DNA from: a virus
Taxonomy: Duplodnaviria; Caudoviricetes
Length of the DNA: 64,000 bases
Virus record (IMG/VR): IMGVR_UViG_3300047160_003616
Location: 12,649 to 76,648 of that record
Reading direction: 5' to 3' (one strand)
How positions within the stretch are numbered: the first letter of the stretch is position 1; each line of letters starts with the position of its first letter. Shown piece after piece: positions 1 through 64,000 of the stretch. Under the pieces are notes generated by a model. That model had not been told where the DNA came from. It saw nothing but the letters and a program-made list of their open reading frames with translations, and made no database searches. The position numbers and the translations under genes are program-made.

Positions 1-381
1 CGGGGAGCAGTAGCAGTACCAGTCACGGTCGCCGTAAGTGCTGTAGTAGCGGCTGCGCTCCTCGTAGCGGCGCAGTTGAGCCAGTCGCCTGGCCTGTTCC
101 AGGGTCTCATCGGCCCACTCACGGGTCGGGGCCGGGGGGATCACCGCGGGTGCAGCCAGCCGGGCCCGGCCGAAGGCCTCGGCACACTCGGGGCAGCGGC
201 CGACTTCGCCGTCATGGGGCTTATCGCAATCCCAGCAGATGGCCTTGTGCTCGGTCGGGGTAAAGACAATCGGGCCCACCGTGATGCGCTCCTGGGGCAC
301 CAGCAGCAGATTGCCGTCGTGCTCGATCTCAGGGGTTGGGAAGTCCAGCTCCTCTAGTTCTCGATCAGGCGCGATGGTCAT
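1..381 (-). CDS. Hypothetical protein with CxxC pairs, runs off the window start
   Basis: ATG at 381 after GAGGAG; CWDC...CPEC; frame near the window start is ambiguous. Confidence 0.4.
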   Translation of the reverse strand, partial: MTIAPDRELEELDFPTPEIEHDGNLLLVPQERITVGPIVFTPTEHKAICWDCDKPHDGEVGRCPECAEAFGRARLAAPAVIPPAPTREWADETLEQARRLAQLRRYEERSRYYSTYGDRDWYCYCSP

Positions 382-423
382 GGCACTCCTCTCAAATTGG
401 TGGGGTGCCTCATTGTAAAACTT

Positions 424-621
424 CTACAGCGGTTCCACGATGGCGAATACCGCGGCCATCGGCCGCGGTGGTTTGGCCCCGTTGAGTACCTTGCGCAGCG
501 CCTTGTCCAGGTGCGCCGCACAGCACACCAACGGCTCGGCGGTCCCGGCCTGCCGGGTGGTCCAGGTGGCCGCCCGCTTGCACACCGGCAAGAAGCACTC
601 CGCTACCCCGTTGTCCCCCAT
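424..621 (-). CDS. Small Cys-rich hypothetical protein
   Basis: Internal ATG of ORF 424..657; CFLPVC/CCAAH; tiles with neighbours. Confidence 0.5.
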   Translation of the reverse strand: MGDNGVAECFLPVCKRAATWTTRQAGTAEPLVCCAAHLDKALRKVLNGAKPPRPMAAVFAIVEPL

Positions 622-791
622 ATCGCCTCCCTGGCCGCCGTGTAGTGCGTCTGGCACAGGTCCAGATCGCTCGGGTCCTCATCGTAGAAGGTGACTCGGC
701 CCCAGCCGTGCGCACTGCGGGGCACGTCGGGAACCAGCTCGATCATGGCCGTACAGCCGGGGGCGTCACAGTGCAGTTCCATTGGCCTCAT
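603..791 (-). CDS. Small Zn-binding hypothetical protein
   Basis: CDAPGC...DLCQTH pattern. Confidence 0.55.
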   Translation of the reverse strand: MRPMELHCDAPGCTAMIELVPDVPRSAHGWGRVTFYDEDPSDLDLCQTHYTAAREAIWGTTG

Positions 792-993
792 CTATCCAGC
801 GAACCGTGGTCGCCCCGTCATGGCCGTGGATCGCCTCCATGGCCGCGATGTTGTCGTAGAACGCGGAGGAGGATAGCGCGGTCTTCCAGCGCAGCGCCAC
901 CGTCCCGTCATAGAATTGCACACCCTCGGCCACCTCCCCGGTGCCACTGGTGCCGCTGATGTCCTCCGCACGGTCGAGCACAAAACGTCGCAT
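766..993 (-). CDS. Conserved small phage protein (RRF..D.SGTSGTG..AEG..F.DG...HGH type)
   Basis: Motif I recognise from many actinophage hypotheticals; start at MRRFVL. Confidence 0.7.
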   Translation of the reverse strand: MRRFVLDRAEDISGTSGTGEVAEGVQFYDGTVALRWKTALSSSAFYDNIAAMEAIHGHDGATTVRWIDEANGTAL

Positions 994-1057
994 AGGGGTA
1001 CCGCCCTGGTTGTAGGTCCCCGCCCCGCGCACAGCATACTATTAGGTATGTGTTGAG

Positions 1058-1240
1058 TTAAAGTCCCGTACTGTTGGAATCTTTTTCGCCGTCAATGGCT
1101 TCCAGAATCGCAGTGAAATGGTCGCGCAACGTGGCGAACAGCGGTCCCTTGTCGGCCAGCATAACGGTGATCATCAGGCCCTCAAAGGCCCGCAGGCGGG
1201 CCTGGGCGATCAGCTCCTCATCGGTGTGGACTTCGCTCAT
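1058..1240 (-). CDS. Hypothetical protein
   Basis: MSEVHT start overlaps the stop of the upstream gene (ATGA). Confidence 0.55.
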   Translation of the reverse strand: MSEVHTDEELIAQARLRAFEGLMITVMLADKGPLFATLRDHFTAILEAIDGEKDSNSTGL

Positions 1241-1623
1241 GCCTCGATCACCCGGGTGCGCCGCGGACGGCCGATGCGCACGTAGAACACCTCGCCGTCG
1301 GGGCTGGGGTGAATCCCGGAGGCGGTGATCACCAGACAGCCCGGCTCGTCCAGGGTGATCGGCTCGGAGAGAGGCAGCTCCAGGGTGCCCAGCCAGAGCA
1401 CGTCGTAGGTGCCCGCGGACAGGTCCACGGTGTAGGCCCGACCGACCGGGCCGTCCACCCGGATGGCGTTGGGAGCCATCCGCCCGGAGTCGAAGCGGGT
1501 GGGCACACACTCCGGGCAGATGCACTTGCCGCCCTTGAGGGATTGGTGGGAGGACCGCCAGTAATGCGCGTCCTCGCCGCCGTGCAGCTGCCAGTCGACT
1601 AGGGCATCAATGTCCTTCAGCAC
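1237..1623 (-). CDS. Hypothetical protein
   Basis: 128 aa ORF in a tightly packed operon. Confidence 0.6.
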   Translation of the reverse strand: MLKDIDALVDWQLHGGEDAHYWRSSHQSLKGGKCICPECVPTRFDSGRMAPNAIRVDGPVGRAYTVDLSAGTYDVLWLGTLELPLSEPITLDEPGCLVITASGIHPSPDGEVFYVRIGRPRRTRVIEA

Positions 1624-2161
1624 CTTGTCTTCGGGCCTGGGTTTTTTCCTGACAGTCAGGACACACCTCGATTCTCTGCACCGAGGCTATCGCGGCCAGA
1701 TGCCAGATGCACCCAGATGCACAATCCCAGCCGTAGTACCAGTTCGGCCCGAACAGCCGGTGATCGTGATGATAGGGCGTGATGATCAGGCCGTCGTAGT
1801 CGGCGACGACCTTGCGCCAGTCGATGGGCCAGTGACGGCGGAGGTGAGTCTCCTCACCAAGGATGCCCGCCATCCGGCGCTCGTACTCGGTCTCCACGGC
1901 ATAGGCGAACTGGAAGGCCGCCAGCTCGGCATCGGTGCCGACGTAGCGGATATTGGCGTCCTCGCGCAGGTGGATCTGAGAAGCGTGGGTCAGCCCGTCG
2001 GTGCAGAAGTCCTCGGCCACACACCAGTGCCACCAGTCGTCCTCGCCGGTGACCGAGACCCACAGGCCACTGGGCTTATGGTGCAGCCAGGGCATGGTCT
2101 GGATGTAGACGCGGTTGGGGTTGTAATCCCATGGGGTCTCGCTGTAGTGGATCAGTTCCAT
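1607..2161 (-). CDS. Conserved phage protein of unknown function (HKPSGLW...YDG..I.PY...WDC.SGCIW)
   Basis: Start MELIHY at 2161; Trp-rich conserved-looking motifs. Confidence 0.7.
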   Translation of the reverse strand: MELIHYSETPWDYNPNRVYIQTMPWLHHKPSGLWVSVTGEDDWWHWCVAEDFCTDGLTHASQIHLREDANIRYVGTDAELAAFQFAYAVETEYERRMAGILGEETHLRRHWPIDWRKVVADYDGLIITPYHHDHRLFGPNWYYGWDCASGCIWHLAAIASVQRIEVCPDCQEKTQARRQGAEGH

Positions 2162-2166
2162 TGGGT

Positions 2167-2979
2167 CTAGTAAACCAAATTGGGTGTCGCCCCACTGGGA
2201 TACCAGGCCCGCACGTAGTCCACCAGGAACTGACTCGGGAACGACGACGGGTAGGGCCCCTGCAAGCCGTGGTTGAACATCACGTACTGCGGCTGGCCGG
2301 TGTCCTGCTGCGCGCCGCTGTCGCTGGTTCCGCACGGGAACTGCTTGTAGAGCTTCCCGTCGATATAGATGATGTTATTCGGCGGCGCGTAGTGAAAGGT
2401 CCACACGTGGAACGCCCCGCCCAGGTAGCCGGGGTAGTTGAAGCTCTCGCTCAACTCGGCGGGCATCCCATAGCCCACGTGGTAGTTGGTCCCGATCACC
2501 CCGCTCCACACCTCGGCGATGTCCATCTCCACGGTGACGCTGGGTTCCGGCCGCTGGCGCAGCACCCAGAACGCGGGCCAGTTGAGATGGTGCGTGCCGT
2601 CGCCGGGGAAAAGGCAGCGGGCCTCCCACACGCACTCCGCGCCGATGGCGAACCCCTTGCCGGGGCCCGTCGGGTAGGTGGACACCAGCGAGCCGGTCTT
2701 GGCGTCGGAGAGCGTGAGCACCAGATTGCCGTTGGCGACGGCGACATTGGACGACGGGATGGCGACATCGTTCATGGAGGTGCCAGTGGGCCACGGCTGA
2801 TAGGACCACAGGTTGGTGTTCAGTGACGAGCCGTTGAAATCGTCGCTCATGGCCAGCGTCCAGCTGCCGGGAACGCCGAGAGGTTGCGGGGTGGTGGGCG
2901 CGGTGTTGATCACCGGGGCGGGCACTGTGAGGGAGCTGGTGGCCCCGTCGGCCGCGACCAGGTTGACGGTGAGGCTCAT
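2167..2979 (-). CDS. Glycoside hydrolase family 16 (laminarinase-like)
   Basis: SDDFNG..L....W, WPAFW and catalytic EMDIAE (E-x-D-x-x-E) motifs. Confidence 0.85.
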   Translation of the reverse strand: MSLTVNLVAADGATSSLTVPAPVINTAPTTPQPLGVPGSWTLAMSDDFNGSSLNTNLWSYQPWPTGTSMNDVAIPSSNVAVANGNLVLTLSDAKTGSLVSTYPTGPGKGFAIGAECVWEARCLFPGDGTHHLNWPAFWVLRQRPEPSVTVEMDIAEVWSGVIGTNYHVGYGMPAELSESFNYPGYLGGAFHVWTFHYAPPNNIIYIDGKLYKQFPCGTSDSGAQQDTGQPQYVMFNHGLQGPYPSSFPSQFLVDYVRAWYPSGATPNLVY

Positions 2980-3290
2980 GCGACGGCCGTCGCGGAGAGG
3001 CCGTTGGAGGCCACCGTCCACACCCGCCCGCTGGGGTCGGTGACGCCGGTGATCTTCACCGACTCGGGCGTGCTGGCCGTGGTGGTGGTGGCCACCGTGG
3101 CACTGGACGCGGTGATGCTCTGAGTGGACCCGTCGGCGGCGGTCACGTTGACCACAAGGCCGGTCACCGGCTTGGTCGTGGTGGTGCTGGTGGTCAGCAC
3201 ATCCCCACCGGAGATGGTCAGGGTCATGGTGTCCCCGGCGTTGTAGGAGGCTTTGTCGAGCGTGGCGGTGACGTTCCAGGTGTCAGGCAT
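2976..3290 (-). CDS. Thr/Val-rich Ig-like beta-sandwich protein
   Basis: ATLDKASYNAGDTMTLTI; ATGA-coupled to the GH16 gene. Confidence 0.7.
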   Translation of the reverse strand: MPDTWNVTATLDKASYNAGDTMTLTISGGDVLTTSTTTTKPVTGLVVNVTAADGSTQSITASSATVATTTTASTPESVKITGVTDPSGRVWTVASNGLSATAVA

Positions 3291-3362
3291 GCCCTGACGG
3301 TACCCATACTCGGCAGTCTGCAAGGTGACGCCACGCCGTACAGAAAGTTTCTTTTTCTCGTT

Positions 3363-3728
3363 TTAGTCTGGCCAAATTCCCAGCCGCAGGCTGCGCTTGT
3401 GGTGCCACTCGGCCAGCTCGTCGGTGAGCACCCAGACCTTGATCTCCTCGGTGTCCCAGTCGTGCCAGCGCATCCGGGCGTTCACCAACAGGTTGCAGCC
3501 CAGCTTCCATTCCTCGGGGAAGGGTGGCTCGGGGACGGCCAGATCCAGCGTCCAGCGCCCGGCCCGGGTGTTGCCCGCATCGTCGGTTTTCAGCACGGTG
3601 TACTGGTGAGCCAGCGGGGAGCACATGAGCATGTGCACCATGGGCATCTCATCGAAGTAGAGCCGCGGCTCATCCGGCGGCGGGGCCGCGAAGAAGTAGC
3701 ACGGGGTGGACTCGTTGACCTCGGTCAT
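3363..3728 (-). CDS. Hypothetical protein
   Basis: MTEVNE start; operon tiling. Confidence 0.55.
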   Translation of the reverse strand: MTEVNESTPCYFFAAPPPDEPRLYFDEMPMVHMLMCSPLAHQYTVLKTDDAGNTRAGRWTLDLAVPEPPFPEEWKLGCNLLVNARMRWHDWDTEEIKVWVLTDELAEWHHKRSLRLGIWPD

Positions 3729-3729
3729 G

Positions 3730-3882
3730 TCACCAAGTGCACAGCCCGGACAGCTCACGTAACCGCGCCGCATAACGGCGTCCAAGCTGGGCCTGTTCGC
3801 TCATCTCGCGCAGCACGTTGCCGGGCACCTCAAAGAGGCCCCCGCATTCGGCCTCGCAGTCGTGGACCTGGGTCTGGCTCAT
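3730..3882 (-). CDS. Small hypothetical protein (50 aa, below ORF-track cutoff)
   Basis: MSQTQVHDCEAECGG...; ATGA overlap with upstream stop. Confidence 0.5.
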   Translation of the reverse strand: MSQTQVHDCEAECGGLFEVPGNVLREMSEQAQLGRRYAARLRELSGLCTW

Positions 3883-4190
3883 ATCGTCCATTCCGGGGCC
3901 TCCTGGCCCATCGGCGTCGGCCTGGTGTAGGGCCGGGGGTGTTTGCGCAGCTTCATCTTGGACACGTCATAGCCGCGCTCGGCTTCATCAGCCAGCTCCT
4001 CGATGGTCTTGCCGTAACGCTTCTCGGCCTCGGCCACATCGGCCGGGGTGGCATCGGCGACCGGGGTGCGCTCGCGGTCTAACTCCTCGGGGGTGTAGCG
4101 GGCATGATCGCGCACCCGCTCATGATCGGCCTGGCACTCAAACAGGGTCATGCCGGGATGCCAGGGGCATTGCATGTCGCCGATCTTCAT
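3879..4190 (-). CDS. Hypothetical protein
   Basis: MKIGDMQC start overlaps the upstream stop. Confidence 0.55.
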   Translation of the reverse strand: MKIGDMQCPWHPGMTLFECQADHERVRDHARYTPEELDRERTPVADATPADVAEAEKRYGKTIEELADEAERGYDVSKMKLRKHPRPYTRPTPMGQEAPEWTI

Positions 4191-4408
4191 CGCAGCGGCT
4201 CCTTCAGTCGGGCCTTGGTGAGCATCATCGAGACCTCCTGTTTGATCTGGTCGACGGTGAAGCCGTCGGGACAAGAGGTGAAGAAGTCCCAGGCGATGGC
4301 CTTCTCCCGGTCGGTCTCGGGCACCAGTAATGTGTTCTCCTCCACCGGCCTGCCCTCCTCATCACGCTCGGTCATCCAGGGTGGCATTCCCTCAGTCCTC
4401 ATGCTCAC
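4187..4408 (-). CDS. Hypothetical protein
   Basis: 73 aa ORF tiling with neighbours. Confidence 0.5.
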   Translation of the reverse strand: MSMRTEGMPPWMTERDEEGRPVEENTLLVPETDREKAIAWDFFTSCPDGFTVDQIKQEVSMMLTKARLKEPLR

Positions 4409-4652
4409 CTCGCGGGATGGCGTCGATCAGCCGGTCCAGCGTCATCGCCAGCGCGATGCGCAGGAAATCCTCCTCCAACGGGCCGCCGCCGAAGATCCGG
4501 TCTAGGTCTGCCAGCAGGGCAGGGACACCGGGCAACTGCCCATGCCAGCGCATCAGGGCCAGATTGCCCAGCAGGCCATCCAGGTTGAACTGGGCCTCAA
4601 ACTCGGCGAAGCGGCGGTCGTCGTCATCGGCGATGTTCTCGGGCATGCTCAT
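4392..4652 (-). CDS. Hypothetical protein
   Basis: MSMPEN start, ATGA overlap. Confidence 0.55.
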   Translation of the reverse strand: MSMPENIADDDDRRFAEFEAQFNLDGLLGNLALMRWHGQLPGVPALLADLDRIFGGGPLEEDFLRIALAMTLDRLIDAIPRGEHED

Positions 4653-4765
4653 GACACACACTCCTCGTGACATAGCTCGTCGTCCTCATAGGTCACCTCG
4701 TCGCCGGGCTCAATAGGCTCGCCACACGCCGCACAGGTGCCGGGGTAGCGGGCCTCAAAGCTCAC
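4649..4765 (-). CDS. 38 aa Zn-ribbon protein (ARYPGTCAACGEPIEPGD...CHEEC)
   Basis: GTGA overlaps; small phage Zn-binding pattern. Confidence 0.65.
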   Translation of the reverse strand: MSFEARYPGTCAACGEPIEPGDEVTYEDDELCHEECVS

Positions 4766-5040
4766 GGGGTGCTCCGATGGTGCCCGTCGCCGGTCTGCGG
4801 GTGATACAGCGTCATCTCATTGGGGTGGCGGCGGAACAGCTCGGTGATCACCGCGGCCTGGTTGGCCTTGACCAGCTCGTCCAACTGGGCCAGCTCGGCC
4901 GCGGCTTCGGGGTGGCACTTGCGCAGATGCTCGGTGATCTCGGCGGCCCAGCCGCCGACGAGGCGCTCGCCTTCCCGGTGCGGGCCCTCCTCGCTGGGCG
5001 GCTGATACCCGCACAGCTTGCAGGTGACTTTGTCGGTCAT
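4762..5040 (-). CDS. C2H2-like Zn-finger protein
   Basis: CKLC...HLRKCH; CAACCAGGAGG upstream. Confidence 0.7.
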   Translation of the reverse strand: MTDKVTCKLCGYQPPSEEGPHREGERLVGGWAAEITEHLRKCHPEAAAELAQLDELVKANQAAVITELFRRHPNEMTLYHPQTGDGHHRSTP

Positions 5041-5075
5041 GTTCGGGACCTCCTGGTTGTAGGTTCACCGATTAT

Positions 5076-5101
5076 AACTCTTCTATAGGGTCACCAATTC
5101 C
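5076..5101 (-). promoter_or_regulatory. ECF-type promoter GGAAT-N18-GTT
   Basis: Minus strand GGAAT 5101-5097, 18 nt, GTT 5078-5076. Confidence 0.6.
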
Positions 5102-5489
5102 TGGCGAAATAAATCCAACATTTGCGCATCTCGGCGTTGGCGTGGGCGCGGATCAAGGCCGGGGTGGTCAACGTGGCCCACTCGGCATCGCCATAACGAA
5201 TACGAACAGCTGTTCGATAACCGTCGCCGACCTCGCCGGTCTTGGCGTTGCGCACCAGGCAGGCCAGCAGCGGCTCGTCGTGGCACCGGTTGATCTCGGC
5301 CACTGCGCAGCACATGCCGTCCACGGTGTTACACCAGTTGAACCCGTTCCCCGGCTCGGAGGCCCCGCAGGACACCCCGTAGCGCGCCACCAGCACCTGT
5401 CGCCAGATCGAGCCGTAGTGGGTGAACGTCCGGTCACTGGCGGTGGTGCTCAGCATGCCGTAGGCCACGATGCCCAGGTCGACCTTCAT
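5091..5489 (-). CDS. Hypothetical protein
   Basis: 132 aa; CAACCAGGAGG upstream. Confidence 0.7.
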   Translation of the reverse strand: MKVDLGIVAYGMLSTTASDRTFTHYGSIWRQVLVARYGVSCGASEPGNGFNWCNTVDGMCCAVAEINRCHDEPLLACLVRNAKTGEVGDGYRTAVRIRYGDAEWATLTTPALIRAHANAEMRKCWIYFARNW

Positions 5490-5574
5490 TCAAATTCCTC
5501 CTGGTTGATTAGCCTGGGCCTTTTATAGCTCAATGCGCTCGGCCCGCAAAGCTAAGCCGAGCGTAGCATCCTTG

Positions 5575-5781
5575 TCAAGTTTGCTGTGACCAGCGGAACC
5601 CGAGCCCGGTGCGCGGGGGCATGACGGCCACGTGGATGGTGTCCCCGTGTTCGGGGTGAAACTCCACCCCGGCGATGGACCACTGGTCCATACCCTTCTC
5701 GTCGGTGCCCTCGTGGATCAACTCGCAGTCGATCACCGTGCCGTCACCGCGGCAGATCTGCACGCCTTCAGGACGGCCCAT
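5575..5781 (-). CDS. Hypothetical protein
   Basis: MGRPEG start in ORF 5575..6063. Confidence 0.55.
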   Translation of the reverse strand: MGRPEGVQICRGDGTVIDCELIHEGTDEKGMDQWSIAGVEFHPEHGDTIHVAVMPPRTGLGFRWSQQT

Positions 5782-6037
5782 GGCGCATCCTCTGGCATTC
5801 GATGCACAGCAGCTTCTCGGGCTGCAACAGATCGGCTCCATTCCACTCGGGCATGAAGCGTCGGCACTGCGCGCAGCGGTACTCCTGGGGCGGGTAGTCG
5901 CCCCAGGACAGCAGCCCGGTATTGATCTGCACCGGCTCATTGGGGTAGCGCAGCCCGGCACGGAACGTGGTTTGCTGGCCCGGTGGGCCCTCTTTGCCGT
6001 AGTCGGCCAGCTCATTTGCCAGGTCGATTTCAGCCAT
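5768..6037 (-). CDS. Zn-ribbon protein
   Basis: CAQC...CIEC. Confidence 0.6.
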   Translation of the reverse strand: MAEIDLANELADYGKEGPPGQQTTFRAGLRYPNEPVQINTGLLSWGDYPPQEYRCAQCRRFMPEWNGADLLQPEKLLCIECQRMRHGPS

Positions 6038-6137
6038 GATGGTGATCTTTCACGGCCCCGCAAGGCTCTGGCCGTGAGCCTAACATTCTTGTCAAGTCGG
6101 CCTCACCTCTTCTGCAGCTTGTAATACAAGCCGGGCC

Positions 6138-6476
6138 TCAGCCATAGCCCTGCGCCCGAAACTTCACCTGCAGGGCTTCGGTCGCCTGGATGACGGCTAC
6201 CCAGCGCGGGTAGAAGAACAGCTTGGCCTCGGTAGTCAACGGGTGGTGACAGTGCCCGCAGACCAGACAGACCTCACTGGCCAGCCCTTCTTCGCCATTC
6301 TGGTCACGGTAGTGTCCAGAATCGTAGATAGTGTGCTGTATGCCGTAGTGATCTACTCGCATTAGCGGGCGGTGACAGCCGGGGCAGTCGGGGGGATTGT
6401 CGATGGTCACTGTGAACCCCAATTCCGTTGGGATCGGTAGCCGGGGTGGCGGCCTAGAACAGGGCATGAACACCAT
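6138..6476 (-). CDS. Cys-rich hypothetical protein
   Basis: CPGC...CLVCGHC; start uncertain. Confidence 0.5.
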   Translation of the reverse strand: MVFMPCSRPPPRLPIPTELGFTVTIDNPPDCPGCHRPLMRVDHYGIQHTIYDSGHYRDQNGEEGLASEVCLVCGHCHHPLTTEAKLFFYPRWVAVIQATEALQVKFRAQGYG

Positions 6477-6599
6477 CGAAGTGCCTGTTGTGGCCGCCTG
6501 GGACAAGTTGTGCACGCACCCCGCGGGGCCGGTCTTATTGGCCGCCGCGGAGGCGGCGGCGCTGCTGGATCTGATCGTGGCCTGGCACTGGGAGCGCAC

Positions 6600-7049
6600 C
6601 TAGTCATGCGGCAGCAATTCGCTTAATGCCTGCTCAGAGGGCGTGACGTGGTGGCGCATCTGCTCGATCATGGCGGCTCTGGTGTCCACGGCCCGGACGA
6701 ACTGCAGGGCCGCAGTGCACACCTGGGTACGCTTGTGCGCGGTCGGCCACTCCTGATAGTCGGCGACGGCGGTTTTCAGCTTATCGAAGAGATTGGGTTC
6801 GGTCACGTTTGCAGCCTCCTGAGAGCCTCTGTGCGCCACGAGACTGCGCCGATGACTCACCATGTCATTCAGGTCTTCAAATTCGATTGTGGTGCGATTC
6901 CAGCCGCTGTAGAGGGCATATCTGGCCAGGTGCTCCACCGTGGTCTGGCGGGAAACGGCATAGCTGCTGGCCCACCAGGTCTGCCCGAGCGGGTCGGTGT
7001 AGCCCCAGGAGGACCCGTCGGGGGCCATGCCGTGCAGGGTCCAGGTCAC
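6600..7049 (-). CDS. Hypothetical protein
   Basis: 149 aa; GTGA overlap. Confidence 0.6.
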   Translation of the reverse strand: MTWTLHGMAPDGSSWGYTDPLGQTWWASSYAVSRQTTVEHLARYALYSGWNRTTIEFEDLNDMVSHRRSLVAHRGSQEAANVTEPNLFDKLKTAVADYQEWPTAHKRTQVCTAALQFVRAVDTRAAMIEQMRHHVTPSEQALSELLPHD

Positions 7050-7171
7050 GACAGCAGCCCTATCGTCAACCCGATACTCAGGCCCAGCAACACCCCAGAC
7101 AGGAAGAACAGCGTGATGACTAGGGCGAATCCGCCCCAGGTGGCGCTGTAGCCAATGCGAGGCTCGGTCAT
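7046..7171 (-). CDS. Small membrane protein
   Basis: One hydrophobic helix; coupled overlaps. Confidence 0.55.
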   Translation of the reverse strand: MTEPRIGYSATWGGFALVITLFFLSGVLLGLSIGLTIGLLS

Positions 7172-7214
7172 ATCCAGGTCTTCCTGTCTGGGGCCATGCC
7201 GTGCAGCGTCCAGC

Positions 7215-7364
7215 TCACTGGTGGGGCTCCTGGGTGAACGCTTTGACCTGGGCAAGGGCTTCCTGAGCCATGTCCTTGTAATGGCGGGCCAACAACGCGA
7301 AGCCGCCCGACACCAGTGCCGCAGTGGCCGCAAATGCCGCGCAAACCCAGCTGGCCGCGGTCAT
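7215..7364 (-). CDS. Small membrane protein (MTAASWVCAAFAA...)
   Basis: 49 aa; N-terminal hydrophobic segment; ATGA overlap. Confidence 0.55.
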   Translation of the reverse strand: MTAASWVCAAFAATAALVSGGFALLARHYKDMAQEALAQVKAFTQEPHQ

Positions 7365-7428
7365 GACGCGGCCCCCCGAGGGGGCCGCCAGTCCTGGGGC
7401 ACCACCGGGGTGAACAGGGGTTTGTCGC

Positions 7429-7572
7429 TCATTGGCGTTCTCCGTAATTGACCGGGGCCAGTGGGGCTATCGGGGGGTGGATGTCGGGGTGGGCCTGGTC
7501 GTCCAGGGCGATGACGGCCCCGAGGACGATGCCCGCGGCCACCACCCAGAACACCACCCTCCACCAGGTCAC
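7429..7572 (-). CDS. Small membrane protein (MTWWRVVFWVVAAGIVLGAV...)
   Basis: 47 aa; GTGA overlap. Confidence 0.55.
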   Translation of the reverse strand: MTWWRVVFWVVAAGIVLGAVIALDDQAHPDIHPPIAPLAPVNYGERQ

Positions 7573-7757
7573 GGGCCGATTTCGTCACCGTTGGCGATCT
7601 CGGACAGCAGGGCGTCGAGCACATTGGCCAGTGCCAGGATCATCTGCCAGGCCCCGGCCGGGGTTTTGCTCGCCGCTTGCAGCTCGGTGTAGTCGCGCAG
7701 GGTGTCGCGCAGACCCCGCAGCTTGTCCTTGTCCACCATGACCAGGCGTTCACCCAT
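7569..7757 (-). CDS. Hypothetical protein
   Basis: MGERLV start downstream of a GGAGG-containing hairpin. Confidence 0.55.
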   Translation of the reverse strand: MGERLVMVDKDKLRGLRDTLRDYTELQAASKTPAGAWQMILALANVLDALLSEIANGDEIGP

Positions 7758-7959
7758 GCACCGTCGCCCCCTCCGGGGGCGAGGGCGGACGCTGGGCAAC
7801 CAGCAGCCCGCACAGCGCGTCCAGAAGGCCCGACAACAGCAGCTGAGTGCCCAGGGGATGGTCGCAGTCGTCCTCCCACTGCTGCAGCGCCGTGCGGGCC
7901 CGGAGGTAGTGATACAGGGCGGTTTCCTGCGTGATCGAGGGCCGCGGCATGAAGCTCAT
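7750..7959 (-). CDS. Hypothetical protein
   Basis: 69 aa ORF tiling. Confidence 0.5.
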   Translation of the reverse strand: MSFMPRPSITQETALYHYLRARTALQQWEDDCDHPLGTQLLLSGLLDALCGLLVAQRPPSPPEGATVHG

Positions 7960-7962
7960 GGT

Positions 7963-8262
7963 CTACGATCCCATGTTCGCCAGCTCGGCGACGGGGCAAC
8001 GGACGGTGACTTCGTTGCCGTCGGCCCTGGTCATCTGCACGGTGCGGTGCCAGTGCAGCGACCCCTGTGAGGTCATCTGGCACAGCGGGCAGGTGTAGGA
8101 GGGGGCCCCCTCCGGGGGCCCGCTCGACAGCTCGACGGGGGCGCGCAGGTCGTCGGAAATGCGCTCGGACAGCTCCACCAGGGCGCGGGCCTCGTCGGGG
8201 TGGCCGCCCTGCAGGTACATGGCCGCGGTCAACAGCAGCTCGACATCGTGGCCGGTCATCAT
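7963..8262 (-). CDS. Hypothetical protein with CPLC motif
   Basis: 99 aa ORF. Confidence 0.55.
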   Translation of the reverse strand: MMTGHDVELLLTAAMYLQGGHPDEARALVELSERISDDLRAPVELSSGPPEGAPSYTCPLCQMTSQGSLHWHRTVQMTRADGNEVTVRCPVAELANMGS

Positions 8263-8263
8263 C

Positions 8264-8353
8264 TCAGCGGTCCTTGTACAAGAGCCAAAAGGCCAGGTAG
8301 GAGAGGGCGAGGATGATCAGAAGCACGATGATCGTGGCCCCCACCGAGGTCAT
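8264..8353 (-). CDS. 29 aa membrane peptide
   Basis: MTSVGATIIVLLIILALSYLAFWLLYKDR. Confidence 0.5.
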   Translation of the reverse strand: MTSVGATIIVLLIILALSYLAFWLLYKDR

Positions 8354-8749
8354 TATTCCTGCTCTTGGGGGCGCTGTCGTGACGGGCGAAACGGGCTCGG
8401 CGTGTCACTAGATAGCCTTTCTATGAACCTCAAAAAATACTGCGCATTGGGGGATGACCACCCCGGTGCCCTCGCCTCGGCGACCGGAGTCCCAAAAGGA
8501 CAGGGGCTTTCGGGAAACGAGGGGTGATCGGAGGGCCGGGGGTGTGGGTGCGGAGGGCCGCCAGCAAAGACTGTTTTCCCAGGACATGCGAACTAGCTGA
8601 AAAAGAGTTCGTTCAGCAAACTTTTGCGTTTTCATGTGTTGATCATCCAGCAAACATTTTTGGATGGTGCCCATCTTCTCTGGGCTGACCTGCATAAACA
8701 GTGTTTCGACATGAGTCGAAGAGAACTATATATAAAGGGCCCGAAACGC

Positions 8750-9382
8750 TCATGCCGACTGACTTCCAGCAAGCTGGCGCTCCTTGAGCAGGTGCCAGGT
8801 ACTCAGCTTCAGCTCGGTCCAGAGGCTGGGATCGGGGGTGAACTCGGGCGAGGCCCCCGCCGGGGGCCAGCCGACAAAGGCCAGGACGGCGTCCCCGGGG
8901 CGGCGCAGGTGCACCGGATACGCCTTGTCGTAGGTCCACAGGGTATCGGGCATGCCGGGCACGTAGCGCACGGCACTGGGGATCTCCCGGCACCGGCCGA
9001 ATAGCTTGTTGACCTCGGAGTTCTTCTCCATCAGGGTGTAGCGCCGCGGGACCAGGATGCCCTGCTTGTTCAGCCGCCACCACCGTGGCGGGGCTCCCAT
9101 GTTCCTGGGCGGGACCAGTCCCACCAGGTAGGCATCGCCCAGGGAGGACACTCGGATGGACTCGGCGCGGTTGGCGTGCCGGGTGCGCTTGGGCAGCCCG
9201 GAGATCCGGTAGAGCTTGTCCATCCGGTTGCGCCAGGCCTTGTGGTCGCGCTGAAAAGCGTCCCAGCCTGCGAGAACCTCGGGGGCAATGGAGTACCACC
9301 AGGCCGCGGGGGTGTCCCCGGGCGGTAAGGGGCCGATCATCTCGGCCAGGTCGGCGAGGTTGTCGGTGAGCGGCAGCGTCAT
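8750..9382 (-). CDS. Hypothetical protein
   Basis: 210 aa; AAGGAAG upstream. Confidence 0.7.
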   Translation of the reverse strand: MTLPLTDNLADLAEMIGPLPPGDTPAAWWYSIAPEVLAGWDAFQRDHKAWRNRMDKLYRISGLPKRTRHANRAESIRVSSLGDAYLVGLVPPRNMGAPPRWWRLNKQGILVPRRYTLMEKNSEVNKLFGRCREIPSAVRYVPGMPDTLWTYDKAYPVHLRRPGDAVLAFVGWPPAGASPEFTPDPSLWTELKLSTWHLLKERQLAGSQSA

Positions 9383-9403
9383 TCAACTCTTCCTTAGCGC
9401 TAG

Positions 9404-9573
9404 TCTTAAATCCCTTATAGCACAAGGGATTTAAGATCTATTGCGGCACAACGGATTTCATCCGTTGCCGCAAGCTCCTCTCTCCTGGCGTCAAATCCCT
9501 TGCGGCGCAAGGGATTTCGTTTCTCAATTGTGTTGTGGGACAACACAATTGAGAGCAGCCCCTCCGGGGCTGC
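9404..9573. repeat. Cluster of five adjacent inverted repeats
   Basis: Arms of 13 bp (9404-9436), 14 bp bulged (9441-9473), 11 bp (9493-9517), 15 bp (9522-9554) and 8 bp (9555-9573). Confidence 0.9.
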
Positions 9574-9639
9574 CAGCGACTGAAAATGCGCCGTGCGCAT
9601 CGCCAGTCGGCGGGGACTCGGGCGTGTTGCATTGGAGTG

Positions 9640-10011
9640 TCATAAGCGCTCCGGGGGGTCTTCCCCGAACAGTAAGCGATGTCCTTCAGCAATACGCTCG
9701 CGTTGTTCCTGGTCAGCACGTCCGCGGGGGATAGGGACATTGGCGTCGTCCAGGGCGTATTCCAGGTCCTTAATGCGGTTCTCCATGAGGTTGAACAGGT
9801 CGTGTGCTGCTAAGAAGCGGTGTTCAATGCCTTCGGCCGAATTTGTGTCGTGGTGTAAGAACCAGATGCCACTGCCTACGGCCACTCCGGTCATCAGGCC
9901 AATGGCGAAGCTCACGAGCAGGGACGGCACCAGGTGCAACTGCCACAGCTGCCAGGTGGCCAGTGTGGCGATGCCGCTGCAGGTCAGCCACCAGGCCTGT
10001 TTTCGGCTCAT
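9640..10011 (-). CDS. Membrane protein, two TM helices plus coiled coil
   Basis: Hydrophobic N-terminal half. Confidence 0.65.
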   Translation of the reverse strand: MSRKQAWWLTCSGIATLATWQLWQLHLVPSLLVSFAIGLMTGVAVGSGIWFLHHDTNSAEGIEHRFLAAHDLFNLMENRIKDLEYALDDANVPIPRGRADQEQRERIAEGHRLLFGEDPPERL

Positions 10012-10253
10012 TGGAATGCCGCCGGGGGGTCGTCGGGGTTGGGGTGAGGATTGTCGGCCAGCCAGTCGGAGAGGGGATAGGCCCAGGCCATGTCATCGGT
10101 TTCGGGCTTGGGGTTCTCGGCCCGAATCTGGGTAAGGAGTGCTTCCATCCGCCGCCGTTGTGCGCGGGTGTAGAGCGCACCGGCGAGGGTGATCAGGGTG
10201 GCACCGGTGGCGATCCAAATGACGATCCAGTCGACGCTACTCAGGGCGCTCAT
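10008..10253 (-). CDS. Membrane protein
   Basis: N-terminal TM helix. Confidence 0.65.
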   Translation of the reverse strand: MSALSSVDWIVIWIATGATLITLAGALYTRAQRRRMEALLTQIRAENPKPETDDMAWAYPLSDWLADNPHPNPDDPPAAFQ

Positions 10254-10410
10254 GTGATCCGCCCCCCTTCGGGGGGCCAGTGGCCAGGGCTGACAGCAGT
10301 GCCTTCATGGCGGTGATGTCCTTGGTGATGCGGTCCAGGTAGAAGGCCATGATCCAGACGCTGACCAGGATGATGACGGCCACGATGAGGGTCAGGACGG
10401 TGGTGCTCAC
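10237..10410 (-). CDS. Membrane protein
   Basis: MSTTVLTLIVAVIILVSVWIMAFY...; GTGA overlap. Confidence 0.55.
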   Translation of the reverse strand: MSTTVLTLIVAVIILVSVWIMAFYLDRITKDITAMKALLSALATGPPKGGGSHERPE

Positions 10411-10643
10411 AGGCTCATCTCCCCGGCTGCCAGGGTGGCGGTGATGAAGTGACTGATCCAGCGCAAGGTGGTCTCGGCCAGGTGCCGGGCCTCCACCGCG
10501 GTGCGACTGTCGGTGAGAAAGGCTTGGGTGAGGGCAATGGTGGCCATCTCAAAGGCGTGCTTCTGCTCGGTGAGGGCGTGCTGTTTGGCCTTGTCGTAGT
10601 AGCTCTCTAAGGCCTTGTCGAGAGCATCGGGGTGCTCGGTCAT
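10407..10643 (-). CDS. Hypothetical protein
   Basis: 78 aa; TAAATG junction. Confidence 0.6.
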   Translation of the reverse strand: MTEHPDALDKALESYYDKAKQHALTEQKHAFEMATIALTQAFLTDSRTAVEARHLAETTLRWISHFITATLAAGEMSL

Positions 10644-10859
10644 TTACGGCTCCCGATGGGGTCGTTGGTGGTTGTCGGCCGCGGTGTCATCGGCCGCCCA
10701 GAAGCGCTGTTTGGCCAGCTCGTAGGCCTTCTCACTGAACCGGGTGGAATCCCGGCTCTTAGCATCGAGGATGCCGATCTCGATACCCACCTGGCGGATC
10801 AGCTGGTCGATCCGCTCGTGCAGGTAGGACTCTTCAGATGTCTTCGGCGAGGTCATCGT
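10644..10859 (-). CDS. Hypothetical protein
   Basis: MTSPKT start after GAGGAAGAG. Confidence 0.55.
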   Translation of the reverse strand, partial: TMTSPKTSEESYLHERIDQLIRQVGIEIGILDAKSRDSTRFSEKAYELAKQRFWAADDTAADNHQRPHREP

Positions 10860-11046
10860 CCTCCAACTCTTCCTCCTCGGCGACAAAGGCGCGCAGGGAT
10901 TCGGCGATGTCGATCAGGGCATGGGCGATGGCCGCCAGGGGACCGGTGTCAACGATCAGGGCCCTTTTGGCGGCGGCGAGATGATCATCGGTGGTCACCG
11001 CCTGTAGTTGACGCTTTATCTCGGTGAAGTCCTGCTGACGAGTCAT
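10834..11046 (-). CDS. Hypothetical protein
   Basis: MTRQQD start after AGGAG. Confidence 0.6.
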   Translation of the reverse strand: MTRQQDFTEIKRQLQAVTTDDHLAAAKRALIVDTGPLAAIAHALIDIAESLRAFVAEEEELEDDDLAEDI

Positions 11047-11053
11047 TTTTCTC

Positions 11054-11149
11054 CTATCGCCGCTTGCGGTACGCATTGCGTCCCCAGATCGCCAGCTGGG
11101 TCATGATCGCCCCGAACAGGCCGCCCACCAGAAACTCTGCCCAACTCAT
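11054..11149 (-). CDS. Small membrane peptide
   Basis: MSWAEFLVGGLFGAIMTQLAIWGRNAYRKRR. Confidence 0.55.
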   Translation of the reverse strand: MSWAEFLVGGLFGAIMTQLAIWGRNAYRKRR

Positions 11150-11168
11150 AGCACTCCCTGTCTGGCCG

Positions 11169-11570
11169 TCATGCGGGTAGCGCCGGTCTGCTGGGGGCCG
11201 GGCAGCCGTTGGTGTACTGCACCAGGGCAATGGCCAGGCACAACCCGCCCAGAACGAGGCCCAGGACGAACAGCGCCCAGAGCACATACACGAAGCGCTT
11301 GCGCCAGCGGATCAGCTCCTGGTGCTGGGCATCCTCAGTGGGAGTATCGGCGGCGATCAGGTCGTTCAGCTCGTCGGCCATGGTCTCGGTCAATTCCTGG
11401 GCCGGGGTCTTGGGCAGCACGTCGGTGGCGTGCGGGTCCGGGCCGTAGTACATCCGCTGGTGGTCGCGCAGCTGCTCATGGCGGCCCAGCGGCGCATCCT
11501 CGGGCACCTCGATCACGTCGATCACGGTGTCGGTGTCGTCCTGTTCGACGGGGACGCTATGTCTGCCCAT
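11169..11570 (-). CDS. Membrane protein with C-terminal TM helix
   Basis: MGRHSV start; TAATG overlap. Confidence 0.65.
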   Translation of the reverse strand: MGRHSVPVEQDDTDTVIDVIEVPEDAPLGRHEQLRDHQRMYYGPDPHATDVLPKTPAQELTETMADELNDLIAADTPTEDAQHQELIRWRKRFVYVLWALFVLGLVLGGLCLAIALVQYTNGCPAPSRPALPA

Positions 11571-11824
11571 TAGCCGGGGCCCCCTCCGGGGGCCCGAGAG
11601 CGGTGCTGTCCATCCTCGTTGGCCTCCTGGGCTTCTAACATCTCGGCCAGATTTCTCAGCCGGGCCTTGGTCTCCTTGTCGGCACCCTCCCAGTCGGCCT
11701 CGATGACCAGGGCGCACTGGTAGCGCTCGCCTGCGCGATAACGGCGCATGCTGCGGTCGCCACCGTCGTAGACCACGTAGTTATCCCTGGTCAGCACGAT
11801 GGGACGGTCGTCGGGGGTGCTCAT
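11570..11824 (-). CDS. Hypothetical protein
   Basis: MSTPDD start, ATGA overlap. Confidence 0.55.
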   Translation of the reverse strand: MSTPDDRPIVLTRDNYVVYDGGDRSMRRYRAGERYQCALVIEADWEGADKETKARLRNLAEMLEAQEANEDGQHRSRAPGGGPG

Positions 11825-12126
11825 GCCGCGGCCAGCTCCTCTTTCCACTTGCTGATCTCCATGCTGACCGGGTCCTCGCCGCTTTGCGCCTCGTCCAGCT
11901 CGGCGGTGACCTGCTCCAACTCGGCATGCCCGATGGTCTCGGCGATCACCTCGCCCTCGATGTCGGGGAGGGTGATGGTGGGGTCGTGACCGGTCATGTC
12001 CAGGTCGATCACCTTGCGGTGCACGCGGGACATGGCGATGCGCAATAGCTGCAGCTCCTCGGTGAAAAACTGCCGGTCGGCATGCTCAGGGGTATTGGCG
12101 GGCAGGTTGTCAGCAGTGTCGGTCAT
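11821..12126 (-). CDS. Hypothetical protein
   Basis: 101 aa; CAACCAGAAGG upstream. Confidence 0.7.
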   Translation of the reverse strand: MTDTADNLPANTPEHADRQFFTEELQLLRIAMSRVHRKVIDLDMTGHDPTITLPDIEGEVIAETIGHAELEQVTAELDEAQSGEDPVSMEISKWKEELAAA

Positions 12127-12150
12127 TCGATTCCTTCTGGTTGTGTTGTT

Positions 12151-12540
12151 TCACGTGAAACCCTTCAGAACTGCCTCACGCAGTCGATAGCCTATGGTTC
12201 CCGGCACAAGATTGTGGATGTCATTGGTGGCTAATGCCAGCATCGACTCCATACCGCCAATGATGTGCTGAGCTGCAGTTATCGCCTCCTCGTAGACAAC
12301 ATCGGTGAACCACTCCCGGCCGCCGGTGAGCGGCTCACCATGACGAGTGGCCCAGGTGATGAGCTGCTCCTCAGTCCTCTCAGTGCTGTCATGGGGCTCG
12401 GAGACCCAATGACGCAACATCGTGAAATGACCAAGGTTCTTGGCCTCCTTACGCAGCACTGCAAAGCGGGTGGAGGGGTTGTTAGTGCGGCCCACTTTGG
12501 TCACACCATCGGCAAACGCTGCCACATACAGGTGGCCCAT
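12151..12540 (-). CDS. GIY-YIG superfamily (T5orf172/MUG113-like) protein
   Basis: HLYVA....GVTKVGRTNNP..R...L and GREWF motifs; lower GC than flanks. Confidence 0.75.
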   Translation of the reverse strand: MGHLYVAAFADGVTKVGRTNNPSTRFAVLRKEAKNLGHFTMLRHWVSEPHDSTERTEEQLITWATRHGEPLTGGREWFTDVVYEEAITAAQHIIGGMESMLALATNDIHNLVPGTIGYRLREAVLKGFT

Positions 12541-12656
12541 TCTATTGCCCTTCCCGCGCCGAGGAGTGATGGACTCATTTTACATGCTCCACAGGGTGTG
12601 GCGTGAACAGATGGGGCAGATGGGATGCGTGATAAAGATGACATCTGGAACACTTG

Positions 12657-12902
12657 CTATAACTTTTCTACACGCTGTGGCTCGTGCTGACGGGACAGTC
12701 GGTTAGAGGGATGAGTGGGTGGGCCGGTGGTGCCTGCGTGAGAGTCGTGCTTGTGGGTGCGGTACTCATAGGCCAGCTGGGTGAGGATCTGCAGCAGGAT
12801 GATCGGCTCAAAGCGATGGTTGAGCGGGTCCGCCAGGATCTCCTCGGCCTGAGCCAGCAAGGAGTCCAGGGAGTGTGGATCGTGCTGGGGTGCCACGGGC
12901 AT
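12657..12902 (-). CDS. Hypothetical protein
   Basis: 81 aa; overlaps an alternative ORF. Confidence 0.45.
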   Translation of the reverse strand: MPVAPQHDPHSLDSLLAQAEEILADPLNHRFEPIILLQILTQLAYEYRTHKHDSHAGTTGPPTHPSNRLSRQHEPQRVEKL

Positions 12903-13036
12903 CGGTCGGGTTCCTTTGGCAGTAGTCGGCCAGGACTAGGGCCACCAGGGACAGGTCTTCGGGCCCTGAGTGCTCCACGGTGCCCCGAACCGGGGGGTGG
13001 TGGGGTGAGAGGACTTCGTAGGCATAGACCGGGTCT

Positions 13037-13252
13037 TCACGGGGCAGCTGGGACAGGCGGCGAATAGAGAGGGAGCACATCGGTGACCCCTGCCGCATCA
13101 CATCGCAGTACAAGCTCATTGAACTGGTGGCGCAGCTTGGCCTGCTCCCAGGCCAGCAACGCGATGTCGGCGCGGTAGGTGTCCACCGGGCACTGGTGCA
13201 GATGCTCCACCCGATAGAACCGGCGGTAGTAGTCGGCCAGAGTGGCATCCAT
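13037..13252 (-). CDS. Hypothetical protein
   Basis: TGATG coupling; 3' part competes with the alternative frame 12808..13119. Confidence 0.4.
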   Translation of the reverse strand: MDATLADYYRRFYRVEHLHQCPVDTYRADIALLAWEQAKLRHQFNELVLRCDAAGVTDVLPLYSPPVPAAP

Positions 13253-13542
13253 CAGGCATCAGCGGGTTCGGGGGTCTTGGCCGTAGCCTTCTTGGCGGGT
13301 TCCTCCTTGGGGGTGCGCATGGAGGCGTGGATCTTGCCGATGACCTGTTCGTAGTCCTCCATCACGTTGAAGGTGACACCAGAGGGCAAAGTGATCTGCG
13401 AGCCCGACCAGGCGATGCTCACCGACACCCCCTGGGTGGCCACATCGGGGCGCATGGACTTGCGCGGTTTGACGGCCACGATGGCCCCGGGGTTGATGGC
13501 CACCGGGGGGTTGCCGGTGTCGGCCAGGGTCAGCTGAATCAT
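13252..13542 (-). CDS. Hypothetical protein
   Basis: MIQLTL start, ATGA overlap. Confidence 0.65.
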   Translation of the reverse strand: MIQLTLADTGNPPVAINPGAIVAVKPRKSMRPDVATQGVSVSIAWSGSQITLPSGVTFNVMEDYEQVIGKIHASMRTPKEEPAKKATAKTPEPADA

Positions 13543-14390
13543 TGGCGCTGTCTCCATGCTCGTTTGATGTTGGCCTGCAGGATGTTAACCAAGTCTTCGG
13601 CGTCATCGGGATCGAGGTTGAGGTTGCCGCCCGCGTCCAGCTCAAAGCCGCGCAGCTGCACCCAGCCGTTGTCCACGGCCACCGCGGGCAACGGTGAGGG
13701 CACCCGGGGCAAAAACTCGGTGAGGGAGGAACCCTTGTGCAGGGCATACCACTTGTCGGCCAGCTCCTCAGCCGGGGTGCTGGCCTGGGCATTGGCGAGG
13801 TCGCGGTGCAGCTGGTCGATGTCGATGTCGGATGACATGTAATCGGAGGCTCCCGGCATCTGCTGGGGCTCATCGGTCAGCTCGATGCCGCCGGGCGGGG
13901 TAAGGGTGGTGGTCTCGGTCACCGTCCAGCCCTCGGGCAGCTGGACCGCGGTGACTTTGGCCCCCGGGGTGGCTTCGCCTTCGCTCATCATCTCCACCGG
14001 GTTGACCTCCATCGGCAGATCGCCCACCGAGCGCACCCCGGCGGCGGCGGCCAGCCCACCCAACAGCGAAGGGTCGCCGGTGTCGGCCGGTGCCGGGCCG
14101 CCGGGGCGCGTTTCTAGCGGAATGGAGCCCATCACCGCGTCCCGCTCGCTGGTGTAGTCCACGGGCCCTCCGGGCCCGCCCTGATCTATTCGCTTGACCA
14201 TTTGCAGCCTCTTCTCGCGTTCCTTTTCCTGCACTCGGGCGTGGTAGGCATCACAACAGCGTTTGTGCCCGACCCGCGGGCCGCCCAGCACGATGGTGCC
14301 GATGGCCTCGCCCTCGTTGATCTGTTTGCCGCAGATGCTGCCCGCGGCGTCGGGGATCGTGCAATTGCCCATGCCCTTATCCCAGCTCAC
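13539..14390 (-). CDS. Hypothetical protein, Cys-rich N-terminus
   Basis: 283 aa. Confidence 0.7.
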   Translation of the reverse strand: MSWDKGMGNCTIPDAAGSICGKQINEGEAIGTIVLGGPRVGHKRCCDAYHARVQEKEREKRLQMVKRIDQGGPGGPVDYTSERDAVMGSIPLETRPGGPAPADTGDPSLLGGLAAAAGVRSVGDLPMEVNPVEMMSEGEATPGAKVTAVQLPEGWTVTETTTLTPPGGIELTDEPQQMPGASDYMSSDIDIDQLHRDLANAQASTPAEELADKWYALHKGSSLTEFLPRVPSPLPAVAVDNGWVQLRGFELDAGGNLNLDPDDAEDLVNILQANIKRAWRQRQ

Positions 14391-14431
14391 ATTTCACCCC
14401 TTGCCTGGATTAGAGGTTGGCTGTAGGTAGC

Positions 14432-14587
14432 CTAGTGCACCCGGTCGGGGTGCCGCGTCAGTTCCTGGCGGTGCTTTTCGCACGCCCAGTACGGCTTGCC
14501 GCCGATCATGATTAGCATGGTCCCGGCGAACGGGCAGCCCGGGGCCACGCAGTCGGCCTGATGCGGGTGCTTGTCGGAGTAGTTCAC
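14432..14587 (-). CDS. Small Zn-binding protein
   Basis: CVAPGC...ACEKH; GTGA overlap. Confidence 0.5.
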   Translation of the reverse strand: MNYSDKHPHQADCVAPGCPFAGTMLIMIGGKPYWACEKHRQELTRHPDRVH

Positions 14588-15009
14588 CTCACCTCCTCGA
14601 CGGCGGTCTCATAGCCCATCTTCTGAAAGATGGCGGTCAGCGTGTCCACGGCCTCGGGGGTGGTGCAGTGCACCCGGATGGAGCGGCCCTCGGGCTTGTG
14701 CGCGACGAAGTAGGTGCCCGGCTCGCCGAGCGGGGAGGGTTGCGGCAGCCTGGCGGCCCCCTGGGCCTCCTCGCGGGTGGGATGCACGCCGATCAGCTCC
14801 CAGCCGCCGTCGGGGCCTTTGGCCCAGTACTGCCAGCCGTCCTCGCCGTCGTGGGTGAGCACCACGTGCTCGCGGTCCTCGGTGGCCCACAGCTCCTTGA
14901 GCCCGGCATAGGAGAACCGGTGACCCTCGATCTCGGGCCGGGTGGCCCGGGTGGAGGCCCGCAAGGTGCGCGCCATGCCTTGGTTGAGCGGGTGCTTCAG
15001 GAAGCGCAC
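14584..15009 (-). CDS. Hypothetical protein
   Basis: 141 aa ORF. Confidence 0.6.
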   Translation of the reverse strand: MRFLKHPLNQGMARTLRASTRATRPEIEGHRFSYAGLKELWATEDREHVVLTHDGEDGWQYWAKGPDGGWELIGVHPTREEAQGAARLPQPSPLGEPGTYFVAHKPEGRSIRVHCTTPEAVDTLTAIFQKMGYETAVEEVR

Positions 15010-15078
15010 TACGGCCTCTCGGGATCGTAATGCCGGATCAGCCAGGCCAGGATGAACAGGGCGATCAGCGAGGCGGCC

Positions 15079-15567
15079 TCACCCGGTTCCATGCGCCTCG
15101 CCCTGATCGTGAGCGGACTCGGTGGGCCTGGGTTGGTCGTCCTCGGTCTCGGCCTCGGTGGGGGCGGCCTGGTCGTCCACCTGGTGCACCCGGTAGGGTA
15201 GCTGCTCCTCCTCGGTGGGCTGGCGCTCGTTGGCCTCCTCGGCCAGCGCCTTCTTGGCCTCCTCATCGCGCACCTGCTCGCGCCATTCGGCCACCCTGAC
15301 GATGTTGTCCTGGTAGTCCTTGAGGATCAGTCCGAAGGCGGCCACCCACGCGAGCACGGCATTGATCCACTTCTCGGTCGCCGCGTTGATGCCGGGCATG
15401 GTGACCACGGTGTTGGCCAGCACGATGCCCATGGTGAACAACGCCAGAAACAGGCTCCAGTGCTCGGCGAGCCAATATGGGGGCGGGCCTTTGGTGGCGA
15501 ACCATTTGGGCAGCTGGTGGTTACCGATGTCCCCGCCCTCGTCATCGGCGCGGTGGGTCACCGGCAC
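15079..15567 (-). CDS. Two-TM membrane protein (holin-like topology possible)
   Basis: Two hydrophobic segments and an acidic tail. Confidence 0.6.
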   Translation of the reverse strand: MPVTHRADDEGGDIGNHQLPKWFATKGPPPYWLAEHWSLFLALFTMGIVLANTVVTMPGINAATEKWINAVLAWVAAFGLILKDYQDNIVRVAEWREQVRDEEAKKALAEEANERQPTEEEQLPYRVHQVDDQAAPTEAETEDDQPRPTESAHDQGEAHGTG

Positions 15568-15689
15568 ACCACCTCGGGGTCACTGGTGGTGTCCACCAGG
15601 AACCGGCCCAGCAGGAAGTAGATGGTCACGAAGCTGACGCCCCAAGCGGCAGCGAGGATGCCCAGCCCGATGATCAGGTCTTTGAGCAT
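15558..15689 (-). CDS. Small membrane protein
   Basis: GAGGAGG SD; MLKDLIIGLGILAAAWGVSFVTIYFLL. Confidence 0.6.
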   Translation of the reverse strand: MLKDLIIGLGILAAAWGVSFVTIYFLLGRFLVDTTSDPEVVCR

Positions 15690-15919
15690 GGCCGCCTCCT
15701 CACCTTTTCTGTGGGCTCGGAGGCTGTTTTGCAGGGTTAATTCCGATAGAAGATATGCACGAGATGAGTGGGGTGGTGGGCCTCATGAAATGCCGCATAG
15801 TCTTCCAGCCGGTCGACGCTGTAGCTGCGCCAGTCCCAGCCGCAATCGAGACAGACAGCATCGTTCAGGGGTAGTTCCCTCATACCCGGAAAGAACGGCG
15901 CACCTCATGAGTTTGTCCA

Positions 15920-16648
15920 CTACGGCATGGTGATGCCGTGTGGCACGATCACGTCGCCCTGGGTCATCAGCAGGGTCTCGAAATCGCTGAAGCTCACATC
16001 GAATTGGCCCCTGCGCCCGAAATCCGGGCCCCAACTGGTCAGACAGGTGACCAGCTGAGTGCTGTAGTTGATACCCAGGGCCAGGTACTCATGTCCCCCG
16101 GCCACGTTCTCATCAGTCAGCGCCCCGATATGCACCAGCCCGGAGGGGTCCGGGTTGAACATAGAGCGCGTCCATAATGTGCCCACCAAACATGGCGTGA
16201 CCTGCAAAGCGGCACGAAATTCAGCGAAGCCGAAACAATGCTGGTATCTGTCGGCCCAATTCAACTCCACGGCGGCCTTAGCTATATCCAATCCATCGCT
16301 GCCCCCATCATGGGGCGGATAAAAATACTCCGGGTCGCCCTCCTCGTGGGTGGCCACCGAGTAGAACTGCAGCGCCAGGGACTCGGTGCACCAACTCACC
16401 TTCTTGGCCCGCCGCACCGGGGCGGCGAAGTCGGTATTAAAAAATCCGGCCATCGCATTGCCGGTGCAGGCGTTGGTGTTCCATTGATTCAAAATTGGCT
16501 GGGTATAAGACCACAGCGTCGTTACGTCACGTGACGGTTTGTCGGCCGCAAAGGCGTAGTTAAGCGAGCGCGTGTCGTGATGGATGTGACGCCCCAACCG
16601 GTAGGGCGCATCGGTGGGCACCGGCAATTTATGAATGATCTCGGCCAT
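15920..16648 (-). CDS. Papain-like (C1A-type) cysteine peptidase
   Basis: Q.N.N.C (catalytic Cys), GGHE (His), TSWG in place of NSWG, GRRGQF. Confidence 0.8.
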   Translation of the reverse strand: MAEIIHKLPVPTDAPYRLGRHIHHDTRSLNYAFAADKPSRDVTTLWSYTQPILNQWNTNACTGNAMAGFFNTDFAAPVRRAKKVSWCTESLALQFYSVATHEEGDPEYFYPPHDGGSDGLDIAKAAVELNWADRYQHCFGFAEFRAALQVTPCLVGTLWTRSMFNPDPSGLVHIGALTDENVAGGHEYLALGINYSTQLVTCLTSWGPDFGRRGQFDVSFSDFETLLMTQGDVIVPHGITMP

Positions 16649-16681
16649 AAAAAACCTCCTCTTCTTCGGAGGAGGTTTTTT
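16649..16681. terminator. Bidirectional intrinsic terminator ending the pentamer array
   Basis: AAAAAA-CCTCCTC-7 nt-GAGGAGG-TTTTTT. Confidence 0.85.
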
Positions 16682-16683
16682 GG

Positions 16684-17372
16684 GTAAAGCCCCTGCCTTG
16701 CCGAGCCCGGCCTAGCCACGCCCAACCTGGCCTTGCCAGGCCTTGCCGAGCCCAGCCTTGCCCGGCCGCGCCGCGCCAAGATCTAGCCTCCTCACCTATT
16801 AGGTGGGGAGATGAAGGTAAAACCCCTGCCCTGCCCCGCCGGGCCGAGCCAGGCCGTGCCCGGCCTTGCCGATGCCGCGCCGCGCCAAGCCACGCCCTGC
16901 CTAGCCATGGCAAGTCTGTTGAAAAATTGAGTTGTGATAAAGCCCCTGCCCTGCCATGCCGCGCCTTGGCTAGGCGAGCCACGCCGTGCCATGCCGTGCC
17001 AAGCCTAGCCACGCCTAGCCGGGCCTAGCCGCGCCGGGCCACGGCCTGCCGAGCCCTGCCATGGCAAGTCTGAAGTTGTGTGTAAAACCCCTGCCCTGCC
17101 TAGCCCAGCCGTGCCGGGCCGAGGCCAGCCACGCCGCGCCTAGCCATGCCAGGCCATGCCTCGCCACGTCAAGTCATGAAATTATTGTTAAAGCCCCTGC
17201 CTTGCCTAGCCTCGACACGCCACGCCCAGGCCCGCCCGGCCATGCCAGGCCTCGCCGAGTCCGTGAAAGATTTGAATTGTAGGTAAAGCCCCTGCCTCGC
17301 CGAGCCGAGCCCCAGCCTTGCCTTGCCTCGCCGTGCCACGCCACGCCATGGCTTGCCAAGCCGCGCCCTGCC
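16684..17372 (-). ncRNA. Array of six GGC-NN pentamer-repeat units (candidate guide RNAs, VIPR-like)
   Basis: Units 17283-17372, 17188-17262, 17082-17175, 16937-17072, 16817-16918, 16684-16788; each about 12-24 GGCNN pentamers ending in GGCAGGGG(C/T)TTTA, separated by AT-rich linkers. Confidence 0.85.
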
Positions 17373-17376
17373 ACGA

Positions 17377-17934
17377 TTATTTGTCGCCGAGCAGCCCTTC
17401 CAGTCGTGTCAGCCGTTCCTGCACTTTATCCAGCTCGGTGGTGGTGTGCTCCTTGGTGCTGCGATGATCCTGCTGAATCAGTTGCATCGCTGCGGCCAAC
17501 TCACGCTGTTGCACGTCCAGGCGGCGGCAGAAGTCCACCTGGGCGGCGAATGCCGCCCCCACCACCTCAAAGGCTTGCCGGGCGATGGGGTCCAGGGCCA
17601 ACCAGTCCACATGAGTCACCGCGTTTTGCCCGCGCACCAGAGCCTTGGAGGACTTGCGCTGATGCCGCCGGGCCAGCCGCATGTGCTCGGGGGCCTGAAG
17701 CACGCGATAACCCGTGTTAATCACCGCGTCAATAGCACGGTTGTCGACACGTTCAAACTCGCGGGCGGCCCGCTGGGTGGCCTGTTGCAGCACCCGGCGA
17801 TCCTTATCCCCGTCGAGACCCAGCGCCTCACCCATCGCCTCGTAGGTCAGTGTCCCATCCACGGGGGTGGTCCTGAGCAGGTCGTAGATGACCCGCCAGC
17901 GGGCTCGCTCGTTGAGCGGGGAGAACGGGCTCAT
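17377..17934 (-). CDS. HTH/coiled-coil accessory protein of the RAMP-pentamer locus
   Basis: LTYEAMGEALG winged-HTH-like segment, C-terminal heptads; ATGA-coupled to the RAMP gene; stop 4 nt before the array. Confidence 0.75.
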   Translation of the reverse strand: MSPFSPLNERARWRVIYDLLRTTPVDGTLTYEAMGEALGLDGDKDRRVLQQATQRAAREFERVDNRAIDAVINTGYRVLQAPEHMRLARRHQRKSSKALVRGQNAVTHVDWLALDPIARQAFEVVGAAFAAQVDFCRRLDVQQRELAAAMQLIQQDHRSTKEHTTTELDKVQERLTRLEGLLGDK

Positions 17935-18506
17935 GACTGCTTGACCCCCATCACCTCAAAGCGACCGTAGAGGGGACGACGCTCGCCCAGTCCGATCAAC
18001 AGCCCCGCCGTGGTGGCGATGCGTTCGATGTCCACCAACTCCAGCAGGGCCGTGTCCAGGGTGCCGTTGACCTCCACCGCCCACTCGGGGAACCACGGGC
18101 GCACTCGCATCACCCGGCTGGCCCCCACCTTGACGCTGGCCCGGTAGTAGAACGTGGCCGCGTACAGCTCCTCGACGGTGCGCGGGCCCTTGTAGCCCAG
18201 CGCGATCACGTCGTCCTTGATCAACACGCCCTGCTCCACCTGCTTGCCCTGTTTGGTCTTGCGACCACCCTCGATCAGGCACTTGAAGATGTTGGCACCG
18301 GGGATATAGGGGCCCTCCACTTCATCGAAGTAGATCCCGCCGAAAAACTCGGTGCGGGCCAGCAGGTGATGGTCCTCGTCGGTCTTGTTGCGTTTTCGGG
18401 TCAGGCGCTTGACCTCTTTGGCCGCGGGATCGAGCGGATCGGCCAGCCGGGCACTGTGCATGATCAGCGGACGGGTTCCCCGAAGGGTGAGGGTGAAATC
18501 AATCAT
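17931..18506 (-). CDS. Stand-alone Cas7/RAMP-like protein (Vipr-like)
   Basis: FTLTLRGTRPLIMH (beta1), PYIPGANIFKCL (RAMP P.IP motif), RVRPWF, C-terminal G-loop AGLLIGLGERRPLYGRFEV. Confidence 0.8.
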   Translation of the reverse strand: MIDFTLTLRGTRPLIMHSARLADPLDPAAKEVKRLTRKRNKTDEDHHLLARTEFFGGIYFDEVEGPYIPGANIFKCLIEGGRKTKQGKQVEQGVLIKDDVIALGYKGPRTVEELYAATFYYRASVKVGASRVMRVRPWFPEWAVEVNGTLDTALLELVDIERIATTAGLLIGLGERRPLYGRFEVMGVKQS

Positions 18507-18513
18507 GGCGTAG

Positions 18514-18542
18514 ATGCTATAGGACTGTCACGAGGCGTGCAA
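18514..18542 (-). promoter_or_regulatory. SigA-type promoter, probably leaderless transcript of the RAMP gene
   Basis: TTGCAC-17 nt-TAGCAT; ATG follows 7 nt after the -10 with no SD. Confidence 0.65.
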
Positions 18543-18636
18543 TATATTCCACGATTAAGGTCACAGTGCAAACACAACCACATAGCGTGGCGGTCGGACC
18601 ACACCATCAGGCAGCCGCAGCGACAGCGGTCGTCGG

Positions 18637-18840
18637 TCATGGGGCGGGGAATATGGGGTTGTCGGCCACCTTGACGGCCTTCAGGTTGAACCTCGTGACC
18701 GTTGCCCGCACGTCCTCAATCCATCGCTGAATCGGGCCGACATTCATTGGATGGTCGGAGCGAAACGTGCTGGCATTGATGTCACTAAGCACGTCAAGGC
18801 GTTCAAGAATGATTGCCGCCAGTTCGTCCGCAGCGTCCAT
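18637..18840 (-). CDS. Hypothetical protein
   Basis: 67 aa; GGGAG upstream. Confidence 0.55.
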   Translation of the reverse strand: MDAADELAAIILERLDVLSDINASTFRSDHPMNVGPIQRWIEDVRATVTRFNLKAVKVADNPIFPAP

Positions 18841-18861
18841 GTGTGTAACTCCCTTCTTCGG

Positions 18862-19071
18862 TCATGTCGGGGCTCCGTGCCAACCCTTCTCGGGCGGCAG
18901 CGTGTGCTGCTCGCGGGAGTAGTCCAGGGCCAGGTCGGCGATCAGCTGCCCGTCGGCGTAGACGACCACGTGCTTGCCGTCCACCGCCGCCTGGTGCATG
19001 GCATCGGTGATGCGCTTGAGCCGGTTGGCCATCCCGATCACCGCCCAGACGCCGTCGTCGGTCACTCCCAT
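18862..19071 (-). CDS. Hypothetical protein
   Basis: 69 aa ORF. Confidence 0.55.
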   Translation of the reverse strand: MGVTDDGVWAVIGMANRLKRITDAMHQAAVDGKHVVVYADGQLIADLALDYSREQHTLPPEKGWHGAPT

Positions 19072-19352
19072 ATCGCCAGCGCCATCAGCCGGGCCAGCCG
19101 GGTGATCGCCAGCGCCTCACTGCTGGAGTGCGCCCAGCCCTGGTGGTCGGGGTGCAGGTCGCAGGCGTACACCTCACCACGGATGGCGAGTCGGCCTTCA
19201 CATATCGGCTCGTGCCGCCCGTGCCGGGCGATGTCACCTCGGCCATGCTCGATGATGTCAGCCACCTCTGTGCCGAAGATCGCTTCCATAGAGTGATGGC
19301 CCACCACGCCTGCCTCACCCAACGCGAAACGAGGGACCATCTGATCGCTCAT
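19062..19352 (-). CDS. Hypothetical protein
   Basis: MSDQMV start, ATGA overlap. Confidence 0.55.
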   Translation of the reverse strand: MSDQMVPRFALGEAGVVGHHSMEAIFGTEVADIIEHGRGDIARHGRHEPICEGRLAIRGEVYACDLHPDHQGWAHSSSEALAITRLARLMALAIWE

Positions 19353-19465
19353 GGATACCACACCGTCCCGCAACTGCAGCTGACCCGCCAGGGGCGCGTC
19401 TGGCCGTGGCTGCACACGTAGTGCCCGGCACGGTAGTGCGTCCAGATCACGTGCCACACATTCAC
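19349..19465 (-). CDS. 38 aa Cys/His peptide
   Basis: HYVCSHG...SCSCG; GTGA overlap. Confidence 0.5.
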   Translation of the reverse strand: MNVWHVIWTHYRAGHYVCSHGQTRPWRVSCSCGTVWYP

Positions 19466-19665
19466 GCCAGGCCCTTGGACAGGTAGTCACGGTCGTAAAG
19501 CATCCGGGCCAATGCCTTGTCGCGGGCCTCCTCTTCGGTCTTGCGCAGCGCCCAGCCGGTGTGGCCCCGCCCGTCATTGACGGTGACCGAGAACTGGCCC
19601 TCGCCCTGATCCACATGCCAGATCAATCCACCGGGCCAGGGCTGATCACAAGTCGGGCACTTCAT
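19462..19665 (-). CDS. Hypothetical protein
   Basis: MKCPTC; coupled overlaps. Confidence 0.6.
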   Translation of the reverse strand: MKCPTCDQPWPGGLIWHVDQGEGQFSVTVNDGRGHTGWALRKTEEEARDKALARMLYDRDYLSKGLA

Positions 19666-20060
19666 AGGATGTCCTTCTTTCGTGGGTCCTCGGTCTTGCG
19701 GCCATCCTCACGGATGTACCCCGGCTCGCCCCCGTCCAGGCCGTGCACGATGCCGTAGCGCATGCGGTCGTGATCGGTCTCGGTCTCCTTGTTGGTGCGC
19801 CCGATGGGTTCGACATTGGGTATCCACACCCCGGTCTCCGCCTCAGTGCCGTCCTCGCCCTTGCGGATGATCTCCTGCCAGTTGATGGCGATCTCGATGC
19901 CGATGCGGGCGAACTCCTCATGCGCGGCGATGTCGAAAATGGCCTTGTTGGTGTCGGTGAAGTGAGTGAAGTCGAAGGCGGCCGACAACCGGTTCATGGC
20001 GTAGGCCATCTTGGGCACCTCGTCGGGGTATGGGACGAAGTCGGGGATGGGCCGGTTCAT
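19662..20060 (-). CDS. Hypothetical protein
   Basis: 132 aa; ATGA overlap. Confidence 0.65.
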   Translation of the reverse strand: MNRPIPDFVPYPDEVPKMAYAMNRLSAAFDFTHFTDTNKAIFDIAAHEEFARIGIEIAINWQEIIRKGEDGTEAETGVWIPNVEPIGRTNKETETDHDRMRYGIVHGLDGGEPGYIREDGRKTEDPRKKDIL

Positions 20061-20227
20061 AAGCGCCTGGCCTGGTGCCGAGTAGAACTTTTACGCTCGG
20101 TGTCCACATGCTCCAAAAACTCGCTCCCACCCGGATCGGTAGCGCGATAGACCTTGCCGCCGCAGGTCTTGCAGCGCCGCATGCCCTGCGCCGACCACAG
20201 CGCGAGCCTGGTGTTGTAGTCAGACAT
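20057..20227 (-). CDS. Small Zn-ribbon protein
   Basis: MSDYNT...CKTCGG...H. Confidence 0.55.
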   Translation of the reverse strand: MSDYNTRLALWSAQGMRRCKTCGGKVYRATDPGGSEFLEHVDTERKSSTRHQARRL

Positions 20228-20399
20228 AGGCCCCCTCCGGGGGCCGCCAGGCACGCGCCTCATCGAAGCTGCGCAGCTGCACGCAGGGGATGTACTCACG
20301 GGGCTTCCAGATCCACCACCAGTTGTTGCGCTTGCGGCACAGCCATTTGGTGGGGTCATTGGGCCCGACGAAGCCGGGACGGGGCCGGGTGGGGGTCAT
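20220..20399 (-). CDS. Small Trp-rich hypothetical protein
   Basis: 59 aa; ATGA overlap with the HNH stop. Confidence 0.5.
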   Translation of the reverse strand: MTPTRPRPGFVGPNDPTKWLCRKRNNWWWIWKPREYIPCVQLRSFDEARAWRPPEGAYV

Positions 20400-20869
20400 A
20401 CGCGGTCCAGGTCATTATGGGTGAACAGCTCATTGCGTTTGGCGATCACAGCCGCTTCGGCCTCGGGGATGGTGGGAAAACGGCCCGCATGGATGTACTT
20501 GCCATTGTGCTTAACCTGAGCCCTCCATGCCCCCCTAGCCTTATCCCAAATCACTCCCCGCACACCCGATGTACCAGCCGAATTGGGGCCCGACCGATTC
20601 TCCTTGTTCTGCTTACTGGTCACCAAGCGCAGATGAGCAGGGTTGACACAATGCTTGGGACAGGTATGACGATGGTCTAACTCCCGATCATCGGGAATAG
20701 GCCCATGTGCCCACTCGTAAGCAATCCGGTGCCCATACTTCATCGTGCCGCCGAGATAGAACTCGGCATATCCCTTGCAGGTGCGGCCCGCCGTCCACAG
20801 CCAACAATCACCTGAGCGATCTACTTTGCTCCAAAACCGCTCCTCGGTGGTCAATGACCATCTGGGCAT
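20396..20869 (-). CDS. HNH homing endonuclease with AP2-like DNA-binding domain
   Basis: RFWSKVD..CWLW, HRIAY, DH..C...CVNPAHL, N..N; SGVRGV.W...W.A. Confidence 0.9.
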   Translation of the reverse strand: MPRWSLTTEERFWSKVDRSGDCWLWTAGRTCKGYAEFYLGGTMKYGHRIAYEWAHGPIPDDRELDHRHTCPKHCVNPAHLRLVTSKQNKENRSGPNSAGTSGVRGVIWDKARGAWRAQVKHNGKYIHAGRFPTIPEAEAAVIAKRNELFTHNDLDRV

Positions 20870-21862
20870 TTACAGCAGCCGCTCACATTGAACACAGCGA
20901 TGAATGGCTTGCTCAGCATTGAAAGCCAGATGGCCTCCCACGGTTTGCAACCTCATCATCGTGGCGTAGCGAGCATCGTTGGCGACTTCGGTGAACGCAT
21001 TTTGCACATCCCAGATCGAGACCGGCTCGGGCAACTGATTGACAATATCGAGAATGCTGTCGAGCACCTTGCGGCTGAGGTTGGCTTCCCTGGCCAATTG
21101 TGCAGCAAAAGCTTGGGGACTGCCGGGAGGGGTCATGTCACGGGTCGCAGCCAGGCGATTCAGATAATCGTCCAACTGGCTCAGGACGAGACCTGCAGCC
21201 TCTTCCATACTGGCAATGACCTCATCGACTGTGCGACCCTTCAGACTGATCTGACCCAGCTTCTCCTCGGTCGTCATCCCATTGGTGCATTCCAATCGCT
21301 CGGCGTACACGCCCACCGAAGGCGGCTTGGACTGATAGGGGTAGCTCAAAATACGGAAGCCCGCTTCAGTGATGTCGCCTACATGAGCTTCGCTCTTGCT
21401 GGGGAAGCTGATCTGGTGCTCCGCCGTCGTAGCGTCGAGATGAAATCTGGTTTCATCGGTGAGGAGTCGTCTGATGGTGTCCTGGGGGTCAAGCATCTTG
21501 ATTACAACTTCGGCGACCCGCGCTAGGGGAAGCATCGTTTGACTGGGCTGATGAATCGCAATGATTTCATCGTTCAAAGACTCGATGACTGTGTCAGCAT
21601 CCTGATGGCGCTCCAGCTTGTACCGAAGCAATGTGGCCCGGAACTCAGGAGTGAGGTCTTCGTAGAACCCAGCGGGTATTTTCAAATAGCCGGTCAGCGC
21701 CTTGTTGGCCGCGGCGTCGAGGGCGAAATGCTTCTGGGAGCCGTTGGTGATGGTGAGCACGGTGGCGTCGTCGGTGACGGTGAAACCGGAGAGCTTGGCG
21801 GTAATGGTGCCCTCCTGTCGCTTGGCCAGATGATCGTGGAGTTCGGCCACTCTGAGTTGCAT
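20870..21862 (-). CDS. DUF932-like phage protein
   Basis: ERLECTNGM motif; 330 aa. Confidence 0.6.
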   Translation of the reverse strand: MQLRVAELHDHLAKRQEGTITAKLSGFTVTDDATVLTITNGSQKHFALDAAANKALTGYLKIPAGFYEDLTPEFRATLLRYKLERHQDADTVIESLNDEIIAIHQPSQTMLPLARVAEVVIKMLDPQDTIRRLLTDETRFHLDATTAEHQISFPSKSEAHVGDITEAGFRILSYPYQSKPPSVGVYAERLECTNGMTTEEKLGQISLKGRTVDEVIASMEEAAGLVLSQLDDYLNRLAATRDMTPPGSPQAFAAQLAREANLSRKVLDSILDIVNQLPEPVSIWDVQNAFTEVANDARYATMMRLQTVGGHLAFNAEQAIHRCVQCERLL

Positions 21863-21902
21863 GAAGGAAGCCTTTCACTTTTGCTGTAGGGATACGTTTA
21901 GT

Positions 21903-22964
21903 CTATACCTGCAGCAAGGCCCATGTATTCAGAAGGGTAGACGAACTTCCGGCGGTGCTCTTGGTCCACACCACATAGGGGAAGGCCGCCCGGCCGGTCA
22001 CCAGCGTGGGGTTGGCATTCAGCAGCGGCATGAGGTGGATGCCGCCACCCAGATATGAGCCGTCGGCGTCATTGCCCAACGCCACCGCGGGACCCAGCTT
22101 GGCAAAGGTGGCCCCGGCGTTGCTCACCCAGCACTGCCCGGTGTAAACCCCGGAGGCCACGCTCACCGTAGTGGCCAGTACCTGCTTCTGGTAGGCGGCG
22201 AAGCTCATCGCCCGCACAGTGGTCAGGCCCCCGACGGGGGCCAGCTCACTGGGATCGGAGGAGTAGCCATTGCCGGTGTGGTACTCCCAGCCCGCCTGGG
22301 TGCCCACCACGCCGGGATGAATCTGCGGGCTACTCAACAGCTGGACGTTGGAGCCTATCCGAGCCCAGGGCTTGCGGATGCGGTAGACGTTTCCGCTGGC
22401 GTCCGAGCCGTACACCAGCAGGTAGGGCGTCTGGTATTGCACTCCGCGGTCGAACACGACCGAGCCCACCACCGGCAACAGCTCCTCACCGGATAACGTG
22501 ATGGCCCCGTTGGGCATGGCGGTGAAGTGCTGCAGCAGCCCGCCCAGCACCCCGGCGATGCTCACCGCGTGCAGCAGGTAGAGGAACTCGGGTGGCCTCG
22601 ACGCCCCGCCGATCAGCGTGGCCGAGTCCACCGCGGTGTTCATCGGGATGACCGGCTGGGTGTGCCCGGTGGTGCTGGGCACCTGGACCCGGGTGCCCCG
22701 GGTGTCGAAGATGACCCAGGACGGCGTGGTGTCCTCGGTGTAGGCGGTGTAGGCCCCCGGCGTGGTGCCATCGGCAGTGGCGGCATACCAGCGGCGCTGA
22801 GAGGCCATCAGATAGCGCCCGTCGATCAGCGGGTGCACCCACACCGGGGCGGCAGCGGCCAGGGTGGAGGGATCGTACAGCGCGCTGGGAGTCTTGGTCA
22901 GCACGCTCACCCCGGCGATGTCCAGGGCAGCCGGGGAGACCTGGGGTGCGGGAGAGGTGGCCAC
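21903..22964 (-). CDS. Hypothetical protein (beta-rich, possibly virion-associated)
   Basis: 353 aa ORF with strong GC3 bias. Confidence 0.7.
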   Translation of the reverse strand: MATSPAPQVSPAALDIAGVSVLTKTPSALYDPSTLAAAAPVWVHPLIDGRYLMASQRRWYAATADGTTPGAYTAYTEDTTPSWVIFDTRGTRVQVPSTTGHTQPVIPMNTAVDSATLIGGASRPPEFLYLLHAVSIAGVLGGLLQHFTAMPNGAITLSGEELLPVVGSVVFDRGVQYQTPYLLVYGSDASGNVYRIRKPWARIGSNVQLLSSPQIHPGVVGTQAGWEYHTGNGYSSDPSELAPVGGLTTVRAMSFAAYQKQVLATTVSVASGVYTGQCWVSNAGATFAKLGPAVALGNDADGSYLGGGIHLMPLLNANPTLVTGRAAFPYVVWTKSTAGSSSTLLNTWALLQV

Positions 22965-22966
22965 GG

Positions 22967-23707
22967 TTAGGTGAACTCGTCACCCTCGTCGTGGCGGGCC
23001 GGGATGAACTCGCGCACGGTGGGCGAGACCGGTTCGGCCTCGATGACGCCCTTGGGGATGGGCTTGCCCTCCACCCGGGCCATGAAGGCCTCCTGCAGCT
23101 CCTCGGGCACGAACTCCTGGGCGGCGCGGATCAGCCGGTCCACGGTGTAGACCATGTCAGCCATCTTGCGCCCGGAGGCATCACGTGCGGTCATGTCGTG
23201 CAGGCGGGAGGCGGCTTCCATCGCCTGCTGCACGGTGATGGTGGTGTTCTCGTCGGTGACGGTGCCAAAACCCTTGGCCATCACCGATTCCAGCAGCGCG
23301 TACTCGGTAACGATGTTGTCGATGCCGTTGATGTGGTCAAGGTTGGCCTCTTCGGCCCGGCGCTCCAAGATCCGCCGCAGCGCGGCCTGGGCGGGCTTTT
23401 GCACGTTGAAGTGCCAGCGCCGATGCTGGCGCACGCTGTAGGACTCGATGAGGCGCTTGTCGCCGCCCGCCGCCCGGCGGGCGTTGATGCTCATGCAGGC
23501 CTCGGTGACCTCCCGGTTGGACAGCCCCTTGGCGATCAGCTTGTTGACCAGGCTCATGGACTCTTCCTCGCAGCAGACATAGCAGCGCGAGACAATCTTG
23601 GGATTGCCGATCTCCCCGGCGTCCCGGGCGGCCTCGATCTCGGCGAGCGCGGCAGCACTGAGCGTCAGGGCCCGCTCCTCGATCTCGGCTCGGGAGAGTG
23701 TCATCAT
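22967..23707 (-). CDS. Hypothetical protein with CxxC and HTH-like segment
   Basis: CYVC...GLSNREV...QHRRWH. Confidence 0.7.
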   Translation of the reverse strand: MMTLSRAEIEERALTLSAAALAEIEAARDAGEIGNPKIVSRCYVCCEEESMSLVNKLIAKGLSNREVTEACMSINARRAAGGDKRLIESYSVRQHRRWHFNVQKPAQAALRRILERRAEEANLDHINGIDNIVTEYALLESVMAKGFGTVTDENTTITVQQAMEAASRLHDMTARDASGRKMADMVYTVDRLIRAAQEFVPEELQEAFMARVEGKPIPKGVIEAEPVSPTVREFIPARHDEGDEFT

Positions 23708-24010
23708 CTACCCCTCGTCGTGGTGGAAGTGCTTACCCGGCCGGTGGCCGAAGTTGGCGTTGAACGCCCGGCGAAACATCCCGCAGCGAATCGACTCGTC
23801 GGAGAACCCGTTGGTGGGCAGGATCTCCTTGGAGGCTCTTAACAGCAGTTGGTCGCGGGTCAGGTAGTCGCGTTTATCCCGCAGGGCGGTGACCCCCTCA
23901 CGCCCCTTGGCGAGCCAGGCCGCGGCCTGCTCCTCGATCCCGTAGTCCTCCCCGCTCTTGAGTCGCAGCACCTGGGGTGGGCCCAGATACTCAAAGTCGA
24001 AGACAGACAT
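23708..24010 (-). CDS. Hypothetical protein
   Basis: 100 aa abutting neighbours. Confidence 0.65.
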   Translation of the reverse strand: MSVFDFEYLGPPQVLRLKSGEDYGIEEQAAAWLAKGREGVTALRDKRDYLTRDQLLLRASKEILPTNGFSDESIRCGMFRRAFNANFGHRPGKHFHHDEG

Positions 24011-24016
24011 GAGGAT

Positions 24017-24655
24017 TCACCCGGCTGCGGCTAGTTCTTTGGCCATCTCTTGCAGATCCGGTTTGCCCTCGGGCCGGGTGATGGGCTCCGGGGCAGATGC
24101 CGCCGGTGGCGCGGGCTGCTTGGGCGAAACCAGCCCCAGCATCTCGTCGCACTGGTTGAGGGCCACCTTGAGCCCCTCCATCTGCACAAGGATGTCCTTG
24201 CGGGCGGCCTCTAAGTGGCGCTTGAGCAAGGGGTGCAGCGTATTGGTCACGATCAGCCTCCCGTTTTTATCTTTGGTGGGTTTGATGAGTTCCAGCGGGG
24301 GCCAGAACCCGTTTTGCTTGGCGTCGTAGTGGTCCACCATACGGACCAGTCCTGAATCGGCGTATTGCTGCACCGGAGTGCTCGACGCCGAGTTGGGCAG
24401 CAGCTCATCACGGGCCGCGGCCTCGGTGTAGCCCTGCATGCAGATCAAAACGAAGGCCTCCCGTTGCCGTTTGGGCAAATACGGGAGGCCCACCATGAGA
24501 TCACCGAGGAAGACATCCTCCCCCTCCGGGGTGACCATCACATCACTCATGCCCCGATCCTCCATCAGGGCATGCCAATGGTCCAAGTGCTGGAACATGC
24601 GCTTAAAATATTGAAGTCTGCGCTTGACTGGGTCGTCGGGCAGTCGACGTGTCAT
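24017..24655 (-). CDS. Sigma-70 region 4-like (ECF-type) DNA-binding protein
   Basis: LPKRQREAFVLICMQGYTEAAARDEL resembles the region 4 HTH. Confidence 0.65.
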   Translation of the reverse strand: MTRRLPDDPVKRRLQYFKRMFQHLDHWHALMEDRGMSDVMVTPEGEDVFLGDLMVGLPYLPKRQREAFVLICMQGYTEAAARDELLPNSASSTPVQQYADSGLVRMVDHYDAKQNGFWPPLELIKPTKDKNGRLIVTNTLHPLLKRHLEAARKDILVQMEGLKVALNQCDEMLGLVSPKQPAPPAASAPEPITRPEGKPDLQEMAKELAAAG

Positions 24656-24663
24656 GGCGTCCC

Positions 24664-25332
24664 CTACGGGGGCGGATGCATCATTTTTGTGTCCTGATCT
24701 GCCACCAGTTGAATAATTCCGCGTGTCTGAAGTTCACTGATTAGCTTAAATTCGCGTCCACGACGTAAGTTGCACCCACAACAACTCGGTACCAAATTAG
24801 TCGGGTCATTGTTGGCTTTGTCGTGATCAAGGTGATCGACACAGATTCCATCGAGTCCGCCCCAATGAAGATCGGTCTTACCGCAGTCATATACGAAGTG
24901 CCAATGACATTCGTGTGGTCCAGAACCGATCTTGTCATACAGCACCGCTCGATGCTCCATCACAATCGCACCGGTTGTAGCAAGAGGATGATCGTACTGC
25001 ATGGTTCGACCGTGATACCCCGACTCAGAAACAAACCGCCCCATCGCAGGAAGGCCCCACTTTTTCCCACGCAAGGACGCTGATTTCTTCGCCCGTGCCT
25101 CTGGGGTGTGCAACCTATCAACTGTTGCTCTCACCGCAGCACGCTGCTCATCAGTCCATCTTCCTTTATGCCCTTCCGATACCGCCGCCAGAAACGCAGC
25201 CATGACTTCCGGCTGTTCCCGTCGTTGTACCCACTCAGCCTTCATCCTAAATGAGGTCTGCTCTCGCATTTCAGCCGTCCTCATATAAGAAGAATGTCGG
25301 CCACATTGGCAACCCGGAGCACATTTACTCAA
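24664..25332 (-). CDS. HNH endonuclease (NUMOD3-like segment)
   Basis: EHRAVLYDKIG, VDHLDHDKANNDPTNLVPSCCGCN; low GC. Confidence 0.85.
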   Translation of the reverse strand: MSKCAPGCQCGRHSSYMRTAEMREQTSFRMKAEWVQRREQPEVMAAFLAAVSEGHKGRWTDEQRAAVRATVDRLHTPEARAKKSASLRGKKWGLPAMGRFVSESGYHGRTMQYDHPLATTGAIVMEHRAVLYDKIGSGPHECHWHFVYDCGKTDLHWGGLDGICVDHLDHDKANNDPTNLVPSCCGCNLRRGREFKLISELQTRGIIQLVADQDTKMMHPPP

Positions 25333-26033
25333 TGTTGGCTCCTAACTTGCCAATAGCGAATATCATTCAGGAGTTTGCAAAATGCGTTGACCTCTTTGAG
25401 GAAGCTGTCGGCCTGGCTGAACAGATAGAACCGGAAGTAGGCGTGGTAGCGATCCTTCTGGCTCTTGCGGTTAGCCGTGGCCTGCTTGTCTCCTTGGGTA
25501 CCGTCCAGCACGCCCAACCAGCCGTCGTCGGAGATGTCCCCGGCGATCTGGCGGGCGTAGATGGCTTCCAGCATCAGTTTGTTGACCTGGGGCACCAGGC
25601 TCAACTTGACCCGTTCCAAGTTGACCAGGGTTTCCTCAATATCCTGACCGGTGAGTTGGGTCCACCGCTCGATGACGCCGCGCTCGTCGGTGAGCCACAC
25701 AGTGCGGCCCGCGGCATCCTTGACCACGATCCCTTCGCGCTGCACGGGCACGCGCAGACACTCATAGAAGCGGTCGATCACCTGGATGGTCGCCTCAAAG
25801 GCTTCGGCGAACATTCCCTCGGCGCTCATTCTGATACGTTCCAGAGCGGCGCGGTCTTCGGGACGCCAGGAGAATCGGATCTTTTGGAAGAGGTTGTTCT
25901 CGGAGGCCAACGCGGCCTCCTCGGTGATCGCGGTGGCCTCGGCCACCGGTTGTAAAGTCTCGGTGATCATTTGCTGAGCGAGGCGCTCCGCGAAGTCACC
26001 GAGGGGTCCACCACCTACAGAGGGATTCAACAT
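25329..26033 (-). CDS. Hypothetical protein
   Basis: Helical protein; start at MLNPSV uncertain. Confidence 0.65.
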   Translation of the reverse strand: MLNPSVGGGPLGDFAERLAQQMITETLQPVAEATAITEEAALASENNLFQKIRFSWRPEDRAALERIRMSAEGMFAEAFEATIQVIDRFYECLRVPVQREGIVVKDAAGRTVWLTDERGVIERWTQLTGQDIEETLVNLERVKLSLVPQVNKLMLEAIYARQIAGDISDDGWLGVLDGTQGDKQATANRKSQKDRYHAYFRFYLFSQADSFLKEVNAFCKLLNDIRYWQVRSQH

Positions 26034-26091
26034 TCCTCCAAATCGGATTCTGACGGCAGAATAACATGAATGAAACATTCGGGTTTGGTTG

Positions 26092-26532
26092 TCATGTCTC
26101 GGGTTTCTCCTCCCAGACCTTGATCTGCACGCCCAGCTCCTCGCCGATCTCGGCAACCCGCTTGCTCGCCAGCAGCGTGGTGACCTGGGCGTCGTCCTGA
26201 TAAACCACCCCCGTCATGGCGTCCAGACAGGCCCGGGAGAGCTTGTCGATGTCGGGGGCCTTGGTGGCCGGTGGGGTCTTGGTCTTGGGAGCGCCCTTGG
26301 GCCGGTAGAGCACGAAGGATAGCGTCATGGCCACGGGCCCCCGCAGGGGGCCCTGCCCGCGGCCCTCCACGCCTTCGGGGTAGGCCCCGGCTTCGATCAG
26401 CGCGTGGTGGGCGGCCAGCGCCACCCGTTCACGCCAGGGGGCCAGCTCTTTATTGGATTCGCGCACACCCCACTGGGTGCGCACTTTGGAGCCCTGACTC
26501 TGCGGTTTGCCGGGCACAAAAAACTGGATCAT
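26092..26532 (-). CDS. rusA: RusA-like Holliday junction resolvase
   Basis: FFVPGKP.SQGSK, PDIDKL.RA.LDAMTG.VY.DDAQV. Confidence 0.9.
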   Translation of the reverse strand: MIQFFVPGKPQSQGSKVRTQWGVRESNKELAPWRERVALAAHHALIEAGAYPEGVEGRGQGPLRGPVAMTLSFVLYRPKGAPKTKTPPATKAPDIDKLSRACLDAMTGVVYQDDAQVTTLLASKRVAEIGEELGVQIKVWEEKPET

Positions 26533-27290
26533 TCCTCCTGGCCTTTCAGCCAACATTGGAAGCGTGCCGGGCATTTGTCGATGATGTCCTTATCCCCTGG
26601 CCCACAACAGTATTTGGGCGGCTCGTTGGCCTCGATGGCCGCTCGCACCCGGTCGAATTTGGCATAGATCGAATCCAGGAGTTGGCGGTCGCGTTTCACG
26701 TGGAACTCACGCAGCCGATAGGGAAAGCCCGCCTCGGCCATCAGTAGCACGCCCAGGTCGGCGTCCTGGGAGTCCAGGCCCAGATTGAGCTGGGCGATCC
26801 AGGAGGGCTCGGGCTCGTCCTGGAACTTCCACTTGTAGTGGGTGCGGGTTTTGAACTCCACCGGCAGCACAGATCCGTTGGGGTGATGCGCAATCCAGTC
26901 GATCCGGCCGCGCACGTGGTGCGCGGCGTTGACGTATTCGACCTCGATGTCCTCCTTGGTGACCAGCTTGCACATCTCCATCTGGGTCTGGATCACCCCG
27001 TGCAGGGCGGAGCCCATGGCCAGCGTCATCTGGCGCTGCACGCTGTTGCGCTCCCAGACCATCAGCGGGGCGGTGGCCGGATGGAACATGTAGAACAGCT
27101 GGCGCTCGCCCATTAGAGCGTGCGTGGAGGGGTGGAAATACCCATCGCCGAGGCCGTAATAGGGGCGCGAATCAATGCGGATGTCGTAGTGCTCGGGCCA
27201 GTCGTCGGCCAACATCCCGGCCTCAAAGAACGGGGTGATCAGGTCGCGCTGACCCAGACTCTTGAGCAGGGAATCAAACCCGGTAGCCAT
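26529..27290 (-). CDS. Cas4/RecB-like PD-(D/E)xK exonuclease
   Basis: G..LH, E, RGRID, VEFKT, Q...Y-like motif, C-terminal Cys cluster. Confidence 0.8.
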   Translation of the reverse strand: MATGFDSLLKSLGQRDLITPFFEAGMLADDWPEHYDIRIDSRPYYGLGDGYFHPSTHALMGERQLFYMFHPATAPLMVWERNSVQRQMTLAMGSALHGVIQTQMEMCKLVTKEDIEVEYVNAAHHVRGRIDWIAHHPNGSVLPVEFKTRTHYKWKFQDEPEPSWIAQLNLGLDSQDADLGVLLMAEAGFPYRLREFHVKRDRQLLDSIYAKFDRVRAAIEANEPPKYCCGPGDKDIIDKCPARFQCWLKGQEE

Positions 27291-27624
27291 CGAGCAACTC
27301 CTTGAAGTCGTGGAATGACAGCACAACGTAGTCCTCGCCCCCGACATGCAGGCCATTGCGCAACGCGAAGCGCAGCGGGAGGATGAACCGTTTGCCTAAA
27401 GCCATTGCAGTCTCGCCCATCTGGCGCAGATCGGCAGATCTGAGACTGAAGGAGTGCGATTCGGTGTACTTGCAGTCAGCCAGTAGCGGAAACGGACCCT
27501 CGTTGCCGCGGGTCACCGCATCGCCGGGGTCGAAAAACCTGATCCCGGAGTGGATGGTGGTGTCCAGGCCCAGGTGCTGGGCCACCTCGTCCTCCCAATG
27601 CTGCCAATGCTCACGCCTGGTCAT
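27274..27624 (-). CDS. PD-(D/E)xK nuclease, archaeal-type Holliday junction resolvase-like
   Basis: WEDEVA..LG...SG...GD...ADCKYT. Confidence 0.65.
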   Translation of the reverse strand: MTRREHWQHWEDEVAQHLGLDTTIHSGIRFFDPGDAVTRGNEGPFPLLADCKYTESHSFSLRSADLRQMGETAMALGKRFILPLRFALRNGLHVGGEDYVVLSFHDFKELLDGYRV

Positions 27625-28735
27625 GAAACAACACCTTGTCCTGATAGACCTGGGTGAGGTTGACGTTCACCTCGGTCTCATCGGGGTCGGACATCGGGGC
27701 CACCTGGGCACCGATGCTGGCGATGGTGGCCATCACCTGCTCGGCGAGCTTCTTCTGCACCGGCTTATCGGATTTGACGGCCTCCATGAACCGCTCAAAG
27801 CCCTGCACCTTGCTGCCGGGCAGCAGGTCGTGGTGATACCAGCCGCCCTTCTTGGCGACCACGCCGGATAACGGTGCCAGCCTTGTGATCTCATCCAGCG
27901 AGTCGATGCCGAAGCCGTGCTCGTCGGTGGGCACGTTGTAGAACCAATACATCGCCGTGCGGCCCTCCGGGCCGACACCGTTCTTGCGCACCTTGGCGTG
28001 CACGTCGTAGCCGATGCGCATCCGCTCCCCGTTGATGGTGGCTTCCTTCTTCTCCCGGCCTCGCACCAGCTCGATACGCAAGGTGCACAGATGCCGCCAA
28101 GACCAGCCACCGGGGGTGTCCACCAGGCCGGGGATGCGGGTATTGAGCACGGCGCGCACCTGGTTGACCCCGATGGTCAGGCAGTTGTAGATGGAGGCAT
28201 GCGTGGTGGCCGCTCGGGAGAACTCGCTGACCCCCGCGGCATTGCCGGTGACCGTGCGCACCTCGGCGTCGTCACTGGTGCGCACCGTGGGTGCCCCGCC
28301 AATGGAATCCAGGATGGCACAACAGACTTGGCCGCTGGCGGCAGCGGTGCGGTACATGTTGGTGGCGCGCTCGATGCTCGACGGCTGCATGTAGAAGATG
28401 CGGCTAGTCAGCAGGTCGGGACCGACGATCATCTCCAACCAGTCCTTGTCCAGCTTGTGCTCCACGTCCATGATCAGCCCGAAGCGATCCGGGTAGCGGT
28501 CCAGCGCATTGAGCATGGCGTGCAACGCCAGCGTGGTCTTGCCGGTGCCCTCCTTGCCGAAGATTTCCACCACGCGGTTGGACGGGAAGCCACCGAAGTC
28601 GGTGGCGTAGTCCAGCGCCAGGGAGCCGGTGGAGATCGGGTCTCCGACCGGGATCTTGTTGGCCATCATGATCTCGTCCTCGCCGAACTCCTTCTGCATA
28701 CCGGCGAGCAGGGTCTCGGCTTTGGGATTGGGCAT
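27611..28735 (-). CDS. recA: RecA recombinase
   Basis: STGSLALD, Walker A GKEGTGKTT, ILDSIG, NQVR. Confidence 0.95.
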   Translation of the reverse strand: MPNPKAETLLAGMQKEFGEDEIMMANKIPVGDPISTGSLALDYATDFGGFPSNRVVEIFGKEGTGKTTLALHAMLNALDRYPDRFGLIMDVEHKLDKDWLEMIVGPDLLTSRIFYMQPSSIERATNMYRTAAASGQVCCAILDSIGGAPTVRTSDDAEVRTVTGNAAGVSEFSRAATTHASIYNCLTIGVNQVRAVLNTRIPGLVDTPGGWSWRHLCTLRIELVRGREKKEATINGERMRIGYDVHAKVRKNGVGPEGRTAMYWFYNVPTDEHGFGIDSLDEITRLAPLSGVVAKKGGWYHHDLLPGSKVQGFERFMEAVKSDKPVQKKLAEQVMATIASIGAQVAPMSDPDETEVNVNLTQVYQDKVLFHDQA

Positions 28736-31700
28736 CAGGGCAGTCCTTCCCGGTCGTAGAGATGATCAAGGCGGTCTACATGCTCTAAGCAGCAGCCGTT
28801 GTCCAGGCGCTTGACGGTCAGCGCCACCGGAGCCCCCAGCTGCAATAGGTCTTTGGCCAGCGCCCAGGCCTCGGGGAAGCACACCACCCGGAAGTCGGCC
28901 TCGTTCCACTCCACGGTGATATGCGCCATCTCCGCGCCGGGCGTGCGGCCCGACTTGGTCACGGTGAGCCGGATGTTGGTGAGCTGGCCGCCCACGCAAA
29001 ACTGTTGTCCCCGAGTGAAATTGATCATGTCCATCGGGTCACGTAGGGCCAGCTTGTCCAACGCGGTGACGTAGCGTTCCAGTGGGTCCACGGTGACGTA
29101 AGTGCCCACCAACGTCTTTTCGATCTCATACATCACCTTGGGATCGGCGAAGTCGGGCACCTCGACGCGCCACTGGTCGTTGCCGCTGGCCAGGCGGCGC
29201 TCCACCACGGTGTTCAGCTTGACCGGGTCGACCAGGGTGGAGTCGGCCAGCCCGCGGGCGGCCCGATACCGTGCCAGCCGCCTCAGCATCTCCTCCCGGG
29301 TGCCCATCTCGTTGAAGGCCCCGATGTAGATCAGGTTGACGGCCACGCCCTTGTCAGCCCCGTCCTTGGAGCGCGACAGGTAGTCCTCCAAGGAGGTGTA
29401 CGGCCGGGCGGCCATGATGCCCTTGCAGGAGGCCGCGCCCACCCCGCGCACGGTGTCCAGCCCGTAGCGGATGTCGTCGCCCTCGATGGTGAATTTGGGC
29501 TCGCTCTTGTTGATGTCAGGCGGCAGGATGGTGATCTTGCGCCGCCGGGCCTCGCGCACGTAGCTGTTGATGTGCTTGGCGTCGGTGGCCATCAGCGCCA
29601 CCAGGAACTCCTGCGGATAGTAGAACTTCAGCCAGATCTCCCAGGTGGCGATGAACGCCCCGTACTCCACGGCGTGGCTCCAGTTGAAGGCGTAGCGCCC
29701 GGACGCCTCGATGGAGGTCCAGATCTTCTCGGCGATCCTGGTGGCCTCGGCCTCGTCTAGCGCCTTGGAGTTCTGGTAGTGGGTGAACTCCCAGTTGGCC
29801 AGGCAGCCGGTGAGGAACTTCTCCTTGAGCGCCACCAGCTGGTCCATGTACTTCTTGCCCACCGCGGTGCGCACGTCATCGGCTTCATCGGCGGTGAAGG
29901 AGGCCAGCAGCTGCACGGCCTCCATGATCTGTTCCTGGTAGACCAGGATGCCGAAGGTGTTGGTGGACCAGCCCGGCCCTACGATGCGCTCCATCAACGG
30001 GTGGTCGTAGAGCACCGGTTCCAGCGCCGCACGGCGGCGCAGGTAGGTCTCCTTGAGCCCGGCGTCGGCCACGCCGGGCCGGATGATGGAGGTGAGATCG
30101 GCGATGTCGCGGTGGCTTTGAGGCTTGAACTCGATGCAGGCCTGGGTGCAGTTGGAGGTCTCTACCTGGAAGATACCCAAGGTCTGGCCGTCGGCGAGCT
30201 GTGGCCAAATGTCCGGGTCGGTGAAGTGCTCGTCGCCGAAGGTGAGCACATTGGTGCAGCCCTTGGGCACCGAGAGCCCGGTGCGGTCGAAGTCGATCCA
30301 CACCCCGTGGCGCTCATAGATCAAGCGGCGGGCGCGGGAAATGGTGTCCAGATGGCGCAAGCCCAGCCAGTCGAACTTCACCCCGCCCAGGCGCTCCACG
30401 TCGTGCATGTCCAGCTGGGTGGTCGCGCCTTTGGTCGGGGAGTCCCGTAGTGGCACCCGGCCCAGGATGGGCTCAGCGGAGATCAGGATGCCCGAGGGGT
30501 GCACCCCGGAGTGCCGGGCCAGCCCGGTCAGCTCACCCATGAACTGAAACACCTTGGGGTACTTGGCCGCATAGGGAGCCAGCGCATGGCCCTTGCGCTC
30601 CACCAGCTCGGTGTAGGTCAGCTCCTCCTCGTCGGGGTTGTTGGGGTCCTTGAGCCGCTCCACCTCCTCGATGTGCTTGGAGATGGCGTCAACATCCAGA
30701 CGACCCTCGGTGGTCTCGGAGACCTTGTAGGCCCGGGCCAGATCGCGCAGCGTGGCCTTGGGCCCGCTGCGGTTGAAAGTCCCGATGGCACAGACATTCT
30801 CCTCGCCGTAGCGCTTGCGCAGATACTTCAACACCAGCGGGCGCTCGGACTGCGGCACGTCCACGTCGATGTCGGGCAGGCCTTTGCGGCCGGGGGAAAG
30901 GAACCGGGAAAACAGCGTGCCGTATTTGAGCGGGTCGATCAGGGTGATGTTGGTCAGGTAGGCCACCAGACACCCCCCGGCCGACCCGCGGCCGGGGCCC
31001 ACCAACAAGGGCTCCTTGATCGCTCCCTTTTTGACGAACTGCGACCAGGAACCCGAGCGGAAGGCCATCGCCGAGTCGCGCACGATGTTGAAGTAGCCCG
31101 CGAAGTGCCGGTCGCGGATCAGCTTCAGCTCCTCCTCTAGCCGGGCCAGATAGGGCCCTTGGTCGAGTCCCTCATCCACCACGTAGCGCTGAAAACCCTC
31201 CCCGCAGGCCGCCACCAGGGAGGCGAAGTCCTCGTCCTCGCTGACGGCCAGCCGCGGCATGCTCATGGTGGGCTGGATCGTGACGTGGCACTGGGTGGCG
31301 ATGTCGGCGGAGTTCTTGATGGCCTCGGCGATCACCTCGGCCGGGATGCCGTGTTTGCCCATCCACAGATAGATCTCGTCCTCGCCCATCAGGTGATCGG
31401 CGATCTGGCTCATGGTGGCCAACGTGCTGCGCATCTTGTCGGAGTCCTCGCCGGTGTTGAACAACCACACCAACTCCTTGTTGATCCACTTCTCCGGGGC
31501 GGCGTGATGGGAGTCGTTGACCACCACCATCGGCACCGACATCTCTTGGGCGAAGCGCATTTTGGCGTGATTGAGGCGGCGCATCTTGGCGTTCATCGCC
31601 ATGTGCTCAGGCTTGGAGTCGTTCATGTACTGCCAGGTATGCAACTCGATAAAAAATCGGTCCCGGTAGATGTGGCGCAGCGTGCCCAGCAGTTGGCGGG

Positions 31701-32184
31701 CGGTGTCCTCCTGGCCGTCCTGGATGGCCTCGTAGAACTGGGTCATCATGCAGCCATCGGAGGCCCAGATGCCCTCGGCGTACTTGGCCAGCAGCTCGGG
31801 GGTGGCGATGGGTTTGTAGTCGAAGTACGGGGCCTGATAGGCCTCGCTCGACAGCGCCCACAGATTGGACAGGCCCTCGTTAGTCATCGCCAGCAGGCAC
31901 AGGTGACTGGGCGAGGGACGGCGCAGCTTGCCCTTCTGCTTCCGATGCCAGGCCACCTGCTCACCGAACATCCAGTAACCTTCAATCCCCGGGACGAACC
32001 CAAGACCCGCCGCGCCCGCGGCGCGGCTCATGGCCAGGTGCTGGTTGCACTCGCCGTGATCAGTGAGCGCGACATGGCTCATGCCCAGGGCCACGGCGCG
32101 GTCGACCACCTCCTGGACCCGGGCCTCCCCGTCGAGGAAGGAGCCCTCGGTGTGCTGGTGGAAATTGACTTGCAGAGTCATCAC
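28735..32184 (-). CDS. dnaE: DNA polymerase III alpha subunit
   Basis: PHP motifs H.HT..S.LDG, TDHG, NDSH; GPGRGSAGG; PDIDVD; C-terminal OB fold; no obvious intein. Confidence 0.95.
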   Translation of the reverse strand: MMTLQVNFHQHTEGSFLDGEARVQEVVDRAVALGMSHVALTDHGECNQHLAMSRAAGAAGLGFVPGIEGYWMFGEQVAWHRKQKGKLRRPSPSHLCLLAMTNEGLSNLWALSSEAYQAPYFDYKPIATPELLAKYAEGIWASDGCMMTQFYEAIQDGQEDTARQLLGTLRHIYRDRFFIELHTWQYMNDSKPEHMAMNAKMRRLNHAKMRFAQEMSVPMVVVNDSHHAAPEKWINKELVWLFNTGEDSDKMRSTLATMSQIADHLMGEDEIYLWMGKHGIPAEVIAEAIKNSADIATQCHVTIQPTMSMPRLAVSEDEDFASLVAACGEGFQRYVVDEGLDQGPYLARLEEELKLIRDRHFAGYFNIVRDSAMAFRSGSWSQFVKKGAIKEPLLVGPGRGSAGGCLVAYLTNITLIDPLKYGTLFSRFLSPGRKGLPDIDVDVPQSERPLVLKYLRKRYGEENVCAIGTFNRSGPKATLRDLARAYKVSETTEGRLDVDAISKHIEEVERLKDPNNPDEEELTYTELVERKGHALAPYAAKYPKVFQFMGELTGLARHSGVHPSGILISAEPILGRVPLRDSPTKGATTQLDMHDVERLGGVKFDWLGLRHLDTISRARRLIYERHGVWIDFDRTGLSVPKGCTNVLTFGDEHFTDPDIWPQLADGQTLGIFQVETSNCTQACIEFKPQSHRDIADLTSIIRPGVADAGLKETYLRRRAALEPVLYDHPLMERIVGPGWSTNTFGILVYQEQIMEAVQLLASFTADEADDVRTAVGKKYMDQLVALKEKFLTGCLANWEFTHYQNSKALDEAEATRIAEKIWTSIEASGRYAFNWSHAVEYGAFIATWEIWLKFYYPQEFLVALMATDAKHINSYVREARRRKITILPPDINKSEPKFTIEGDDIRYGLDTVRGVGAASCKGIMAARPYTSLEDYLSRSKDGADKGVAVNLIYIGAFNEMGTREEMLRRLARYRAARGLADSTLVDPVKLNTVVERRLASGNDQWRVEVPDFADPKVMYEIEKTLVGTYVTVDPLERYVTALDKLALRDPMDMINFTRGQQFCVGGQLTNIRLTVTKSGRTPGAEMAHITVEWNEADFRVVCFPEAWALAKDLLQLGAPVALTVKRLDNGCCLEHVDRLDHLYDREGLP

Positions 32185-32684
32185 TGCGTGACAGGGATAG
32201 GGAGTCCCTCGGAAAGAGACTCATCGAGGCGGCGAAGCTGGTCTCGGGTCATCACGTAGCAATCGCCGTGCCCGACATTTTTGAGGTTGGCCGGGGTGAT
32301 GAAATCCCCAGACCGCACCCAGCCCAGCAAGGTGACTTCGGCACCGCACACCAGGGCCAGCACGTAGAGATCGCAGGAGTCGACCTGCTTCCAGCGCGGG
32401 GCGATCAGCCGGTGGTCGGAGTGGGTCACCGCCTTGATGTCCACCCGCACCCCGTCATGCAGCACGTCATAGGAATGCGCCGTGGCCGGGGCGGTGAGAT
32501 CGGGGAAGACGTTGGCCCACTTGGCGTAGGCGATCTCGGCGGTGACCCCGGCCACCTTGTCCCCGAACGGGTCGGGGGAGAAGTGCGGGTCGGTCAGCTT
32601 GGCCGCCGCACAGGCGAGTTCACGGTAGGCGGCGATCATCCGCACACACGCCAGTTCGCCGGGGTCCAGACTGATCGTGACCAT
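32181..32684 (-). CDS. Hypothetical protein, nuclease-like (YD....VDIK)
   Basis: 167 aa; possible PD-(D/E)xK fold. Confidence 0.6.
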   Translation of the reverse strand: MVTISLDPGELACVRMIAAYRELACAAAKLTDPHFSPDPFGDKVAGVTAEIAYAKWANVFPDLTAPATAHSYDVLHDGVRVDIKAVTHSDHRLIAPRWKQVDSCDLYVLALVCGAEVTLLGWVRSGDFITPANLKNVGHGDCYVMTRDQLRRLDESLSEGLPIPVTQ

Positions 32685-32706
32685 CAGTGGTCCTCCCCTG
32701 CTTGAG

Positions 32707-33663
32707 TTACTTGCTCTTGGCCGCCGCGATCAACTGCTCCTGCAGGGTGGCGAAGTTGGTGCCCGAGGTCGGGGCACTCACCGGGGCGTTCGCTTGCGCC
32801 TCGTCATTGTGGGTGGTGTCCGGGTGGTACTCATCCATCCCGGACGGTGTGGTGGTGGCCGTGGCCGTGGCAGCCCCGTCGGCGGTCAGCCAGAACTTGT
32901 AGCGGTCCTCACCGGAGTAGTAGGCCACGTACTCCTTGGTGGTGGTGGGGCACTTCAGGAAGCGGTTGGGGTCCTTCTCGTCCCACGGCTCGCCGTAGCC
33001 ATAGAGCTTCTTGACCAGCTCCACATCGGTCAGCTCCTCCACCGCGGGCAGCGGGATGATGGAGTAGGCGGTGTCGAAGCCCTCGCCGGTGCGAGTGATC
33101 TCGTAGTCGCGGTCGCACAACGTGCCATAGCGGTTGTAGCAGGAGACCGCCAGCGTCTTCCAGAAGTTGTTCAGGCTCTGCTGCACCACGCCGAAATAAC
33201 GGGCGGGCATCGCGGTGCCCTCTACATCCTTGTCGTAGAAGTAGTCCTCGATGACCAGCTTGCCGTCGCGCTGCACCTCCTGGCGCAGCACCGCGATGGC
33301 CATGGAGATCTGCCGCGGTGCACCGTCACCCTTGACGTTGGGGCCGGGGGCCTGCGGCTTGACGATGGGGCCGTTGGGCTTGCGCTGCCAGCCGATGCCC
33401 GGGGACGGGCTCACGTAGCGCAGCAGCCGGTCGGGGTCGGCCGGGTCGACCATAAAGTTCTTGGTGGTCCCGGACTTGTCCAGGATGAACTCGTGAATCC
33501 ACTGGGTCTCGTAGTCATCGGCCAAAAACCGGATGATCTTCTTGTCGCCGTTCTTCCAGTTGATGTACTGGATGTTGCGCCCGGCGGCGGCCCCGCGGGC
33601 CGCATCGGCCTTGCGCTGGCCCTCAGTGATAGCTTGCTGCATTGCTTGCATGCCAGATGTCAT
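32707..33663 (-). CDS. Single-stranded DNA-binding protein (gp32-like)
   Basis: K.IRFL, DRDYEITRTGEGFDTAY, position in the replication module. Confidence 0.7.
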   Translation of the reverse strand: MTSGMQAMQQAITEGQRKADAARGAAAGRNIQYINWKNGDKKIIRFLADDYETQWIHEFILDKSGTTKNFMVDPADPDRLLRYVSPSPGIGWQRKPNGPIVKPQAPGPNVKGDGAPRQISMAIAVLRQEVQRDGKLVIEDYFYDKDVEGTAMPARYFGVVQQSLNNFWKTLAVSCYNRYGTLCDRDYEITRTGEGFDTAYSIIPLPAVEELTDVELVKKLYGYGEPWDEKDPNRFLKCPTTTKEYVAYYSGEDRYKFWLTADGAATATATTTPSGMDEYHPDTTHNDEAQANAPVSAPTSGTNFATLQEQLIAAAKSK

Positions 33664-33762
33664 GTGCGTGTACGTGCTTTCTGTGTGCGTGTGTCGTATT
33701 GCGTGGGACTGAATTACCAGTCAATTTGAACTTTACTACATGGTTAGGACAAGGAGGGCATT

Positions 33763-34029
33763 TCAGCACACCGTTTTTTCCGGCGGCACCGCGGGGGCGG
33801 CCTTCTCGGCGGCCTGCTTGACCGCGATGCGTTCCTGCAGCGCGGCCTGCTGCTGGGCCTGCCGGGTCAGACAGTCCGGGATGGCCTCGTTGAGGCGCAC
33901 ACATAGCGGGGAGGTCGAGTCGTCGGCCAGCAGCCTCATCTTGCCCTCGGGATGCGCCTCGTCGGCCGGGTAGTGGCGCACCTTCTCACCCGAGGGCAGG
34001 GTGCGGATGGACACGCGCTTGTCACCCAT
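33763..34029 (-). CDS. Hypothetical protein
   Basis: MGDKRV start after GGGAGG. Confidence 0.55.
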   Translation of the reverse strand: MGDKRVSIRTLPSGEKVRHYPADEAHPEGKMRLLADDSTSPLCVRLNEAIPDCLTRQAQQQAALQERIAVKQAAEKAAPAVPPEKTVC

Positions 34030-35086
34030 AATGACCTCCCATTTTCTGCTGAAAATCGTACTCACCCAGTCGGACATAAGCGGGCATTGTGTGGAAGGAG
34101 GTGTAGCGGCAGAACTCATCGAGGTCGGCGACATCCCCCAGATCCTTGCCCTTGGAGGGCCGCACCCGGAACACCTCGGCATACCGGGTCAGCCCTTCCA
34201 GCAGGGTGCGCTCACCCTTTTCCCCGCTGTGGTCGGCATCGAACCACACCACCACCTTGTCCAGACAGCGCAGCAGGGCCAGCTGGCCCTCGGTGACCGC
34301 GGCCCCGAAGGTGGCCACCACGTTGCGCATCCCGATGGAGTAGGCCTTGGCCACGCTCATCGGCGACTCCACCACGAGCGCTACGCGCTCGTCGTCCAAC
34401 AGGTCGTAGGCATACAGGCTCTCGGCCTTGGGGAAGCCCGGCGAGTTGCGGTACTTGGGGAACTCGGGGTAGGTCTCCCCGGGCACCACCCGCTTCTGCC
34501 AGCCCACCAGGGTGTCGTTGATGAAATGCGGGAACACGATCCGGCGCTCGGTGGGGTCATAGCCCAGCTTGAGCAGCTGCTGGGTCTCGTGGGTGATGCC
34601 GCGGTGATCCCAGTAGACGTGCGGATGATCGAAGGCCGCCAGCACCGAGGGGTCGTAGGCGGGCAGGTTCAGTGCGTAGACCCCGGGCCCGGCCAGTGCG
34701 GCGGCCAGCTCGTCCTGCAGGATCTTGGCCTCGACCACCGCCCCTTCCAGCAACTCGCCCACCGTGGGCAAGATGTCGGCGAAGGCCTCCACACCCTCCA
34801 TGCGCATCATCAGATGGAACAGGTCCCCCGACCATCCCCCGGCATAGCAGACGTAGAGCTTCTTCTCGATATTGCAACAGGCACTGGGGTTTTCGTCGCC
34901 GTGGCTGTGGTGCGGCTCGACGCGGTCCAGCAGGCAGCTGTGCAGGATCTCGGTGGTGCCGTCGCGGTTGGGCACTTCCGACTGGTTCTCCGCGCCGTAG
35001 TGATCCAGCAGGGCCCGGGCGTCCAGGCGCTGCAGATACTGCGTGTAGATCTCCTTGGTGGCGATCTGGCCCAGGTCGAGTCTCAT
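34022..35086 (-). CDS. dnaG: DNA primase (Zn-binding domain + TOPRIM)
   Basis: C...H.HGD.NPS.C, RIVFP, VVES..S, FDAD..G. Confidence 0.9.
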   Translation of the reverse strand: MRLDLGQIATKEIYTQYLQRLDARALLDHYGAENQSEVPNRDGTTEILHSCLLDRVEPHHSHGDENPSACCNIEKKLYVCYAGGWSGDLFHLMMRMEGVEAFADILPTVGELLEGAVVEAKILQDELAAALAGPGVYALNLPAYDPSVLAAFDHPHVYWDHRGITHETQQLLKLGYDPTERRIVFPHFINDTLVGWQKRVVPGETYPEFPKYRNSPGFPKAESLYAYDLLDDERVALVVESPMSVAKAYSIGMRNVVATFGAAVTEGQLALLRCLDKVVVWFDADHSGEKGERTLLEGLTRYAEVFRVRPSKGKDLGDVADLDEFCRYTSFHTMPAYVRLGEYDFQQKMGGHYG

Positions 35087-35237
35087 GGCTCGGCCACCGG
35101 CTGGCTGGGGTCCTGATGGCAGTGCAGGCTGGTGACCCGGGAGACCAGCGGGTTGGCATGCCACCACTGCTTACCCTCTTGAAACTCAAACTCCATGATC
35201 TGCTCGTGGCAGTGACGGCAGACCTCGATCTCCCGCT

Positions 35238-36482
35238 TCATAACGCGGCCTGCCTCAGCTCGTGGCTGCCAGTGATCGAGGTGAAGTTGGTCAGCTCCCA
35301 GTTGAGCATGAAGGTGGTGATGTCGGAGCGCCGCGAGCCCAGGATGGTGGCCTTCATCTGACCGTTGCGGCGGATCTCGGCGTTACGCGACAGGGCCAGC
35401 GCCAAGTCCACTTCGCGCTCCACCTCGGCGGCGTCGGCGAAGGATTCCAGGGTGGGCTCGTCGTCCCCGCGGCGCATCTGACACGCCAGCATGCACGGGA
35501 TCTCAGACCCGCCCCGGGAGATCTCGGAGTGCAGCCGGTCTAACACGATGGCCCGGGTCTGCTTGGTGCTCACGGTGTCACGGCCGGGTTCCAGCCGGGA
35601 GAGCTGGTCGATGAGCAGGAAGTCTGCGCCCAGCTGGCGGGTACGCCCGATGAGCGAGGGCACCGTGCGGTCGCCGGGCTCGGGGCGCTCCACGAACACC
35701 CCGCCCAGGGAGCGCAGCTGGTTCTGGGCCTCCCAGAGCGTCTGGATGTCGTGGATGGGCAGCTCGTCACGCAGCAGCTTGTCGTAGCTGACCCCAGAGA
35801 AGAAGGCATCCAGGCGCTGCTGGATGTCTTTGAGGCTGACCTCCAAGGTGAAGATCACCGGCCGGAAGCCCTCGCGCACCGCGGCGATGGCGGCGTTGCA
35901 GAGGAACATGGTCTTGCCGGTCTTGGCCACCGCACCGATGGCGGCCAGCTCGCCGGGGCGGATGCGCCCGGTGAACTCGTCCAGCATCTGTACGCCGTAG
36001 GGGGCGGCCCCGGCCGTCGGGCCCGCATCGGCCTGGCCGTACCAGCCCCGGCGTTCCTCGATGTTGTCGGCCATGTTGACCCTCGTCAGTCGCGGAGTGA
36101 TGATCTCGGAGGCCGCGTAGGCCTCGGCGTAAAGAATCTTGAGCGCGCCCTCGGGGTCCAGATGCGAGTCCCCGGCGGCCTTGCGCAGCATGTCTTGGAG
36201 CTGGTTGGTGATGAAGCGCCGTCGCAGCAGCGCCACCAACTCAAAGGTCTCCTCCTCGACGTTCTCCGCGGGCTTGTAACCGCCGCCGAACTCCTGCTCC
36301 AACACCCAGGCCGTGGGCGCGGCCCGGCGGCGCGAGTCGTCCCAGTAGCCGTGGGTGAAGACGTAGACGGCCTGATAGATCGGCTCCTCAAACCACTCCG
36401 GGCGCACGCCCATCTGATCGGCCTCGGCAATGGCCTCGGCGGACAGCATCTTGCCCAGCAAGCGGCGCTCGACATCGCTCAT
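35238..36482 (-). CDS. dnaB: DnaB-like replicative helicase
   Basis: AVAKTGKT, FTLE, LIDQL, ACQMRR, DAAEVEREVD. Confidence 0.9.
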   Translation of the reverse strand: MSDVERRLLGKMLSAEAIAEADQMGVRPEWFEEPIYQAVYVFTHGYWDDSRRRAAPTAWVLEQEFGGGYKPAENVEEETFELVALLRRRFITNQLQDMLRKAAGDSHLDPEGALKILYAEAYAASEIITPRLTRVNMADNIEERRGWYGQADAGPTAGAAPYGVQMLDEFTGRIRPGELAAIGAVAKTGKTMFLCNAAIAAVREGFRPVIFTLEVSLKDIQQRLDAFFSGVSYDKLLRDELPIHDIQTLWEAQNQLRSLGGVFVERPEPGDRTVPSLIGRTRQLGADFLLIDQLSRLEPGRDTVSTKQTRAIVLDRLHSEISRGGSEIPCMLACQMRRGDDEPTLESFADAAEVEREVDLALALSRNAEIRRNGQMKATILGSRRSDITTFMLNWELTNFTSITGSHELRQAAL

Positions 36483-36550
36483 GGGGCCCCTGGTTGACCT
36501 ATAGAAGAAGTGAAAAGCTCAGTCTACCAGAGGGGTCCGACAAAAAACCG

Positions 36551-37165
36551 TTACGACACGCTCTCCGCGCCGACATTGGCGAAGGCCTTCTCGCCGAACT
36601 CCTCCAACAGGATCTTGGCCATGATCGAGTGCAAGTCATCCTCGCGCAAGTTGCCGCGGCGATAACAGGAGAGGGCGATCTCGCGGATGATGGGCAGGGT
36701 GAACCGGCGCTTGCCCAGCGTGCCCTCGGCGCGCTCGGGCTGGATCGGGGAGCCGTCCTTGTAGGTGAAGATGTTCTTGCGCAGCCCCCAGTAGAGCCAC
36801 TGGTTGGACTTGCCGAAGAAGTTGGCGGCCTGGGAGGTGGAGTACACCTTCTCCACGCCGGTCATCAGCACGTCGTCATCGAACTGCTCGGCGATGGCGA
36901 TGCGCTTGAACTCGTCCCACTGGCGCTGCACCTCCGCGGGGGTCTCCCGCGGGGTCTGCGACCACTCGTAGCCCCAGTCGTCGTCGCGGTAACCGTTGTA
37001 CTGTGCCGGGTCCTCGGGGCCCCCTTCGGGGGCCCGGGGCTCTGGGTGGTAGTCCTTCTCGGGCCAGTCGCCGTAGACCGGGTTGCCCTCGGCGTCGGTG
37101 CGCAATGGGACCTCGACGGCCTCCCCGGCCTCGCCGGGGACCGTGTCATCAAATTGGACGGTCAT
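36551..37165 (-). CDS. MerR/Xis-like HTH DNA-binding protein
   Basis: YSTSQAANFFGKSNQWLYW...RRFTLPII. Confidence 0.7.
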   Translation of the reverse strand: MTVQFDDTVPGEAGEAVEVPLRTDAEGNPVYGDWPEKDYHPEPRAPEGGPEDPAQYNGYRDDDWGYEWSQTPRETPAEVQRQWDEFKRIAIAEQFDDDVLMTGVEKVYSTSQAANFFGKSNQWLYWGLRKNIFTYKDGSPIQPERAEGTLGKRRFTLPIIREIALSCYRRGNLREDDLHSIMAKILLEEFGEKAFANVGAESVS

Positions 37166-37178
37166 GCTCACTCCTGGG

Positions 37179-37832
37179 TCACCTGATGTGGAAGGACGAA
37201 GGGGTGTGGCCCACCGAGATGATCGAGGCACGCACGGCCTCCATCACGTTGGGGTCTTTGACCACCAGCTTGGTCAGGGCCTTTTCGTCCAGCTTGGTCT
37301 CGGTCTTGACCACCTGCTTGAACACCTTGGCCGAGTACTCGTCGCCGAGTAGTTTGCGCAGCTTGTCGTAGTCCAGGTTGAGCTTGGGCTTGCCGCCCTC
37401 CCGGGTGAACTTCTTACCCAGCGCGGGCACCTCGGCCTCCCCGGCGGCATAGCCGGGGTCGGGCACCGCGTCGGCGATGTTGGCCGCGGTGATGTGCGCG
37501 AACACCCGGGCCCTCCGCGCCTCATAGCGCAGCTTGATCAGGTCCACCAGCTCCTGAAAGTCCAGCTGCTCGGTCATCATGGCGGCCAGCTGCTCCTCGG
37601 TACAGGGCTCCTCGGACTCGGCGTCAATCGGGTTGGCCAGCATGGTCTCCACCAGCCCGGAGAGCTTTTTGGTCAGCTCGGCCAGCCGCACGATGTCGAC
37701 CTTGTCCAGGGCATTCTGCAGCTCGGTGCGGCGCTGCTCGGCCGAGAGCTGTTTCTCCGGTGCCGCGGCGGCCTCCTCGGCCAGCGCCTCGTAAGCGTCG
37801 ACCACGGCTTCCAGTTCTTCATTGATGGTCAT
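37179..37832 (-). CDS. Coiled-coil hypothetical protein
   Basis: 217 aa; GAGGTAA upstream. Confidence 0.7.
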   Translation of the reverse strand: MTINEELEAVVDAYEALAEEAAAAPEKQLSAEQRRTELQNALDKVDIVRLAELTKKLSGLVETMLANPIDAESEEPCTEEQLAAMMTEQLDFQELVDLIKLRYEARRARVFAHITAANIADAVPDPGYAAGEAEVPALGKKFTREGGKPKLNLDYDKLRKLLGDEYSAKVFKQVVKTETKLDEKALTKLVVKDPNVMEAVRASIISVGHTPSSFHIR

Positions 37833-37932
37833 CAGTTATTACCTCTTCTCGTTTCTTATTCTACGTCACAGAGCTATAGAACATTCCAAGAAGAGGGGTA
37901 TGGAACAAGTCACACAGGTGTGAGCCGGGTCA

Positions 37933-38223
37933 TCATCGTCCTCCCCGGCGGGTCTCGTCCAGGCGTTTGCGCACCTCCACGATGACCTGCTCCAACACTA
38001 GCGAGGTCACCTTGGACAGGTCTTCGTAACGCAGCACCACCTCGGCCTCGGTGGGCACCCCGTTCCACCACACCGCGGCCTCAGAGCCGGGTTTCAACCA
38101 ATCCGTGGCCTGGCCGGTGGCGTCATAGACGGTCACCGTGGCGTCCATGCGCAGGCGTAGCTCCATGCGCTGCACCTGGACGGGTTCCAGGTTGTCGGGG
38201 ATGCTCACGACGAGCGTTCCCAT
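37933..38223 (-). CDS. Hypothetical protein
   Basis: 96 aa. Confidence 0.6.
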   Translation of the reverse strand: MGTLVVSIPDNLEPVQVQRMELRLRMDATVTVYDATGQATDWLKPGSEAAVWWNGVPTEAEVVLRYEDLSKVTSLVLEQVIVEVRKRLDETRRGGR

Positions 38224-38375
38224 TCAGGACGACCCTTGTTGTCCAGCCAGTGATTCTGACGGTGATTGTGTAGCCAGAGCTTGGTTTTCTTGTCCTCGCG
38301 GGGGCCGGTGTAGCGCTCCTTGCAGGTGGAGCATTCAAACATCTCCACCGGCCCCAGGTGCTTGATATTGCCCAT
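38205..38375 (-). CDS. 56 aa C2H2-like Zn-finger protein
   Basis: FECSTC...HRQNH; TAATG overlap. Confidence 0.6.
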   Translation of the reverse strand: MGNIKHLGPVEMFECSTCKERYTGPREDKKTKLWLHNHRQNHWLDNKGRPEWERSS

Positions 38376-38734
38376 TACTGGCCTCGGTGCGAGGTGTCGC
38401 CGTCCACCGCGTCGAACACCGGTGTGCTGCGCTGATCGCCGAAGATGACGCCCACCAGGAAGCCCTCCATGTAGGCGCTGGCCAGGTTGGTCAGCTTGCT
38501 TGACTCGACCCCGGCCGGGCCGTCGGGGTTGGTGCCCTCCCAGTCCATGTGCTCGCGCATCACCTTGGCCCGCTGGATGGCCCAGGCGAATGCCGCGTCC
38601 TCGTTGATGCGCAGCGCGGCCAGCACCTGGGGCAGGGTGGCGTTGTCGGGCATGGAGTCCTTGGCCGCGTGGATGCGGTGATAGTCCGGGTGATCGGACT
38701 GATCGGGGACACTGATCTTCTTGGACTCGGCCAT
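38375..38734 (-). CDS. Hypothetical protein
   Basis: MAESKK start, TAATG overlap. Confidence 0.65.
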   Translation of the reverse strand: MAESKKISVPDQSDHPDYHRIHAAKDSMPDNATLPQVLAALRINEDAAFAWAIQRAKVMREHMDWEGTNPDGPAGVESSKLTNLASAYMEGFLVGVIFGDQRSTPVFDAVDGDTSHRGQ

Positions 38735-39651
38735 TACAGCTCCTTCATCCGGTGCTGGCCGCAATCGCCGAACACCTGCTCCCACAGCTCATCCATGGCC
38801 GAGGGCACGGCGGCCGAGGCCCAGCCGCGGGCGTTGGCGATGGGGCCCGCCACGTCCTCGGGGCCGATCACCAGCCCACCCAGGTCGACGGCCTTACCCG
38901 CCTTAAGGGCCTCGCGCATCTGACCCTGGGCGGCCACCGTCTTCATCTGGAACTCCCACTGCTCCTTCTCGGTCAACAGGACCGCGCCCTTGTCGATCAG
39001 GGCCTGCGGCATGTGCTCCTTGGCCTTCAGGAAGGCGCTGACGAACCAGTCGGGCACATCGGTGTCCCGCTGCTCGATGGGGGCCCCCAGGACCAGCACA
39101 GGCCCACACAAGGGGTCCTCGGTGTCATGGGTGACCCGGTACATCGCAGTGGCGATAGGGTTACGCGGGCGCTCGTAGAGCGCCTGACCATAGCAGTAGT
39201 ACACCACCTCGCCGACATCCGACCAGTCCATGTCGGTGGCACCGATGGCGTCGTGCATGTCGTCTAACCCGCGAATGTCGCGGAACTCGTAGCTGCCGTT
39301 GGGCTGGATGAGCAGCCCGCAGACGCCCTCGTACTCCTTGGCCTCGGTGGTGAACTGCTGGGTCTCGATGTTGAACGCCGTCAGCGGCCGGTTGGGCTCA
39401 CCGTCGTCGCGCACCGGCTCGCGCTCATCGACCTGCCGCCAATACGCCTGGGCCTCCTCGTCGGAGGCAAAGCGGCGGGCCTCGCGCCAGGTGGGGGAGA
39501 CCACCAGATGACACTTGGGCAGCGGGATGTCGGTGCCCGGCACCACGCCGGGACGGCTGGGGTCATACTCCACCACGTACTGGCCGTCGACCAGCGACTT
39601 CTCGGTGCCGCTGACTAGGCTGAGCAGCTGGATCACCCAGAACTCACTCAT
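38734..39651 (-). CDS. Two-domain hypothetical protein (DUF3846-like central part)
   Basis: LLIQPNG...L..M...IG...RN.IAT...L.GPVLVLG. Confidence 0.65.
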   Translation of the reverse strand: MSEFWVIQLLSLVSGTEKSLVDGQYVVEYDPSRPGVVPGTDIPLPKCHLVVSPTWREARRFASDEEAQAYWRQVDEREPVRDDGEPNRPLTAFNIETQQFTTEAKEYEGVCGLLIQPNGSYEFRDIRGLDDMHDAIGATDMDWSDVGEVVYYCYGQALYERPRNPIATAMYRVTHDTEDPLCGPVLVLGAPIEQRDTDVPDWFVSAFLKAKEHMPQALIDKGAVLLTEKEQWEFQMKTVAAQGQMREALKAGKAVDLGGLVIGPEDVAGPIANARGWASAAVPSAMDELWEQVFGDCGQHRMKEL

Positions 39652-39823
39652 CGAGTACCCCCTGATATTCCAGCAGCTCGCCCAGGCCCTGGGCCATCTC
39701 GATGGCCTCGGGGTGCTCAGTGAAGAAGTGCCGCCCCAGCTCGGTGTCTAACACCAGCTCACCGGCCTTGGGCACCGGGAACTCCCGGTGGCACAGGTTG
39801 CAGTGCGCCCGGCGCTCAGCCAT
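39644..39823 (-). CDS. C2H2-like Zn-finger protein
   Basis: HCNLC...HFFTEH. Confidence 0.6.
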   Translation of the reverse strand: MAERRAHCNLCHREFPVPKAGELVLDTELGRHFFTEHPEAIEMAQGLGELLEYQGVLDE

Positions 39824-40196
39824 TGGGGGCCGCCTTGATGGCCTGGGAGATCTCCCAGAGCGTCTTGGCGTCGGCGAACAGGTTCTGCTCGATGGTGGTC
39901 AGCGAGTCATAGAACGCCTCACGGTTGTCGATGGGGGCCCAGTAGGCACACAGCAACAGCAGCGCCTGACCGACGAAGCCGATGGTCAGGTGCTCGGTGC
40001 GCTCCTCGGTCTGGCGCAGCGTGCTGCGCAACGCCACGATGGGGGTCTCACCACCACGGCGGGCCAAAAACTCCTCGGCGCTCTCAGCCCAGACCTCGGT
40101 GAACCGCAGCAGCTTGTCGGCTTCGGGGGCCGGGTCGGCGGCAAAGGCCGCCCGCTGCAGCTGCCACTCGGCCTGATCATGCACTCTCATCGTCAT
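39816..40196 (-). CDS. Hypothetical protein
   Basis: 126 aa; GAGGAGG upstream. Confidence 0.65.
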   Translation of the reverse strand: MTMRVHDQAEWQLQRAAFAADPAPEADKLLRFTEVWAESAEEFLARRGGETPIVALRSTLRQTEERTEHLTIGFVGQALLLLCAYWAPIDNREAFYDSLTTIEQNLFADAKTLWEISQAIKAAPNG

Positions 40197-40332
40197 CCTC
40201 CTCTTGGGGCACGGTCACGACATGGTCGGGATTGCCGTCGATATGGCGGTCGACGGCAGTCTCGACAAACTCCGCGCTCGATGACACCACCATCCACTGA
40301 CAGGTGGTGCAATCGGCACGGAAGGTATTCAT
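40177..40332 (-). CDS. C2H2-like Zn-finger protein
   Basis: FRADCTTC...RHIDGNPDH. Confidence 0.6.
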   Translation of the reverse strand: MNTFRADCTTCQWMVVSSSAEFVETAVDRHIDGNPDHVVTVPQEEDDDESA

Positions 40333-40551
40333 TTACTCAGCCTTCGGCCAGATGGGGTCGGTGTGCAGGTTCTTCCCGAGGCGCTTGCCGCCGCGGGCCC
40401 CGCCACACGCCATACAGGCCGCATAGATCGGCATGCCGTTCACGAACTCGTGCGTCTTGGGCACGTTGCCCTCAAACACACTCGGGTCGCGGAACAGCTC
40501 AAAGCCTTCGTTGGCCATCCGGCGCAAGAAGACATCAGATGATGCACTCAT
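40333..40551 (-). CDS. Hypothetical protein (CMAC...H)
   Basis: CAACCAGGAGG upstream. Confidence 0.65.
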   Translation of the reverse strand: MSASSDVFLRRMANEGFELFRDPSVFEGNVPKTHEFVNGMPIYAACMACGGARGGKRLGKNLHTDPIWPKAE

Positions 40552-40595
40552 GATTCATTCCTCCTGGTTGTTGGTCCTGCCATCCTAGCAGGTCT

Positions 40596-40622
40596 AACCT
40601 ATAGCGTTTGTGAAATTATTCC
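40596..40622 (-). promoter_or_regulatory. ECF-type promoter GGAAT-N19-GTT
   Basis: GGAAT 40622-18, GTT 40598-96; spacer contains CGCTATAG. Confidence 0.55.
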
Positions 40623-40840
40623 TCACCTAGGCGTTCCTCCGCCCACCAGCCATCAAAGCAGCACTCGCACAAGATCCCGATGCCACCGACGTGGGCGAAG
40701 CCGGTGTCATTGCAGCGCACACAGGGGTGCGCGCTGGCCAACGCCCGGGCGGCATGGCGGAACCGGCGGTCCTCCTTGGGACCGTGGTGCCATTCCCGCG
40801 GACGCTTCTTGTGCTTGGGTTTTTGGTGAGACAATCTCAA
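40616..40840 (-). CDS. Small Zn-binding protein
   Basis: CVRCNDTG...CECC; TTG start assumed. Confidence 0.5.
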   Translation of the reverse strand: MRLSHQKPKHKKRPREWHHGPKEDRRFRHAARALASAHPCVRCNDTGFAHVGGIGILCECCFDGWWAEERLGEE

Positions 40841-40850
40841 CCCACCTCGG

Positions 40851-41063
40851 TCATCGTCCCCACCCCGGCGTGCCCGGTGGCGGCGGCTGGTTGGTCTGCC
40901 ACGGGCCCCAGCCCGGTTGATTGGCCGGGGGGTACGGGGCACAGATCTGGTGCGCCGGGTCGTAGAACTGCCCGGGGTCGCAGGCATAGGCCTTGGCAGC
41001 CAGTATTCCGGCCAGGAAGGCCAGCAGGATCGGCAATACAACCACGATGAGATGACGCTTCAT
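40851..41063 (-). CDS. Small secreted protein
   Basis: Signal peptide (AKA-YA), CDPGQFYDPAHQIC. Confidence 0.7.
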   Translation of the reverse strand: MKRHLIVVVLPILLAFLAGILAAKAYACDPGQFYDPAHQICAPYPPANQPGWGPWQTNQPPPPGTPGWGR

Positions 41064-41260
41064 TCGTTCTCCTCCTCTAGATAGCGCCGGTAGTCCTCGG
41101 CCTCGGTGGCCAGCTGCTCGACACTCTGCACGATGGTGGTGGTGGACAGATCCAGTGCGGGCTCGTCCACAATGACCGCCCGGATCGCGTCAGCGATCCG
41201 GTCCTCAGCCATCACCATCTGATCGAAGCCGTCGTCCTCCTGCAACAGGATCACCCTCAT
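41060..41260 (-). CDS. Hypothetical protein
   Basis: ATGA overlaps. Confidence 0.6.
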   Translation of the reverse strand: MRVILLQEDDGFDQMVMAEDRIADAIRAVIVDEPALDLSTTTIVQSVEQLATEAEDYRRYLEEENE

Positions 41261-41601
41261 GACTCACCCTCCTCCGGGCCCCCTTCGGGGGCCCCCCAGT
41301 CGGTGTCCTCGTCCCAGTCGGGGATGTCGAAGTCCAGCCCGGCCAGGGTGTCGGGCACCGGGCTGTAGTCGGCCATCTTGGCCAGCCGGTCCACCGCGGC
41401 GGCGGCCATGGTGATTACCATGCGCGGGGAGCTGTGTGCCATCCGAGACAGCAGGTCGGTAAAGGCCGCGGCGGGGTCGAACTTCTCGCCGTGACGCTCG
41501 GCCTTGCGGCCGAGGGACGCCCGCCAGTCATTGACGACCTCGTCCAGGCTCTCCTGCAGCAGGGCGTAGCCCTGGTCCAGGGAATCGGTGTTTTTGGCCA
41601 T
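41257..41601 (-). CDS. Hypothetical protein
   Basis: 114 aa. Confidence 0.65.
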   Translation of the reverse strand: MAKNTDSLDQGYALLQESLDEVVNDWRASLGRKAERHGEKFDPAAAFTDLLSRMAHSSPRMVITMAAAAVDRLAKMADYSPVPDTLAGLDFDIPDWDEDTDWGAPEGGPEEGES

Positions 41602-41602
41602 G

Positions 41603-41851
41603 TCAGGCCTCTTTCTCTTTCTTCAGCTCTTTGATGACCTTGAACAGCCCCCAGCCGATGACCTCATCTTCGGGGGTGGCGGCGACATCTATCGCCTCCA
41701 AGGTCGTTCGGAAGGCCGATTCGGTCAGTGCCTCGCCCTGCTCGGGGGTTCCCCCCAGGGAGTCCAGCAGGTCGGTGTTGGCCGACGTGATCAGCCGGGC
41801 GAACTTGGTTTCGTTGGCTACCCGAACGAACTCGGGTGGTGTGGTGCTCAT
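41603..41851 (-). CDS. Hypothetical protein
   Basis: CAACCAGAAAGG upstream of MSTTPP. Confidence 0.65.
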   Translation of the reverse strand: MSTTPPEFVRVANETKFARLITSANTDLLDSLGGTPEQGEALTESAFRTTLEAIDVAATPEDEVIGWGLFKVIKELKKEKEA

Positions 41852-41900
41852 GTCGATTCCTTTCTGGTTGGGGTGGCCGCTGTAGCGCGGCACCGATTGT

Positions 41901-42293
41901 CTAACTATCGAGATCGCGGGAGGAGAACGACGGGCAGAAGTGGAACTCCGCGCCGCCCAGCATGGCGACCTGCTGATGGACGGTGTAGCCGTCCGGGCTT
42001 TGTTCGAGATGCCAGAGCACCTGACGTTGGGTGTAGCCCAAAGCCCGCTCGGCGCACAGCCGTCCTGAGAGATCTCTGGCGTTGTGCACGTCCTCGTGGT
42101 TGAGCCCGGCCATCCTCAGCTCATCCCGGTAGGCGAACGGGTCACCGTCGCCCTTGTACCCGTAGATGGCAAAGTCTTCCGAGTCGGCGTGCGCCGTGCC
42201 GATGGTGCCGAGGCCGAGGCCGCCGACGAGTCCAGCGATCAGGGGTGCCGCGAGCACGATCTTGCGCCATGTGAACGGTGAGGCAATTTTCAT
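41901..42293 (-). CDS. DUF732-like secreted mycobacterial protein
   Basis: Signal peptide AHA-D, L..AG, G.LC...A.G, F...FCP pattern. Confidence 0.7.
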   Translation of the reverse strand: MKIASPFTWRKIVLAAPLIAGLVGGLGLGTIGTAHADSEDFAIYGYKGDGDPFAYRDELRMAGLNHEDVHNARDLSGRLCAERALGYTQRQVLWHLEQSPDGYTVHQQVAMLGGAEFHFCPSFSSRDLDS

Positions 42294-42432
42294 TTCGATT
42301 CCTTTCTCACGTCCCGCTTCCAGGCGGAACGGTTTCCCTTACCGGGCCTGGTGAGTTCCCGATGGCGATTGCGGTGGGGCACCGCCGCATTGCTGCGGCG
42401 CAGTTCTTGTCGTGCCCGCAGGCGTTCGGTGG

Positions 42433-42981
42433 TCATTTCGCTTCCTTCTTGGTCTCGGCCATGGCCTCCTGCAGAATCCCGCGGGCAATGCCCGAGACAC
42501 TCAGCCCGTCCTTGGCCAGCTCCACGGCCACCCGCAGCGCCTTGCGCGCCTCGTAGTAGCGGCCATGGTTGGTGGAAAACAGCACGTCGTACTTGTCCTC
42601 GCCGCCATAGGGGCCGTAGTCCTTGGCCTCGCCGGTGGGGCAGCCCTCGATGCAGAGGGCGTCGGAGTTGCGATGCTCGTAGGCGCAGAACGTCCAGTTG
42701 CCCACGGTCACGGTCAGCCCGTATTCGCGGCAGTTCTCAAACGTACCGAACTCCACGGCGTCGGGGTTCTTGTAGAACCAGTCGCAGACCCCGCACTCGC
42801 CGAACAGCTTGTCGGCGATGTGGAAATTCTCCCGGCTGGTAGCCACCTGATCACGGGTGTCGGGCAGGAAATCGGGCTGATGGCCCAACACCGCCGCGTG
42901 ATTCCTGGTGCTGATGGCGTACTGCTCGTCAATCGCCGCGCTCAGCGCGACGGCGTACTTCTGCATGATTTTGTTGCTCAT
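42433..42981 (-). CDS. Hypothetical protein
   Basis: 182 aa; GAAAGGA upstream. Confidence 0.7.
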   Translation of the reverse strand: MSNKIMQKYAVALSAAIDEQYAISTRNHAAVLGHQPDFLPDTRDQVATSRENFHIADKLFGECGVCDWFYKNPDAVEFGTFENCREYGLTVTVGNWTFCAYEHRNSDALCIEGCPTGEAKDYGPYGGEDKYDVLFSTNHGRYYEARKALRVAVELAKDGLSVSGIARGILQEAMAETKKEAK

Positions 42982-43014
42982 GATCGTGGTCCTTTCGTAG
43001 TTCCTAGTCTATAC

Positions 43015-43040
43015 AACAGTAACTAGGGCTAGTTTGTTCC
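43015..43040 (-). promoter_or_regulatory. ECF-type promoter GGAAC-N18-GTT containing the palindrome AACTAGGGCTAGTT
   Basis: GGAAC 43040-36, GTT 43017-15. Confidence 0.65.
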
Positions 43041-43241
43041 CTACTCCGCCCGCTCTATCGGGAGGGCGACGGTCTTCATGTAGTCGCCGTTGCGCTTGAG
43101 GGCGAACTCGATCTCCTCGCCCCAGATCCGACGGGAGATGACCGGGCGGTTATTGAGGTCCCAGCCGACCCAGCTCACGCCGTCCTTCTCGATCTCGCGC
43201 TTCTGCGCATCGCTGAGCCGACGGCCCTTCTGGCGGCTCAT
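43041..43241 (-). CDS. Hypothetical protein
   Basis: 66 aa; ATGA overlap. Confidence 0.6.
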   Translation of the reverse strand: MSRQKGRRLSDAQKREIEKDGVSWVGWDLNNRPVISRRIWGEEIEFALKRNGDYMKTVALPIERAE

Positions 43242-43681
43242 GACGCCAACACCACCCGCTCGTCCCAGGCCGCCTCGATGTAGGAGCCGTTGGGGCCGTG
43301 GATGCGCAGTACGCCCGCGCCGGTGACGGCGTTGACCAGGCCCAGGTTGGCGAGGAAGTCACCCGGCATGACGTTGTTGGCCTGCCGGGTGCGCAGAGTG
43401 ACGGTGGCCGCGGGCTCGGTCAGGTTTTCTAGCTCGGACTCGTAGTAGGTCGGGTCGTAGTCGACGGTGACGATGTGGCCCAGCTTGGCGTCCTGGTAGT
43501 TGCCGCCGTCGGGGAAATGCACGGTGTAGCGGTCAGAGTCGTAAGGGTTGGCGACAACCTCGCCGCACTGCATGAAGCCGACGGTGCCGATGTTGCCGTG
43601 AACGACGCGCACGGTGTCACCGATGTGGATGCGCCCGCAGTTGAGCGCCTGGCAGTTGGTGGGGGTGTGGATTGCGTTCAT
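43238..43681 (-). CDS. Hypothetical protein (SH3-like repeats possible)
   Basis: CAACCAGGAGG upstream of MNAIHT. Confidence 0.65.
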   Translation of the reverse strand: MNAIHTPTNCQALNCGRIHIGDTVRVVHGNIGTVGFMQCGEVVANPYDSDRYTVHFPDGGNYQDAKLGHIVTVDYDPTYYESELENLTEPAATVTLRTRQANNVMPGDFLANLGLVNAVTGAGVLRIHGPNGSYIEAAWDERVVLAS

Positions 43682-43717
43682 GGTGGTCCTCCTGGTTGAA
43701 GCGTTCATAACAAGTAG

Positions 43718-43743
43718 AACAAGAACTAGGGCTAGTTTATTCC
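43718..43743 (-). promoter_or_regulatory. ECF-type promoter GGAAT-N18-GTT with the same palindrome
   Basis: GGAAT 43743-39, GTT 43720-18; near-identical to 43015-43040. Confidence 0.65.
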
Positions 43744-43764
43744 CTAGCCCTAGCCTCATTCTTA

Positions 43765-44109
43765 TTAGTCGCCGTAGAGGTCGCGGATGACCTTGTTCAG
43801 CCCGCCCGGATTGGCCAGGGCGGCCTCAGCGACCTTTTTGGCCGCCGCGGCCAGGGCCGCGGCCACGGACTCGACGCCCTCCATGTCGGAGAACAGCTGC
43901 CACTCCTGGGCGGTGGCCGGGATGGCCTTGAAGGTGAAGTTGCCCCGGTGGTCGCGGATGTCGTAGAGCATCTGGCCGAAGTTGGCGCGGGGCTCGGTGT
44001 CGCACGCCCCGAACTCGGAGAACTCCTCGGTGACGGCGAAGAACTCGTCTACGACTGCACGCACGGAGGGGCGGTTGAAGGGGATGACGTTATTGGGGGT
44101 CTTTTTCAT
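43765..44109 (-). CDS. Hypothetical protein
   Basis: 114 aa; CAACCAGGA upstream. Confidence 0.7.
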   Translation of the reverse strand: MKKTPNNVIPFNRPSVRAVVDEFFAVTEEFSEFGACDTEPRANFGQMLYDIRDHRGNFTFKAIPATAQEWQLFSDMEGVESVAAALAAAAKKVAEAALANPGGLNKVIRDLYGD

Positions 44110-44148
44110 GGTGGTCTCGATTCCTGGTTGGTGTCGTACCTACTATGT

Positions 44149-44174
44149 AACAACCTATAGCGAAATTATATTCC
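44149..44174 (-). promoter_or_regulatory. ECF-type promoter GGAAT-N18-GTT
   Basis: GGAAT 44174-70, GTT 44151-49. Confidence 0.6.
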
Positions 44175-44181
44175 AGGCTTC

Positions 44182-44780
44182 CCGTGGTGTCTCTAGCTGC
44201 TGATTCTTTTCTTACCACGGGGTACCGACAGATCCTGAGAGTGGTCTGGGGGCCTCTTCCGGCGGGGGAGGGAAGGGAGCAGAACTGTCCCTGTAAAGGA
44301 GGGACAGCTGCTGCGACTTCCGTTTGGGGTATGGGACCTACACGGGGGACCAGACCGGCCCAGGATCAATTCTGGCGGTATCTGTCAACGAGGTTTGGCT
44401 ACCTCATCCCCACTTGACTGCTTGTAGGCGGTCACAGCCTGTCGGGCTACGGGTATTACTCGCTTGCCCCAGGACCGGGAGAGCCATGAAGGACTCCATC
44501 AGATCTTCTGTTGCACGCCCGGGTCTGCCTTGATCGTGCTGTCTGATGGAACGGGAAGAAGGTCGTCCCTCTAACGGACTACGCCATCTGCTTGTGGGGC
44601 AGAGACCCATTGTTTTAAGATGCGGGTAGACATCTTGCCAGAGATGCTGCTTTGAGATTCCCCCGGTTCTGATCCGCCGGGGGTTTCTGTTTGTAGGAGG
44701 AACGGTAATCCTCCGAATCACACTGGTGCAACCAGCAATTCGTCAACGCTAGATGTGGGGCCCCCGGAGGGGGCCCACCC
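44182..44780. ncRNA. Candidate structured non-coding region of about 600 nt
   Basis: No credible CDS; several nested helices and a possible pseudoknot. Confidence 0.4.
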
Positions 44781-45362
44781 CTAGATCTTGTTTCTCCCTT
44801 CGATGTGATGGCGCAGCTGCTCGGCCTGCATACGCTGAGCACGCTCCCACGGGTCCTCCGGGGGAGGCATTCGCTCCTCCGCGGAGACCACCCGTAGCTG
44901 CGGCTTGTCGTGGCCCATCACCATGACGTAGGTGGTGTCGGGCCGGAACAACAGGTTGCCCCGCAAGTACCCGGCACCGGCCTCGGCGGACTCGATTCCA
45001 TGCCGGATCAAGTAGGCGTGGGTGAGATGGCGGGTCCTGGTCGGGTGGGTCTGCTCATGGGCGGGCAGCTCGATCCAGATCACCTCGTGATCCCGATGGG
45101 CCTCATCGCAGCGCCGCCGCACTGAGTCGGGCACCTTCTGAGCAAGGAATGAACTTCCTCTGCGGCCCACGTCCTGCCACTCACGGGCGGTCATCCAGAT
45201 GATGGGGCCACGGTCGCGCTCCCTGCGCTCCCAGACCACCCGCAAGGCGGCCCGAATGGCACGTGCCTCCTCCGCGGCGGCTCGGGCCCCGTCTTCCTCG
45301 GAGGCCGATCCCTCCCCGTGGGTGTGCGAGCGGATGAAGTCGTCGTCAGGCGGCTGAGTCAT
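44781..45362 (-). CDS. Hypothetical protein
   Basis: 193 aa; ATGA overlap. Confidence 0.65.
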   Translation of the reverse strand: MTQPPDDDFIRSHTHGEGSASEEDGARAAAEEARAIRAALRVVWERRERDRGPIIWMTAREWQDVGRRGSSFLAQKVPDSVRRRCDEAHRDHEVIWIELPAHEQTHPTRTRHLTHAYLIRHGIESAEAGAGYLRGNLLFRPDTTYVMVMGHDKPQLRVVSAEERMPPPEDPWERAQRMQAEQLRHHIEGRNKI

Positions 45363-47212
45363 AGCAATCGGTTTCCGAAAATCAACCAGGGAATGTTGTC
45401 CTGCTCAGACCGTAGCGCCCGCTCCCGACGATCCCCGTAGCTCAGCAGCTCCTCGGTGCCCTGAGTGACAGCGGAGATCACCCGGCGGTCCTGCTGGATA
45501 TTCCAGACGCGCTCCTCCACCGAGTCTTCTGTCACAAATACATAGTTTGTCAAACCATCCAGATGGCTGTCGGCCCGGTCGATCCGGGAGGCCCGTTGCA
45601 TGGCGTCATCGAAGGAATATGGCGGCTCATACTGTACGACGTAGCGGGCGCACTGCAGGTTGAGCCCATGGCTCCCGGCATCGGAGGTCAGGAAACAGGT
45701 CACGTCCGGGTCGGTCATGAACCGCTCCTTGGCGGCCTGGCTGTCCCTATCGGACTGACCCACGCCATAGTGCACCACGTGTGGCACCTCGATGTGCGGG
45801 GCGATCAGATGCAGGGTCAGGTTGGTCCACTTGGTGAAGACGGCCACCTTGTCGCCGGATTCCCGGATGGATTCCAGCATCTCGTTGAGCTTGGTCAGCT
45901 TGGTCGAGGAGGCGTCGGCGATCAGATGCCCATAGTCGGCCAACAGTTCCTGGCCCACCTCGTGCTCGGTGTGGCGCAGCGCCTCGGGGGTGTTGCACAG
46001 GTAGCGCAGTAGGGCGTAATAGGGCCCCAGGTTCACGCTGCGGCCCCGATTGTCGCACCAGAGGTTCCAGGCCTTGTCGATGATGATGTCGGCCAGCTCG
46101 GCCTCCTCATCGGACGGCTGCACCGGCTCCTTGAGGGTCGCCATGCCGCGGAAGAACTCGCGCACCCCGGGATCGGTTTTGCGCACCGCCTGGGTGTAGC
46201 CCTCCACCCGGTGGCGGATCTCGGTCAGGGCGGGCAGGTCCCACTCGATGACGGTGAGCGGAAAGGACCGATGGTTTTTGGTCTCGATGTCCAGCGTCTT
46301 GACCTCCGCCGCGTAGCGGCGGAGAAACTCTCGGGTGGTGTCCAGCGGGTTGGGCCCGCCCGCCAGGCTGAACACGTCCTTGAAGCGCAATGGGTTACCA
46401 TTGACCACCGACGCGCTCATCGGCCAGACGATGGGCCGACAGATCTTGGTGAGGCGCTCAAAGGCCCGCCGCGCCTTGTTGGGCAGACTGTTGTTGATGC
46501 CGCTGCACACGATGCGGTGACACTCGTCAAAGACGAACAGCACCCGCAGCCCGTGACAGAGCAGTTCCAGCTCGGCGTAGTCCACCCAGAGCTTCTCGTA
46601 GTTGCAGATGTAGGCCTGGTGCTCGGCCGCATAGCCCTTGCGCCGTTTGGCCTTGGTGCCGTCGTTGATTATTGCGTCCAGCTTGGCGTCGTCGGCGAAG
46701 AACCGGCACAGGTCAATCTTGGACTTGGAGACCGTGCAGGCGATCACCAGGTCGATGCGGTCTTGTTCAAACAGATGGGCCGCTCCCGCGGCCGAGCAGA
46801 AACTCTTGCCTGATCCTGTCGCCCAATTGAAAAAGAAATACTCAGATTCCAGGGCACGATTGAGTGCGAATTGTTGGAACCGATGTAGGTCATATCCCTC
46901 GACTTTTAAAGGCAACTGCCAGCGCATCATATTAACGAGAATTTCTTCACAGGATGGACCAAAGACTGGCTCATAACCGTCTTTACATAATTGATCAATG
47001 AAAGAGGGTAAATTGAATAATTCCATCAGCACCAGGTGATGCGAGATCCACTGATGGTAGTGGTTGAAAAAGTCCTGGCGATCCTGCGGCTGGAACAGCA
47101 AAGTGCCAGGGTAGTCGGGACTCTCTTCTACAACAATAAGTTTGTCGAGGTCGATCTCGCCACGTTCTACCTGGCCCACCAATGAGGTGAGGTCATCAGT
47201 GATTGCGTACAT
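45359..47212 (-). CDS. SNF2-like superfamily 2 helicase
   Basis: ATGSGKS, FDECH, SAS..NG, GSHGLNLQ, QRASRIDR. Confidence 0.9.
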   Translation of the reverse strand: MYAITDDLTSLVGQVERGEIDLDKLIVVEESPDYPGTLLFQPQDRQDFFNHYHQWISHHLVLMELFNLPSFIDQLCKDGYEPVFGPSCEEILVNMMRWQLPLKVEGYDLHRFQQFALNRALESEYFFFNWATGSGKSFCSAAGAAHLFEQDRIDLVIACTVSKSKIDLCRFFADDAKLDAIINDGTKAKRRKGYAAEHQAYICNYEKLWVDYAELELLCHGLRVLFVFDECHRIVCSGINNSLPNKARRAFERLTKICRPIVWPMSASVVNGNPLRFKDVFSLAGGPNPLDTTREFLRRYAAEVKTLDIETKNHRSFPLTVIEWDLPALTEIRHRVEGYTQAVRKTDPGVREFFRGMATLKEPVQPSDEEAELADIIIDKAWNLWCDNRGRSVNLGPYYALLRYLCNTPEALRHTEHEVGQELLADYGHLIADASSTKLTKLNEMLESIRESGDKVAVFTKWTNLTLHLIAPHIEVPHVVHYGVGQSDRDSQAAKERFMTDPDVTCFLTSDAGSHGLNLQCARYVVQYEPPYSFDDAMQRASRIDRADSHLDGLTNYVFVTEDSVEERVWNIQQDRRVISAVTQGTEELLSYGDRRERALRSEQDNIPWLIFGNRLL

Positions 47213-47711
47213 CACACACCCAGTCAATAGGATTCCCGGCTAAGCCACGCCGGAAATTGCAGAGCCAACAGGCGGGGACTAAATTCTCTGGATCATTGTT
47301 AAGTCTATCTCCATCCAGATGGTCGACATGGATGCCGTCGTTTTGTCCTTCGCCCCATGTCAATAGCGTGCCGCATTGCCAGTGACACAGATGTAGCCCC
47401 GTGCCGATCTTGTCGTAGAGCACAGCTCGGTGTTCACCAAGCTGATGATTGTCTTGAGCCAGTGGATGCTCCTGTTGGCCGGTCAGAATGCGATATCCTG
47501 CGCCGTCGATGAAGAACCCAGTGGCCAGTTGGTTGTCCTTGAGTCGCTTACCCCGGCGGACCTGTGACATCTGCTCTAGCACCTCGGGTGATCTAACATA
47601 CCGTCCACTATTCCCCTGTCGATGACCACCGTCCGGGTCGGCCCACTTTGCTCTCAGCGCAGCCGACATTCGGGCCCGGTATTCGGGGGTGCGCTCATAG
47701 CTTCCGGCCAT
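47196..47711 (-). CDS. HNH endonuclease
   Basis: EHRAVLYDKIG, VDHLDGDRLNNDPENLVPACWLCN; paralog of 24664..25332. Confidence 0.85.
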   Translation of the reverse strand: MAGSYERTPEYRARMSAALRAKWADPDGGHRQGNSGRYVRSPEVLEQMSQVRRGKRLKDNQLATGFFIDGAGYRILTGQQEHPLAQDNHQLGEHRAVLYDKIGTGLHLCHWQCGTLLTWGEGQNDGIHVDHLDGDRLNNDPENLVPACWLCNFRRGLAGNPIDWVCDVRNH

Positions 47712-47874
47712 GTGGAAAATACTACAGGGGCCCCCGCAGGGGGCCCAGCGCCGCGCCCCGGTAACGATCCGGGCTGGTTGAGGGTTAGGGCCTCACCTGT
47801 CCCACGACTCGCGGCTGATGGGGGCGGGAGGGTTCGGGCCTCCTGACGGGTACAAGTACCCCGCCCCCGGGTCT

Positions 47875-48240
47875 TTATGCCATGGCGAACTCCTTGAGGG
47901 CCAAGGGATAACCGGCACACATCCGCTTGGCGAACAGGCTGGGTTCTAACGCGATGGCGGTGGCCTGATCGCCGATGTCGGGTTCGATGACCAGATGGTG
48001 CTTGAGACCCAGCGAGAAGGCCAGTGAGTCGAGCACCATCAACGCGGCCTCGTCGGGCACGCCGAGGATCACCACGTTGTTGGAGTCGTGGTGCCAGCGC
48101 TGAATGAGACCGGGGAATTTCAGGGTGAACTCGATACCTGCGTGCAGCGCCTGGGCCATGGCCAGACCTGGAGACAGATCAGCCCGAACAGCCACATATA
48201 GCTTGTCCGGGCCGGGGGTGACGGGATGTTCTACCTACAT
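47875..48240 (-). CDS. Peptidyl-tRNA hydrolase type 2-like protein with in-frame ATG-TAG at the 5' end
   Basis: KLYVAVRADLSPG..AQA.HA, EPDIG...TAIA; the only in-frame ATG upstream (48240) is followed by TAG. Confidence 0.75.
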
Positions 48241-48359
48241 GCGGCTCAGCCTACATTAGAACCGCCCTCGGCGGAATCGAATCACCGAGGGCGGTCTATG
48301 GCGGGATTGGCTATTACCTACGCCCCAACCAGGAGAGCGGCAAATGTCCCTACCGCCTT

Positions 48360-48554
48360 CTAGCTTATCTCGGGGCATTCGCGTTTGTGAACGATGGCGT
48401 CACTCATAGCCACGAACAGCGGTGCGGGGGCCAGCCCACCCTCCCCGCACCGCGGGCAGGTCCAGTAATAGTGCCCGTTGCGGGCCGCGGCGTGCGGCTT
48501 GCCGTCGGCGATCCAGCGGGCGTTGAGCTGCTGTAGGGCCTCGGTCTCGCTCAT
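48360..48554 (-). CDS. Zn-finger protein
   Basis: CPRC...HKREC. Confidence 0.6.
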   Translation of the reverse strand: MSETEALQQLNARWIADGKPHAAARNGHYYWTCPRCGEGGLAPAPLFVAMSDAIVHKRECPEIS

Positions 48555-48862
48555 AGCTTCTTCCCCCGATGCCGCCCGGTGTCGAAGTCCCACAGCTCGA
48601 TCACCACGGCCAGCTTTCGCTCCAAGCTGGTGCGCTCGCCGTCCTTCCACTGGTAGCCCAGCTTGTCGGCCAGCGCGTCCAGCTCGTCGCTGATGATCTC
48701 GCCTATCGACTTGGCCACCAGCAGCCCGGCCAGCTGCTTGACTTCGGTGTCGGAGGGCTTTGGCTCCCCGGTGCCCTCCATGACGGTGATCAGCGCCTTG
48801 ATCACCTTGAGGTGATCCTGGGGGTCCAGCTGTATGCCCTTGGTGATGGGGCCCTCGATCAT
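48551..48862 (-). CDS. Hypothetical protein
   Basis: MIEGPI start, ATGA overlap. Confidence 0.65.
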   Translation of the reverse strand: MIEGPITKGIQLDPQDHLKVIKALITVMEGTGEPKPSDTEVKQLAGLLVAKSIGEIISDELDALADKLGYQWKDGERTSLERKLAVVIELWDFDTGRHRGKKL

Positions 48863-49206
48863 GAGCCGAACTCCTCGTCCACCCGCGGCGCATACCAGGC
48901 CCACTCCCGCTTCCAGGTGGGGCCCTTGGCCTTGAGCATGTCCCTGATGGCGTCGAGGATGTAGAGCTGCTTGCGGGTGCTCGCTCCCTCGGTGCGGATG
49001 GCCACTTCCAGGTCATTCAGCCCCAGCCCCAGCTGGCGCTCGCGTTCCTTCAGCTCGGCGCGCTTGTCCATCACCGCGGCCCCACCCTCGATCTCGACCA
49101 GGGCCTGCACGGCGTGATCACACAGCGCCAGGGCCTGGTCCCGGGTGAGGAACTCGCCCGCCTTGACCTGCTTGCGCAGCAGCAAGACCTTGTCCCGGGT
49201 CATCAT
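48859..49206 (-). CDS. Hypothetical protein
   Basis: MMTRDK start. Confidence 0.65.
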   Translation of the reverse strand: MMTRDKVLLLRKQVKAGEFLTRDQALALCDHAVQALVEIEGGAAVMDKRAELKERERQLGLGLNDLEVAIRTEGASTRKQLYILDAIRDMLKAKGPTWKREWAWYAPRVDEEFGS

Positions 49207-49553
49207 GTGCGCACCACCGAGGCCTGGTTCACCCGCTCGATCAGCCGGATGTAGGCGTTGAGAATATCCATGACCTTGTCGTCCCACTCGTTCTCGTCTA
49301 CGACGCCGCCGACCTCCACGGTCTTGCGCAGCTCCACCAGCTCCTTGATGGAGAAGCCGCCGTCATTGAAGTCGGCCACGTCGGCATCCACCAGCCGGGC
49401 CAGGGATCGCTTCATGGACAGCGCGGCGTCGTGGGAGAGCAGCACCTTGACGGTGTGGATGCCCTCGCTGACCTGCAGCTGTGCCCCCCGGCCCCCGGGG
49501 CCGGGGTTGAGCTGGTAGCCATTGTCGGCACTGATCTCGGTGGTAATTCTCAT
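49203..49553 (-). CDS. Hypothetical protein
   Basis: 116 aa; ATGA overlap. Confidence 0.65.
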   Translation of the reverse strand: MRITTEISADNGYQLNPGPGGRGAQLQVSEGIHTVKVLLSHDAALSMKRSLARLVDADVADFNDGGFSIKELVELRKTVEVGGVVDENEWDDKVMDILNAYIRLIERVNQASVVRT

Positions 49554-50242
49554 GGCGTGTCCTTCCGTAGTGTCTCCACCACGATGTCCAGGTAGTTGGC
49601 GATGCCGTCCAGCTCGATGGCGATCCGGGTTTGTTCCTCCACGATCTGGGCCAGCCAGGCGCTGGTCTTGGCCAAGTCGGGAGACAGCGCGTCCCCCACC
49701 AGCGCCAGCTCCTTCTCGATGTCGCGGACCAGCGCGGCCAGCGCCAGCCGCACACCGCGGTCATTGGCGTGGTAGCGCACCGACTTGTAGACGCGCTCCA
49801 ACCGGTCGGCCACGCCCCCGGAGGGGGCGACCTTGTAGGCCGCTTCCGCCTCGGTGGAGAGCCGGGACTCCTCGGCCTGCGCGGTGACGGCGTCGACAAT
49901 GAACTTGTCGGCCCCCGGACTGTTGCGCACGATGATGCGGGCCCCGGACTTGGCCAGGGTGGCCACATCGGTCTGGTAGTAGCGGGTGCGCACCCCGCCG
50001 TTGTAGTGCACCCGGGCCGAGCCGTCCTTGCCCTCGTCGGGCACCTCGTCCACCGGCACCAGGTAGCACAGCGGCCAGGACTCCTTGCGCGAGCCCACCT
50101 TGGCCACTCGCCATACGGTGTCGGATAAGGCCTCGCCCTCGGGGAAGACGATGATGGAATTGCGACTCGGCCAGCCCTCGCCGCTGTAGCGGTTCTTGGA
50201 GACCGGGATGCTCCGCATCCCAGGCGGCAACGTGATGGTCAT
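49550..50242 (-). CDS. Hypothetical protein
   Basis: 230 aa. Confidence 0.7.
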   Translation of the reverse strand: MTITLPPGMRSIPVSKNRYSGEGWPSRNSIIVFPEGEALSDTVWRVAKVGSRKESWPLCYLVPVDEVPDEGKDGSARVHYNGGVRTRYYQTDVATLAKSGARIIVRNSPGADKFIVDAVTAQAEESRLSTEAEAAYKVAPSGGVADRLERVYKSVRYHANDRGVRLALAALVRDIEKELALVGDALSPDLAKTSAWLAQIVEEQTRIAIELDGIANYLDIVVETLRKDTP

Positions 50243-50472
50243 CGTGACTCCTCTCGGTCCAGCTTGCGGAGAAACCAGTCCCAGCCCTCGTCGCCGTGGG
50301 TGGGCCGGTCACAGCCGTTCCAGATCTCGTGCTCGCGCTCCCACTTGTGGGGCTTCTCAAAGAAGTACAGGGCGTCCTGAATATCATTCAGGTGCCCGGC
50401 GTCGGTCAGAACATGGGCGAACGCCAGCACCTCGGTGCTGTCATTGACCCAGACCCCAAAGGTAGTGCTCAT
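50239..50472 (-). CDS. Hypothetical protein (A..L.DAGHL...QDALYFFEKPHKW)
   Basis: CAACCAGGAGG upstream. Confidence 0.7.
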   Translation of the reverse strand: MSTTFGVWVNDSTEVLAFAHVLTDAGHLNDIQDALYFFEKPHKWEREHEIWNGCDRPTHGDEGWDWFLRKLDREESR

Positions 50473-50501
50473 TCGATTCCTCCTGGTTGTGTGTACAGAC
50501 T

Positions 50502-50527
50502 AACCTATAGCGTTAGTGAAATGTTCC
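50502..50527 (-). promoter_or_regulatory. ECF-type promoter GGAAC-N18-GTT
   Basis: GGAAC 50527-23, GTT 50504-02. Confidence 0.6.
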
Positions 50528-50528
50528 C

Positions 50529-50729
50529 TTAGCCGTCGTCGCCGACATGGGTGCGGGCCGCGGCCTTGGCCGCGGCGATGTTGGGGTATTCGCCCAGGCA
50601 CTCCTGACGTTCCCGCGACCAGTACCACAGCTCCACTCCGCCCTTGGAGAGGTGAAAGATCTGGTAGGAGGCCCCGCTCCCCAGCGGGGCCTCGTCCCGC
50701 TCGTTCCAGACCAGCTCGGGGATGCTCAT
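50529..50729 (-). CDS. Hypothetical protein
   Basis: MSIPEL start, ATGA overlap. Confidence 0.6.
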   Translation of the reverse strand: MSIPELVWNERDEAPLGSGASYQIFHLSKGGVELWYWSRERQECLGEYPNIAAAKAAARTHVGDDG

Positions 50730-50941
50730 TGCGGGCCCCTGTGGTGGCCGTCCAGCTGCGCGGTGAGCCGGTCCAGCTCGTCCTGCAGCTCCTCCCAGGT
50801 CTCGTATTTGACGATCACCGCGGCGGGCTTGCCCGCCTTCTGGATGACCACGATGTCGTCGTCCTCGATGGCCTTGCTCATCATCTCGGTAAGCGCCTTC
50901 TCGGCGAGCTTGTTGGCCTCGTCGGTCAGTCTGTCGGTCAT
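50726..50941 (-). CDS. Phd/YefM-family antitoxin-like protein
   Basis: L..M...A.EDDDIVVIQKAGKPAAVIVKYETWEELQ. Confidence 0.75.
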   Translation of the reverse strand: MTDRLTDEANKLAEKALTEMMSKAIEDDDIVVIQKAGKPAAVIVKYETWEELQDELDRLTAQLDGHHRGPQ

Positions 50942-51609
50942 AGCTTGTTCCCTCGGTGTTGGGTGTCGGTGAACTCGTCCAGCACGATCTCGCCGGGCAG
51001 TGGCGTGGAGCGCCCGTCGCCGACCTTGAGCCCGGCCAAAAAGCCGTCCACCCAGCCCGATGCCATGTTGGCCACCGCGTCGGTCTTATTGGCCGGGGTG
51101 CCCAGGGCACCGATCAGCCGGGCCCCGCGCTGGTTGGCCATGTAGATCACCGAGTCGGCGTCCATCTGGGCCAGGTCGAATACGTCACGGATGGTCTTGC
51201 CCGAGTCGATGTAGCCGTCATTGGACTTCACCGCCTCCGAGAGCGCCCAGAAGTGCGGGTGGTTGGGCCGGTCAGGGAAGTCGGGGTCTACCGGCTTAGG
51301 TTCTAGCTGGGCCAGCTCCTCGGGGCTCATGCGCAAGATCTCGGCCATGTTGGGGTCGTCGTCGTGGCTCTCGGTGTTGTAGGGGATGCCCCGGCGGTGC
51401 AGGAACTCGATGGGGTCCTCGCCCGAGGCCATCAGCTCTCGCGTCATGGCCGCGGCCGGAGAGACCTTGGCCAGCTCATCGTCGGGATCGAACTGCAGGG
51501 TGGCCCCGGGCCCCTGCCCGGGGCCCTCGATCACCCTTTCGACCTTGGCGATGGCCTCGCGGTCCCGCGGGGCACCGAACATCTCGGCAATGCGGTCCTC
51601 GTCGGTCAC
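50938..51609 (-). CDS. Hypothetical protein
   Basis: 223 aa. Confidence 0.7.
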   Translation of the reverse strand: MTDEDRIAEMFGAPRDREAIAKVERVIEGPGQGPGATLQFDPDDELAKVSPAAAMTRELMASGEDPIEFLHRRGIPYNTESHDDDPNMAEILRMSPEELAQLEPKPVDPDFPDRPNHPHFWALSEAVKSNDGYIDSGKTIRDVFDLAQMDADSVIYMANQRGARLIGALGTPANKTDAVANMASGWVDGFLAGLKVGDGRSTPLPGEIVLDEFTDTQHRGNKL

Positions 51610-51851
51610 GACACCTCCTCGGGCATCCAGTTGTTGGCGTAGGCCTTGGCGTCGGCCAGCCGGGTGACGCGAGCCAATTCCTGGTACTCGTCGCCATCAT
51701 GGGCGGCACGACTGACAGCCCAGCCGCTCAGACCGCCTGCCGGGGCCTTTACTCGGGTGATCTTCCACACCTGAGCCGGATAGGTACTGACGTAGGTGGT
51801 CTTCACCGTGTTGAGCTTGCGCCAGGTGATCCATTCCTTGTTGCGGCTCAT
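51606..51851 (-). CDS. Hypothetical protein
   Basis: 81 aa; ATGA overlap. Confidence 0.6.
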   Translation of the reverse strand: MSRNKEWITWRKLNTVKTTYVSTYPAQVWKITRVKAPAGGLSGWAVSRAAHDGDEYQELARVTRLADAKAYANNWMPEEVS

Positions 51852-52138
51852 GACTGAGCCGCCAGGAAAGCCTCACGCTGAGCCTTGCGGTACTCCACCC
51901 AGCGCTTGCTGTCATGGATACTCAGCGTCACCCGTTCGTTGAGGCGATAGGTCGGACGCAGAGTCTTGGGGTAGTGTTCCCCGCCGCCCTGCACGTTGAC
52001 ATCGACCCACACGTAGTTGCCCCTGATCTCGACAGCAGTCACCTGGTAATAGGCCCAGGTGTTGGCGATCACATCGCCGGGCTGCAGAAGTTTGGCAAAG
52101 GTGGTCTGGGGTGGCCTCTTCATCTTGGTAGCTGTCAT
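51848..52138 (-). CDS. SH3-like hypothetical protein
   Basis: AKLLQPGDVI; CAACCAGGAGG upstream. Confidence 0.65.
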   Translation of the reverse strand: MTATKMKRPPQTTFAKLLQPGDVIANTWAYYQVTAVEIRGNYVWVDVNVQGGGEHYPKTLRPTYRLNERVTLSIHDSKRWVEYRKAQREAFLAAQS

Positions 52139-52178
52139 GGTGGTCCTCCTGGTTGGTTCTTGCGAATCTACCACGTAT

Positions 52179-52204
52179 AACAGATACCTAGCGCTATTTA
52201 TTCC
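52179..52204 (-). promoter_or_regulatory. ECF-type promoter GGAAT-N18-GTT
   Basis: GGAAT 52204-00, GTT 52181-79. Confidence 0.6.
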
Positions 52205-52208
52205 CGAG

Positions 52209-52484
52209 TCATTCCCCCAGGTAGCGGACGCGCAAGATGTTGTCCTGGACCGCGGCCTCCCACTTGCCGGTCTTGAACGGGCCCGGGATGTTGTTCTGGT
52301 CGCCACCCTTGTTGATGCCAGTGGCCAGGGCATACAGCGAGGAAGCGTTGGCATACTCGCGGGGCCAGCGGGCCCAGGTGAAGGGCCGCTGGACCAGCTC
52401 GTGAGCGAACTCCTCGTAGATGCTGGCGCGCTTGCTCCGCTTCGGGGCAGGGACAAAGTCTTCGTCCCACTGAATATTAGTCAT
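52209..52484 (-). CDS. Hypothetical protein
   Basis: MTNIQW start 11 nt after a promoter -10. Confidence 0.65.
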   Translation of the reverse strand: MTNIQWDEDFVPAPKRSKRASIYEEFAHELVQRPFTWARWPREYANASSLYALATGINKGGDQNNIPGPFKTGKWEAAVQDNILRVRYLGE

Positions 52485-52494
52485 GCCACACTCT

Positions 52495-52520
52495 AACACT
52501 AAGTAGACGCTAAGTATTCC
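52495..52520 (-). promoter_or_regulatory. ECF-type promoter GGAAT-N18-GTT
   Basis: GGAAT 52520-16, GTT 52497-95. Confidence 0.6.
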
Positions 52521-52716
52521 ACTGAAGGAAGGTGGGGTGCGCAGCTGTGACTCGCCCGTATGACTGGGGTCTAGATCACGCTTTGGCGGGATGAAGTATC
52601 ACTAAGACCCGATTTGACGCACCATCACCTTCCGCTCAAAGGAGAGGGCTGCGGGTCGGACAGGAACTCTCACGAGATTGAGAGGTGTCCCGCAGCCCCT
52701 CCGGTCCAGGGAGGGT

Positions 52717-52751
52717 GGAGGACTGCGGAGGAAGAGACTCCGCAGTCCTCC
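52717..52751 (-). terminator. 14-bp perfect hairpin downstream of Ro60
   Basis: GGAGGACTGCGGAG-7 nt-CTCCGCAGTCCTCC; no U-tract. Confidence 0.6.
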
Positions 52752-52769
52752 TGTCCCCTCGGGTGGGGC

Positions 52770-54467
52770 CTAGAGGCGATCCGCGACGAAGTCGCTGATC
52801 AGGTTGGGCACCGCGGCATCGAACCCGGCCACATCCAGCGAGCCCGGGTCGGTGGGATCGGCGATGGAGAAGTTGGTCGCGGTCATGCCGACGACCACCT
52901 CCTTCACGTCGTGCCCCACGTGCTGACGGTAGGACTTCAGCGCCTGGAACGGGTGTACGGAACCCGCCCAGGTCTCGTTGTCGGTGAGGACCACGATGCC
53001 GTCGAAGTCCAGGTGATGCTTCTGTGCCCAGATCATCGGCAGGCTGCAGTCCGTAGATCCGAACGGCAGCGCGTCGATGTAGGAGATCACGTCGTCCAGC
53101 CGACGCCGGGCGCTGATGTCCAGCCGGTCAATCGGGCCCCGCATGGGGGGCACAACCAGATTGCTGCGACCATAGCGGGTGTACCCGCCGCCGTAGCCAC
53201 CGGTGAACCCGACCACCTCGGTGGTGCCCGGTGCTTCGGTGGCCAGTGTCACCAGCGCCAGGGCGGCCGAAGCCTCCCGGCAGCTGATCGACAGGTCCCC
53301 GATGGTCGAGGTCATCGACCCGGACACGTCCAGGGCGAGCAGCAACCGCTTATTGGTCGGCTCCACCGCACCGAAGGCGTTGTAGAACGCGGTGTCCAAG
53401 GCGTCGGTCAGATGACGCAGCGGGGTCCAGGTGCTCTTGCCCCGGAAACCGTGACCGCTGGCGTAGGTGCGCTGCGCGATCAGCACGTTAATGGGGTGCA
53501 CCCGGCCAGCCTTGAGCTTCTCAGAGTCCATCAACTGGTCGGCCACCGCGGCAATCCACTGGCCCGTGCCACCGAATACATTGGTCAACCGGGGCAGCTG
53601 ACGCATCAGCGCGGTCTGGGGAACACCTTGCGCGAGCAGTGCCTCCCAGACCTCGGGCGACTTGAGCGCCTCGTCGGGCAACATTTCCCAGGTCATCCCG
53701 TGACCCCGGTTGATGATCTCCACCCACGCCTTGGCCGTGGTGGCGTCCTTGGCGTCCAGGTAATCCGCCATGATGGCCAATTCGCCGTCGATGGCAACAA
53801 CACCACCCTCTTCGACGCTGACGAACGGGATGACCCCACGGGCCACCCAGCCCAACAGGGCGTTACGGTCGGCCGAGATCTCCCCGGTCTTGCCCGCATA
53901 GCCCTTGACCAGGCGCAGCAGGTCGCGGTGCGACCAGTCCTCGCGGGCCCGGTACTTGGTGACCTGGTAGGCCAGCCTGTCCACCGGCTTGAGCTTGTAC
54001 CAGTTGCCGATGGCCCGGTTGAGGCTCGGCCCCCGGCCGCGGAACTGCTCCACGTACTTGTTGAACTGGAACAGCATGGTGCCGGTGCGGCAGACACGGT
54101 GCATGACCGCCAGCGCCTTCTGCCGGGTCTCGGTCGCGTCGGCAGACGCGGCGACGGCCAACGCGAAGATGGCCTGCTTGTTCTTGGGAGCGCGCCCGGC
54201 TTCAGAGACCGCCAGGATGTCGGCGATCATCTCGTCGGGCTTATTGGCTGCCATCCGAAACACGACCTCGGCGTTCTGGCGGGTCAACTCGGCGGCCGAC
54301 GTGTAATACGTGTTGCCGTCGGTGCCCAGCGTCAGAAACCGGTGGAAGCGGGCCTCGTCGCCAATCTCAAAGACGTAGCCGCTTGCGGTGTTTTTGACCT
54401 GATCCTGCCGCGCCTTCTGACCCTGCGGGGTCGAGCGCGTAGTGATCGAGGCCAGGATGTCAGCCAT
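52770..54467 (-). CDS. rsr: Ro60/TROVE-domain RNA-binding protein (Rsr ortholog)
   Basis: QVKN.ASGYVF, RF.RFL.LG.DG.TYY, KYR.RE.WSH.DLLRL, vWA MIDAS DVSGSM, G.TDCSLPM.WA, TDNETW; start MADIL after AAGGAG. Confidence 0.95.
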   Translation of the reverse strand: MADILASITTRSTPQGQKARQDQVKNTASGYVFEIGDEARFHRFLTLGTDGNTYYTSAAELTRQNAEVVFRMAANKPDEMIADILAVSEAGRAPKNKQAIFALAVAASADATETRQKALAVMHRVCRTGTMLFQFNKYVEQFRGRGPSLNRAIGNWYKLKPVDRLAYQVTKYRAREDWSHRDLLRLVKGYAGKTGEISADRNALLGWVARGVIPFVSVEEGGVVAIDGELAIMADYLDAKDATTAKAWVEIINRGHGMTWEMLPDEALKSPEVWEALLAQGVPQTALMRQLPRLTNVFGGTGQWIAAVADQLMDSEKLKAGRVHPINVLIAQRTYASGHGFRGKSTWTPLRHLTDALDTAFYNAFGAVEPTNKRLLLALDVSGSMTSTIGDLSISCREASAALALVTLATEAPGTTEVVGFTGGYGGGYTRYGRSNLVVPPMRGPIDRLDISARRRLDDVISYIDALPFGSTDCSLPMIWAQKHHLDFDGIVVLTDNETWAGSVHPFQALKSYRQHVGHDVKEVVVGMTATNFSIADPTDPGSLDVAGFDAAVPNLISDFVADRL

Positions 54468-54507
54468 AACTTTCTTCTCCTTCTGGTTGGTGTTTCTTCG
54501 GTTGTGC

Positions 54508-54575
54508 GGCGCGGGCACGGGAACGTGGACCGGGTGTCTGAATGGTTTGATAACCGACCCTCTTCAGCTCGCGCC
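54508..54575 (-). ncRNA. Short Y RNA-like element 1 (68 nt)
   Basis: Terminal stem GGCGCG-A-GC/GC-C-CGCGCC plus GUCGGUUA motif. Confidence 0.75.
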
Positions 54576-54591
54576 ATGAAGTTGTGTGCGC

Positions 54592-54662
54592 GGGGCGGGC
54601 ACGTTAGTGATGACCGGGGTATCCATTTCCAGTAGGTAACCGACCATCGTCCAGCTCGCCCC
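54592..54662 (-). ncRNA. Short Y RNA-like element 2 (71 nt)
   Basis: Same terminal stem; second helix GAUGGUCGG/CCGGUCAUC. Confidence 0.75.
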
Positions 54663-54685
54663 AACGCAAAGCCTTTCAGGATAAG

Positions 54686-54827
54686 GGTGCGGGCACGGGT
54701 TTGCAACCGACATTTAGCTGCTCTACCAGGCTGAGCTACGCGCTCCGGGGTGGTTACCGGACCACGACTGGATTTGAACCAGCGACCCGCTCCTTAACTG
54801 GGTAACCGACCGCATTCAGCTCGCACC
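54686..54827 (-). ncRNA. YrlA-like Y RNA 3 with permuted tRNA domain
   Basis: T arm CUGGUUCAAAUCCAG precedes D arm UAGCUCAGCCUGGUAGAGC; closed acceptor stem. Confidence 0.85.
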
Positions 54828-54840
54828 GTTTGTCCTGTGG

Positions 54841-54984
54841 GGTGTGGGCACGGGATTGCAAACCGACTCGGGCTTGCGCCCTGGCGACTTAGGCCACTCG
54901 TCCATACGCCCGAAGGCGCACTGGGATTTGAACCCAGGCTCTCCCTTTTGCAGAAAGATAATCGACTCGCGTTCAGCTCACACC
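54841..54984 (-). ncRNA. YrlA-like Y RNA 4 with permuted tRNA domain
   Basis: T arm CUGGGUUCAAAUCCCAG, acceptor stem capped by UUCG, D arm GGACGAGUGGCCUAAGUC. Confidence 0.85.
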
Positions 54985-55004
54985 GACGTATGTAGTTGTC
55001 AAGT

Positions 55005-55126
55005 GAGGGTGCGGGCACGGGGTTGCCGACCGGGTAGCCCCGAAGGGCAATCACCCGCGAACGGGTGACAGGACTCGAACCTGCAATAACCATTGATAAC
55101 CGATCATGCTGTCAGCTCGCACCCTC
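55005..55126 (-). ncRNA. YrlA-like Y RNA 5
   Basis: T arm GCAGGUUCGAGUCCUGU, UUCG-capped acceptor stem, D arm replaced by GCCC-UUCG-GGGC. Confidence 0.8.
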
Positions 55127-55140
55127 ATCTTCAGTTTTAG

Positions 55141-55213
55141 GAGTCGGGCACGTTTGCAGCACCGGAGTGAACTTTTTGTTGTAAAGGTTAACCGACGCCA
55201 TCCAGCTCGACTC
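55141..55213 (-). ncRNA. Short Y RNA-like element 6 (73 nt)
   Basis: GAGUCG-A-GC/GC-C-CGACUC terminal stem, GUCGGUUA motif. Confidence 0.75.
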
Positions 55214-55224
55214 GCAACCGTCCC

Positions 55225-55253
55225 AGGTTAAACCCGATTTTTTATCTTTGCAA
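55225..55253 (-). promoter_or_regulatory. SigA-type promoter for the Y RNA-Ro60 operon
   Basis: TTGCAA-17 nt-TAACCT, 12 nt upstream of element 6. Confidence 0.6.
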
Positions 55254-55269
55254 CAGGTTTTTTGACCTG

Positions 55270-58200
55270 CTAGTTCAGGTAGTTCGGAGTGAAGCTGGCA
55301 CCGTAGGCGTAGGAGTGCGGGCTCAGGATCGCCACTTGCACGTAGAACTCCTGCACCGGGTCGGTACAGCTGGTGATCGCTAGTCCGGTATAGCGCAGCG
55401 CGGTCACATCCAGCAACGGATTTTCCCCGATGGACCCCATGCCCACCCGGTAGCGGATCTGGGCGATGTCGCACCACAGGTCGTTGAGGTACATCTCGTC
55501 GGCCGCATCGCCGCTGCAGGTGAACTCCACCGAGTACTGCTGGTCATCGACCTCGGGGATGGCGATGAAGTCCGACAGGTACTCAAACCAGTAGCCCACG
55601 ATGGGGGTGAAGGTCTCCTCGTAGATGTAGACCCCGTCGGAGATGCGCCGCAGTGCCACGGTCACCTGGTTGGCGTTGGCGTTGGGCTTGTAGTAGATGG
55701 CCCCGATGCGGAACAGTCCCCCGGCCACGAAGTTGAGCTGCTGGCGGATCTTCACCCCGGCGATCCCCGCGCCTGCGGCGCGGGTGAAGTGCAACACCCG
55801 CTTACCCTGGAAGGTGCGGTTGGGGTCGACCTGGATGGCCACCACGGCCCGCGGCTCGCCCCAGACGATGATCTGATCCGACCAGTCGGCGAAGGAGTCG
55901 GCCCACATGCCCGCCGGGATCTGGTCGGGGATCAGGGTGGTGTAGTAGGCCAGGTCGGTGGCCCCGACATTGGTGTCGTTGAGGTTTGGGGTGGCCCACA
56001 TGTCATCGGAGCGCACCAGCCCGGTGTCGGTGAACACACAGGTCACCTTGTTGAACTGGGAGGTGGTCTGGAAGTCGCGGAACAGGGTGCCCTCGGTGGC
56101 GTCGGTGGTGGACACCTCCACGGTGTCGAACCACACCTGCCCGGCGGTGGCCGAGGAGTCCACCACCAGGGCCAGCCGCATCACGTTGACCCCCGGCGGC
56201 ACGGTGAACCCGGTGGAGTCGGCCGCGGCGGCGGTGATCTGGACCCAGACGTTGCCCCCGGGGTCGGCCGGGGTGGACGCGGGCCACGGGCTGTAGGTCA
56301 GCCCGCGCACGTCGCTGGACACGAAGGGGGCGTCGGTCTCATCGACCCTGGGGACCGGGGCGTTGTAGTAGAACGCGCACAGCTGGATGGCCAGGGCCCC
56401 TGACGGGGCCGCCAGGCCGGTCCAGTGCGCCCACACGCTGGCGTCGATATGGGTGCCCGGGGTCACGTCCATGTAAGAGGACACCAGGGTCTTGGTGGTG
56501 CCGTCGGCGGTGACGGTGGCCGCCCCTAGATACCAGTGCCCGATGGCCGGGTCGAAGCTCCACACCCCGGTCTGCTGAATCCAGTTGTTGATGTCGGTGT
56601 CGAAATTGGAGTTGAGGATCTCGTAGGAGAACGGGGTGGCCGTGGTGATCGGCCCGGAGGCCAGGCTGGCGGTGTTGGTGGCCACCCAGGTGGCCACCGG
56701 GTCGTAGAGGCTGAAGGCGAACACGTCGGGGTCCTGCTCATTGATATAGGTGGTGACATAGGGCTGCACCTCGCGGATACCAGCGAAGTAACCCACCGCG
56801 GCATCGCGGGTCACCGTGCGCACGTCGTAGCGATGCACCATGGTGGTGGTGAACCGCAGCCGGGTGTCGGTGGTGATCACCCGCCCGGTGACCACGTCGG
56901 TCAGCGCCGTCAGCCCGTTCATCACGGCGGCGGGCAACCGCAGGGTACCGCCGGGGAACACCCACCAGTCGGCCCCCTGCTGGGGCAGCGTGGTCGGCGC
57001 GAAGGCGTTGTTGAGCAGCGGGGTGAAGGCGTCGGCCGGGTTGGAGCCGTTGGCCACCGGCAGCAGTGAGGAGGCCGCCAGTGCGGTGGCACCGGACTGG
57101 ATCAGCGGGGCCGAGGTGGTGACGTTGATCTGCTGGGCGGCCAGCGTGGTGGGATTGGGCACCTGGCGCTTGAACAGCCAGGGGGACGAGACCTCGGTGC
57201 GGGTCTGCTCGGTCAGCGAGAGGTCGACGGTGTTGGGCAGTGTGGAGGTGTTGTAGCCGGGACCGGTGGTCACGCTCATCGGGCTCACCGTCTGCCCGTA
57301 GAGGCTGTTGACCGCCTTGTTGATGGTGGATGGGTTGAGCCAGTTGACGCTGCCCACCCCCTGCAGCAGCACGTCGGCCCCCACCGTGAGCAGCCCCGCC
57401 AGCCCGGAGGGCCGCGGGCCGCTGGTGGTGATGGACTGGGTCACGCTGACCGGGAACACCTGATAAGAGGTCTGGATGCCCGCGTCATAGACCGGATAGG
57501 GTTCCGGGGTCAGGTTGGAGAACTCCAAGTTCAGGTACTTGCACGAAATCTGTTGGGGGAAGAAGAGTTTGCCCTTCTGGCAGAGGTAATCACGCCAGAC
57601 CGGAGTCCAGGTCTTCTCGGTGTAGTGGGTGGCGTCCCCGCCCCCGGTGCCATGCTCCTGCATCACCCAGGCCGCCGCATAGATGGCGTTGTCTAAGGAG
57701 GTGGCCGGGATGTTGCCGTGTGAGTCTGGGATCACCGGGTCGGGGGATACGTAGACCTGTGGGTTGGCCATGAAGCTGGGGACCGCGGTCGCCCAGTTTT
57801 CCAACTTGATCACGTGTGCGGTGAACAGCCCGCGGAAGTCATGGAAGCCGATGGTGCCGTCGAAGCTCATCTGGGTACAGGCGGGCGGCAGTGGCTGGCT
57901 TACCGTGCCCAGCACCGCCTGGCGGGAGGTGGTCACCTCGATGAACACCGTGGGCGAGGGGGAATACTCCCAGCCGACCATGATGCGCAGCGGGGTGTAC
58001 TGGGTGGGCAGCGGGGATAGCGGGCAACCGGGCAGACCGCTGCCGGGGCCGTAGGTGGTGGTGCCGTCGGTCAGTTTCAAGACGATCTCCGCGGCCCCCA
58101 CGTCGTAGTAGATGGTGGGGCAGAACTGCCCGGTGGTCGGATTGGCCGGGACGACCTGCAACAGGATCGGGTTTTGCGGCGGGCCACCGGGTTGCCCGCC

Positions 58201-59568
58201 GGTCACGACGGTGGTCACGGTAACCCCGCCCCCGGTCAGGTTGGTGATGTCGGGGACCAGGTTGGCGATGGCCTGGGCACCCAGGTTGTTCAGGAAGGTC
58301 ACCGTCCATGGCCCTCCGGCCAGCCCGGAGGTCACCAGCAGATTGCCCGCGCCGATGGAGGACATGCCGACCAGCGCGGACTGCAGCGCGGACGGGGCGG
58401 CGTTGTAGGGGATCGGCACCGAGATGGCCCCGCCGTAGGACAGCGTGAAGGTGCCCCCGGTCGGGGACCCGGTGACCACGATGGTCTGCTCGGCATTGGA
58501 GTAGCCCGGGTTGAAGTCCGGGGTCCACTCGATGCCGACCCAGGCGTCCTGATTCTTCAATGGCCCGGCGGCGAACGGGAACTTGTAGTCGGTGGTGCCC
58601 CCGACATCGGAGATGTCCCAGCGCCCGGTGCCCTGCTGCCACTGGGTGTTCTCGTCAGTGGTGGGCACCGCGGTGACCGGGGAGAGCTTGCGGGTGCCCA
58701 CCGAGTCGTCGTTGGAGTAGTACACGTTGAGCATCTGCCCGGCATAGACCGGGTCCAGATACAGCGTGTCCATCAGCTGCGCGGCCCCGCCCGCGTTCCG
58801 CACGTCCAGGTAGAGATTCACCACGGCGGCCGGATCGGGCTGGGGCATCGACTTCCAGTAGGTGTGCGGGTGGTTGTCAAAACACTTGGCGGCGTCCCAG
58901 TGCTTGAGGTAGGACGCGAAGATGTTGCCGACCGGGTCCTGTGCGGGCTCGATGCCCTGGGTGCCGTCGGCCAGCGTGTAGATGTTGCGCCGGATCAGCC
59001 CGTTGCGGATACCCACCACGTAGGGCTGGGTGCCCACCAGCGGGTCGTAGACCCGGGTGATACGCCACTGCACCGCTTTGGCCACGATGGGATAGCAGTA
59101 GAAGTGCGCGGTATACCAGGCCTGCGTCTGGGAAACCGACAGGTCCACGGTGAGCGGGTTCATGGTCTCGTCACAGATCGCCCGCCAGTTGTTGAGCCGG
59201 TCCAGATACCACAGCTCGATGTGACAGCCCACCCGCAGCGCGTCGAAACCCATCTCCGAAACGGAAAGCGGCAGTTTGAAGTTGACCGTGAGCACCTCGG
59301 TCAGCGACTGGGGCAAAGCGGCCGAATTGGCCGGGCGCGGCTGGCTAAACCACATCCGTAGCGCCGGGGGCTGCACCACCTGTGGGGTGTTGGGATCGCC
59401 TTGGGTGTTGGCGCAGCACTGTTGCAGCAGGCTGTAGAGCCCCAGCGGGATGGAGAAGTCGACGTACATCCCCTCGACGGCGGAGGTGAGCGCGGTGCTG
59501 GCGGCATTGGCGATGGAGGTGACCGCGGAGACCGCGGAGTTCAGGGCGGCTCCGATGGCGGCGGTCAT
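55270..59568 (-). CDS. Large virion structural protein (baseplate/tail, carbohydrate-binding-like domains)
   Basis: 1432 aa, beta-rich, follows baseplate genes; EQTIVVTGSPTGGTFTLSY repeat-type motif. Confidence 0.75.
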   Translation of the reverse strand: MTAAIGAALNSAVSAVTSIANAASTALTSAVEGMYVDFSIPLGLYSLLQQCCANTQGDPNTPQVVQPPALRMWFSQPRPANSAALPQSLTEVLTVNFKLPLSVSEMGFDALRVGCHIELWYLDRLNNWRAICDETMNPLTVDLSVSQTQAWYTAHFYCYPIVAKAVQWRITRVYDPLVGTQPYVVGIRNGLIRRNIYTLADGTQGIEPAQDPVGNIFASYLKHWDAAKCFDNHPHTYWKSMPQPDPAAVVNLYLDVRNAGGAAQLMDTLYLDPVYAGQMLNVYYSNDDSVGTRKLSPVTAVPTTDENTQWQQGTGRWDISDVGGTTDYKFPFAAGPLKNQDAWVGIEWTPDFNPGYSNAEQTIVVTGSPTGGTFTLSYGGAISVPIPYNAAPSALQSALVGMSSIGAGNLLVTSGLAGGPWTVTFLNNLGAQAIANLVPDITNLTGGGVTVTTVVTGGQPGGPPQNPILLQVVPANPTTGQFCPTIYYDVGAAEIVLKLTDGTTTYGPGSGLPGCPLSPLPTQYTPLRIMVGWEYSPSPTVFIEVTTSRQAVLGTVSQPLPPACTQMSFDGTIGFHDFRGLFTAHVIKLENWATAVPSFMANPQVYVSPDPVIPDSHGNIPATSLDNAIYAAAWVMQEHGTGGGDATHYTEKTWTPVWRDYLCQKGKLFFPQQISCKYLNLEFSNLTPEPYPVYDAGIQTSYQVFPVSVTQSITTSGPRPSGLAGLLTVGADVLLQGVGSVNWLNPSTINKAVNSLYGQTVSPMSVTTGPGYNTSTLPNTVDLSLTEQTRTEVSSPWLFKRQVPNPTTLAAQQINVTTSAPLIQSGATALAASSLLPVANGSNPADAFTPLLNNAFAPTTLPQQGADWWVFPGGTLRLPAAVMNGLTALTDVVTGRVITTDTRLRFTTTMVHRYDVRTVTRDAAVGYFAGIREVQPYVTTYINEQDPDVFAFSLYDPVATWVATNTASLASGPITTATPFSYEILNSNFDTDINNWIQQTGVWSFDPAIGHWYLGAATVTADGTTKTLVSSYMDVTPGTHIDASVWAHWTGLAAPSGALAIQLCAFYYNAPVPRVDETDAPFVSSDVRGLTYSPWPASTPADPGGNVWVQITAAAADSTGFTVPPGVNVMRLALVVDSSATAGQVWFDTVEVSTTDATEGTLFRDFQTTSQFNKVTCVFTDTGLVRSDDMWATPNLNDTNVGATDLAYYTTLIPDQIPAGMWADSFADWSDQIIVWGEPRAVVAIQVDPNRTFQGKRVLHFTRAAGAGIAGVKIRQQLNFVAGGLFRIGAIYYKPNANANQVTVALRRISDGVYIYEETFTPIVGYWFEYLSDFIAIPEVDDQQYSVEFTCSGDAADEMYLNDLWCDIAQIRYRVGMGSIGENPLLDVTALRYTGLAITSCTDPVQEFYVQVAILSPHSYAYGASFTPNYLN

Positions 59569-61067
59569 GAGGTCCTCACGAAGTTAACTGGATTACCCGG
59601 CTCGGGGATCAACATCCCGGTGGGATCGCTGCGCTGCCGGGTGATGGACACCGAGATTGTGGACTCCTTGGCCGGGGGATAGTAGGCGATGGCCAGATCC
59701 GGGGTGAACACCATGGCCGCCGAGGAGATGGTCTGCACCGGCAGCTGGTAGCCGGTCGGGGTGGTCTGCCCGCCCAGCGCCAGCACCTGCAGGGTCTTGT
59801 GGTCCACGTAGTCGGCCTGGCTGGTGTAGGGGAAGACATACGGCGTGCCGTCGGGGTTGAGCGCCGGGGGCGTCTGCGGATGGATGCCGTATTTGCCGCC
59901 GGGATAGTTGTCCGGGGAATCAGCGGTCTCAAACGGGATGGTGGCGGTGTACTGCCCGGTCTCGTTGAACACCTGGAAGTTGGCCTCGGTGCGGTAGGTG
60001 CTCATCGGATCGGCGTTGGTGGTGTCGATGGTGCCGTAGGTGACCGAGTCGATAGGGCTGCGCTTGCCCCCGCCCACCAGGTAGTAGTAGCCGAACTCAG
60101 CACTGATATTGAACGCGGTGTAGGGGGCCAGAGTGGGATCGGATTGTGCGTCGTAGAGCCAGGTTTCGCTGGGCAACAGGTCGATGGGCAGCATCTCGGG
60201 CGGCGGCAGCTGGGCCAGTATCGGGGTGGCGGTGACCTTCTTCTCCACCTGGTAGTAGGTGGAGTCGCTGGCGGCGGTCTGCACCGGTATCGGGGAGTTG
60301 ACCGCCAGCCCGTTGGCGTTGACGGTGAAGATCACGTCGATGGGCCCGATCTTGTCCAACATGTCGCGGCACAGCCGGATCTCCTCGGGGGCCAACGGGT
60401 TCTTGTAGGGCCTAATCGCCACCTCGTTGCGCACCCCGCGCTGCTGCACCGACCACGGCGGGCCGTTGGCGGCGACGTAGGTCGCAGCGTCGGCCTCGGT
60501 CTCAAAGATCTCCTCGGCCCCGGTGACCAGGTTGACCGCGACATAGACGGTGGGCGTGGGGGCCCGGCCCAGATCGGCGGTCAGCCCGTAGTTGTCCCGG
60601 TAGCGCCACACCTCGTAGATGTCGCAGTCCACCCCGACGGCGGCCTGGATCGTCATGCGGATGCCGTTGGGCGTGCCGCCGAGGTTGCAGGCCTGGAAGA
60701 AGTCCACGATGCGTGCCCGGTACCAGGCGTCCTTGACCCGGATCTCGTCCCACTGGTCGCTGGTGAGCTGATCGAGCATGCCGTTCCACGGGTAGGACTC
60801 GGCCGGGGAACGGGCCAGGAAGTTGATCTTGCCGAAGATGTAGTCCAGCTCGTTGAAATACACCGTCTGCAGCGCCCCGCCGAGCCGGGCCAGGAACACC
60901 TGGTTGGTCAGCGACCCGGCCCCGGTGGTACCGCACAGCGCGTCCACGAACTTGTACAGGTTGGTGTCAGGCGTTGCGGTGTAGACGTATTCGTCAAAAT
61001 GGGCCAGCCGCGCCTCGGTGGACCGGGGCGGCATGAGCGGGAACGGGTCGGTGGTGCCCACAATCAT
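59565..61067 (-). CDS. Baseplate-associated structural protein
   Basis: 500 aa immediately downstream of baseplate J; LD.IFG, ACN.GGT..GI. Confidence 0.7.
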   Translation of the reverse strand: MIVGTTDPFPLMPPRSTEARLAHFDEYVYTATPDTNLYKFVDALCGTTGAGSLTNQVFLARLGGALQTVYFNELDYIFGKINFLARSPAESYPWNGMLDQLTSDQWDEIRVKDAWYRARIVDFFQACNLGGTPNGIRMTIQAAVGVDCDIYEVWRYRDNYGLTADLGRAPTPTVYVAVNLVTGAEEIFETEADAATYVAANGPPWSVQQRGVRNEVAIRPYKNPLAPEEIRLCRDMLDKIGPIDVIFTVNANGLAVNSPIPVQTAASDSTYYQVEKKVTATPILAQLPPPEMLPIDLLPSETWLYDAQSDPTLAPYTAFNISAEFGYYYLVGGGKRSPIDSVTYGTIDTTNADPMSTYRTEANFQVFNETGQYTATIPFETADSPDNYPGGKYGIHPQTPPALNPDGTPYVFPYTSQADYVDHKTLQVLALGGQTTPTGYQLPVQTISSAAMVFTPDLAIAYYPPAKESTISVSITRQRSDPTGMLIPEPGNPVNFVRTS

Positions 61068-61094
61068 CTTCCTTTAGCTAAAATCGACAATCTC

Positions 61095-61153
61095 GGCTGG
61101 GCCAGGCTGGACATGACCAGGCGGGGCCTGGCAAGGCAAGGCAAGGGTTTTAC
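61095..61153 (+). ncRNA. Orphan GGC-NN pentamer unit (seventh copy)
   Basis: 10 pentamers ending GGCAA-GGGTTTTAC; TAAAAT at 61079-84 upstream. Confidence 0.7.
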
Positions 61154-61239
61154 TTCAGCTGATTCATGCCCTGAATCCATCTCCAAATCACATAGAGCAA
61201 TACACAGAGGCCGATGATGACGGCGATCAGGGTGAGCAT
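61150..61239 (-). CDS. 29 aa membrane peptide
   Basis: MLTLIAVIIGLCVLLYVIWRWIQGMNQLK. Confidence 0.45.
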   Translation of the reverse strand: MLTLIAVIIGLCVLLYVIWRWIQGMNQLK

Positions 61240-61296
61240 CAGGTCCCTCTTCTCGACGGGGCCCCCTCCGGGGGCCCGAGCAAAAATGATCTTGAT

Positions 61297-63063
61297 TCAC
61301 GGGGTCGCTACCCGCCGCAGGACAACCCCTTGATAGACGGCCAGCTGATTGTCGGCGAGCTTGAAGTCGGCGACCTCACTGACCGCGGGGGAGGGATCGG
61401 AAGAGTTGTTGAAGATCTGGATGCCATAGGCCAGCGGGGCATCGGCACTCTGGGTGACCTTGCAGTCCACCACCCCCAGCGTCTGCTGCACGTACATGGT
61501 GATCACCGACAGCTTGACGCTGACCCCGAAAGGCATGGAGTTCCAGAACGATTGCATCCGGGTGATGATGTTGGAATTGACCGTGGCCACCGAGTAGGTG
61601 CGGTCGTATTCGATGTCCAGGCAGGGCTGCAGGTAGGCGAACGTGCCCTGGTGCACCATCACATCGGTGGTGATCTGTTTGGCCGGAGCGATCAGCGCGC
61701 CCAGCAGCTGGGGCACCTGGTTGTAGACGTAGTCCAGCGTCACCGGGGTGCCGGTGGACGGCCCGGCCGAGGACCATTCCACCCCGGCCACCTCGGCGGC
61801 CGAGCCTTTCAGCAGGGTGGTCGGGTTGGGGCTGCCCGGATTGGTGTTGGGGGCCAGCAACCAGTAGTGGGTGCCCCGAGTGTAGACCACCCCGCCGATG
61901 GTCAGCGTGGACGGGAAACTCACCACCGGCACCGAGCCCAGTCGCATGAACCGATTGCCCGCGGTAGGAGACCCCGCCGACCCGACGCGCTCAAAGTTGT
62001 CGGTGTAGAGCGCGTCCGAGGTCAGCGAGGACAGCGTGGCGGCGCTGACCGAGGTCGCCTCGGTGACCGCGAAAGGTGAGACCCCGTCGACAAAGATGTC
62101 CACTTTGTTGCAGATGCCGTTGAGCGGATTGTTGCGGCTGCTCTTGGTGGTGTACTGGAACTCCAAGTCCACGATGTTGCCCGGCACCAGTGCCCCACTG
62201 GAGATGGTGGTGAACTGCGGGCTGGTGCCCGCGGTGTAGATGTAGTCGTTGATCGGGGAGTAGAAGGTCTCGTTCTCCTGGCCCAGCTGATCAAACACCG
62301 ATTCCATGGCGGGCCAGGCGTATTTGACATCCTGATTGACCGGCAGGATCACCTCGGTGGTGGGTACCGGGATCTGGGTTTTGTATAGCGAGAGCGGGCC
62401 ATACACCGCCACCCGGCTCACGTTGTTGTTCTGCTGGCACAGCGCCTCGTAGTAGTCGGAAGTCCCGGCCATGTTGCGCAGCAGGGTGTCCTTGAAGCGC
62501 TGGCGCAACTCGGCGTCGGTCTCCGGGTCCACCCCGCCTGTCATCGCGCCCAGGTTGGTCACCGTGGACCCGCCGATCACATCACCCACGTAGGTGATCG
62601 AATTGGGCGGCACGTTGCCCGTAGAGCCCACCACGGTGCACTGCACGGGCACGTCGCAGTTGAGGTTGCCGGTGGTGAGCACCACCGCCTGGGTGGAGGC
62701 GAAGTAGAGCGTGGTGATCATCCCGGCCAGCCCCGGCGTGGTGTAGAACTGGGTGCCCAGCTGGAAGGTGTAGTCCTGGGTCGAGGGCATGGTGACGGTC
62801 ACCCGCACCACTCCGGTGGCCGCCTGCCCCTGCAGGCGGCCGAACCCGAAGATGCCCACGAACTGCTCCAGCTCGGCCCCGGATTTGGTGTCGATGTCCA
62901 ACAGGGAGCCCACCAGATACTGGGCCACCGAGGCTTCTGAGATGCACTCGGCCACCGCGTCCACGATCTTGCGCTCGGGGGTACCGACCTCGCAGGACAA
63001 CGTGGGCATAGTGTTGGCCAAAGTGGCCAACATCTGTTGGGAATACTGCGTGGGGGTGGTCAT
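61297..63063 (-). CDS. Baseplate J-like protein
   Basis: G.EL..FV..FGF.RL.G..ATG.V; V.C...G..GNV; GG.D.ETDAELRQR. Confidence 0.9.
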   Translation of the reverse strand: MTTPTQYSQQMLATLANTMPTLSCEVGTPERKIVDAVAECISEASVAQYLVGSLLDIDTKSGAELEQFVGIFGFGRLQGQAATGVVRVTVTMPSTQDYTFQLGTQFYTTPGLAGMITTLYFASTQAVVLTTGNLNCDVPVQCTVVGSTGNVPPNSITYVGDVIGGSTVTNLGAMTGGVDPETDAELRQRFKDTLLRNMAGTSDYYEALCQQNNNVSRVAVYGPLSLYKTQIPVPTTEVILPVNQDVKYAWPAMESVFDQLGQENETFYSPINDYIYTAGTSPQFTTISSGALVPGNIVDLEFQYTTKSSRNNPLNGICNKVDIFVDGVSPFAVTEATSVSAATLSSLTSDALYTDNFERVGSAGSPTAGNRFMRLGSVPVVSFPSTLTIGGVVYTRGTHYWLLAPNTNPGSPNPTTLLKGSAAEVAGVEWSSAGPSTGTPVTLDYVYNQVPQLLGALIAPAKQITTDVMVHQGTFAYLQPCLDIEYDRTYSVATVNSNIITRMQSFWNSMPFGVSVKLSVITMYVQQTLGVVDCKVTQSADAPLAYGIQIFNNSSDPSPAVSEVADFKLADNQLAVYQGVVLRRVATP

Positions 63064-63480
63064 TTAGACTCCTGCGGTGATACCGACCCGGGCCGGTTGC
63101 TGCACGGCGTTGGCGACATCCACGGCCACCTGGACCTGGTCGTAGCCCACCGCCACATTGACGTTATTGATGTTCCACAGCAGCTCATCCAGGCTGTAGA
63201 GCGTGGGGTTGGCCTTGAATCCGGCCATCTGCACGATCTGGTAGTTGTCCAGCACCCGCATCGCCTCGGAGTACACCAGCGACTGGGTGGCGTAGCTGAT
63301 GATGCCGCCGATGTAGTTCTGGAAGTTGGACCCCATGGCCGGGTGGAAGCGGTCGATGCCGAACCGCTCGGTCATCCACAGGGTCATGTCCTGGATGAGT
63401 TTGTTGGTGCCGTAGACGATGCCCAACTGGCTGCCCTGCAGCACCAGGTCACCGTTTTGCACCATGAAGGAGAAGGACAT
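63064..63480 (-). CDS. Baseplate wedge gp25/W-like protein
   Basis: F..QNGDL, G..KL.QD...W..E..G..RFHP..GS. Confidence 0.8.
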   Translation of the reverse strand: MSFSFMVQNGDLVLQGSQLGIVYGTNKLIQDMTLWMTERFGIDRFHPAMGSNFQNYIGGIISYATQSLVYSEAMRVLDNYQIVQMAGFKANPTLYSLDELLWNINNVNVAVGYDQVQVAVDVANAVQQPARVGITAGV

Positions 63481-63708
63481 CTATCCGCCCCCCAACAGGT
63501 TGGCGGCGATGCTGGACTGGATCTGTGGCTGGGCCAGCTGAGCCAGCACGCTCGCCAAAGACATGGCCAGGCGCTGGATCTGCAGGCGCTGCTCCTCACG
63601 CATCCAATCCAGGAAGGCGATCTTGTCCTCCAATAATTTGATCTTGATTTCGGGGTTGGCCTCCTGCTTTTGAGGGGTGCCGCTGCCGTTGCGGGTTTGG
63701 GTGGGCAT
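63481..63708 (-). CDS. Coiled-coil hypothetical protein
   Basis: 75 aa; AAGGAG upstream. Confidence 0.65.
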   Translation of the reverse strand: MPTQTRNGSGTPQKQEANPEIKIKLLEDKIAFLDWMREEQRLQIQRLAMSLASVLAQLAQPQIQSSIAANLLGGG

Positions 63709-63730
63709 TGTTACTCCTTCTTTTTATGGG

Positions 63731-64000
63731 CTACGACTGCTCCGACACGGTGTAATAAGCATCGACATCGTTCTGGGTGATCCTTATCGGATTGCGCGTG
63801 TCGTAGGCCAACCAGTCGGTGTACTCGATGATGACTGCGGGATAGCCGGTGCGTTGAAACACCAGATACCAGTCTGGCGGGACCTTCTCGCTCTGCGGGT
63901 TGGGGCTGTTGGTAGGGAACCATCCACCATCTTTGCCGCCAGTATCAACGTAAACCAAATTGCACCCGGCGAATATATCAAGAATACTTTCCTGAACAAA
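63731..64000 (-). CDS. C-terminal part of a gene starting outside the window
   Basis: Frame open from 64000 (FVQESILDIFAGCNLVYVDTGG...). Confidence 0.6.
   Translation of the reverse strand, partial: FVQESILDIFAGCNLVYVDTGGKDGGWFPTNSPNPQSEKVPPDWYLVFQRTGYPAVIIEYTDWLAYDTRNPIRITQNDVDAYYTVSEQS

What the first reader, a model, noticed from the sequence alone, without database searches (positions are those of the whole stretch)
16649..18542. Compact phage RNA-guided system candidate: solo Cas7/RAMP-like gene + accessory gene + GGC-NN pentamer array + terminator
Seen: one minus-strand unit made of a SigA-like promoter (TTGCAC-17-TAGCAT, apparently leaderless), a 191 aa gene, a coupled 185 aa gene, six repeat units starting 4 nt after its stop, and a strong terminator. 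Each unit is a run of GGC-NN pentamers with variable NN and a conserved 3' tail GGCAGGGG(C/T)TTTA; units are separated by AT-rich linkers. Established: the protein carries RAMP/Cas7 hallmarks (N-terminal beta strand, P.IP motif, C-terminal G-rich loop), and Cas7 proteins polymerise along RNA with a fixed period. Inference: the array yields small RNAs on which the protein binds each constant GGC and displays each NN as a guide. No Cas1/Cas2 or canonical CRISPR is in the window. I recall recent reports of phage VIPR systems with GGY/NN RNAs that fit this layout, so novelty must be checked against the literature.
Basis: partly seen in the sequence, partly recalled or inferred. Interest (0 to 1): 0.97.

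Follow-up and report, generated by a model that had tools for sequence, protein, structure and literature searches.

The report
Phage VIPR RNA-guided silencing locus
This is a genuine new example, in a mycobacteriophage-like virus, of the VIPR system first described in 2026 (a small Cas7-like protein, a DNA-binding helper and guide RNAs built of GGC-NN pentamers), and at least two of its guides spell conserved motifs of rival phages' recombination exonuclease genes.

Summary
The 191-aa protein matches the solved SUSP1 Vipr protein over its full length (E 1e-32) and folds as a Cas7-type RAMP (pLDDT 95). The 185-aa partner is a winged-helix plus coiled-coil protein homologous to the gene that follows vipr in other actinophages and, more weakly, to SUSP1 vap1. 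The six units hold 106 pentamers and an orphan seventh unit 44 kb away holds 10: position 1 is G in 100%, position 3 is C in 98%, and positions 4-5 are almost fully random. In 71 of 80 homologous viral loci such tracts lie on the vipr strand (4 of 80 on the other strand).

Under the published 1-nt-skip rule only, guide D reads a RecE-like exonuclease motif (33/44, z 9.6), guide A reads a second exonuclease motif (24/30), and guide F matches the phage's own neighbouring protease gene at 75%, in codon register. No target reaching 90% was found.

Verdict: a new member of a known kind (VIPR, type II-like; bioRxiv April 2026). Minor variations are a short unstructured tail, a conserved GACTTG leader and an E-R G-loop. 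This scan has already noted VIPR loci in more than 220 other genomes.

The parts
18514..18542 (-). Promoter-like site: TTGCAC (18542-18537), a 17-nt spacer, TAGCAT (18519-18514), then 7 nt to the vipr ATG, which would give a leaderless or near-leaderless mRNA
   Evidence: Read from the sequence. Consensus-level only: the scan tool did not call it because the -35 has 3 of 6 matches. The TANNNT -10 rule for mycobacteria is from general knowledge.
17931..18506 (-). vipr: 191-aa Cas7-like RAMP protein (Vipr)
   Evidence: PDB 36pp_D 'SUSP1 Vipr protein', E 9.9e-33 over residues 6-186; phrog_4652, E 5e-51; AF2 pLDDT 95.2; Foldseek top hits Cmr4/Csm3, probability 1.0; H17, K33 and R136 conserved.
17377..17934 (-). 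vap: 185-aa accessory protein with an N-terminal winged helix (about residues 9-80) and a long C-terminal coiled coil, translationally coupled to vipr (ATGA overlap)
   Evidence: Homologous to the gene after vipr in LittleE (3e-21), prophiBWHA-1 (8e-21), MakoManhole (7e-14) and SUSP1 gp038 (0.002); hhalign to SUSP1 vap1 87.5%, E 3.6e-6; AF2 pLDDT 91; winged-helix match to PurR Z 8.7, rmsd 2.3.
17284..17372 (-). vrRNA unit A: 15 guide pentamers with one bulged G, plus the tail GGCAG-GGGCTTTA
   Evidence: Parsed. Under the 1-nt skip rule it matches an exonuclease ORF (motif WSVTTILKA) in IMG/VR contig G002 at 24/30, in frame.
17189..17261 (-). vrRNA unit B: 11 guide pentamers plus tail
   Evidence: No target found.
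17083..17175 (-). vrRNA unit C: leader GACTT GACGT, 14 guide pentamers, tail
   Evidence: No target found.
16938..17070 (-). vrRNA unit D: leader GACTT GCCAT, 22 guide pentamers, tail. The longest guide.
   Evidence: Decodes to ..VIVNYTYGYAGTLDL... tblastn hits only RecE-like exonucleases. Scores 33/44 on independently collected exonuclease loci, z 9.6, at 1-nt skip only.
16818..16916 (-). vrRNA unit E: leader, 7 + 8 guide pentamers separated by one bulged C, tail
   Evidence: No target found.
16685..16777 (-). vrRNA unit F: 16 guide pentamers plus tail, preceded by an imperfect 10-bp hairpin in the E-F linker (16788-16810)
   Evidence: Matches the phage's own cysteine-protease gene at 24/32, in codon register.
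16649..16675 (-). Intrinsic terminator closing the operon: 7-bp stem, 7-nt loop, T6. It has an A-run before and a T-run after, so it is bidirectional.
61095..61152 (+). Orphan (solo) vrRNA unit: 10 pentamers plus the tail GGCAA-GGGTTTTA, with TAAAAT 10 nt upstream, 44 kb from the array on the other strand
   Evidence: Solo vrRNAs are described for SUSP1-family phages. No target found.
16209..16255 (.). Site in the neighbouring 242-aa cysteine-protease gene (15920-16648, minus strand) that guide F matches at 75%, in wobble-skipping register. It is probably the self version of guide F's true target.
   Evidence: 0 of 500 shuffles; z 5.9 at 1-nt skip; peptidase phrog_16701, 1.8e-39. That this site is related to the true target is an inference.

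Best explanation
The locus is a VIPR (Viral Interference Programmable Repeat) system of the SUSP1 type (type II-like). It sits on a fragment (about half) of a myovirus distantly related to the cluster C mycobacteriophages.

Proposed mechanism: one minus-strand transcript runs from a promoter just upstream of vipr to the terminator at 16649. It encodes Vipr, the winged-helix accessory protein Vap and six vrRNAs, and a seventh vrRNA is made from a solo gene 44 kb away. The precursor is cut in the AT-rich linkers. Vipr protomers then polymerise along each vrRNA, one per pentamer, burying G-G-C and presenting each NN. The filament binds double-stranded DNA whose sequence reads NN-x-NN-x (one skipped base per repeat) and blocks transcription there, with Vap assisting.

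Because the skipped base falls on the codon wobble position, the guides read conserved protein motifs. Guides D and A read two motifs of RecE-like recombination exonuclease genes, which this contig does not carry itself. Guide F reads a variant of the phage's own neighbouring cysteine-protease gene. The likely role is to silence genes of competing phages or prophages in the same cell.

Shown here: homology, fold, array architecture, linkage, and the skip-rule-specific matches. Inferred from the SUSP1 work: filament formation, dsDNA binding and silencing. Inferred without direct support: precursor processing and the identity of the real targets.
For: Protein:
- E 9.9e-33 to solved SUSP1 Vipr over the whole length.
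- pLDDT 95.2 model whose best structural matches are all Cas7 RAMPs (Cmr4, Csm3; probability 1.0, TM about 0.5).
- The SUSP1 RNA/DNA-contact residues H17, K33, R138 and R179 are conserved here as H17, K33, R136 and R177.

Vap:
- Homologous to the vipr-adjacent gene in four actinophages and to SUSP1 vap1.
- Winged-helix fold, as published for type II vaps.

RNA:
- 116 pentamers with invariant G1, Y3 and random N4N5, and a conserved 3' tail on all seven units.
- Guide bodies fold no better than shuffles, as expected for a protein-coated guide.

Linkage: 71 of 80 IMG/VR Vipr loci carry tracts of at least 5 units on the vipr strand, versus 4 of 80 on the opposite strand.

Context:
- Virus record with baseplate and helicase genes 46-57% identical to cluster C mycobacteriophages.
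- No Cas1 or Cas2.

Targeting:
- Signal appears only at 1-nt skip: D z 9.6, A z 7.6, F z 5.9, versus |z| at most 1.2 at skips 0 and 2 for all three guides and at skip 3 for D and A. Guide F's perfect skip-3 score is just the array's own DNA.
- All three matches are in the reading frame with the skip on the wobble base. This is the published signature.
- No self-match reaches 80%, as in the paper.
Against: - No expression, processing or binding data exist for this locus.
- The G-loop reads G-L-G-E-R-R-P-L-Y where the family consensus and SUSP1 have G-x-G-D-W-R-P-R-F. The G1-contacting Asp is Glu, and the G2-stacking Trp is Arg.
- The Y3-pocket residues E71/M72 are A/N here.
- The tail is short and has no detectable pseudoknot or hairpin, unlike SUSP1.
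- No target with at least 90% NN match was found in any collection. The best are 75-80%, a level that carriers may tolerate (guide F on its own gene; caution).
- Four of the seven guides have no candidate target.
- The host is unknown.
Confidence: 0.93

Rival explanations
1. A decaying or inactive VIPR remnant: the genes and repeats are inherited, but the protein no longer binds GGY RNA, so the locus does nothing.
For: Two residues that contact the guanines in SUSP1 are replaced (D177 to E, W178 to R), and D is nearly invariant (at least 90%) in the family alignment. No high-identity target was found.
Against: - Both ORFs are intact and translationally coupled.
- The same E-R-R-P-L-Y loop is kept in relatives at 97% and 87% identity, and another clade also lacks the Trp (P0119).
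- All seven units keep G1 at 100% and Y3 at 100%, plus the tail.
- Three guides still show skip-1-specific, in-frame matches.
Confidence: 0.04
2. The system regulates the phage's own genes rather than rivals: guide F binds the adjacent cysteine-protease gene and times its expression.
For: Guide F's only above-chance match anywhere is in the gene directly downstream of the array: 24/32, in frame, 0 of 500 shuffles.
Against: - Eight of 32 guide bases mismatch, spread over six of the 16 NN dinucleotides.
- The published criterion for a target is at least 80%, and no self-hits passed it in 200-odd published guides.
- In SUSP1, disturbing NN pairing abolished silencing.
- Guides A and D point at genes the contig lacks.
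Confidence: 0.08
3. The repeat region is not a guide array but a protein-coding or structural GC-rich tandem repeat. The ORF listing shows ORFs full of A-R-L-G / A-R-H-G repeats across it, and such a tract was annotated as the N-terminus of Trine gp40.
For: ORFs of 50-127 aa are open across the array in two frames of the minus strand. The annotated Trine gp40 N-terminus is such a translation.
Against: - Conservation is at the nucleotide level (G-G-C fixed, NN random), which in a 15-nt period gives no fixed peptide.
- Each unit is interrupted by an AT-rich linker, and two units shift phase by one base.
- The same tracts accompany vipr in 71 of 80 loci, always on its strand and in intergenic positions.
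- SUSP1 tracts were shown to be small RNAs bound by Vipr.
Confidence: 0.01
4. A Cas7-like protein acting as in type III CRISPR, i.e. RNA-guided RNA binding or cleavage with contiguous pairing, rather than gapped dsDNA recognition.
For: The closest solved folds apart from Vipr are the RNA-targeting Csm3/Cmr4 subunits.
Against: - Sequence identity to those is 9-14%, against 36% to SUSP1 Vipr.
- There is no Cas10/Cas5/Cas11, CRISPR array, Cas1 or Cas2.
- Contiguous (skip 0) reading of the guides gives no signal, whereas skip 1 does.
- The guide matches found here fall on either strand relative to the coding sense only in the way expected for DNA targeting. That point was not decisive here.
Confidence: 0.02

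Closest known systems
Type II VIPR of Escherichia phage SUSP1 and the Pseudomonas fulva prophage (bioRxiv 10.64898/2026.04.26.720920; structures in 10.64898/2026.04.26.720927; biology in 10.64898/2026.10.15.759431)
   Same: - Vipr protein homologous over its full length (36% identity, E 1e-32).
- Same gene order: vipr, vap, then a downstream vrRNA array, plus a separate vrRNA elsewhere.
- GGY/NN pentamers with an invariant 3' tail.
- vap1-like winged-helix partner.
- Phage-borne.
- Guides read conserved coding motifs with the skipped base on the wobble position.
- No self-targeting at 80% or above.
   Different: - High-GC actinophage host range.
- Y is C in 98% of units (mostly T in SUSP1).
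- Guides of up to 22-23 repeats (9-16 in SUSP1).
- Short tail (GGCAG-GGGYTTTA) with no predicted pseudoknot or hairpin.
- Conserved in-phase leader GACTTGNCNT before the guide.
- G-loop E-R instead of D-W.
- Candidate targets are RecE-like exonuclease genes and a protease allele, rather than a satellite recombinase or prophage regulators.
Unannotated vipr-vap loci of cultured actinophages (Gordonia phage MakoManhole gp78-77, Mycobacterium phage LittleE gp34-33, Gordonia phage Trine gp41-40, prophiBWHA-1 gp43-42)
   Same: Vipr 42-53% identical; vap homologous; GGYNN tracts on the same strand flanking the genes.
   Different: In those phages each guide is followed by a tRNA-like acceptor/T-arm minihelix. 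The window and its nearest IMG/VR relative L042 lack that element and instead use AT-rich linkers with the GACTTG leader.
Class 1 CRISPR backbone subunits Cas7 / Csm3 / Cmr4
   Same: RRM-core RAMP fold with G-rich loop and thumb, and polymerisation along a guide RNA with a fixed period (fold match; mechanism).
   Different: No CRISPR repeats or spacers, no Cas1/2/5/6/10/11. The period is 5 nt with three bases sequestered, not 6 nt with one flipped. The target is gapped dsDNA, and the system is virus-encoded.

Membership tests
VIPR system | Vipr protein: sequence homolog of the founding Vipr family | tested here: met
   phmmer E 9.9e-33 to PDB 36pp_D (SUSP1 Vipr), residues 6-186 against 6-188; tblastn 36% identity to the SUSP1 gene.
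VIPR system | Minimal RAMP fold (single RRM core, G-rich loop, thumb), with no second RRM | tested here: met
   AF2 pLDDT 95.2, 191 aa, one beta-alpha core plus a beta-hairpin at 120-150. Foldseek: 57 hits at E<=1e-3, and all the listed top hits are Cas7-family RAMP subunits (one is Cmr1). A G-rich loop G-L-G-E-R-R-P is present.
VIPR system | Residues that hold G1, G2, Y3 and the skipped base in SUSP1 (H17, D177, R138, W178, R179, E71/M72, K33) | tested here: inconclusive
   H17, K33, R138 (R136 here) and R179 (R177 here) are conserved. D177 is E, W178 is R, and E71/M72 are A/N. Whether E/R can replace D/W cannot be judged from sequence.
VIPR system | vrRNA: at least 4 tandem YNNGG (GGY/NN) repeats with conserved GGY and hypervariable NN | tested here: met
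   Seven units of 10-25 pentamers: G1 100%, G2 85%, Y3 100%; N4 and N5 entropy 1.93 and 2.00 bits.
VIPR system | Invariant 3' tail capping the repeat tract | tested here: met
   GGCAG-GGG(C/T)TTTA on all six array units, and GGCAA-GGGTTTTA on the orphan.
VIPR system (SUSP1 clade only) | Tail folds into a pseudoknot | tested here: not met
   The consensus fold of tail plus linker is -1.7 kcal/mol with 7 weak pairs, and no hairpin appears in the single folds. This is a clade trait, not a family-defining one: other clades end in hairpins or T-arm-like elements.
VIPR system | Compact locus with a vap accessory gene and without cas genes or a CRISPR array | tested here: met
   vap homology. No Cas1 or Cas2 in the 76.6-kb record. 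The only repeats are the pentamer units. The record is about 51% complete, so absence holds for the fragment only.
VIPR system | Encoded by a virus or provirus | tested here: met
   The record is a virus contig. Baseplate J is 56% and helicase 46% identical to cluster C mycobacteriophages.
VIPR system | Guides match natural DNA under the 1-nt skip rule, typically in coding sequence with the skip on the wobble base | tested here: met
   Skip 1 gives z 9.6 (D), 7.6 (A) and 5.9 (F), whereas skips 0, 2 and 3 give none. All three are in frame. The best identities are only 75-80%.
VIPR system | vrRNAs are expressed as about 100-nt RNAs and co-purify with Vipr; the RNP binds dsDNA and silences transcription | not testable with these tools
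   Shown for SUSP1 and P. fulva only.
VIPR type II | Placement in the type II clade of the Vipr tree, with a vap1-type DNA-binding partner | tested here: inconclusive
   Full-length similarity to the type II exemplar, and vap similarity to vap1 (hhalign 87.5%, 59 columns). The published tree and tables were not available.
Class 1 CRISPR-Cas effector (Cas7 backbone) | Cas7 encoded with other effector subunits next to a CRISPR repeat-spacer array | tested here: not met
   No other cas genes or CRISPR repeats in the window. Sequence identity to Csm3/Cmr4 is 9-14%.

The most novel reading that the evidence does not exclude
This lineage (the window plus IMG/VR locus L042) represents a distinct VIPR array design. 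Its guides have no structured tail and no ribozyme or tRNA-like separator. Instead they carry a conserved GACTTG leader and AT-rich linkers, which implies biogenesis by a host single-strand endonuclease plus Vipr protection. In addition, guide F is aimed at sister phages' allele of the phage's own neighbouring protease gene, so that self is spared by mismatches at only 6 of the guide's 16 NN dinucleotides. That would make it an RNA-guided device for competition between close kin.
Probability: 0.3. Interest if true: 0.5.

Novelty: new member of a known kind. Interest (0 to 1): 0.33.

Why it matters
VIPR was published only in 2026 and has been characterised experimentally only in Proteobacteria. 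This locus shows an intact system of the same type in a Mycobacteriales-type myovirus, with a partner gene family shared by cultured Mycobacterium and Gordonia phages (LittleE, MakoManhole, Trine). Those phages can be tested directly in M. smegmatis or Gordonia.

The skip-1-specific, in-frame matches are an independent computational confirmation of the published recognition code in a distant clade. They also suggest that RecE-like recombination exonucleases are a target of inter-phage silencing among actinophages.

The natural G-loop variant (E-R for D-W) and the unstructured tail could help define what Vipr minimally needs in its RNA. None of this changes the concept: it extends a known system.

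Tried and rejected
- **Family libraries:** Pfam has no family for either protein. Rfam has nothing in the array, nor in the relatives' separators, even at E 1. ARAGORN finds no tRNA in the window.
- **Exact 11-NN pattern of guide D:** 0 hits in viral, genome and metagenome contigs.
- **8-NN cores of D and A:** these retrieved 83 and 50 viral loci, but none exceeded 75-80% over the full guide. L218 (24/30 for A) was rejected as chance: 37% GC, with stop codons in that frame.
- **Last metagenome scan:** returned only a 2-kb fragment without an array.
- **Homologs of the protease gene:** at most 42% identical, too distant to test guide F.
- **Other guides on the matched contigs:** the whole contigs of the two exonuclease-bearing phages were scanned, and no other guide matches them.
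- **Internal promoters for each unit:** only one linker has a consensus-like site, so per-unit transcription was rejected in favour of processing.
- **Conserved tail structure:** not supported.
- **Supplementary tables of the discovery paper:** not held, so I could not check whether actinophage loci or this protein are already listed.
Full report
**What is there.** On the minus strand, a 191-aa ORF (18506-17931) overlaps by ATGA a 185-aa ORF (17934-17377). Four nucleotides after its stop codon the first of six repeat units begins. Each unit ends in GGCAGGGG(C/T)TTTA (tail ends at 17284, 17189, 17083, 16938, 16818 and 16685). A 7-bp GC hairpin with a T6 run (16675-16649) closes the block.

Parsing backwards from the tails gives 12-23 guide pentamers per unit. 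Units A and E each contain one extra base that shifts the phase, and units B-E start with an in-phase leader (GACTT GCCAT or a variant). Over 116 pentamers (106 in the six units plus 10 in a seventh unit described below), position 1 is G in 100%, position 2 is G in 85% and position 3 is C in 98%. Positions 4 and 5 carry 1.93 and 2.00 bits of entropy. Perfect GGYNN runs of four or more units occur 14 times in the 76.6-kb genome, ten of them in this array, against 1.3 expected in shuffles.

The proposed promoter (TTGCAC-17-TAGCAT, ending 7 nt before the ATG) is there as written. It is only a consensus-level match, and the scanner did not call it.

**What the proteins are.** The 191-aa protein has no Pfam family. 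It belongs to phrog_4652 and matches the solved 'SUSP1 Vipr protein' (PDB 36pp) at E 9.9e-33 over its whole length. With 52 homologs as the alignment, AlphaFold gives pLDDT 95.2. Foldseek against the PDB copy, which predates the VIPR entries, returns almost only Cas7-family RAMPs: Cmr4 and Csm3, probability 1.0, TM about 0.5, 9-14% identity.

The cryo-EM paper names the SUSP1 residues that hold the GGY bases and the skipped target base. Here H17, K33, R138 (R136) and R179 (R177) are conserved. D177 is Glu, W178 is Arg, and E71/M72 are Ala/Asn. The E-R-R-P-L-Y loop is shared with the 97%-identical relative, but it is unusual in the family, whose consensus is D-W-R-P-R-F.

The 185-aa protein also has no Pfam family. 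It is homologous to the gene that directly follows vipr in four actinophages:
- Mycobacterium phage LittleE (3e-21)
- prophiBWHA-1 (8e-21)
- Gordonia phage MakoManhole (7e-14, annotated 'DNA binding protein')
- Gordonia phage Trine (1e-9)

It is also homologous to SUSP1 gp038, the published vap1: E 0.002 directly, 2e-7 through LittleE, and hhalign 87.5% at E 3.6e-6. Its model (pLDDT 91) is a winged helix (residues about 9-80; PurR Z 8.7, rmsd 2.3 Å; also ScpB, BirA and OmpR-type domains) followed by a long coiled coil. This agrees with the paper's description of type II vaps as WH-like DNA binders. A Z near 8 is modest support.

**Linkage and context.** Of 80 IMG/VR loci encoding Vipr relatives (40-58% identical), 71 carry at least one tract of five or more GGYNN units on the vipr strand, and 4 do on the opposite strand.

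The window lies in a linear virus record estimated at 51% complete. Its baseplate J and helicase are 56% and 46% identical to those of the cluster C mycobacteriophages. So this is a fragment of a large myovirus of some member of the Mycobacteriales, host unknown. No Cas1 or Cas2 is present.

A seventh unit of ten pentamers, with the tail GGCAA-GGGTTTTA and TAAAAT 10 nt upstream, lies alone at 61095-61152 on the plus strand. Solo vrRNAs are already described for SUSP1-family phages.

**How it compares with the published family.** VIPR systems were reported in April 2026. They consist of a Vipr RAMP, a vap gene and vrRNAs of alternating GGY/NN with an invariant tail. One Vipr protomer binds each repeat, GGY is sequestered and NN is presented. 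The RNP recognises dsDNA that reads NN-x-NN-x and silences transcription. The window fits every testable defining feature (see the membership table).

It differs in detail:
- Y is almost always C.
- Guides reach 22-23 repeats.
- The tail is short and shows no conserved structure (consensus -1.7 kcal/mol; single folds at z -0.4 to -1.8, with unit F at -3.1).

Tails are clade-specific. Across the 84 related loci screened (the 80 IMG/VR loci plus four cultured actinophages), they are GC hairpins, tRNA-like elements or, in SUSP1, a pseudoknot. Only L042, the nearest IMG/VR relative (58% Vipr identity), shares the window's design, including the conserved leader ...ACTTC(A)GACTTG... before each guide.

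Only one linker has a promoter-like site, and there is a single strong terminator. I therefore infer one precursor transcript cut in the AT-rich linkers. This step is not supported by data.

**Targets.** Following the paper's method, I replaced each GGY by one wildcard. Against the phage's own genome no guide reaches 80%.

*Guide D.* Read on the complementary strand as codons, guide D spells ..V-I-V-N-Y-T-Y-G-Y-A-G-T-L-D-L.. A tblastn of that peptide hits only genes annotated as exonuclease or RecE-like exonuclease in Gordonia, Rhodococcus and Mycobacterium phages.
- On 36 exonuclease loci collected by protein similarity alone, guide D scores 33/44. Shuffled-order controls give 24.7 ± 0.9 with a maximum of 28 (0 of 1000).
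- The best site (IMG/VR contig G001) is in frame in a 277-codon ORF, with 14 of 15 consecutive NN perfect.

*Guide A.* It matches a different exonuclease (contig G002, motif W-S-V-T-T-I-L-K-A) at 24/30, in frame, if its extra G is treated as a bulge in the guide.

*Guide F.* It matches the phage's own neighbouring 242-aa cysteine-protease gene (phrog_16701) at 24/32, exactly in codon register (0 of 500 shuffles). The guide decodes to D-R-Y-T-H-C-F-S-F-D-Q-F-R-A-A where the phage has D-R-Y-Q-H-C-F-G-F-A-E-F-R-A-A.

*Skip-rule control.* For all three guides the signal exists only at one skipped base (z 9.6, 7.6 and 5.9). At 0, 2 or 3 skips it is absent. The perfect 3-skip score of F is simply the array's own DNA.

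The contig has no RecE-like exonuclease. The two matched phage contigs have no GGYNN tracts and are matched by one guide each.

*Limits.* Exact 11-NN searches found nothing in three collections, and no site reaches 90%. So the true targets are not in hand. A later check recorded in this scan warns that matches near 80% can be tolerated, and guide F on its own gene illustrates that. I rate 'guides D and A are directed at RecE-like exonuclease genes of other phages' at about 0.7, and 'guide F is directed at a sister allele of the protease gene' at about 0.4.

**Verdict.** The locus is a bona fide VIPR system, type II-like, and a new member of a known kind. Its high interest score is not warranted, because the kind has been in print since April 2026 and this scan has already noted it in more than 220 genomes.

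Modestly new features are the actinophage setting, the unstructured tail with the GACTTG leader, the E-R G-loop, and the exonuclease and protease target candidates.

The discovery paper's tables were not available.

Noticed in passing
L002:2745-2800, 2900-2955, 4370-4400; L001:2985-3030, 3095-3140; L004:3585-3630, 3705-3750; L005:2875-2915: In the cultured actinophages LittleE, MakoManhole, Trine and prophiBWHA-1, each vrRNA is followed by a tRNA-like minihelix: a 5-6-bp acceptor-like stem stacked on a T-arm with loop UUCGAnU. The stem sequences differ between phages, so the pairing is kept by compensatory changes. 24 of 195 tracts in the 84 related loci screened have the T-arm motif within 90 nt. 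ARAGORN and Rfam do not call them, and the discovery paper's text never mentions tRNA (it lists hammerhead-interspersed, staggered and single arrays). They may recruit RNase P or RNase Z to cut the array.
   Followed up: partly
L004:3591-3920 (Gordonia phage Trine gp40): The first ~110 residues of the annotated gp40 (…ARHGTARRGKARLGKA…) are a translation of a vrRNA tract and its tRNA-like element. The vap-homologous part starts near residue 110. The annotated start is probably wrong, and in Trine a vrRNA sits between vipr and vap.
   Followed up: partly
L002:2563-2952 (Mycobacterium phage LittleE gp35): The annotated gp35 CDS lies on the strand opposite to two upstream vrRNA units and their tRNA-like elements, and may be a spurious call.
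   Followed up: no
window 16648-16675: The 3' arm of the operon terminator (GAGGAGG) lies 6 nt upstream of the ATG of the cysteine-protease gene (16648). The same bases could therefore serve as its ribosome-binding site, hidden when the hairpin forms.
   Followed up: no
window 16788-16810 (minus strand): There is an imperfect 10-bp hairpin (loop AAT, no T run) in the linker between units E and F. It is the only linker with such a structure and the only one lacking the ACAAYTYCA...GACTTG pattern.
   Followed up: no
window 16629-17374 (minus strand): the ORF listing reports several 50-127-aa ORFs across the array, full of A-R-L-G / A-R-H-G repeats. They are by-products of the 15-nt periodicity, and gene callers may annotate them as proteins.
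   Followed up: yes
window 60872-60891 (minus strand) and genome position 7176-7195 (outside the window): Two isolated runs of four GGYNN units without a tail. The number is close to the chance expectation (1.3 per genome), so they are probably not guides.
   Followed up: partly
window 20396-20869 (minus strand): An HNH endonuclease gene (phrog_3593, E 1e-63) lies 1.9 kb upstream of vipr. HNH genes also flank the vipr loci of MakoManhole, prophiBWHA-1 and SUSP1.
   Followed up: no

What the first reader, a model, noticed from the sequence alone, without database searches (positions are those of the whole stretch)
16937..17072. Unit D dinucleotide code spells a phage exonuclease motif when every third base is skipped
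Seen: the plus-strand NN series (complement of the RNA) is CT CT AT GC TT TA GA AC GT AT GT AA TA AC TA GG TA GC GG AC CT GA CT AT. As codon positions 1-2 this reads L L I A (F/L) Y (D/E) T V (I/M) V (N/K) Y T Y G Y A G T L (D/E) L (I/M). Established: E..V.N..YGYAGTLDLI is a typical motif of phage PD-(D/E)xK (RecE/Cas4-like) exonucleases. Inference: the guide pairs with a coding strand two bases at a time and skips wobble positions, so synonymous mutation cannot escape it. The window's own exonuclease has HVRGRIDWI here, so the target would be foreign.
Basis: partly seen in the sequence, partly recalled or inferred. Interest (0 to 1): 0.93.

Follow-up and report, generated by a model that had tools for sequence, protein, structure and literature searches.

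The report
VIPR guide RNA targeting rival exonuclease

Summary
In strict 5-nt register, unit D (16946-17070) gives exactly the reported dinucleotide series. Read as codon positions 1-2, units 9-24 match 16 consecutive residues (VIVNYTYGYAGTLDLI) of a metagenomic RecE-type exonuclease. Units 7-24 match 17/18 at protein level. In 15 soil-metagenome contigs they match up to 16/18 at DNA level, in frame, with the skipped bases varying. Shuffled orders reach at most 11/25. A composition model expects about 3e-9 such runs in 1.7e12 sites. The six units next to the conserved tail do not match.

The locus is a VIPR system (bioRxiv 10.64898/2026.04.26.720920, .720927, 2026.10.15.759431). The 191-aa protein matches the solved SUSP1 Vipr protein (PDB 36pp, E=1e-32). 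A vap-like gene and six GGC-NN vrRNAs with an invariant GGCAGGGGYUUUA tail follow it.

Unit F independently spells a motif of the neighbouring peptidase-like gene family and fits relatives better than the phage's own copy. Units A, B, C and E have no target found.

This scan has met VIPR loci before on much other DNA (499 notes, at least 342 genomes). Verdict: a new member of a known kind.

The parts
17931..18506 (-). vipr gene (191 aa, RAMP/Cas7-like Vipr protein)
   Evidence: phmmer against PDB: 36pp 'SUSP1 Vipr protein', E=9.9e-33 over residues 6-186. phrog_4652, E=5e-51. H17, K33 and R136 (=SUSP1 R138) are conserved; the G-loop reads GERRP where SUSP2 has GDWRP. 2315 representatives in the 50%-identity library.
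17377..17934 (-). vap-like accessory gene (185 aa), overlapping vipr by ATGA
   Evidence: BLASTP E=1e-14 to Gordonia phage MakoManhole gp77, annotated 'DNA binding protein', at the same position. E=3e-4 to the gene following vipr in phage SUSP2. phrog_5926.
16946..17070 (-). vrRNA D repeat tract: 25 pentamers (RNA sense GGC-NN; five units deviate from GGY)
   Evidence: Strict 5-nt parse; sequence.
16976..17065 (-). Units 7-24 of D: the segment that spells E.VIVNYTYGYAGTLDLI of RecE-type exonuclease genes with the wobble base skipped
   Evidence: 17/18 in P0104 and P0423. 16/18 NN and 33/36 bases in metagenome contig L017. Every decoded state occurs in the family at its column.
16939..16950 (-). 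Invariant 3' tail motif of vrRNA D (RNA GGCAGGGGCUUU), shared by all six units
   Evidence: Alignment of the six tails: GGCAGGGG-UUUA is invariant and the rest diverges.
17292..17371 (-). vrRNA A repeat tract (16 units, one 6-nt unit); no target found
17197..17261 (-). vrRNA B repeat tract (13 units); no target found
17091..17175 (-). vrRNA C repeat tract (17 units); no target found
16826..16916 (-). vrRNA E repeat tract (18 units, one 6-nt unit); no target found
16693..16777 (-). vrRNA F repeat tract (17 units), spelling a motif of the neighbouring peptidase-like gene family
   Evidence: BLOSUM scan of the own genome: 65 against a null of 37.9 +/- 3.2. 13/17 in homologues P0122 and P0154, null maximum 10. 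11/17 at DNA level in IMG/VR homologues, null maximum 9.
16655..16672 (-). Terminator-like hairpin plus U-run that closes the vipr-vap-vrRNA block
16208..16258 (-). Own-genome site resembling the unit F target, inside the 242-aa peptidase-like gene (15920-16648); only 10/17 NN match
   Evidence: 59% is below the papers' 80% threshold, which is consistent with avoiding self-targeting.

Best explanation
Unit D is a VIPR guide RNA (vrRNA) of a type II-like VIPR locus (vipr, vap, six vrRNAs) in a 76.6-kb actinophage-like genome.

By analogy with the SUSP1 system, Vipr protomers would polymerise along the RNA, one per GGC-NN repeat. They bury each GGC and present the NN dinucleotides. These pair with two bases of a double-stranded DNA target while every third target base is flipped out.

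In unit D the 18 tail-distal repeats are complementary to codon positions 1-2 of the conserved strand that carries the catalytic Glu and Asp (E...GYAGTLDLI). This strand belongs to a RecE-type, RecT-linked exonuclease gene of other actinobacterial phages and prophages. Synonymous changes therefore cannot break the match, and non-synonymous escape would damage the active site.

The likely outcome is transcriptional silencing of the rival's exonuclease-recT operon during co-infection, or on infection of a lysogen.

Shown here: the repeat anatomy, Vipr homology, the in-frame gapped match and its significance, and the absence of a self target.

Inferred from the papers: filament formation, dsDNA binding and repression.
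For: - Vipr homology to a solved structure, conserved contact residues (against residues named), and a vap-like neighbour.
- The same vipr, partner gene and GGY-NN array module occurs in Gordonia, Pseudomonas and Felix O1-like phages, including the SUSP clade studied experimentally.
- Unit D match: 5 tblastn hits, all in annotated exonuclease genes next to recT. A run of 16, and 19/25, in P0104. Shuffles reach at most 11. 15 metagenome contigs match in frame with varying wobble bases. About 3e-9 exact 16-runs are expected in 1.7e12 sites.
- Independent replication: unit F matches the neighbouring peptidase-like gene family in frame.
- No self match for D and no homologue of the target family in the genome.
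- The published rule, target logic and active-site targeting agree.
Against: - No sequence in the searched collections reaches the papers' 80% NN criterion over all 25 units. The best are 76% at protein level and 68% at DNA level. The criterion is met only if the six tail-proximal units are set aside after the fact.
- Five units of D deviate from GGY: RNA GCC at units 5, 6, 20 and 24, and GAC at unit 25. Two of these lie inside the matching segment.
- 25 repeats exceeds the 9-16 reported for the studied clades.
- The G-loop has E-R where SUSP1 has D177-W178, which contact G1 and G2.
- Expression, processing and binding of this RNA were not testable here.
- Four of the six units have no identified target.
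Confidence: 0.9

Rival explanations
1. The resemblance to an exonuclease motif is chance. With 2-letter codes, any series decodes to some peptide, and a reader can recall a motif to fit it.
For: Every dinucleotide series gives an 'open' decode. BLAST E-values for the 24-mer were only 0.2-3. hmmscan of the peptide against Pfam found nothing.
Against: 16 consecutive residues and 19/25 match, against shuffle maxima of 6 and 11. Per-site probability is about 1.8e-21. The DNA-level matches are in frame. Four other decoded units gave no tblastn hit at E<=10, which shows that such hits are not routine. Unit F replicates the result independently.
Confidence: 0.01
2. The guide acts on RNA: it is antisense to the exonuclease mRNA and blocks or destroys the transcript rather than binding DNA.
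For: Both units with identified targets (D and F) are complementary to the coding strand, so they would also pair with mRNA. Only two cases are known, and under random strand choice the chance that both fall this way is 0.25.
Against: For the homologous SUSP1 system, dsDNA binding, strand-independent repression and an R-loop triplex structure are reported. Natural targets there lie on both strands.
Confidence: 0.05
3. The tract is a sequence-independent protein-binding or sponge RNA, resembling TRAP sites (GAG-NN with 5-nt period). The NN would be mere spacers. This was my initial working idea.
For: The 5-nt period has a fixed triplet and two variable bases. Some related arrays are of low complexity, for example GGCAC x4 in phage Trine.
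Against: The NN series of D and F carry specific in-frame gene information. The adjacent protein is a Vipr homologue, not a TRAP-like protein.
Confidence: 0.02

Closest known systems
Type II VIPR system of Escherichia phage SUSP1 (Vipr + vap1 + vrRNAs; bioRxiv 10.64898/2026.04.26.720920, 10.64898/2026.04.26.720927, 10.64898/2026.10.15.759431; PDB 36pp)
   Same: - Homologous Vipr protein (E=1e-32).
- vipr followed by a small gene that is annotated or predicted as DNA-binding in its homologues.
- vrRNAs made of GGY-NN pentamers followed by an invariant 3' tail.
- A target read with a 1-nt skip aligned to the wobble position.
- The target is a conserved catalytic-core segment of a rival element's gene.
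- No self-target at 80% or above.
   Different: - Actinophage-like, 64% GC genome.
- GGC is almost exclusive, rather than GGY.
- All six vrRNAs lie downstream, and none was detected upstream of vipr.
- Unit D has 25 repeats, against 9-16 reported.
- The tail is a short GGCAGGGGYUUUA motif plus a variable AU-rich stretch; no pseudoknot has been shown.
- The G-loop is GERRP where SUSP2 has GDWRP.
- The target class, a RecE-type exonuclease, is not mentioned in the main text of the two papers searched for it.
Class 1 CRISPR backbone (Cas7 filament on crRNA)
   Same: A RAMP-fold protein polymerises on a guide RNA, and a thumb interrupts the guide-target duplex periodically (as stated in the paper).
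   Different: - There is no CRISPR array, no cas1/cas2 and no spacer-repeat architecture.
- The period is 5 nt on the guide and 3 nt on the target, instead of 6 and 6.
- Pairing is two bases at a time.
TRAP binding sites in the Bacillus trp leader (GAG/UAG triplets with 2-3-nt spacers)
   Same: A fixed triplet plus a variable dinucleotide with about 5-nt period, bound one protein subunit per repeat (from general knowledge).
   Different: In TRAP sites the spacers carry no information. Here the NN carry the target code, and the proteins are unrelated.

Membership tests
VIPR system | Vipr protein: a stand-alone RAMP homologue of about 20 kDa | tested here: met
   191 aa. phmmer E=9.9e-33 to PDB 36pp 'SUSP1 Vipr protein', covering residues 6-186. 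36% identity to the SUSP2 orthologue.
VIPR system | Residues reported to hold GGY and the skipped base (SUSP1 H17, K33, R138, D177, W178, R179) | tested here: inconclusive
   H17, K33, R136 (=R138) and R177 (=R179) are conserved. D177 is replaced by E and W178 by R. The change may be compatible with function, but this was not tested.
VIPR system | vrRNAs of tandem GGY-NN pentamers followed by an invariant 3' tail, on the vipr strand | tested here: met
   Six units of 13-25 pentamers on the minus strand. Each ends in GGCAGGGGYUUUA. Nothing similar is in Rfam.
VIPR system | Natural target obeying the 1-nt skip rule, with skips at wobble positions and at least 80% NN match | tested here: inconclusive
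   The rule and the phase are met. Match is 89-94% over units 7-24, but only 68% (DNA) to 76% (protein) over all 25 units.
VIPR system | No self-target at 80% or above in the source genome | tested here: met
   The best own-genome matches are D 9/25 and F 10/17. Only F is above the shuffle level, and it stands at 59%.
VIPR type II | vap gene encoding a predicted DNA-binding protein directly after vipr | tested here: met
   The 185-aa gene overlaps vipr. It is homologous to MakoManhole gp77 'DNA binding protein' (E=1e-14) and weakly to the SUSP2 gene at the same position (E=3e-4). The fold was not modelled.
VIPR system | vrRNAs expressed, processed and co-purifying with Vipr; RNP binds gapped dsDNA targets | not testable with these tools
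CRISPR-Cas | Repeat-spacer array and adaptation genes | tested here: not met
   The region has no direct repeats of CRISPR type. The neighbouring genes are phage genes of unknown function.

The most novel reading that the evidence does not exclude
This actinophage VIPR locus uses an unusually long, two-part vrRNA. Its 18 tail-distal repeats silence the catalytic-core codons of the RecE-type exonuclease (recET module) of rival actinobacterial phages or prophages, a target class not named in the two VIPR papers whose main text I searched for it. The six tail-proximal repeats would serve another role, such as a spacer or a second target. Its last vrRNA (F) and the adjacent recoded peptidase-like gene would form a linked weapon-and-antidote pair directed at close relatives.
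Probability: 0.35. Interest if true: 0.5.

Novelty: new member of a known kind. Interest (0 to 1): 0.35.

Why it matters
The result confirms, on an unrelated GC-rich actinophage, that the VIPR gapped code can be read straight from sequence. It also shows that such a guide can aim at the active-site codons of a widely shared recombination gene.

This adds a concrete predicted target (the recET exonuclease) and a host group, actinobacterial phages, including relatives found in Mycobacterium, Gordonia and Rhodococcus (pro)phages. These can be tested with laboratory mycobacteriophage and Gordonia systems.

It does not reveal a new principle. The mechanism, the wobble logic and active-site targeting were published in 2026, and this scan has met hundreds of VIPR loci.

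Tried and rejected
- **TRAP-like sponge RNA.** This was my first idea. I dropped it after the target matches and the Vipr homology.
- **Pfam hmmscan of decoded peptides:** no hit, uninformative for 24-mers.
- **Exact 13-codon pattern in IMG/VR:** 0 hits.
- **Relaxed 26-base pattern in GTDB genome contigs:** 0 hits. The same pattern gave 15 hits in JGI metagenomes.
- **megablast of the locus against phages:** no match.
- **Units A, B, C and E:**
  - no tblastn hit in 'phages' at E<=10, using one residue choice per ambiguous position;
  - nothing above shuffles in the own genome;
  - nothing above shuffles in 120 exonuclease homologues, 120 peptidase homologues or 550 kb of IMG/VR loci.
a run of 5, within the shuffle range.
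- **RNA-sense decoding of all units against the own genome:** nothing.
- **Guides from five related loci and from L025, scanned against 0.8 Mb of fetched DNA:** nothing clear.
- **Trine's single regular array against its own genome:** nothing.

Full report
**What is in the sequence**

The 728-bp gap between two minus-strand genes (16649-17376) holds six units. On the plus strand each begins with AAA(G/A)CCCCTGCC and continues as NNGCC pentamers. All flanking genes are on the minus strand. The RNA sense is therefore (GGC-NN)n followed by GGCAGGGG(C/U)UUUA. A terminator-like hairpin at 16655-16672 closes the block. Rfam has no family for this region.

The first CT is part of the motif shared by all units.

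**Is the decode more than chance?**

Any dinucleotide series decodes to some peptide, so only matches to real genes count.

- **Annotated phages.** All lie inside annotated exonuclease genes next to recT: Gordonia phage Frokostdame gp57 (13/14), M. abscessus prophage prophiT36-2a gp11, and Rhodococcus phage Sleepyhead gp51.
- **Negative comparison.** The decodes of units A, B, C and E gave no hit at all at E<=10.
- **Metagenomic homologues.** Among 164 homologues from the 5.8-billion-protein collection, the best (P0104) reads LDPILVEVVIVNYTYGYAGTLDLIA. That is 19 of 25 units, with 16 consecutive.
- **Shuffles.** 200 shuffles of the unit order, scored against every fourth of the 120 homologues from the first search, never exceeded 11/25 or a run of 6.
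- **Composition model.** Using codon-position-1-2 frequencies from actinophage ORFs, the exact 16-run has probability about 1.8e-21 per site. That gives about 3e-9 expected occurrences in 1.7e12 sites.
- **DNA level.** A relaxed gapped pattern found 15 JGI soil-metagenome contigs. All match in frame at 15-17 of 25 units. Wobble bases differ between contigs (GGA/GGC, CTC/CTG/CTA, GAC/GAT, AAC/AAT, ATC/ATT), while positions 1-2 stay fixed.

The matching part is units 7-24:

- 17/18 in P0104 and P0423.
- 16/18 units and 33/36 bases in L017.
- Every decoded state is seen in the family at its column.

Units 2-4 and 6, next to the tail, essentially never match the family. Unit 5 matches only as an amino acid.

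**What the target is**

The family is phrog_298 'exonuclease' (E=1e-38). In three annotated phages it sits in front of recT. The targeted stretch contains the invariant Glu and the Asp of GTLDL, followed downstream by DLKT. From general knowledge, this is the usual layout of PD-(D/E)xK nuclease motifs.

It belongs to a Cas4-like family, phrog_2506. tblastn of P0104 against the 76.6-kb genome finds nothing. The target is therefore foreign.

**What the system is**

The 191-aa protein upstream has homologues in 130 phage records. These include Gordonia, Pseudomonas and Felix O1-like coliphages. In every locus I opened, the gene is followed by a second small gene and flanked by GGY-NN pentamer tracts.

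A literature search then found that this is the VIPR system.

- **Discovery paper.** It describes Vipr (an ancestral RAMP), vap accessory genes and vrRNAs of alternating GGY/NN. [quoted passage not shown]
- **Structural paper.** One Vipr protomer binds per repeat. GGY is sequestered and N4N5 pair with target N1N2. The skipped base sits in a pocket, and an R-loop triplex forms.
- **Third paper.** A SUSP1 guide on the active-site codons of a satellite recombinase blocks mutational escape.

The window's protein matches the solved SUSP1 Vipr chain (PDB 36pp) at E=9.9e-33. H17, K33, R136 (=R138) and R177 (=R179) are conserved. The G-loop reads GERRP where SUSP2 has GDWRP. The 185-aa partner is homologous to a 'DNA binding protein' at the same position in phage MakoManhole. 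It is weakly similar to the SUSP2 gene at that position, which fits type II.

**Independent replication inside the locus**

A gapped scan of the phage's own genome with all six units found one signal above shuffles. Unit F matches 10/17 units, in frame, inside the adjacent 242-aa peptidase-like gene at 16208-16258.

- With substitution scoring the match scores 65, against 37.9 +/- 3.2 for shuffles.
- Homologues of that gene match better than the phage's own copy. P0122 (85% identical overall) and P0154 reach 13/17, against a null maximum of 10.
- The own copy differs from those relatives at two adjacent guide-matching codons (D-Q in the relatives, A-E here).
- At DNA level, IMG/VR homologues reach 11/17, against a null maximum of 9.

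This looks like a guide aimed at relatives, with the carrier's own allele below the 80% threshold. None of the matches reaches 80% either.

**Most likely mechanism**

Vipr polymerises on vrRNA D. The complex scans double-stranded DNA and locks onto the exonuclease gene of a co-infecting phage or resident prophage through 18 dinucleotide contacts spaced by one base. This blocks transcription of the exonuclease-recT operon.

The anatomy, homology and target match are shown here. Filament formation, DNA binding and repression are inferred from the SUSP1 work. Whether the target is a lytic competitor or a prophage is unknown.

**Reservations**

- No sequence matches at least 80% of all 25 units.
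- Five units of D are not GGY.
- 25 repeats is longer than the 9-16 reported.
- Four units have no target.

**Verdict**

- Observation: confirmed.
- Kind: already published. This is a new member with a plausible new target class.
- This scan has noted VIPR loci on much other DNA (499 notes in at least 342 genomes).

Noticed in passing
window 16693-16777 (unit F) and 16208-16258 (minus strand): Unit F spells DRY.HCF.F..FRAA of the adjacent peptidase-like gene family (phrog_16701; some homologues carry Pfam PF00112). It fits relatives (13/17) better than the phage's own copy (10/17 at DNA level). This suggests a guide against close relatives, with a recoded own allele.
   Followed up: partly
window 61095-61156 (RNA sense on the plus strand): A seventh, isolated unit lies 44 kb from the locus. 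It has ten GGY-NN-type pentamers ending in the same tail type (plus-strand RNA ...GGCAAGGGUUUUAC). It may be a solo vrRNA. No target was found in the fetched DNA (best 6/10, within shuffles).
   Followed up: partly
L002 2966-3030 and 3090-3150; L003 3575-3625, 3700-3752, 3789-3857: In Gordonia phages MakoManhole and Trine, each pentamer tract is followed by a tRNA-like minihelix: an acceptor-like stem plus a GGTTCGACTCC T-arm. ARAGORN calls one of them tRNA-???. The word tRNA does not occur in the VIPR discovery paper's main text. These may be RNase P/Z processing signals or the clade's tail. The fold energy is not better than that of shuffles.
   Followed up: partly
L003 3591-3890 (Trine gene 40, record 31440-32243): The annotated 267-aa ORF of Trine gene 40 runs through the vrRNA and tRNA-like region. 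The real start is probably near L003 3889 (ATGAGCACG).
   Followed up: no
L025 760-1725 (IMGVR_UViG_3300036784_000146, 143.6-kb contig): About 1 kb of back-to-back units of about 49 nt, each with 8-12 GGY-NN pentamers, separated only by GGCAGGC. They lie about 1.8 kb upstream of a homologue (50% identity) of the window's peptidase-like gene. This resembles the 'staggered arrays' mentioned in the VIPR paper.
   Followed up: partly
L001 3459-3646; L002 1694-1753; L005 2695-2881: Related loci also carry pentamer tracts upstream of vipr, as reported for SUSP1. The window's locus has none upstream of 18506.
   Followed up: no
window 16649-16685: The terminator-like hairpin after unit F contains GGAGG 7 nt before the ATG of the peptidase-like gene. 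The gene's ribosome-binding site would therefore sit inside the hairpin stem.
   Followed up: no
window 16686-17376, all units: The NN composition is AT-rich for a 64% GC genome: TT 10, TA 9 and AT 9 of 100, against CC 2 and TG 1. It does not resemble average codon position 1-2 usage (TA is 1.4% there). Guides seem to favour unusual, motif-rich stretches or to avoid creating out-of-register GGC.
   Followed up: partly

What the first reader, a model, noticed from the sequence alone, without database searches (positions are those of the whole stretch)
17283..17372. Unit A independently spells SVTT(I/M)(L/F)(N/K)AL, a second motif of the same exonuclease family
Seen: the plus-strand NN series TT TT TC GT AC AC AT TT AA GC CT AC reads (F/L)(F/L) S V T T (I/M)(L/F)(N/K) A L T in the same codon-phase decoding. 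Established: SVTTIL..L.KP is the N-terminal motif of the phage exonuclease family that also carries YAGTLD. Inference: two of six guides hit the same gene family, which is unlikely by chance and supports the gapped code and a role against competing phages or resident prophages.
Basis: partly seen in the sequence, partly recalled or inferred. Interest (0 to 1): 0.9.

Follow-up and report, generated by a model that had tools for sequence, protein, structure and literature searches.

The report
VIPR guide aimed at rival exonuclease
The repeat tract is one of six guide RNAs of a phage VIPR system, a CRISPR-like RNA-guided DNA silencer first described in 2026 preprints, and its code most resembles a conserved motif of a recombination exonuclease gene of rival actinobacterial phages, although no actual target sequence was found.

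Summary
With one base skipped per unit they read (F/L)(F/L)SVTT(I/M)(F/L)(N/K)ALT.

The locus is a VIPR system, which is already in print (bioRxiv 10.64898/2026.04.26.720920, .720927, 2026.10.15.759431). It has a Vipr RAMP gene (36% identical to the phage SUSP2 protein), an accessory gene, six same-strand GGC-NN guide RNAs and a terminator. This scan has met VIPR before on other DNA.

Unit D's ten-unit core matches exactly the YGYAGTLDLI motif of an actinophage RecE-like/Cas4-family exonuclease in 11 viral contigs. That family also carries P(G/S)VTTI(L/I) near its N-terminus.

Scored against a family profile, unit A reaches 20.9 bits at exactly that motif. No shuffle of 10,000 reached this score. 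Among 301 natural guides from 81 VIPR loci, units D and A are the two outliers.

At the DNA level unit A has no target. Exact scans of viral, genome and metagenome collections gave only chance hits, and the best match in an exonuclease gene is 16 of 24 read bases.

The parts
17931..18506 (-). vipr gene (191 aa), a stand-alone RAMP/Cas7-like protein
   Evidence: 36% identity over 184 aa to Escherichia phage SUSP2 gp040. The AlphaFold model (pLDDT 92.7) hits Csm3/Cmr4 chains. H17, K33, R136 and R177 align with the SUSP1 contact residues H17, K33, R138 and R179; the G-loop reads E-R-R where SUSP has D-W-R.
17377..17934 (-). vap-like accessory gene (185 aa), overlapping the vipr stop
   Evidence: 29% identity (E 1e-14) to Gordonia phage MakoManhole gp77, annotated 'DNA binding protein'. 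Weak local similarity to SUSP2 gp039 (E 3e-4). No Pfam family.
17283..17374 (-). vrRNA unit A: 16 GGC-NN repeats with a one-base slip, followed on the RNA by the shared 3' tail AGGGGCUUUAC
   Evidence: The tract begins 2 nt after the vap stop codon.
17315..17374 (-). Unit A 5' tract of 12 repeats (called A2 in the analyses) that decodes to (F/L)(F/L)SVTT(I/M)(F/L)(N/K)ALT. The SVTTI(L) read bases lie within 17325-17354.
   Evidence: Profile score 20.9 bits at exonuclease motif I.
16948..17072 (-). vrRNA unit D (25 repeats). The core at 17013-17062 spells YGYAGTLDLI.
   Evidence: The exact core occurs in 11 IMG/VR contigs, always in frame at exonuclease motif II. Profile score 41.8 bits. All 7 tblastn hits of the decode lie in exonuclease genes.
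17199..17263 (-). vrRNA unit B (13 repeats)
   Evidence: No target found.
17093..17177 (-). vrRNA unit C (17 repeats)
   Evidence: No target found.
16828..16918 (-). vrRNA unit E (18 repeats with a one-base slip)
   Evidence: The first half gives a weak, non-significant profile match between exonuclease motifs II and III (p 0.0175 uncorrected).
16695..16779 (-). vrRNA unit F (17 repeats)
   Evidence: No target found.
16655..16672 (-). Intrinsic terminator hairpin followed by a U run, closing the vipr-vap-vrRNA operon directly before the next gene's ATG
   Evidence: -22.3 kcal/mol, z -3.5.

Best explanation
Unit A is one of six guide RNAs (vrRNAs) of a VIPR system in a 76.6-kb actinophage-like virus. 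The inferred mechanism follows the 2026 preprints. The minus strand is transcribed as vipr, vap, six vrRNAs and a terminator. One Vipr protomer binds each GGC of the RNA and presents the two following bases. These pair with double-stranded DNA while every third target base is skipped, and the bound complex represses transcription. The twelve repeats on the 5' side of unit A are most likely directed at the part of a rival phage's RecE-like/Cas4-family exonuclease gene that encodes N-terminal motif I, P(G/S)VTTI(L/I). This would be the same gene whose catalytic motif II (YGYAGTLDLI) unit D reads. Because the skipped base falls on the wobble position, the guide reads the amino-acid-determining bases of a conserved motif. 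Shown here: the repeat anatomy, the homology of the protein to Vipr, the co-occurrence of protein and arrays, the exact motif II match of unit D, and the significant family-level match of unit A. Inferred, not shown: expression and processing of unit A, binding, repression, and the existence of a real gene that matches unit A base for base.
For: System identity: w191, the 191-aa vipr product, is 36% identical to the SUSP2 Vipr and has a RAMP fold. In 46 of 80 IMG/VR loci encoding a homologue there are GGC-NN arrays, all but one on the gene's strand. A terminator follows unit F. The mechanism comes from the preprints. Target family: the unit D core is exact in 11 contigs, all at motif II of one exonuclease family; a 16-base control-like pattern gave 14 chance hits, so about 0.05 are expected for 20 bases. 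Only skip = 1 gives a signal. The decoded unit D hits only exonuclease genes among 50,697 phage records, the best being Gordonia phage Frokostdame gp57 at 13 of 14 residues. The family has the (G/S)VTTI(L/I) motif about 100 codons upstream. Unit A's decode scores 20.9 bits there, against a shuffle null of 9.6 +/- 1.8 with maximum 19.5 (0 of 5000) and 0 of 5000 random draws. Among 602 orientation tests of 301 natural guides, unit D has z 15.2, unit A z 7.9 and the next best z 4.0. The phage has no homologue of this exonuclease and no self-target.
Against: No sequence with a good base-level match to unit A was found. The 11-unit pattern gave 0 hits in viral contigs. The 10-unit pattern gave 1 out-of-frame hit, in a Bacteroidota genome, and 0 in metagenomes. 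The two 8-unit half patterns gave 14 and at least 117 hits, none in an exonuclease gene. The best unit A match in 80 exonuclease genes is 16/24 read bases, with a longest exact run of 5 units. That is no better than chance in the phage's own genome and not significant at the DNA level (p 0.11). A plain count of decode-consistent residues over 2 million six-frame positions gives 8/12 both at an exonuclease motif I and at one unrelated site. Unit A carries a one-base slip and one deviant triplet, so it may be partly decayed. Unit D likewise has no full-length target: the best match is 32/50 bases. No expression data could be obtained.
Confidence: 0.65

Rival explanations
1. Unit A is a functional VIPR guide, but its resemblance to exonuclease motif I is coincidental. 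Its true target is some other, unsampled sequence.
For: The DNA-level match is at chance level. A count-based scan finds an equally good 8/12 hit at an unrelated site. Chance hits of up to 22/24 read bases occur in AT-rich viral contigs for a guide this short. Units B, C, E and F also have no identifiable target.
Against: The profile score at motif I exceeds all 10,000 null series and every guide outside this window among 301 natural guides from 81 VIPR loci. The family was fixed beforehand by unit D, so there was no free choice of family. The published systems show many guides converging on one locus.
Confidence: 0.22
2. Unit A is a decaying remnant of a former exonuclease-directed guide. It is still recognisable at the motif level but no longer matches any circulating target or assembles properly.
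For: There is a one-base slip after the fourth repeat and one GCC-for-GGC triplet on the RNA. No target was found in three large collections. The preprint notes frequent internal degeneracy of vrRNAs.
Against: Fourteen of 16 triplets and the 3' tail are intact. Units D and C carry similar deviant triplets, and unit D's core is still exact in real genes. Failure to find a target is expected for an uncultured phage whose rivals are unsampled.
Confidence: 0.1
3. The pentamer tract is not a guide at all. It would be a protein-binding DNA array, a G-quadruplex-forming element or a translated repeat.
For: (GGCNN)n could in principle form two-tetrad quadruplexes, and long ORFs cross the tract.
Against: One-base slips break any reading frame. 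The arrays keep strict same-strand linkage to a Vipr homologue in dozens of loci. The protein is homologous to the experimentally characterised SUSP-clade Vipr. Unit D reads a real gene motif only under the 1-nt skip rule.
Confidence: 0.03

Closest known systems
Type II VIPR system of Escherichia phage SUSP1 and the Pseudomonas fulva prophage (bioRxiv 10.64898/2026.04.26.720920 and .720927)
   Same: A Vipr RAMP protein of about 190 aa (36% identical to the SUSP2 orthologue), followed by a small accessory gene. Same-strand arrays of GGY-NN repeats are each capped by an invariant 3' tail. The 1-nt skip rule applies, with the skipped base on the codon wobble position. No self-targets.
   Different: The host range is actinobacterial rather than enterobacterial or Pseudomonas. 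The guides are longer (12-25 repeats against the 9-16 reported). The tail is a short AGGGGYUUUA segment with no predicted pseudoknot. The G-loop reads E-R-R instead of D-W-R. The predicted target is a recombination exonuclease rather than satellite or lysis-lysogeny genes. Nothing was tested experimentally here.
SUSP1 vrRNA4 reading the catalytic core of the F5 satellite recombinase (bioRxiv 10.64898/2026.10.15.759431)
   Same: A guide aligned with codon periodicity, so that it reads the amino-acid-determining bases of a conserved enzyme motif in a competitor. This is argued to block escape by synonymous mutation.
   Different: There the targets are real sequences (89% of read bases across 119 satellites) and the effect was shown by infection assays. 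Here unit D matches real genes only over 10-13 units, and unit A matches only at the family-profile level.
Class 1 CRISPR crRNA-Cas7 backbones (Csm3/Cmr4)
   Same: A RAMP fold with thumb and G-loop, one protomer per repeat unit of the guide, and periodic flipped bases.
   Different: There is no CRISPR array, no adaptation genes and no other cas genes. The period is 5 nt with three bases sequestered, and pairing is noncontiguous.

Membership tests
VIPR system | Stand-alone Vipr RAMP protein homologous to the SUSP-clade protein | tested here: met
   tblastn and BLASTP give 36% identity, E 5e-41, over 184 of 191 aa to SUSP2 gp040. Foldseek top hits are Csm3/Cmr4 chains, E 2e-5.
VIPR system | Residues that read the GGY motif and the skipped base (SUSP1 H17, K33, R138, D177, W178, R179) | tested here: inconclusive
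   H17, K33, R136 (= R138) and R177 (= R179) are kept. D177 is replaced by E175 and W178 by R176 in this protein, although the family consensus is GDWRP.
VIPR system | Tandem YNNGG / GGY-NN repeats (at least 4 units) on the strand of vipr, with variable NN | tested here: met
   Six units of 13-25 repeats. 46 of 80 homologous loci have same-strand arrays.
VIPR system | Invariant 3' tail after each repeat tract | tested here: met
   All six units end AGGGG(C/U)UUUA on the RNA. No stable fold or pseudoknot was predicted for the tail.
VIPR system | Adjacent vap accessory gene | tested here: met
   A 185-aa gene overlaps the vipr stop. It is homologous to MakoManhole gp77 (E 1e-14) and weakly to SUSP2 gp039.
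VIPR system | Targets obey the 1-nt skip rule | tested here: met
   Unit D against 80 exonuclease genes gives a local score of 26 at skip 1 (null 11.2 +/- 1.4) and no signal at skip 0, 2 or 3.
VIPR system | A natural target with at least 80% NN match for this guide (unit A) | tested here: not met
   Exact and half-pattern scans of viral, genome and metagenome collections found none in a plausible gene. The best exonuclease match is 16/24. These scans cannot allow mismatches, so they are not exhaustive.
VIPR system | vrRNA expressed and bound by Vipr | not testable with these tools
Actinophage RecE-like / Cas4-family PD-(D/E)XK exonuclease (proposed target) | Motif II YGYAGTLD and motif III DLK, annotated as exonuclease | tested here: met
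   ORFs at all 11 unit D hits carry these motifs. There is a weak PF12705 hit. 268 phage records match, annotated exonuclease, Cas4 family or RecE-like, often next to RecT.
Actinophage RecE-like / Cas4-family PD-(D/E)XK exonuclease (proposed target) | N-terminal motif I P(G/S)VTTI(L/I)..G.PKPAL matched by the unit A decode | tested here: met
   Motif census in 65 of 80 genes. Unit A's decode gives its best profile alignment exactly there, at 20.9 bits.

The most novel reading that the evidence does not exclude
An actinophage VIPR array devotes two separate guides to the two most conserved motifs (N-terminal motif I and catalytic motif II) of rival phages' RecE-like exonuclease. It reads only codon positions 1-2, so one array could silence the exonuclease-RecT recombination module across a whole family of competitors that differ at the DNA level. 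The guides may be tuned to the family consensus rather than to one genome.
Probability: 0.3. Interest if true: 0.45.

Novelty: new member of a known kind. Interest (0 to 1): 0.3.

Why it matters
The result extends the newly described VIPR systems from enterobacterial and Pseudomonas phages to actinobacterial phages, including relatives in cultured Gordonia and Mycobacterium phages. It also gives a concrete, testable target class: the exonuclease half of the RecE/RecT-like recombination module of competing temperate phages. If two guides of one array do read two conserved motifs of one gene, that would support the published idea that the wobble-skipping code serves escape-proof targeting of protein-coding motifs. 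The basic mechanism and this idea are already in print, so the gain is incremental.

Tried and rejected
1. Rfam gathering scan of the whole window: nothing.
2. Translated repeat or pentapeptide protein: rejected, because one-base slips break the frames.
3. Exact pattern scans for unit A. The 11-unit pattern gave 0 hits in viral contigs. The 10-unit pattern gave one out-of-frame hit inside an RsgA-like gene of Thermaurantimonas and 0 in metagenomes. None of these was in an exonuclease gene, and most were in AT-rich contigs with stop codons in frame.
4. Scan of the variable part of unit D in metagenomes: 13 chance hits, none extending into YAGTLD.
5. DNA-level permutation test of units A, B, C, E and F against exonuclease genes and the flanks of the hit loci: not significant.
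6. Reverse-order and RNA-sense decodes of unit A: no match.
7. Self-targeting and an own exonuclease homologue: none.
9. The genome search 'relatives': not available for a virus record.
12. ARAGORN found no tRNA in the MakoManhole spacer elements.

Full report
**What is in the sequence.** The gap between two minus-strand genes (16649-17376) holds six units. On the + strand each begins GTAAA(G/A)CCCCT and continues with 13-25 pentamers GCC-NN. Unit A, next to the upstream gene, has four pentamers (17294-17313), a one-base slip (A at 17314) and twelve more pentamers (17315-17374). With one base skipped per unit they read (F/L)(F/L)SVTT(I/M)(F/L)(N/K)ALT. In the analyses below, A2 means these twelve pentamers.

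**What the locus is.** All flanking genes are on the minus strand, so the RNA would read (GGC-NN)n followed by AGGGGCUUUAC. A strong hairpin with a U run closes the array on that strand.

- The 191-aa protein two genes upstream (w191, 17931-18506) has no Pfam family. It folds with high confidence (pLDDT 92.7) into a RAMP fold whose best PDB matches are Csm3/Cmr4 subunits.
- In 46 of 80 IMG/VR loci that encode a homologue, GGC-NN arrays lie beside the gene, and all but one array are on the gene's strand.
- A literature search found the 2026 preprints that describe this arrangement as VIPR. A Vipr RAMP protein and vrRNAs of alternating GGY/NN bind double-stranded DNA by pairing only the NN bases while skipping one target base per unit. 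The skipped base usually falls on the codon wobble position.
- The window's protein is 36% identical over 184 residues to the Vipr of phage SUSP2. It keeps H17, K33, R136 and R177, the counterparts of the SUSP1 contact residues, but has E-R-R where SUSP has D-W-R in the G-loop.
- The 185-aa neighbour (w185, 17377-17934) resembles MakoManhole gp77, annotated 'DNA binding protein', and weakly resembles the SUSP2 accessory protein.

Earlier follow-ups of this scan reached the same identification on other genomes.

**The exonuclease family.**

- Unit D's ten-unit core, written as an NNx pattern, occurs exactly in 11 IMG/VR contigs. Each time it is in frame at YGYAGTLDLI of one protein family.
- A 16-base pattern of similar kind gave 14 chance hits. 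About 0.05 would therefore be expected for 20 specified bases, so the unit D result is not chance.
- Only the 1-nt skip gives a signal.
- The family is a PD-(D/E)XK nuclease annotated as exonuclease, Cas4 family exonuclease or RecE-like in 268 phage records, mostly from Microbacterium, Arthrobacter and Streptomyces phages with a few from Mycobacterium, Gordonia and Rhodococcus. In the two records I fetched, RecT follows one or two genes downstream.
- A tblastn of the decoded unit D peptide hit only exonuclease genes. The best hit was Gordonia phage Frokostdame gp57, with 13 of 14 residues.
- No gene matches unit D over its whole 25 units. The best is 32/50 bases, and a scan of its variable part in metagenomes gave only chance hits.

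**Unit A against that family.** The family carries P(G/S)VTTI(L/I)..G.PKPAL about 100 codons upstream of motif II. The serine form occurs in 8 of 65 genes.

At the DNA level unit A finds no target:

- The 11-unit pattern gave 0 hits in viral contigs.
- The 10-unit pattern gave one out-of-frame hit in a Bacteroidota genome and none in metagenomes.
- The two 8-unit halves gave 14 and at least 117 hits, none in an exonuclease gene.
- In 80 exonuclease genes the best match at motif I is 16/24 read bases, with a longest exact run of five units. That is no better than the best chance match in the phage's own genome and not significant by permutation (p 0.11).
- A raw count of decode-consistent residues over 2 million six-frame positions gives 8/12 once at motif I and once at an unrelated site.

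At the level of the family profile the picture differs:

- Each dinucleotide was scored by the residues it allows against a weighted profile of 80 family members. Unit A's best ungapped alignment falls exactly on motif I with 20.9 bits.
- The shuffle null is 9.6 +/- 1.8 bits with a maximum of 19.5. None of 5000 shuffles and none of 5000 random draws from the array's own dinucleotides reached the observed score.
- As an empirical null, 301 natural guides were called in 81 VIPR loci (the window's array plus 80 IMG/VR loci) and scored in both orientations. Their z scores are centred on 0.05 (sd 1.23). Unit D has z 15.2, unit A z 7.9 and the next best z 4.0.
- Because unit D fixed the family in advance, this is a fair test of 'does A also point at that family?', and the answer is yes.

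**Reading.** The main rival (0.22) is that the resemblance is coincidence. A further 0.1 goes to a decayed former exonuclease guide, given the slip and one deviant triplet.

The phage has no such exonuclease and no self-target, which fits an outward-directed weapon. The biological role, silencing the recombination module of competing temperate phages or prophages, is inferred from the preprints' results in E. coli and Pseudomonas. It was not tested here.

**Limits.** The collection scans take only exact IUPAC patterns, so targets with a few mismatches would be missed. Tools for the closest relatives' contigs and for sequencing runs were unavailable. The host is unknown.

Noticed in passing
L002:2178-2242 and L002:2296-2362 (Gordonia phage MakoManhole, between gp76 and gp77): Next to the Vipr and vap homologues (gp78, gp77) lie two degenerate pentamer tracts. 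On the gene strand each is followed by a tRNA-like minihelix: an acceptor-type stem plus a GGGG-UUCGACU-CCCC T-arm. ARAGORN calls no tRNA, and the only Rfam hit is a sub-threshold match to mascRNA-menRNA (E 0.65). This may be a tRNA-like processing signal between vrRNAs. The preprint mentions hammerhead-interspersed arrays but not tRNA-like ones.
   Followed up: partly
L001:2980-3233 (Mycobacterium phage Quico, between gp56 and gp57; also Florinda and Donkeykong): Cluster F-type mycobacteriophages (Cheoctovirus) carry an uninterrupted tract of about 49 GCC-NN pentamers. Beside it lies gp57 (199 aa), a distant Vipr homologue (hhalign 96%, E 2e-9, with the GVGDWRP G-loop). VIPR-like loci therefore exist in cultured, genetically tractable mycobacteriophages.
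   Followed up: partly
window 17980-17988 (codons 174-176 of the vipr gene): The G-loop reads G-E-R-R-P where the family consensus and SUSP have G-D-W-R-P. The Asp that reads G1 and the Trp that stacks on G2 are both replaced, yet the guides still use GGC.
   Followed up: partly
L034 and L150 (both IMGVR_UViG_3300037499_000174): One VIPR-bearing phage contig itself encodes an exonuclease of the family that the window's guides appear to read. The target family therefore also occurs in VIPR-armed phages.
   Followed up: no
window 16828-16872 (first nine repeats of unit E): The decode gives a weak profile match (12.7 bits, uncorrected p 0.0175) to the stretch between exonuclease motifs II and III. 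It is not significant after correction, but it would be a third guide on the same gene if real.
   Followed up: partly
window 16649-16685: The terminator hairpin of the VIPR operon contains the Shine-Dalgarno-like GGAGG of the next gene (peptidase, 15920-16648), and its U run abuts that gene's ATG. Termination and translation initiation of the downstream gene may therefore be coupled.
   Followed up: no
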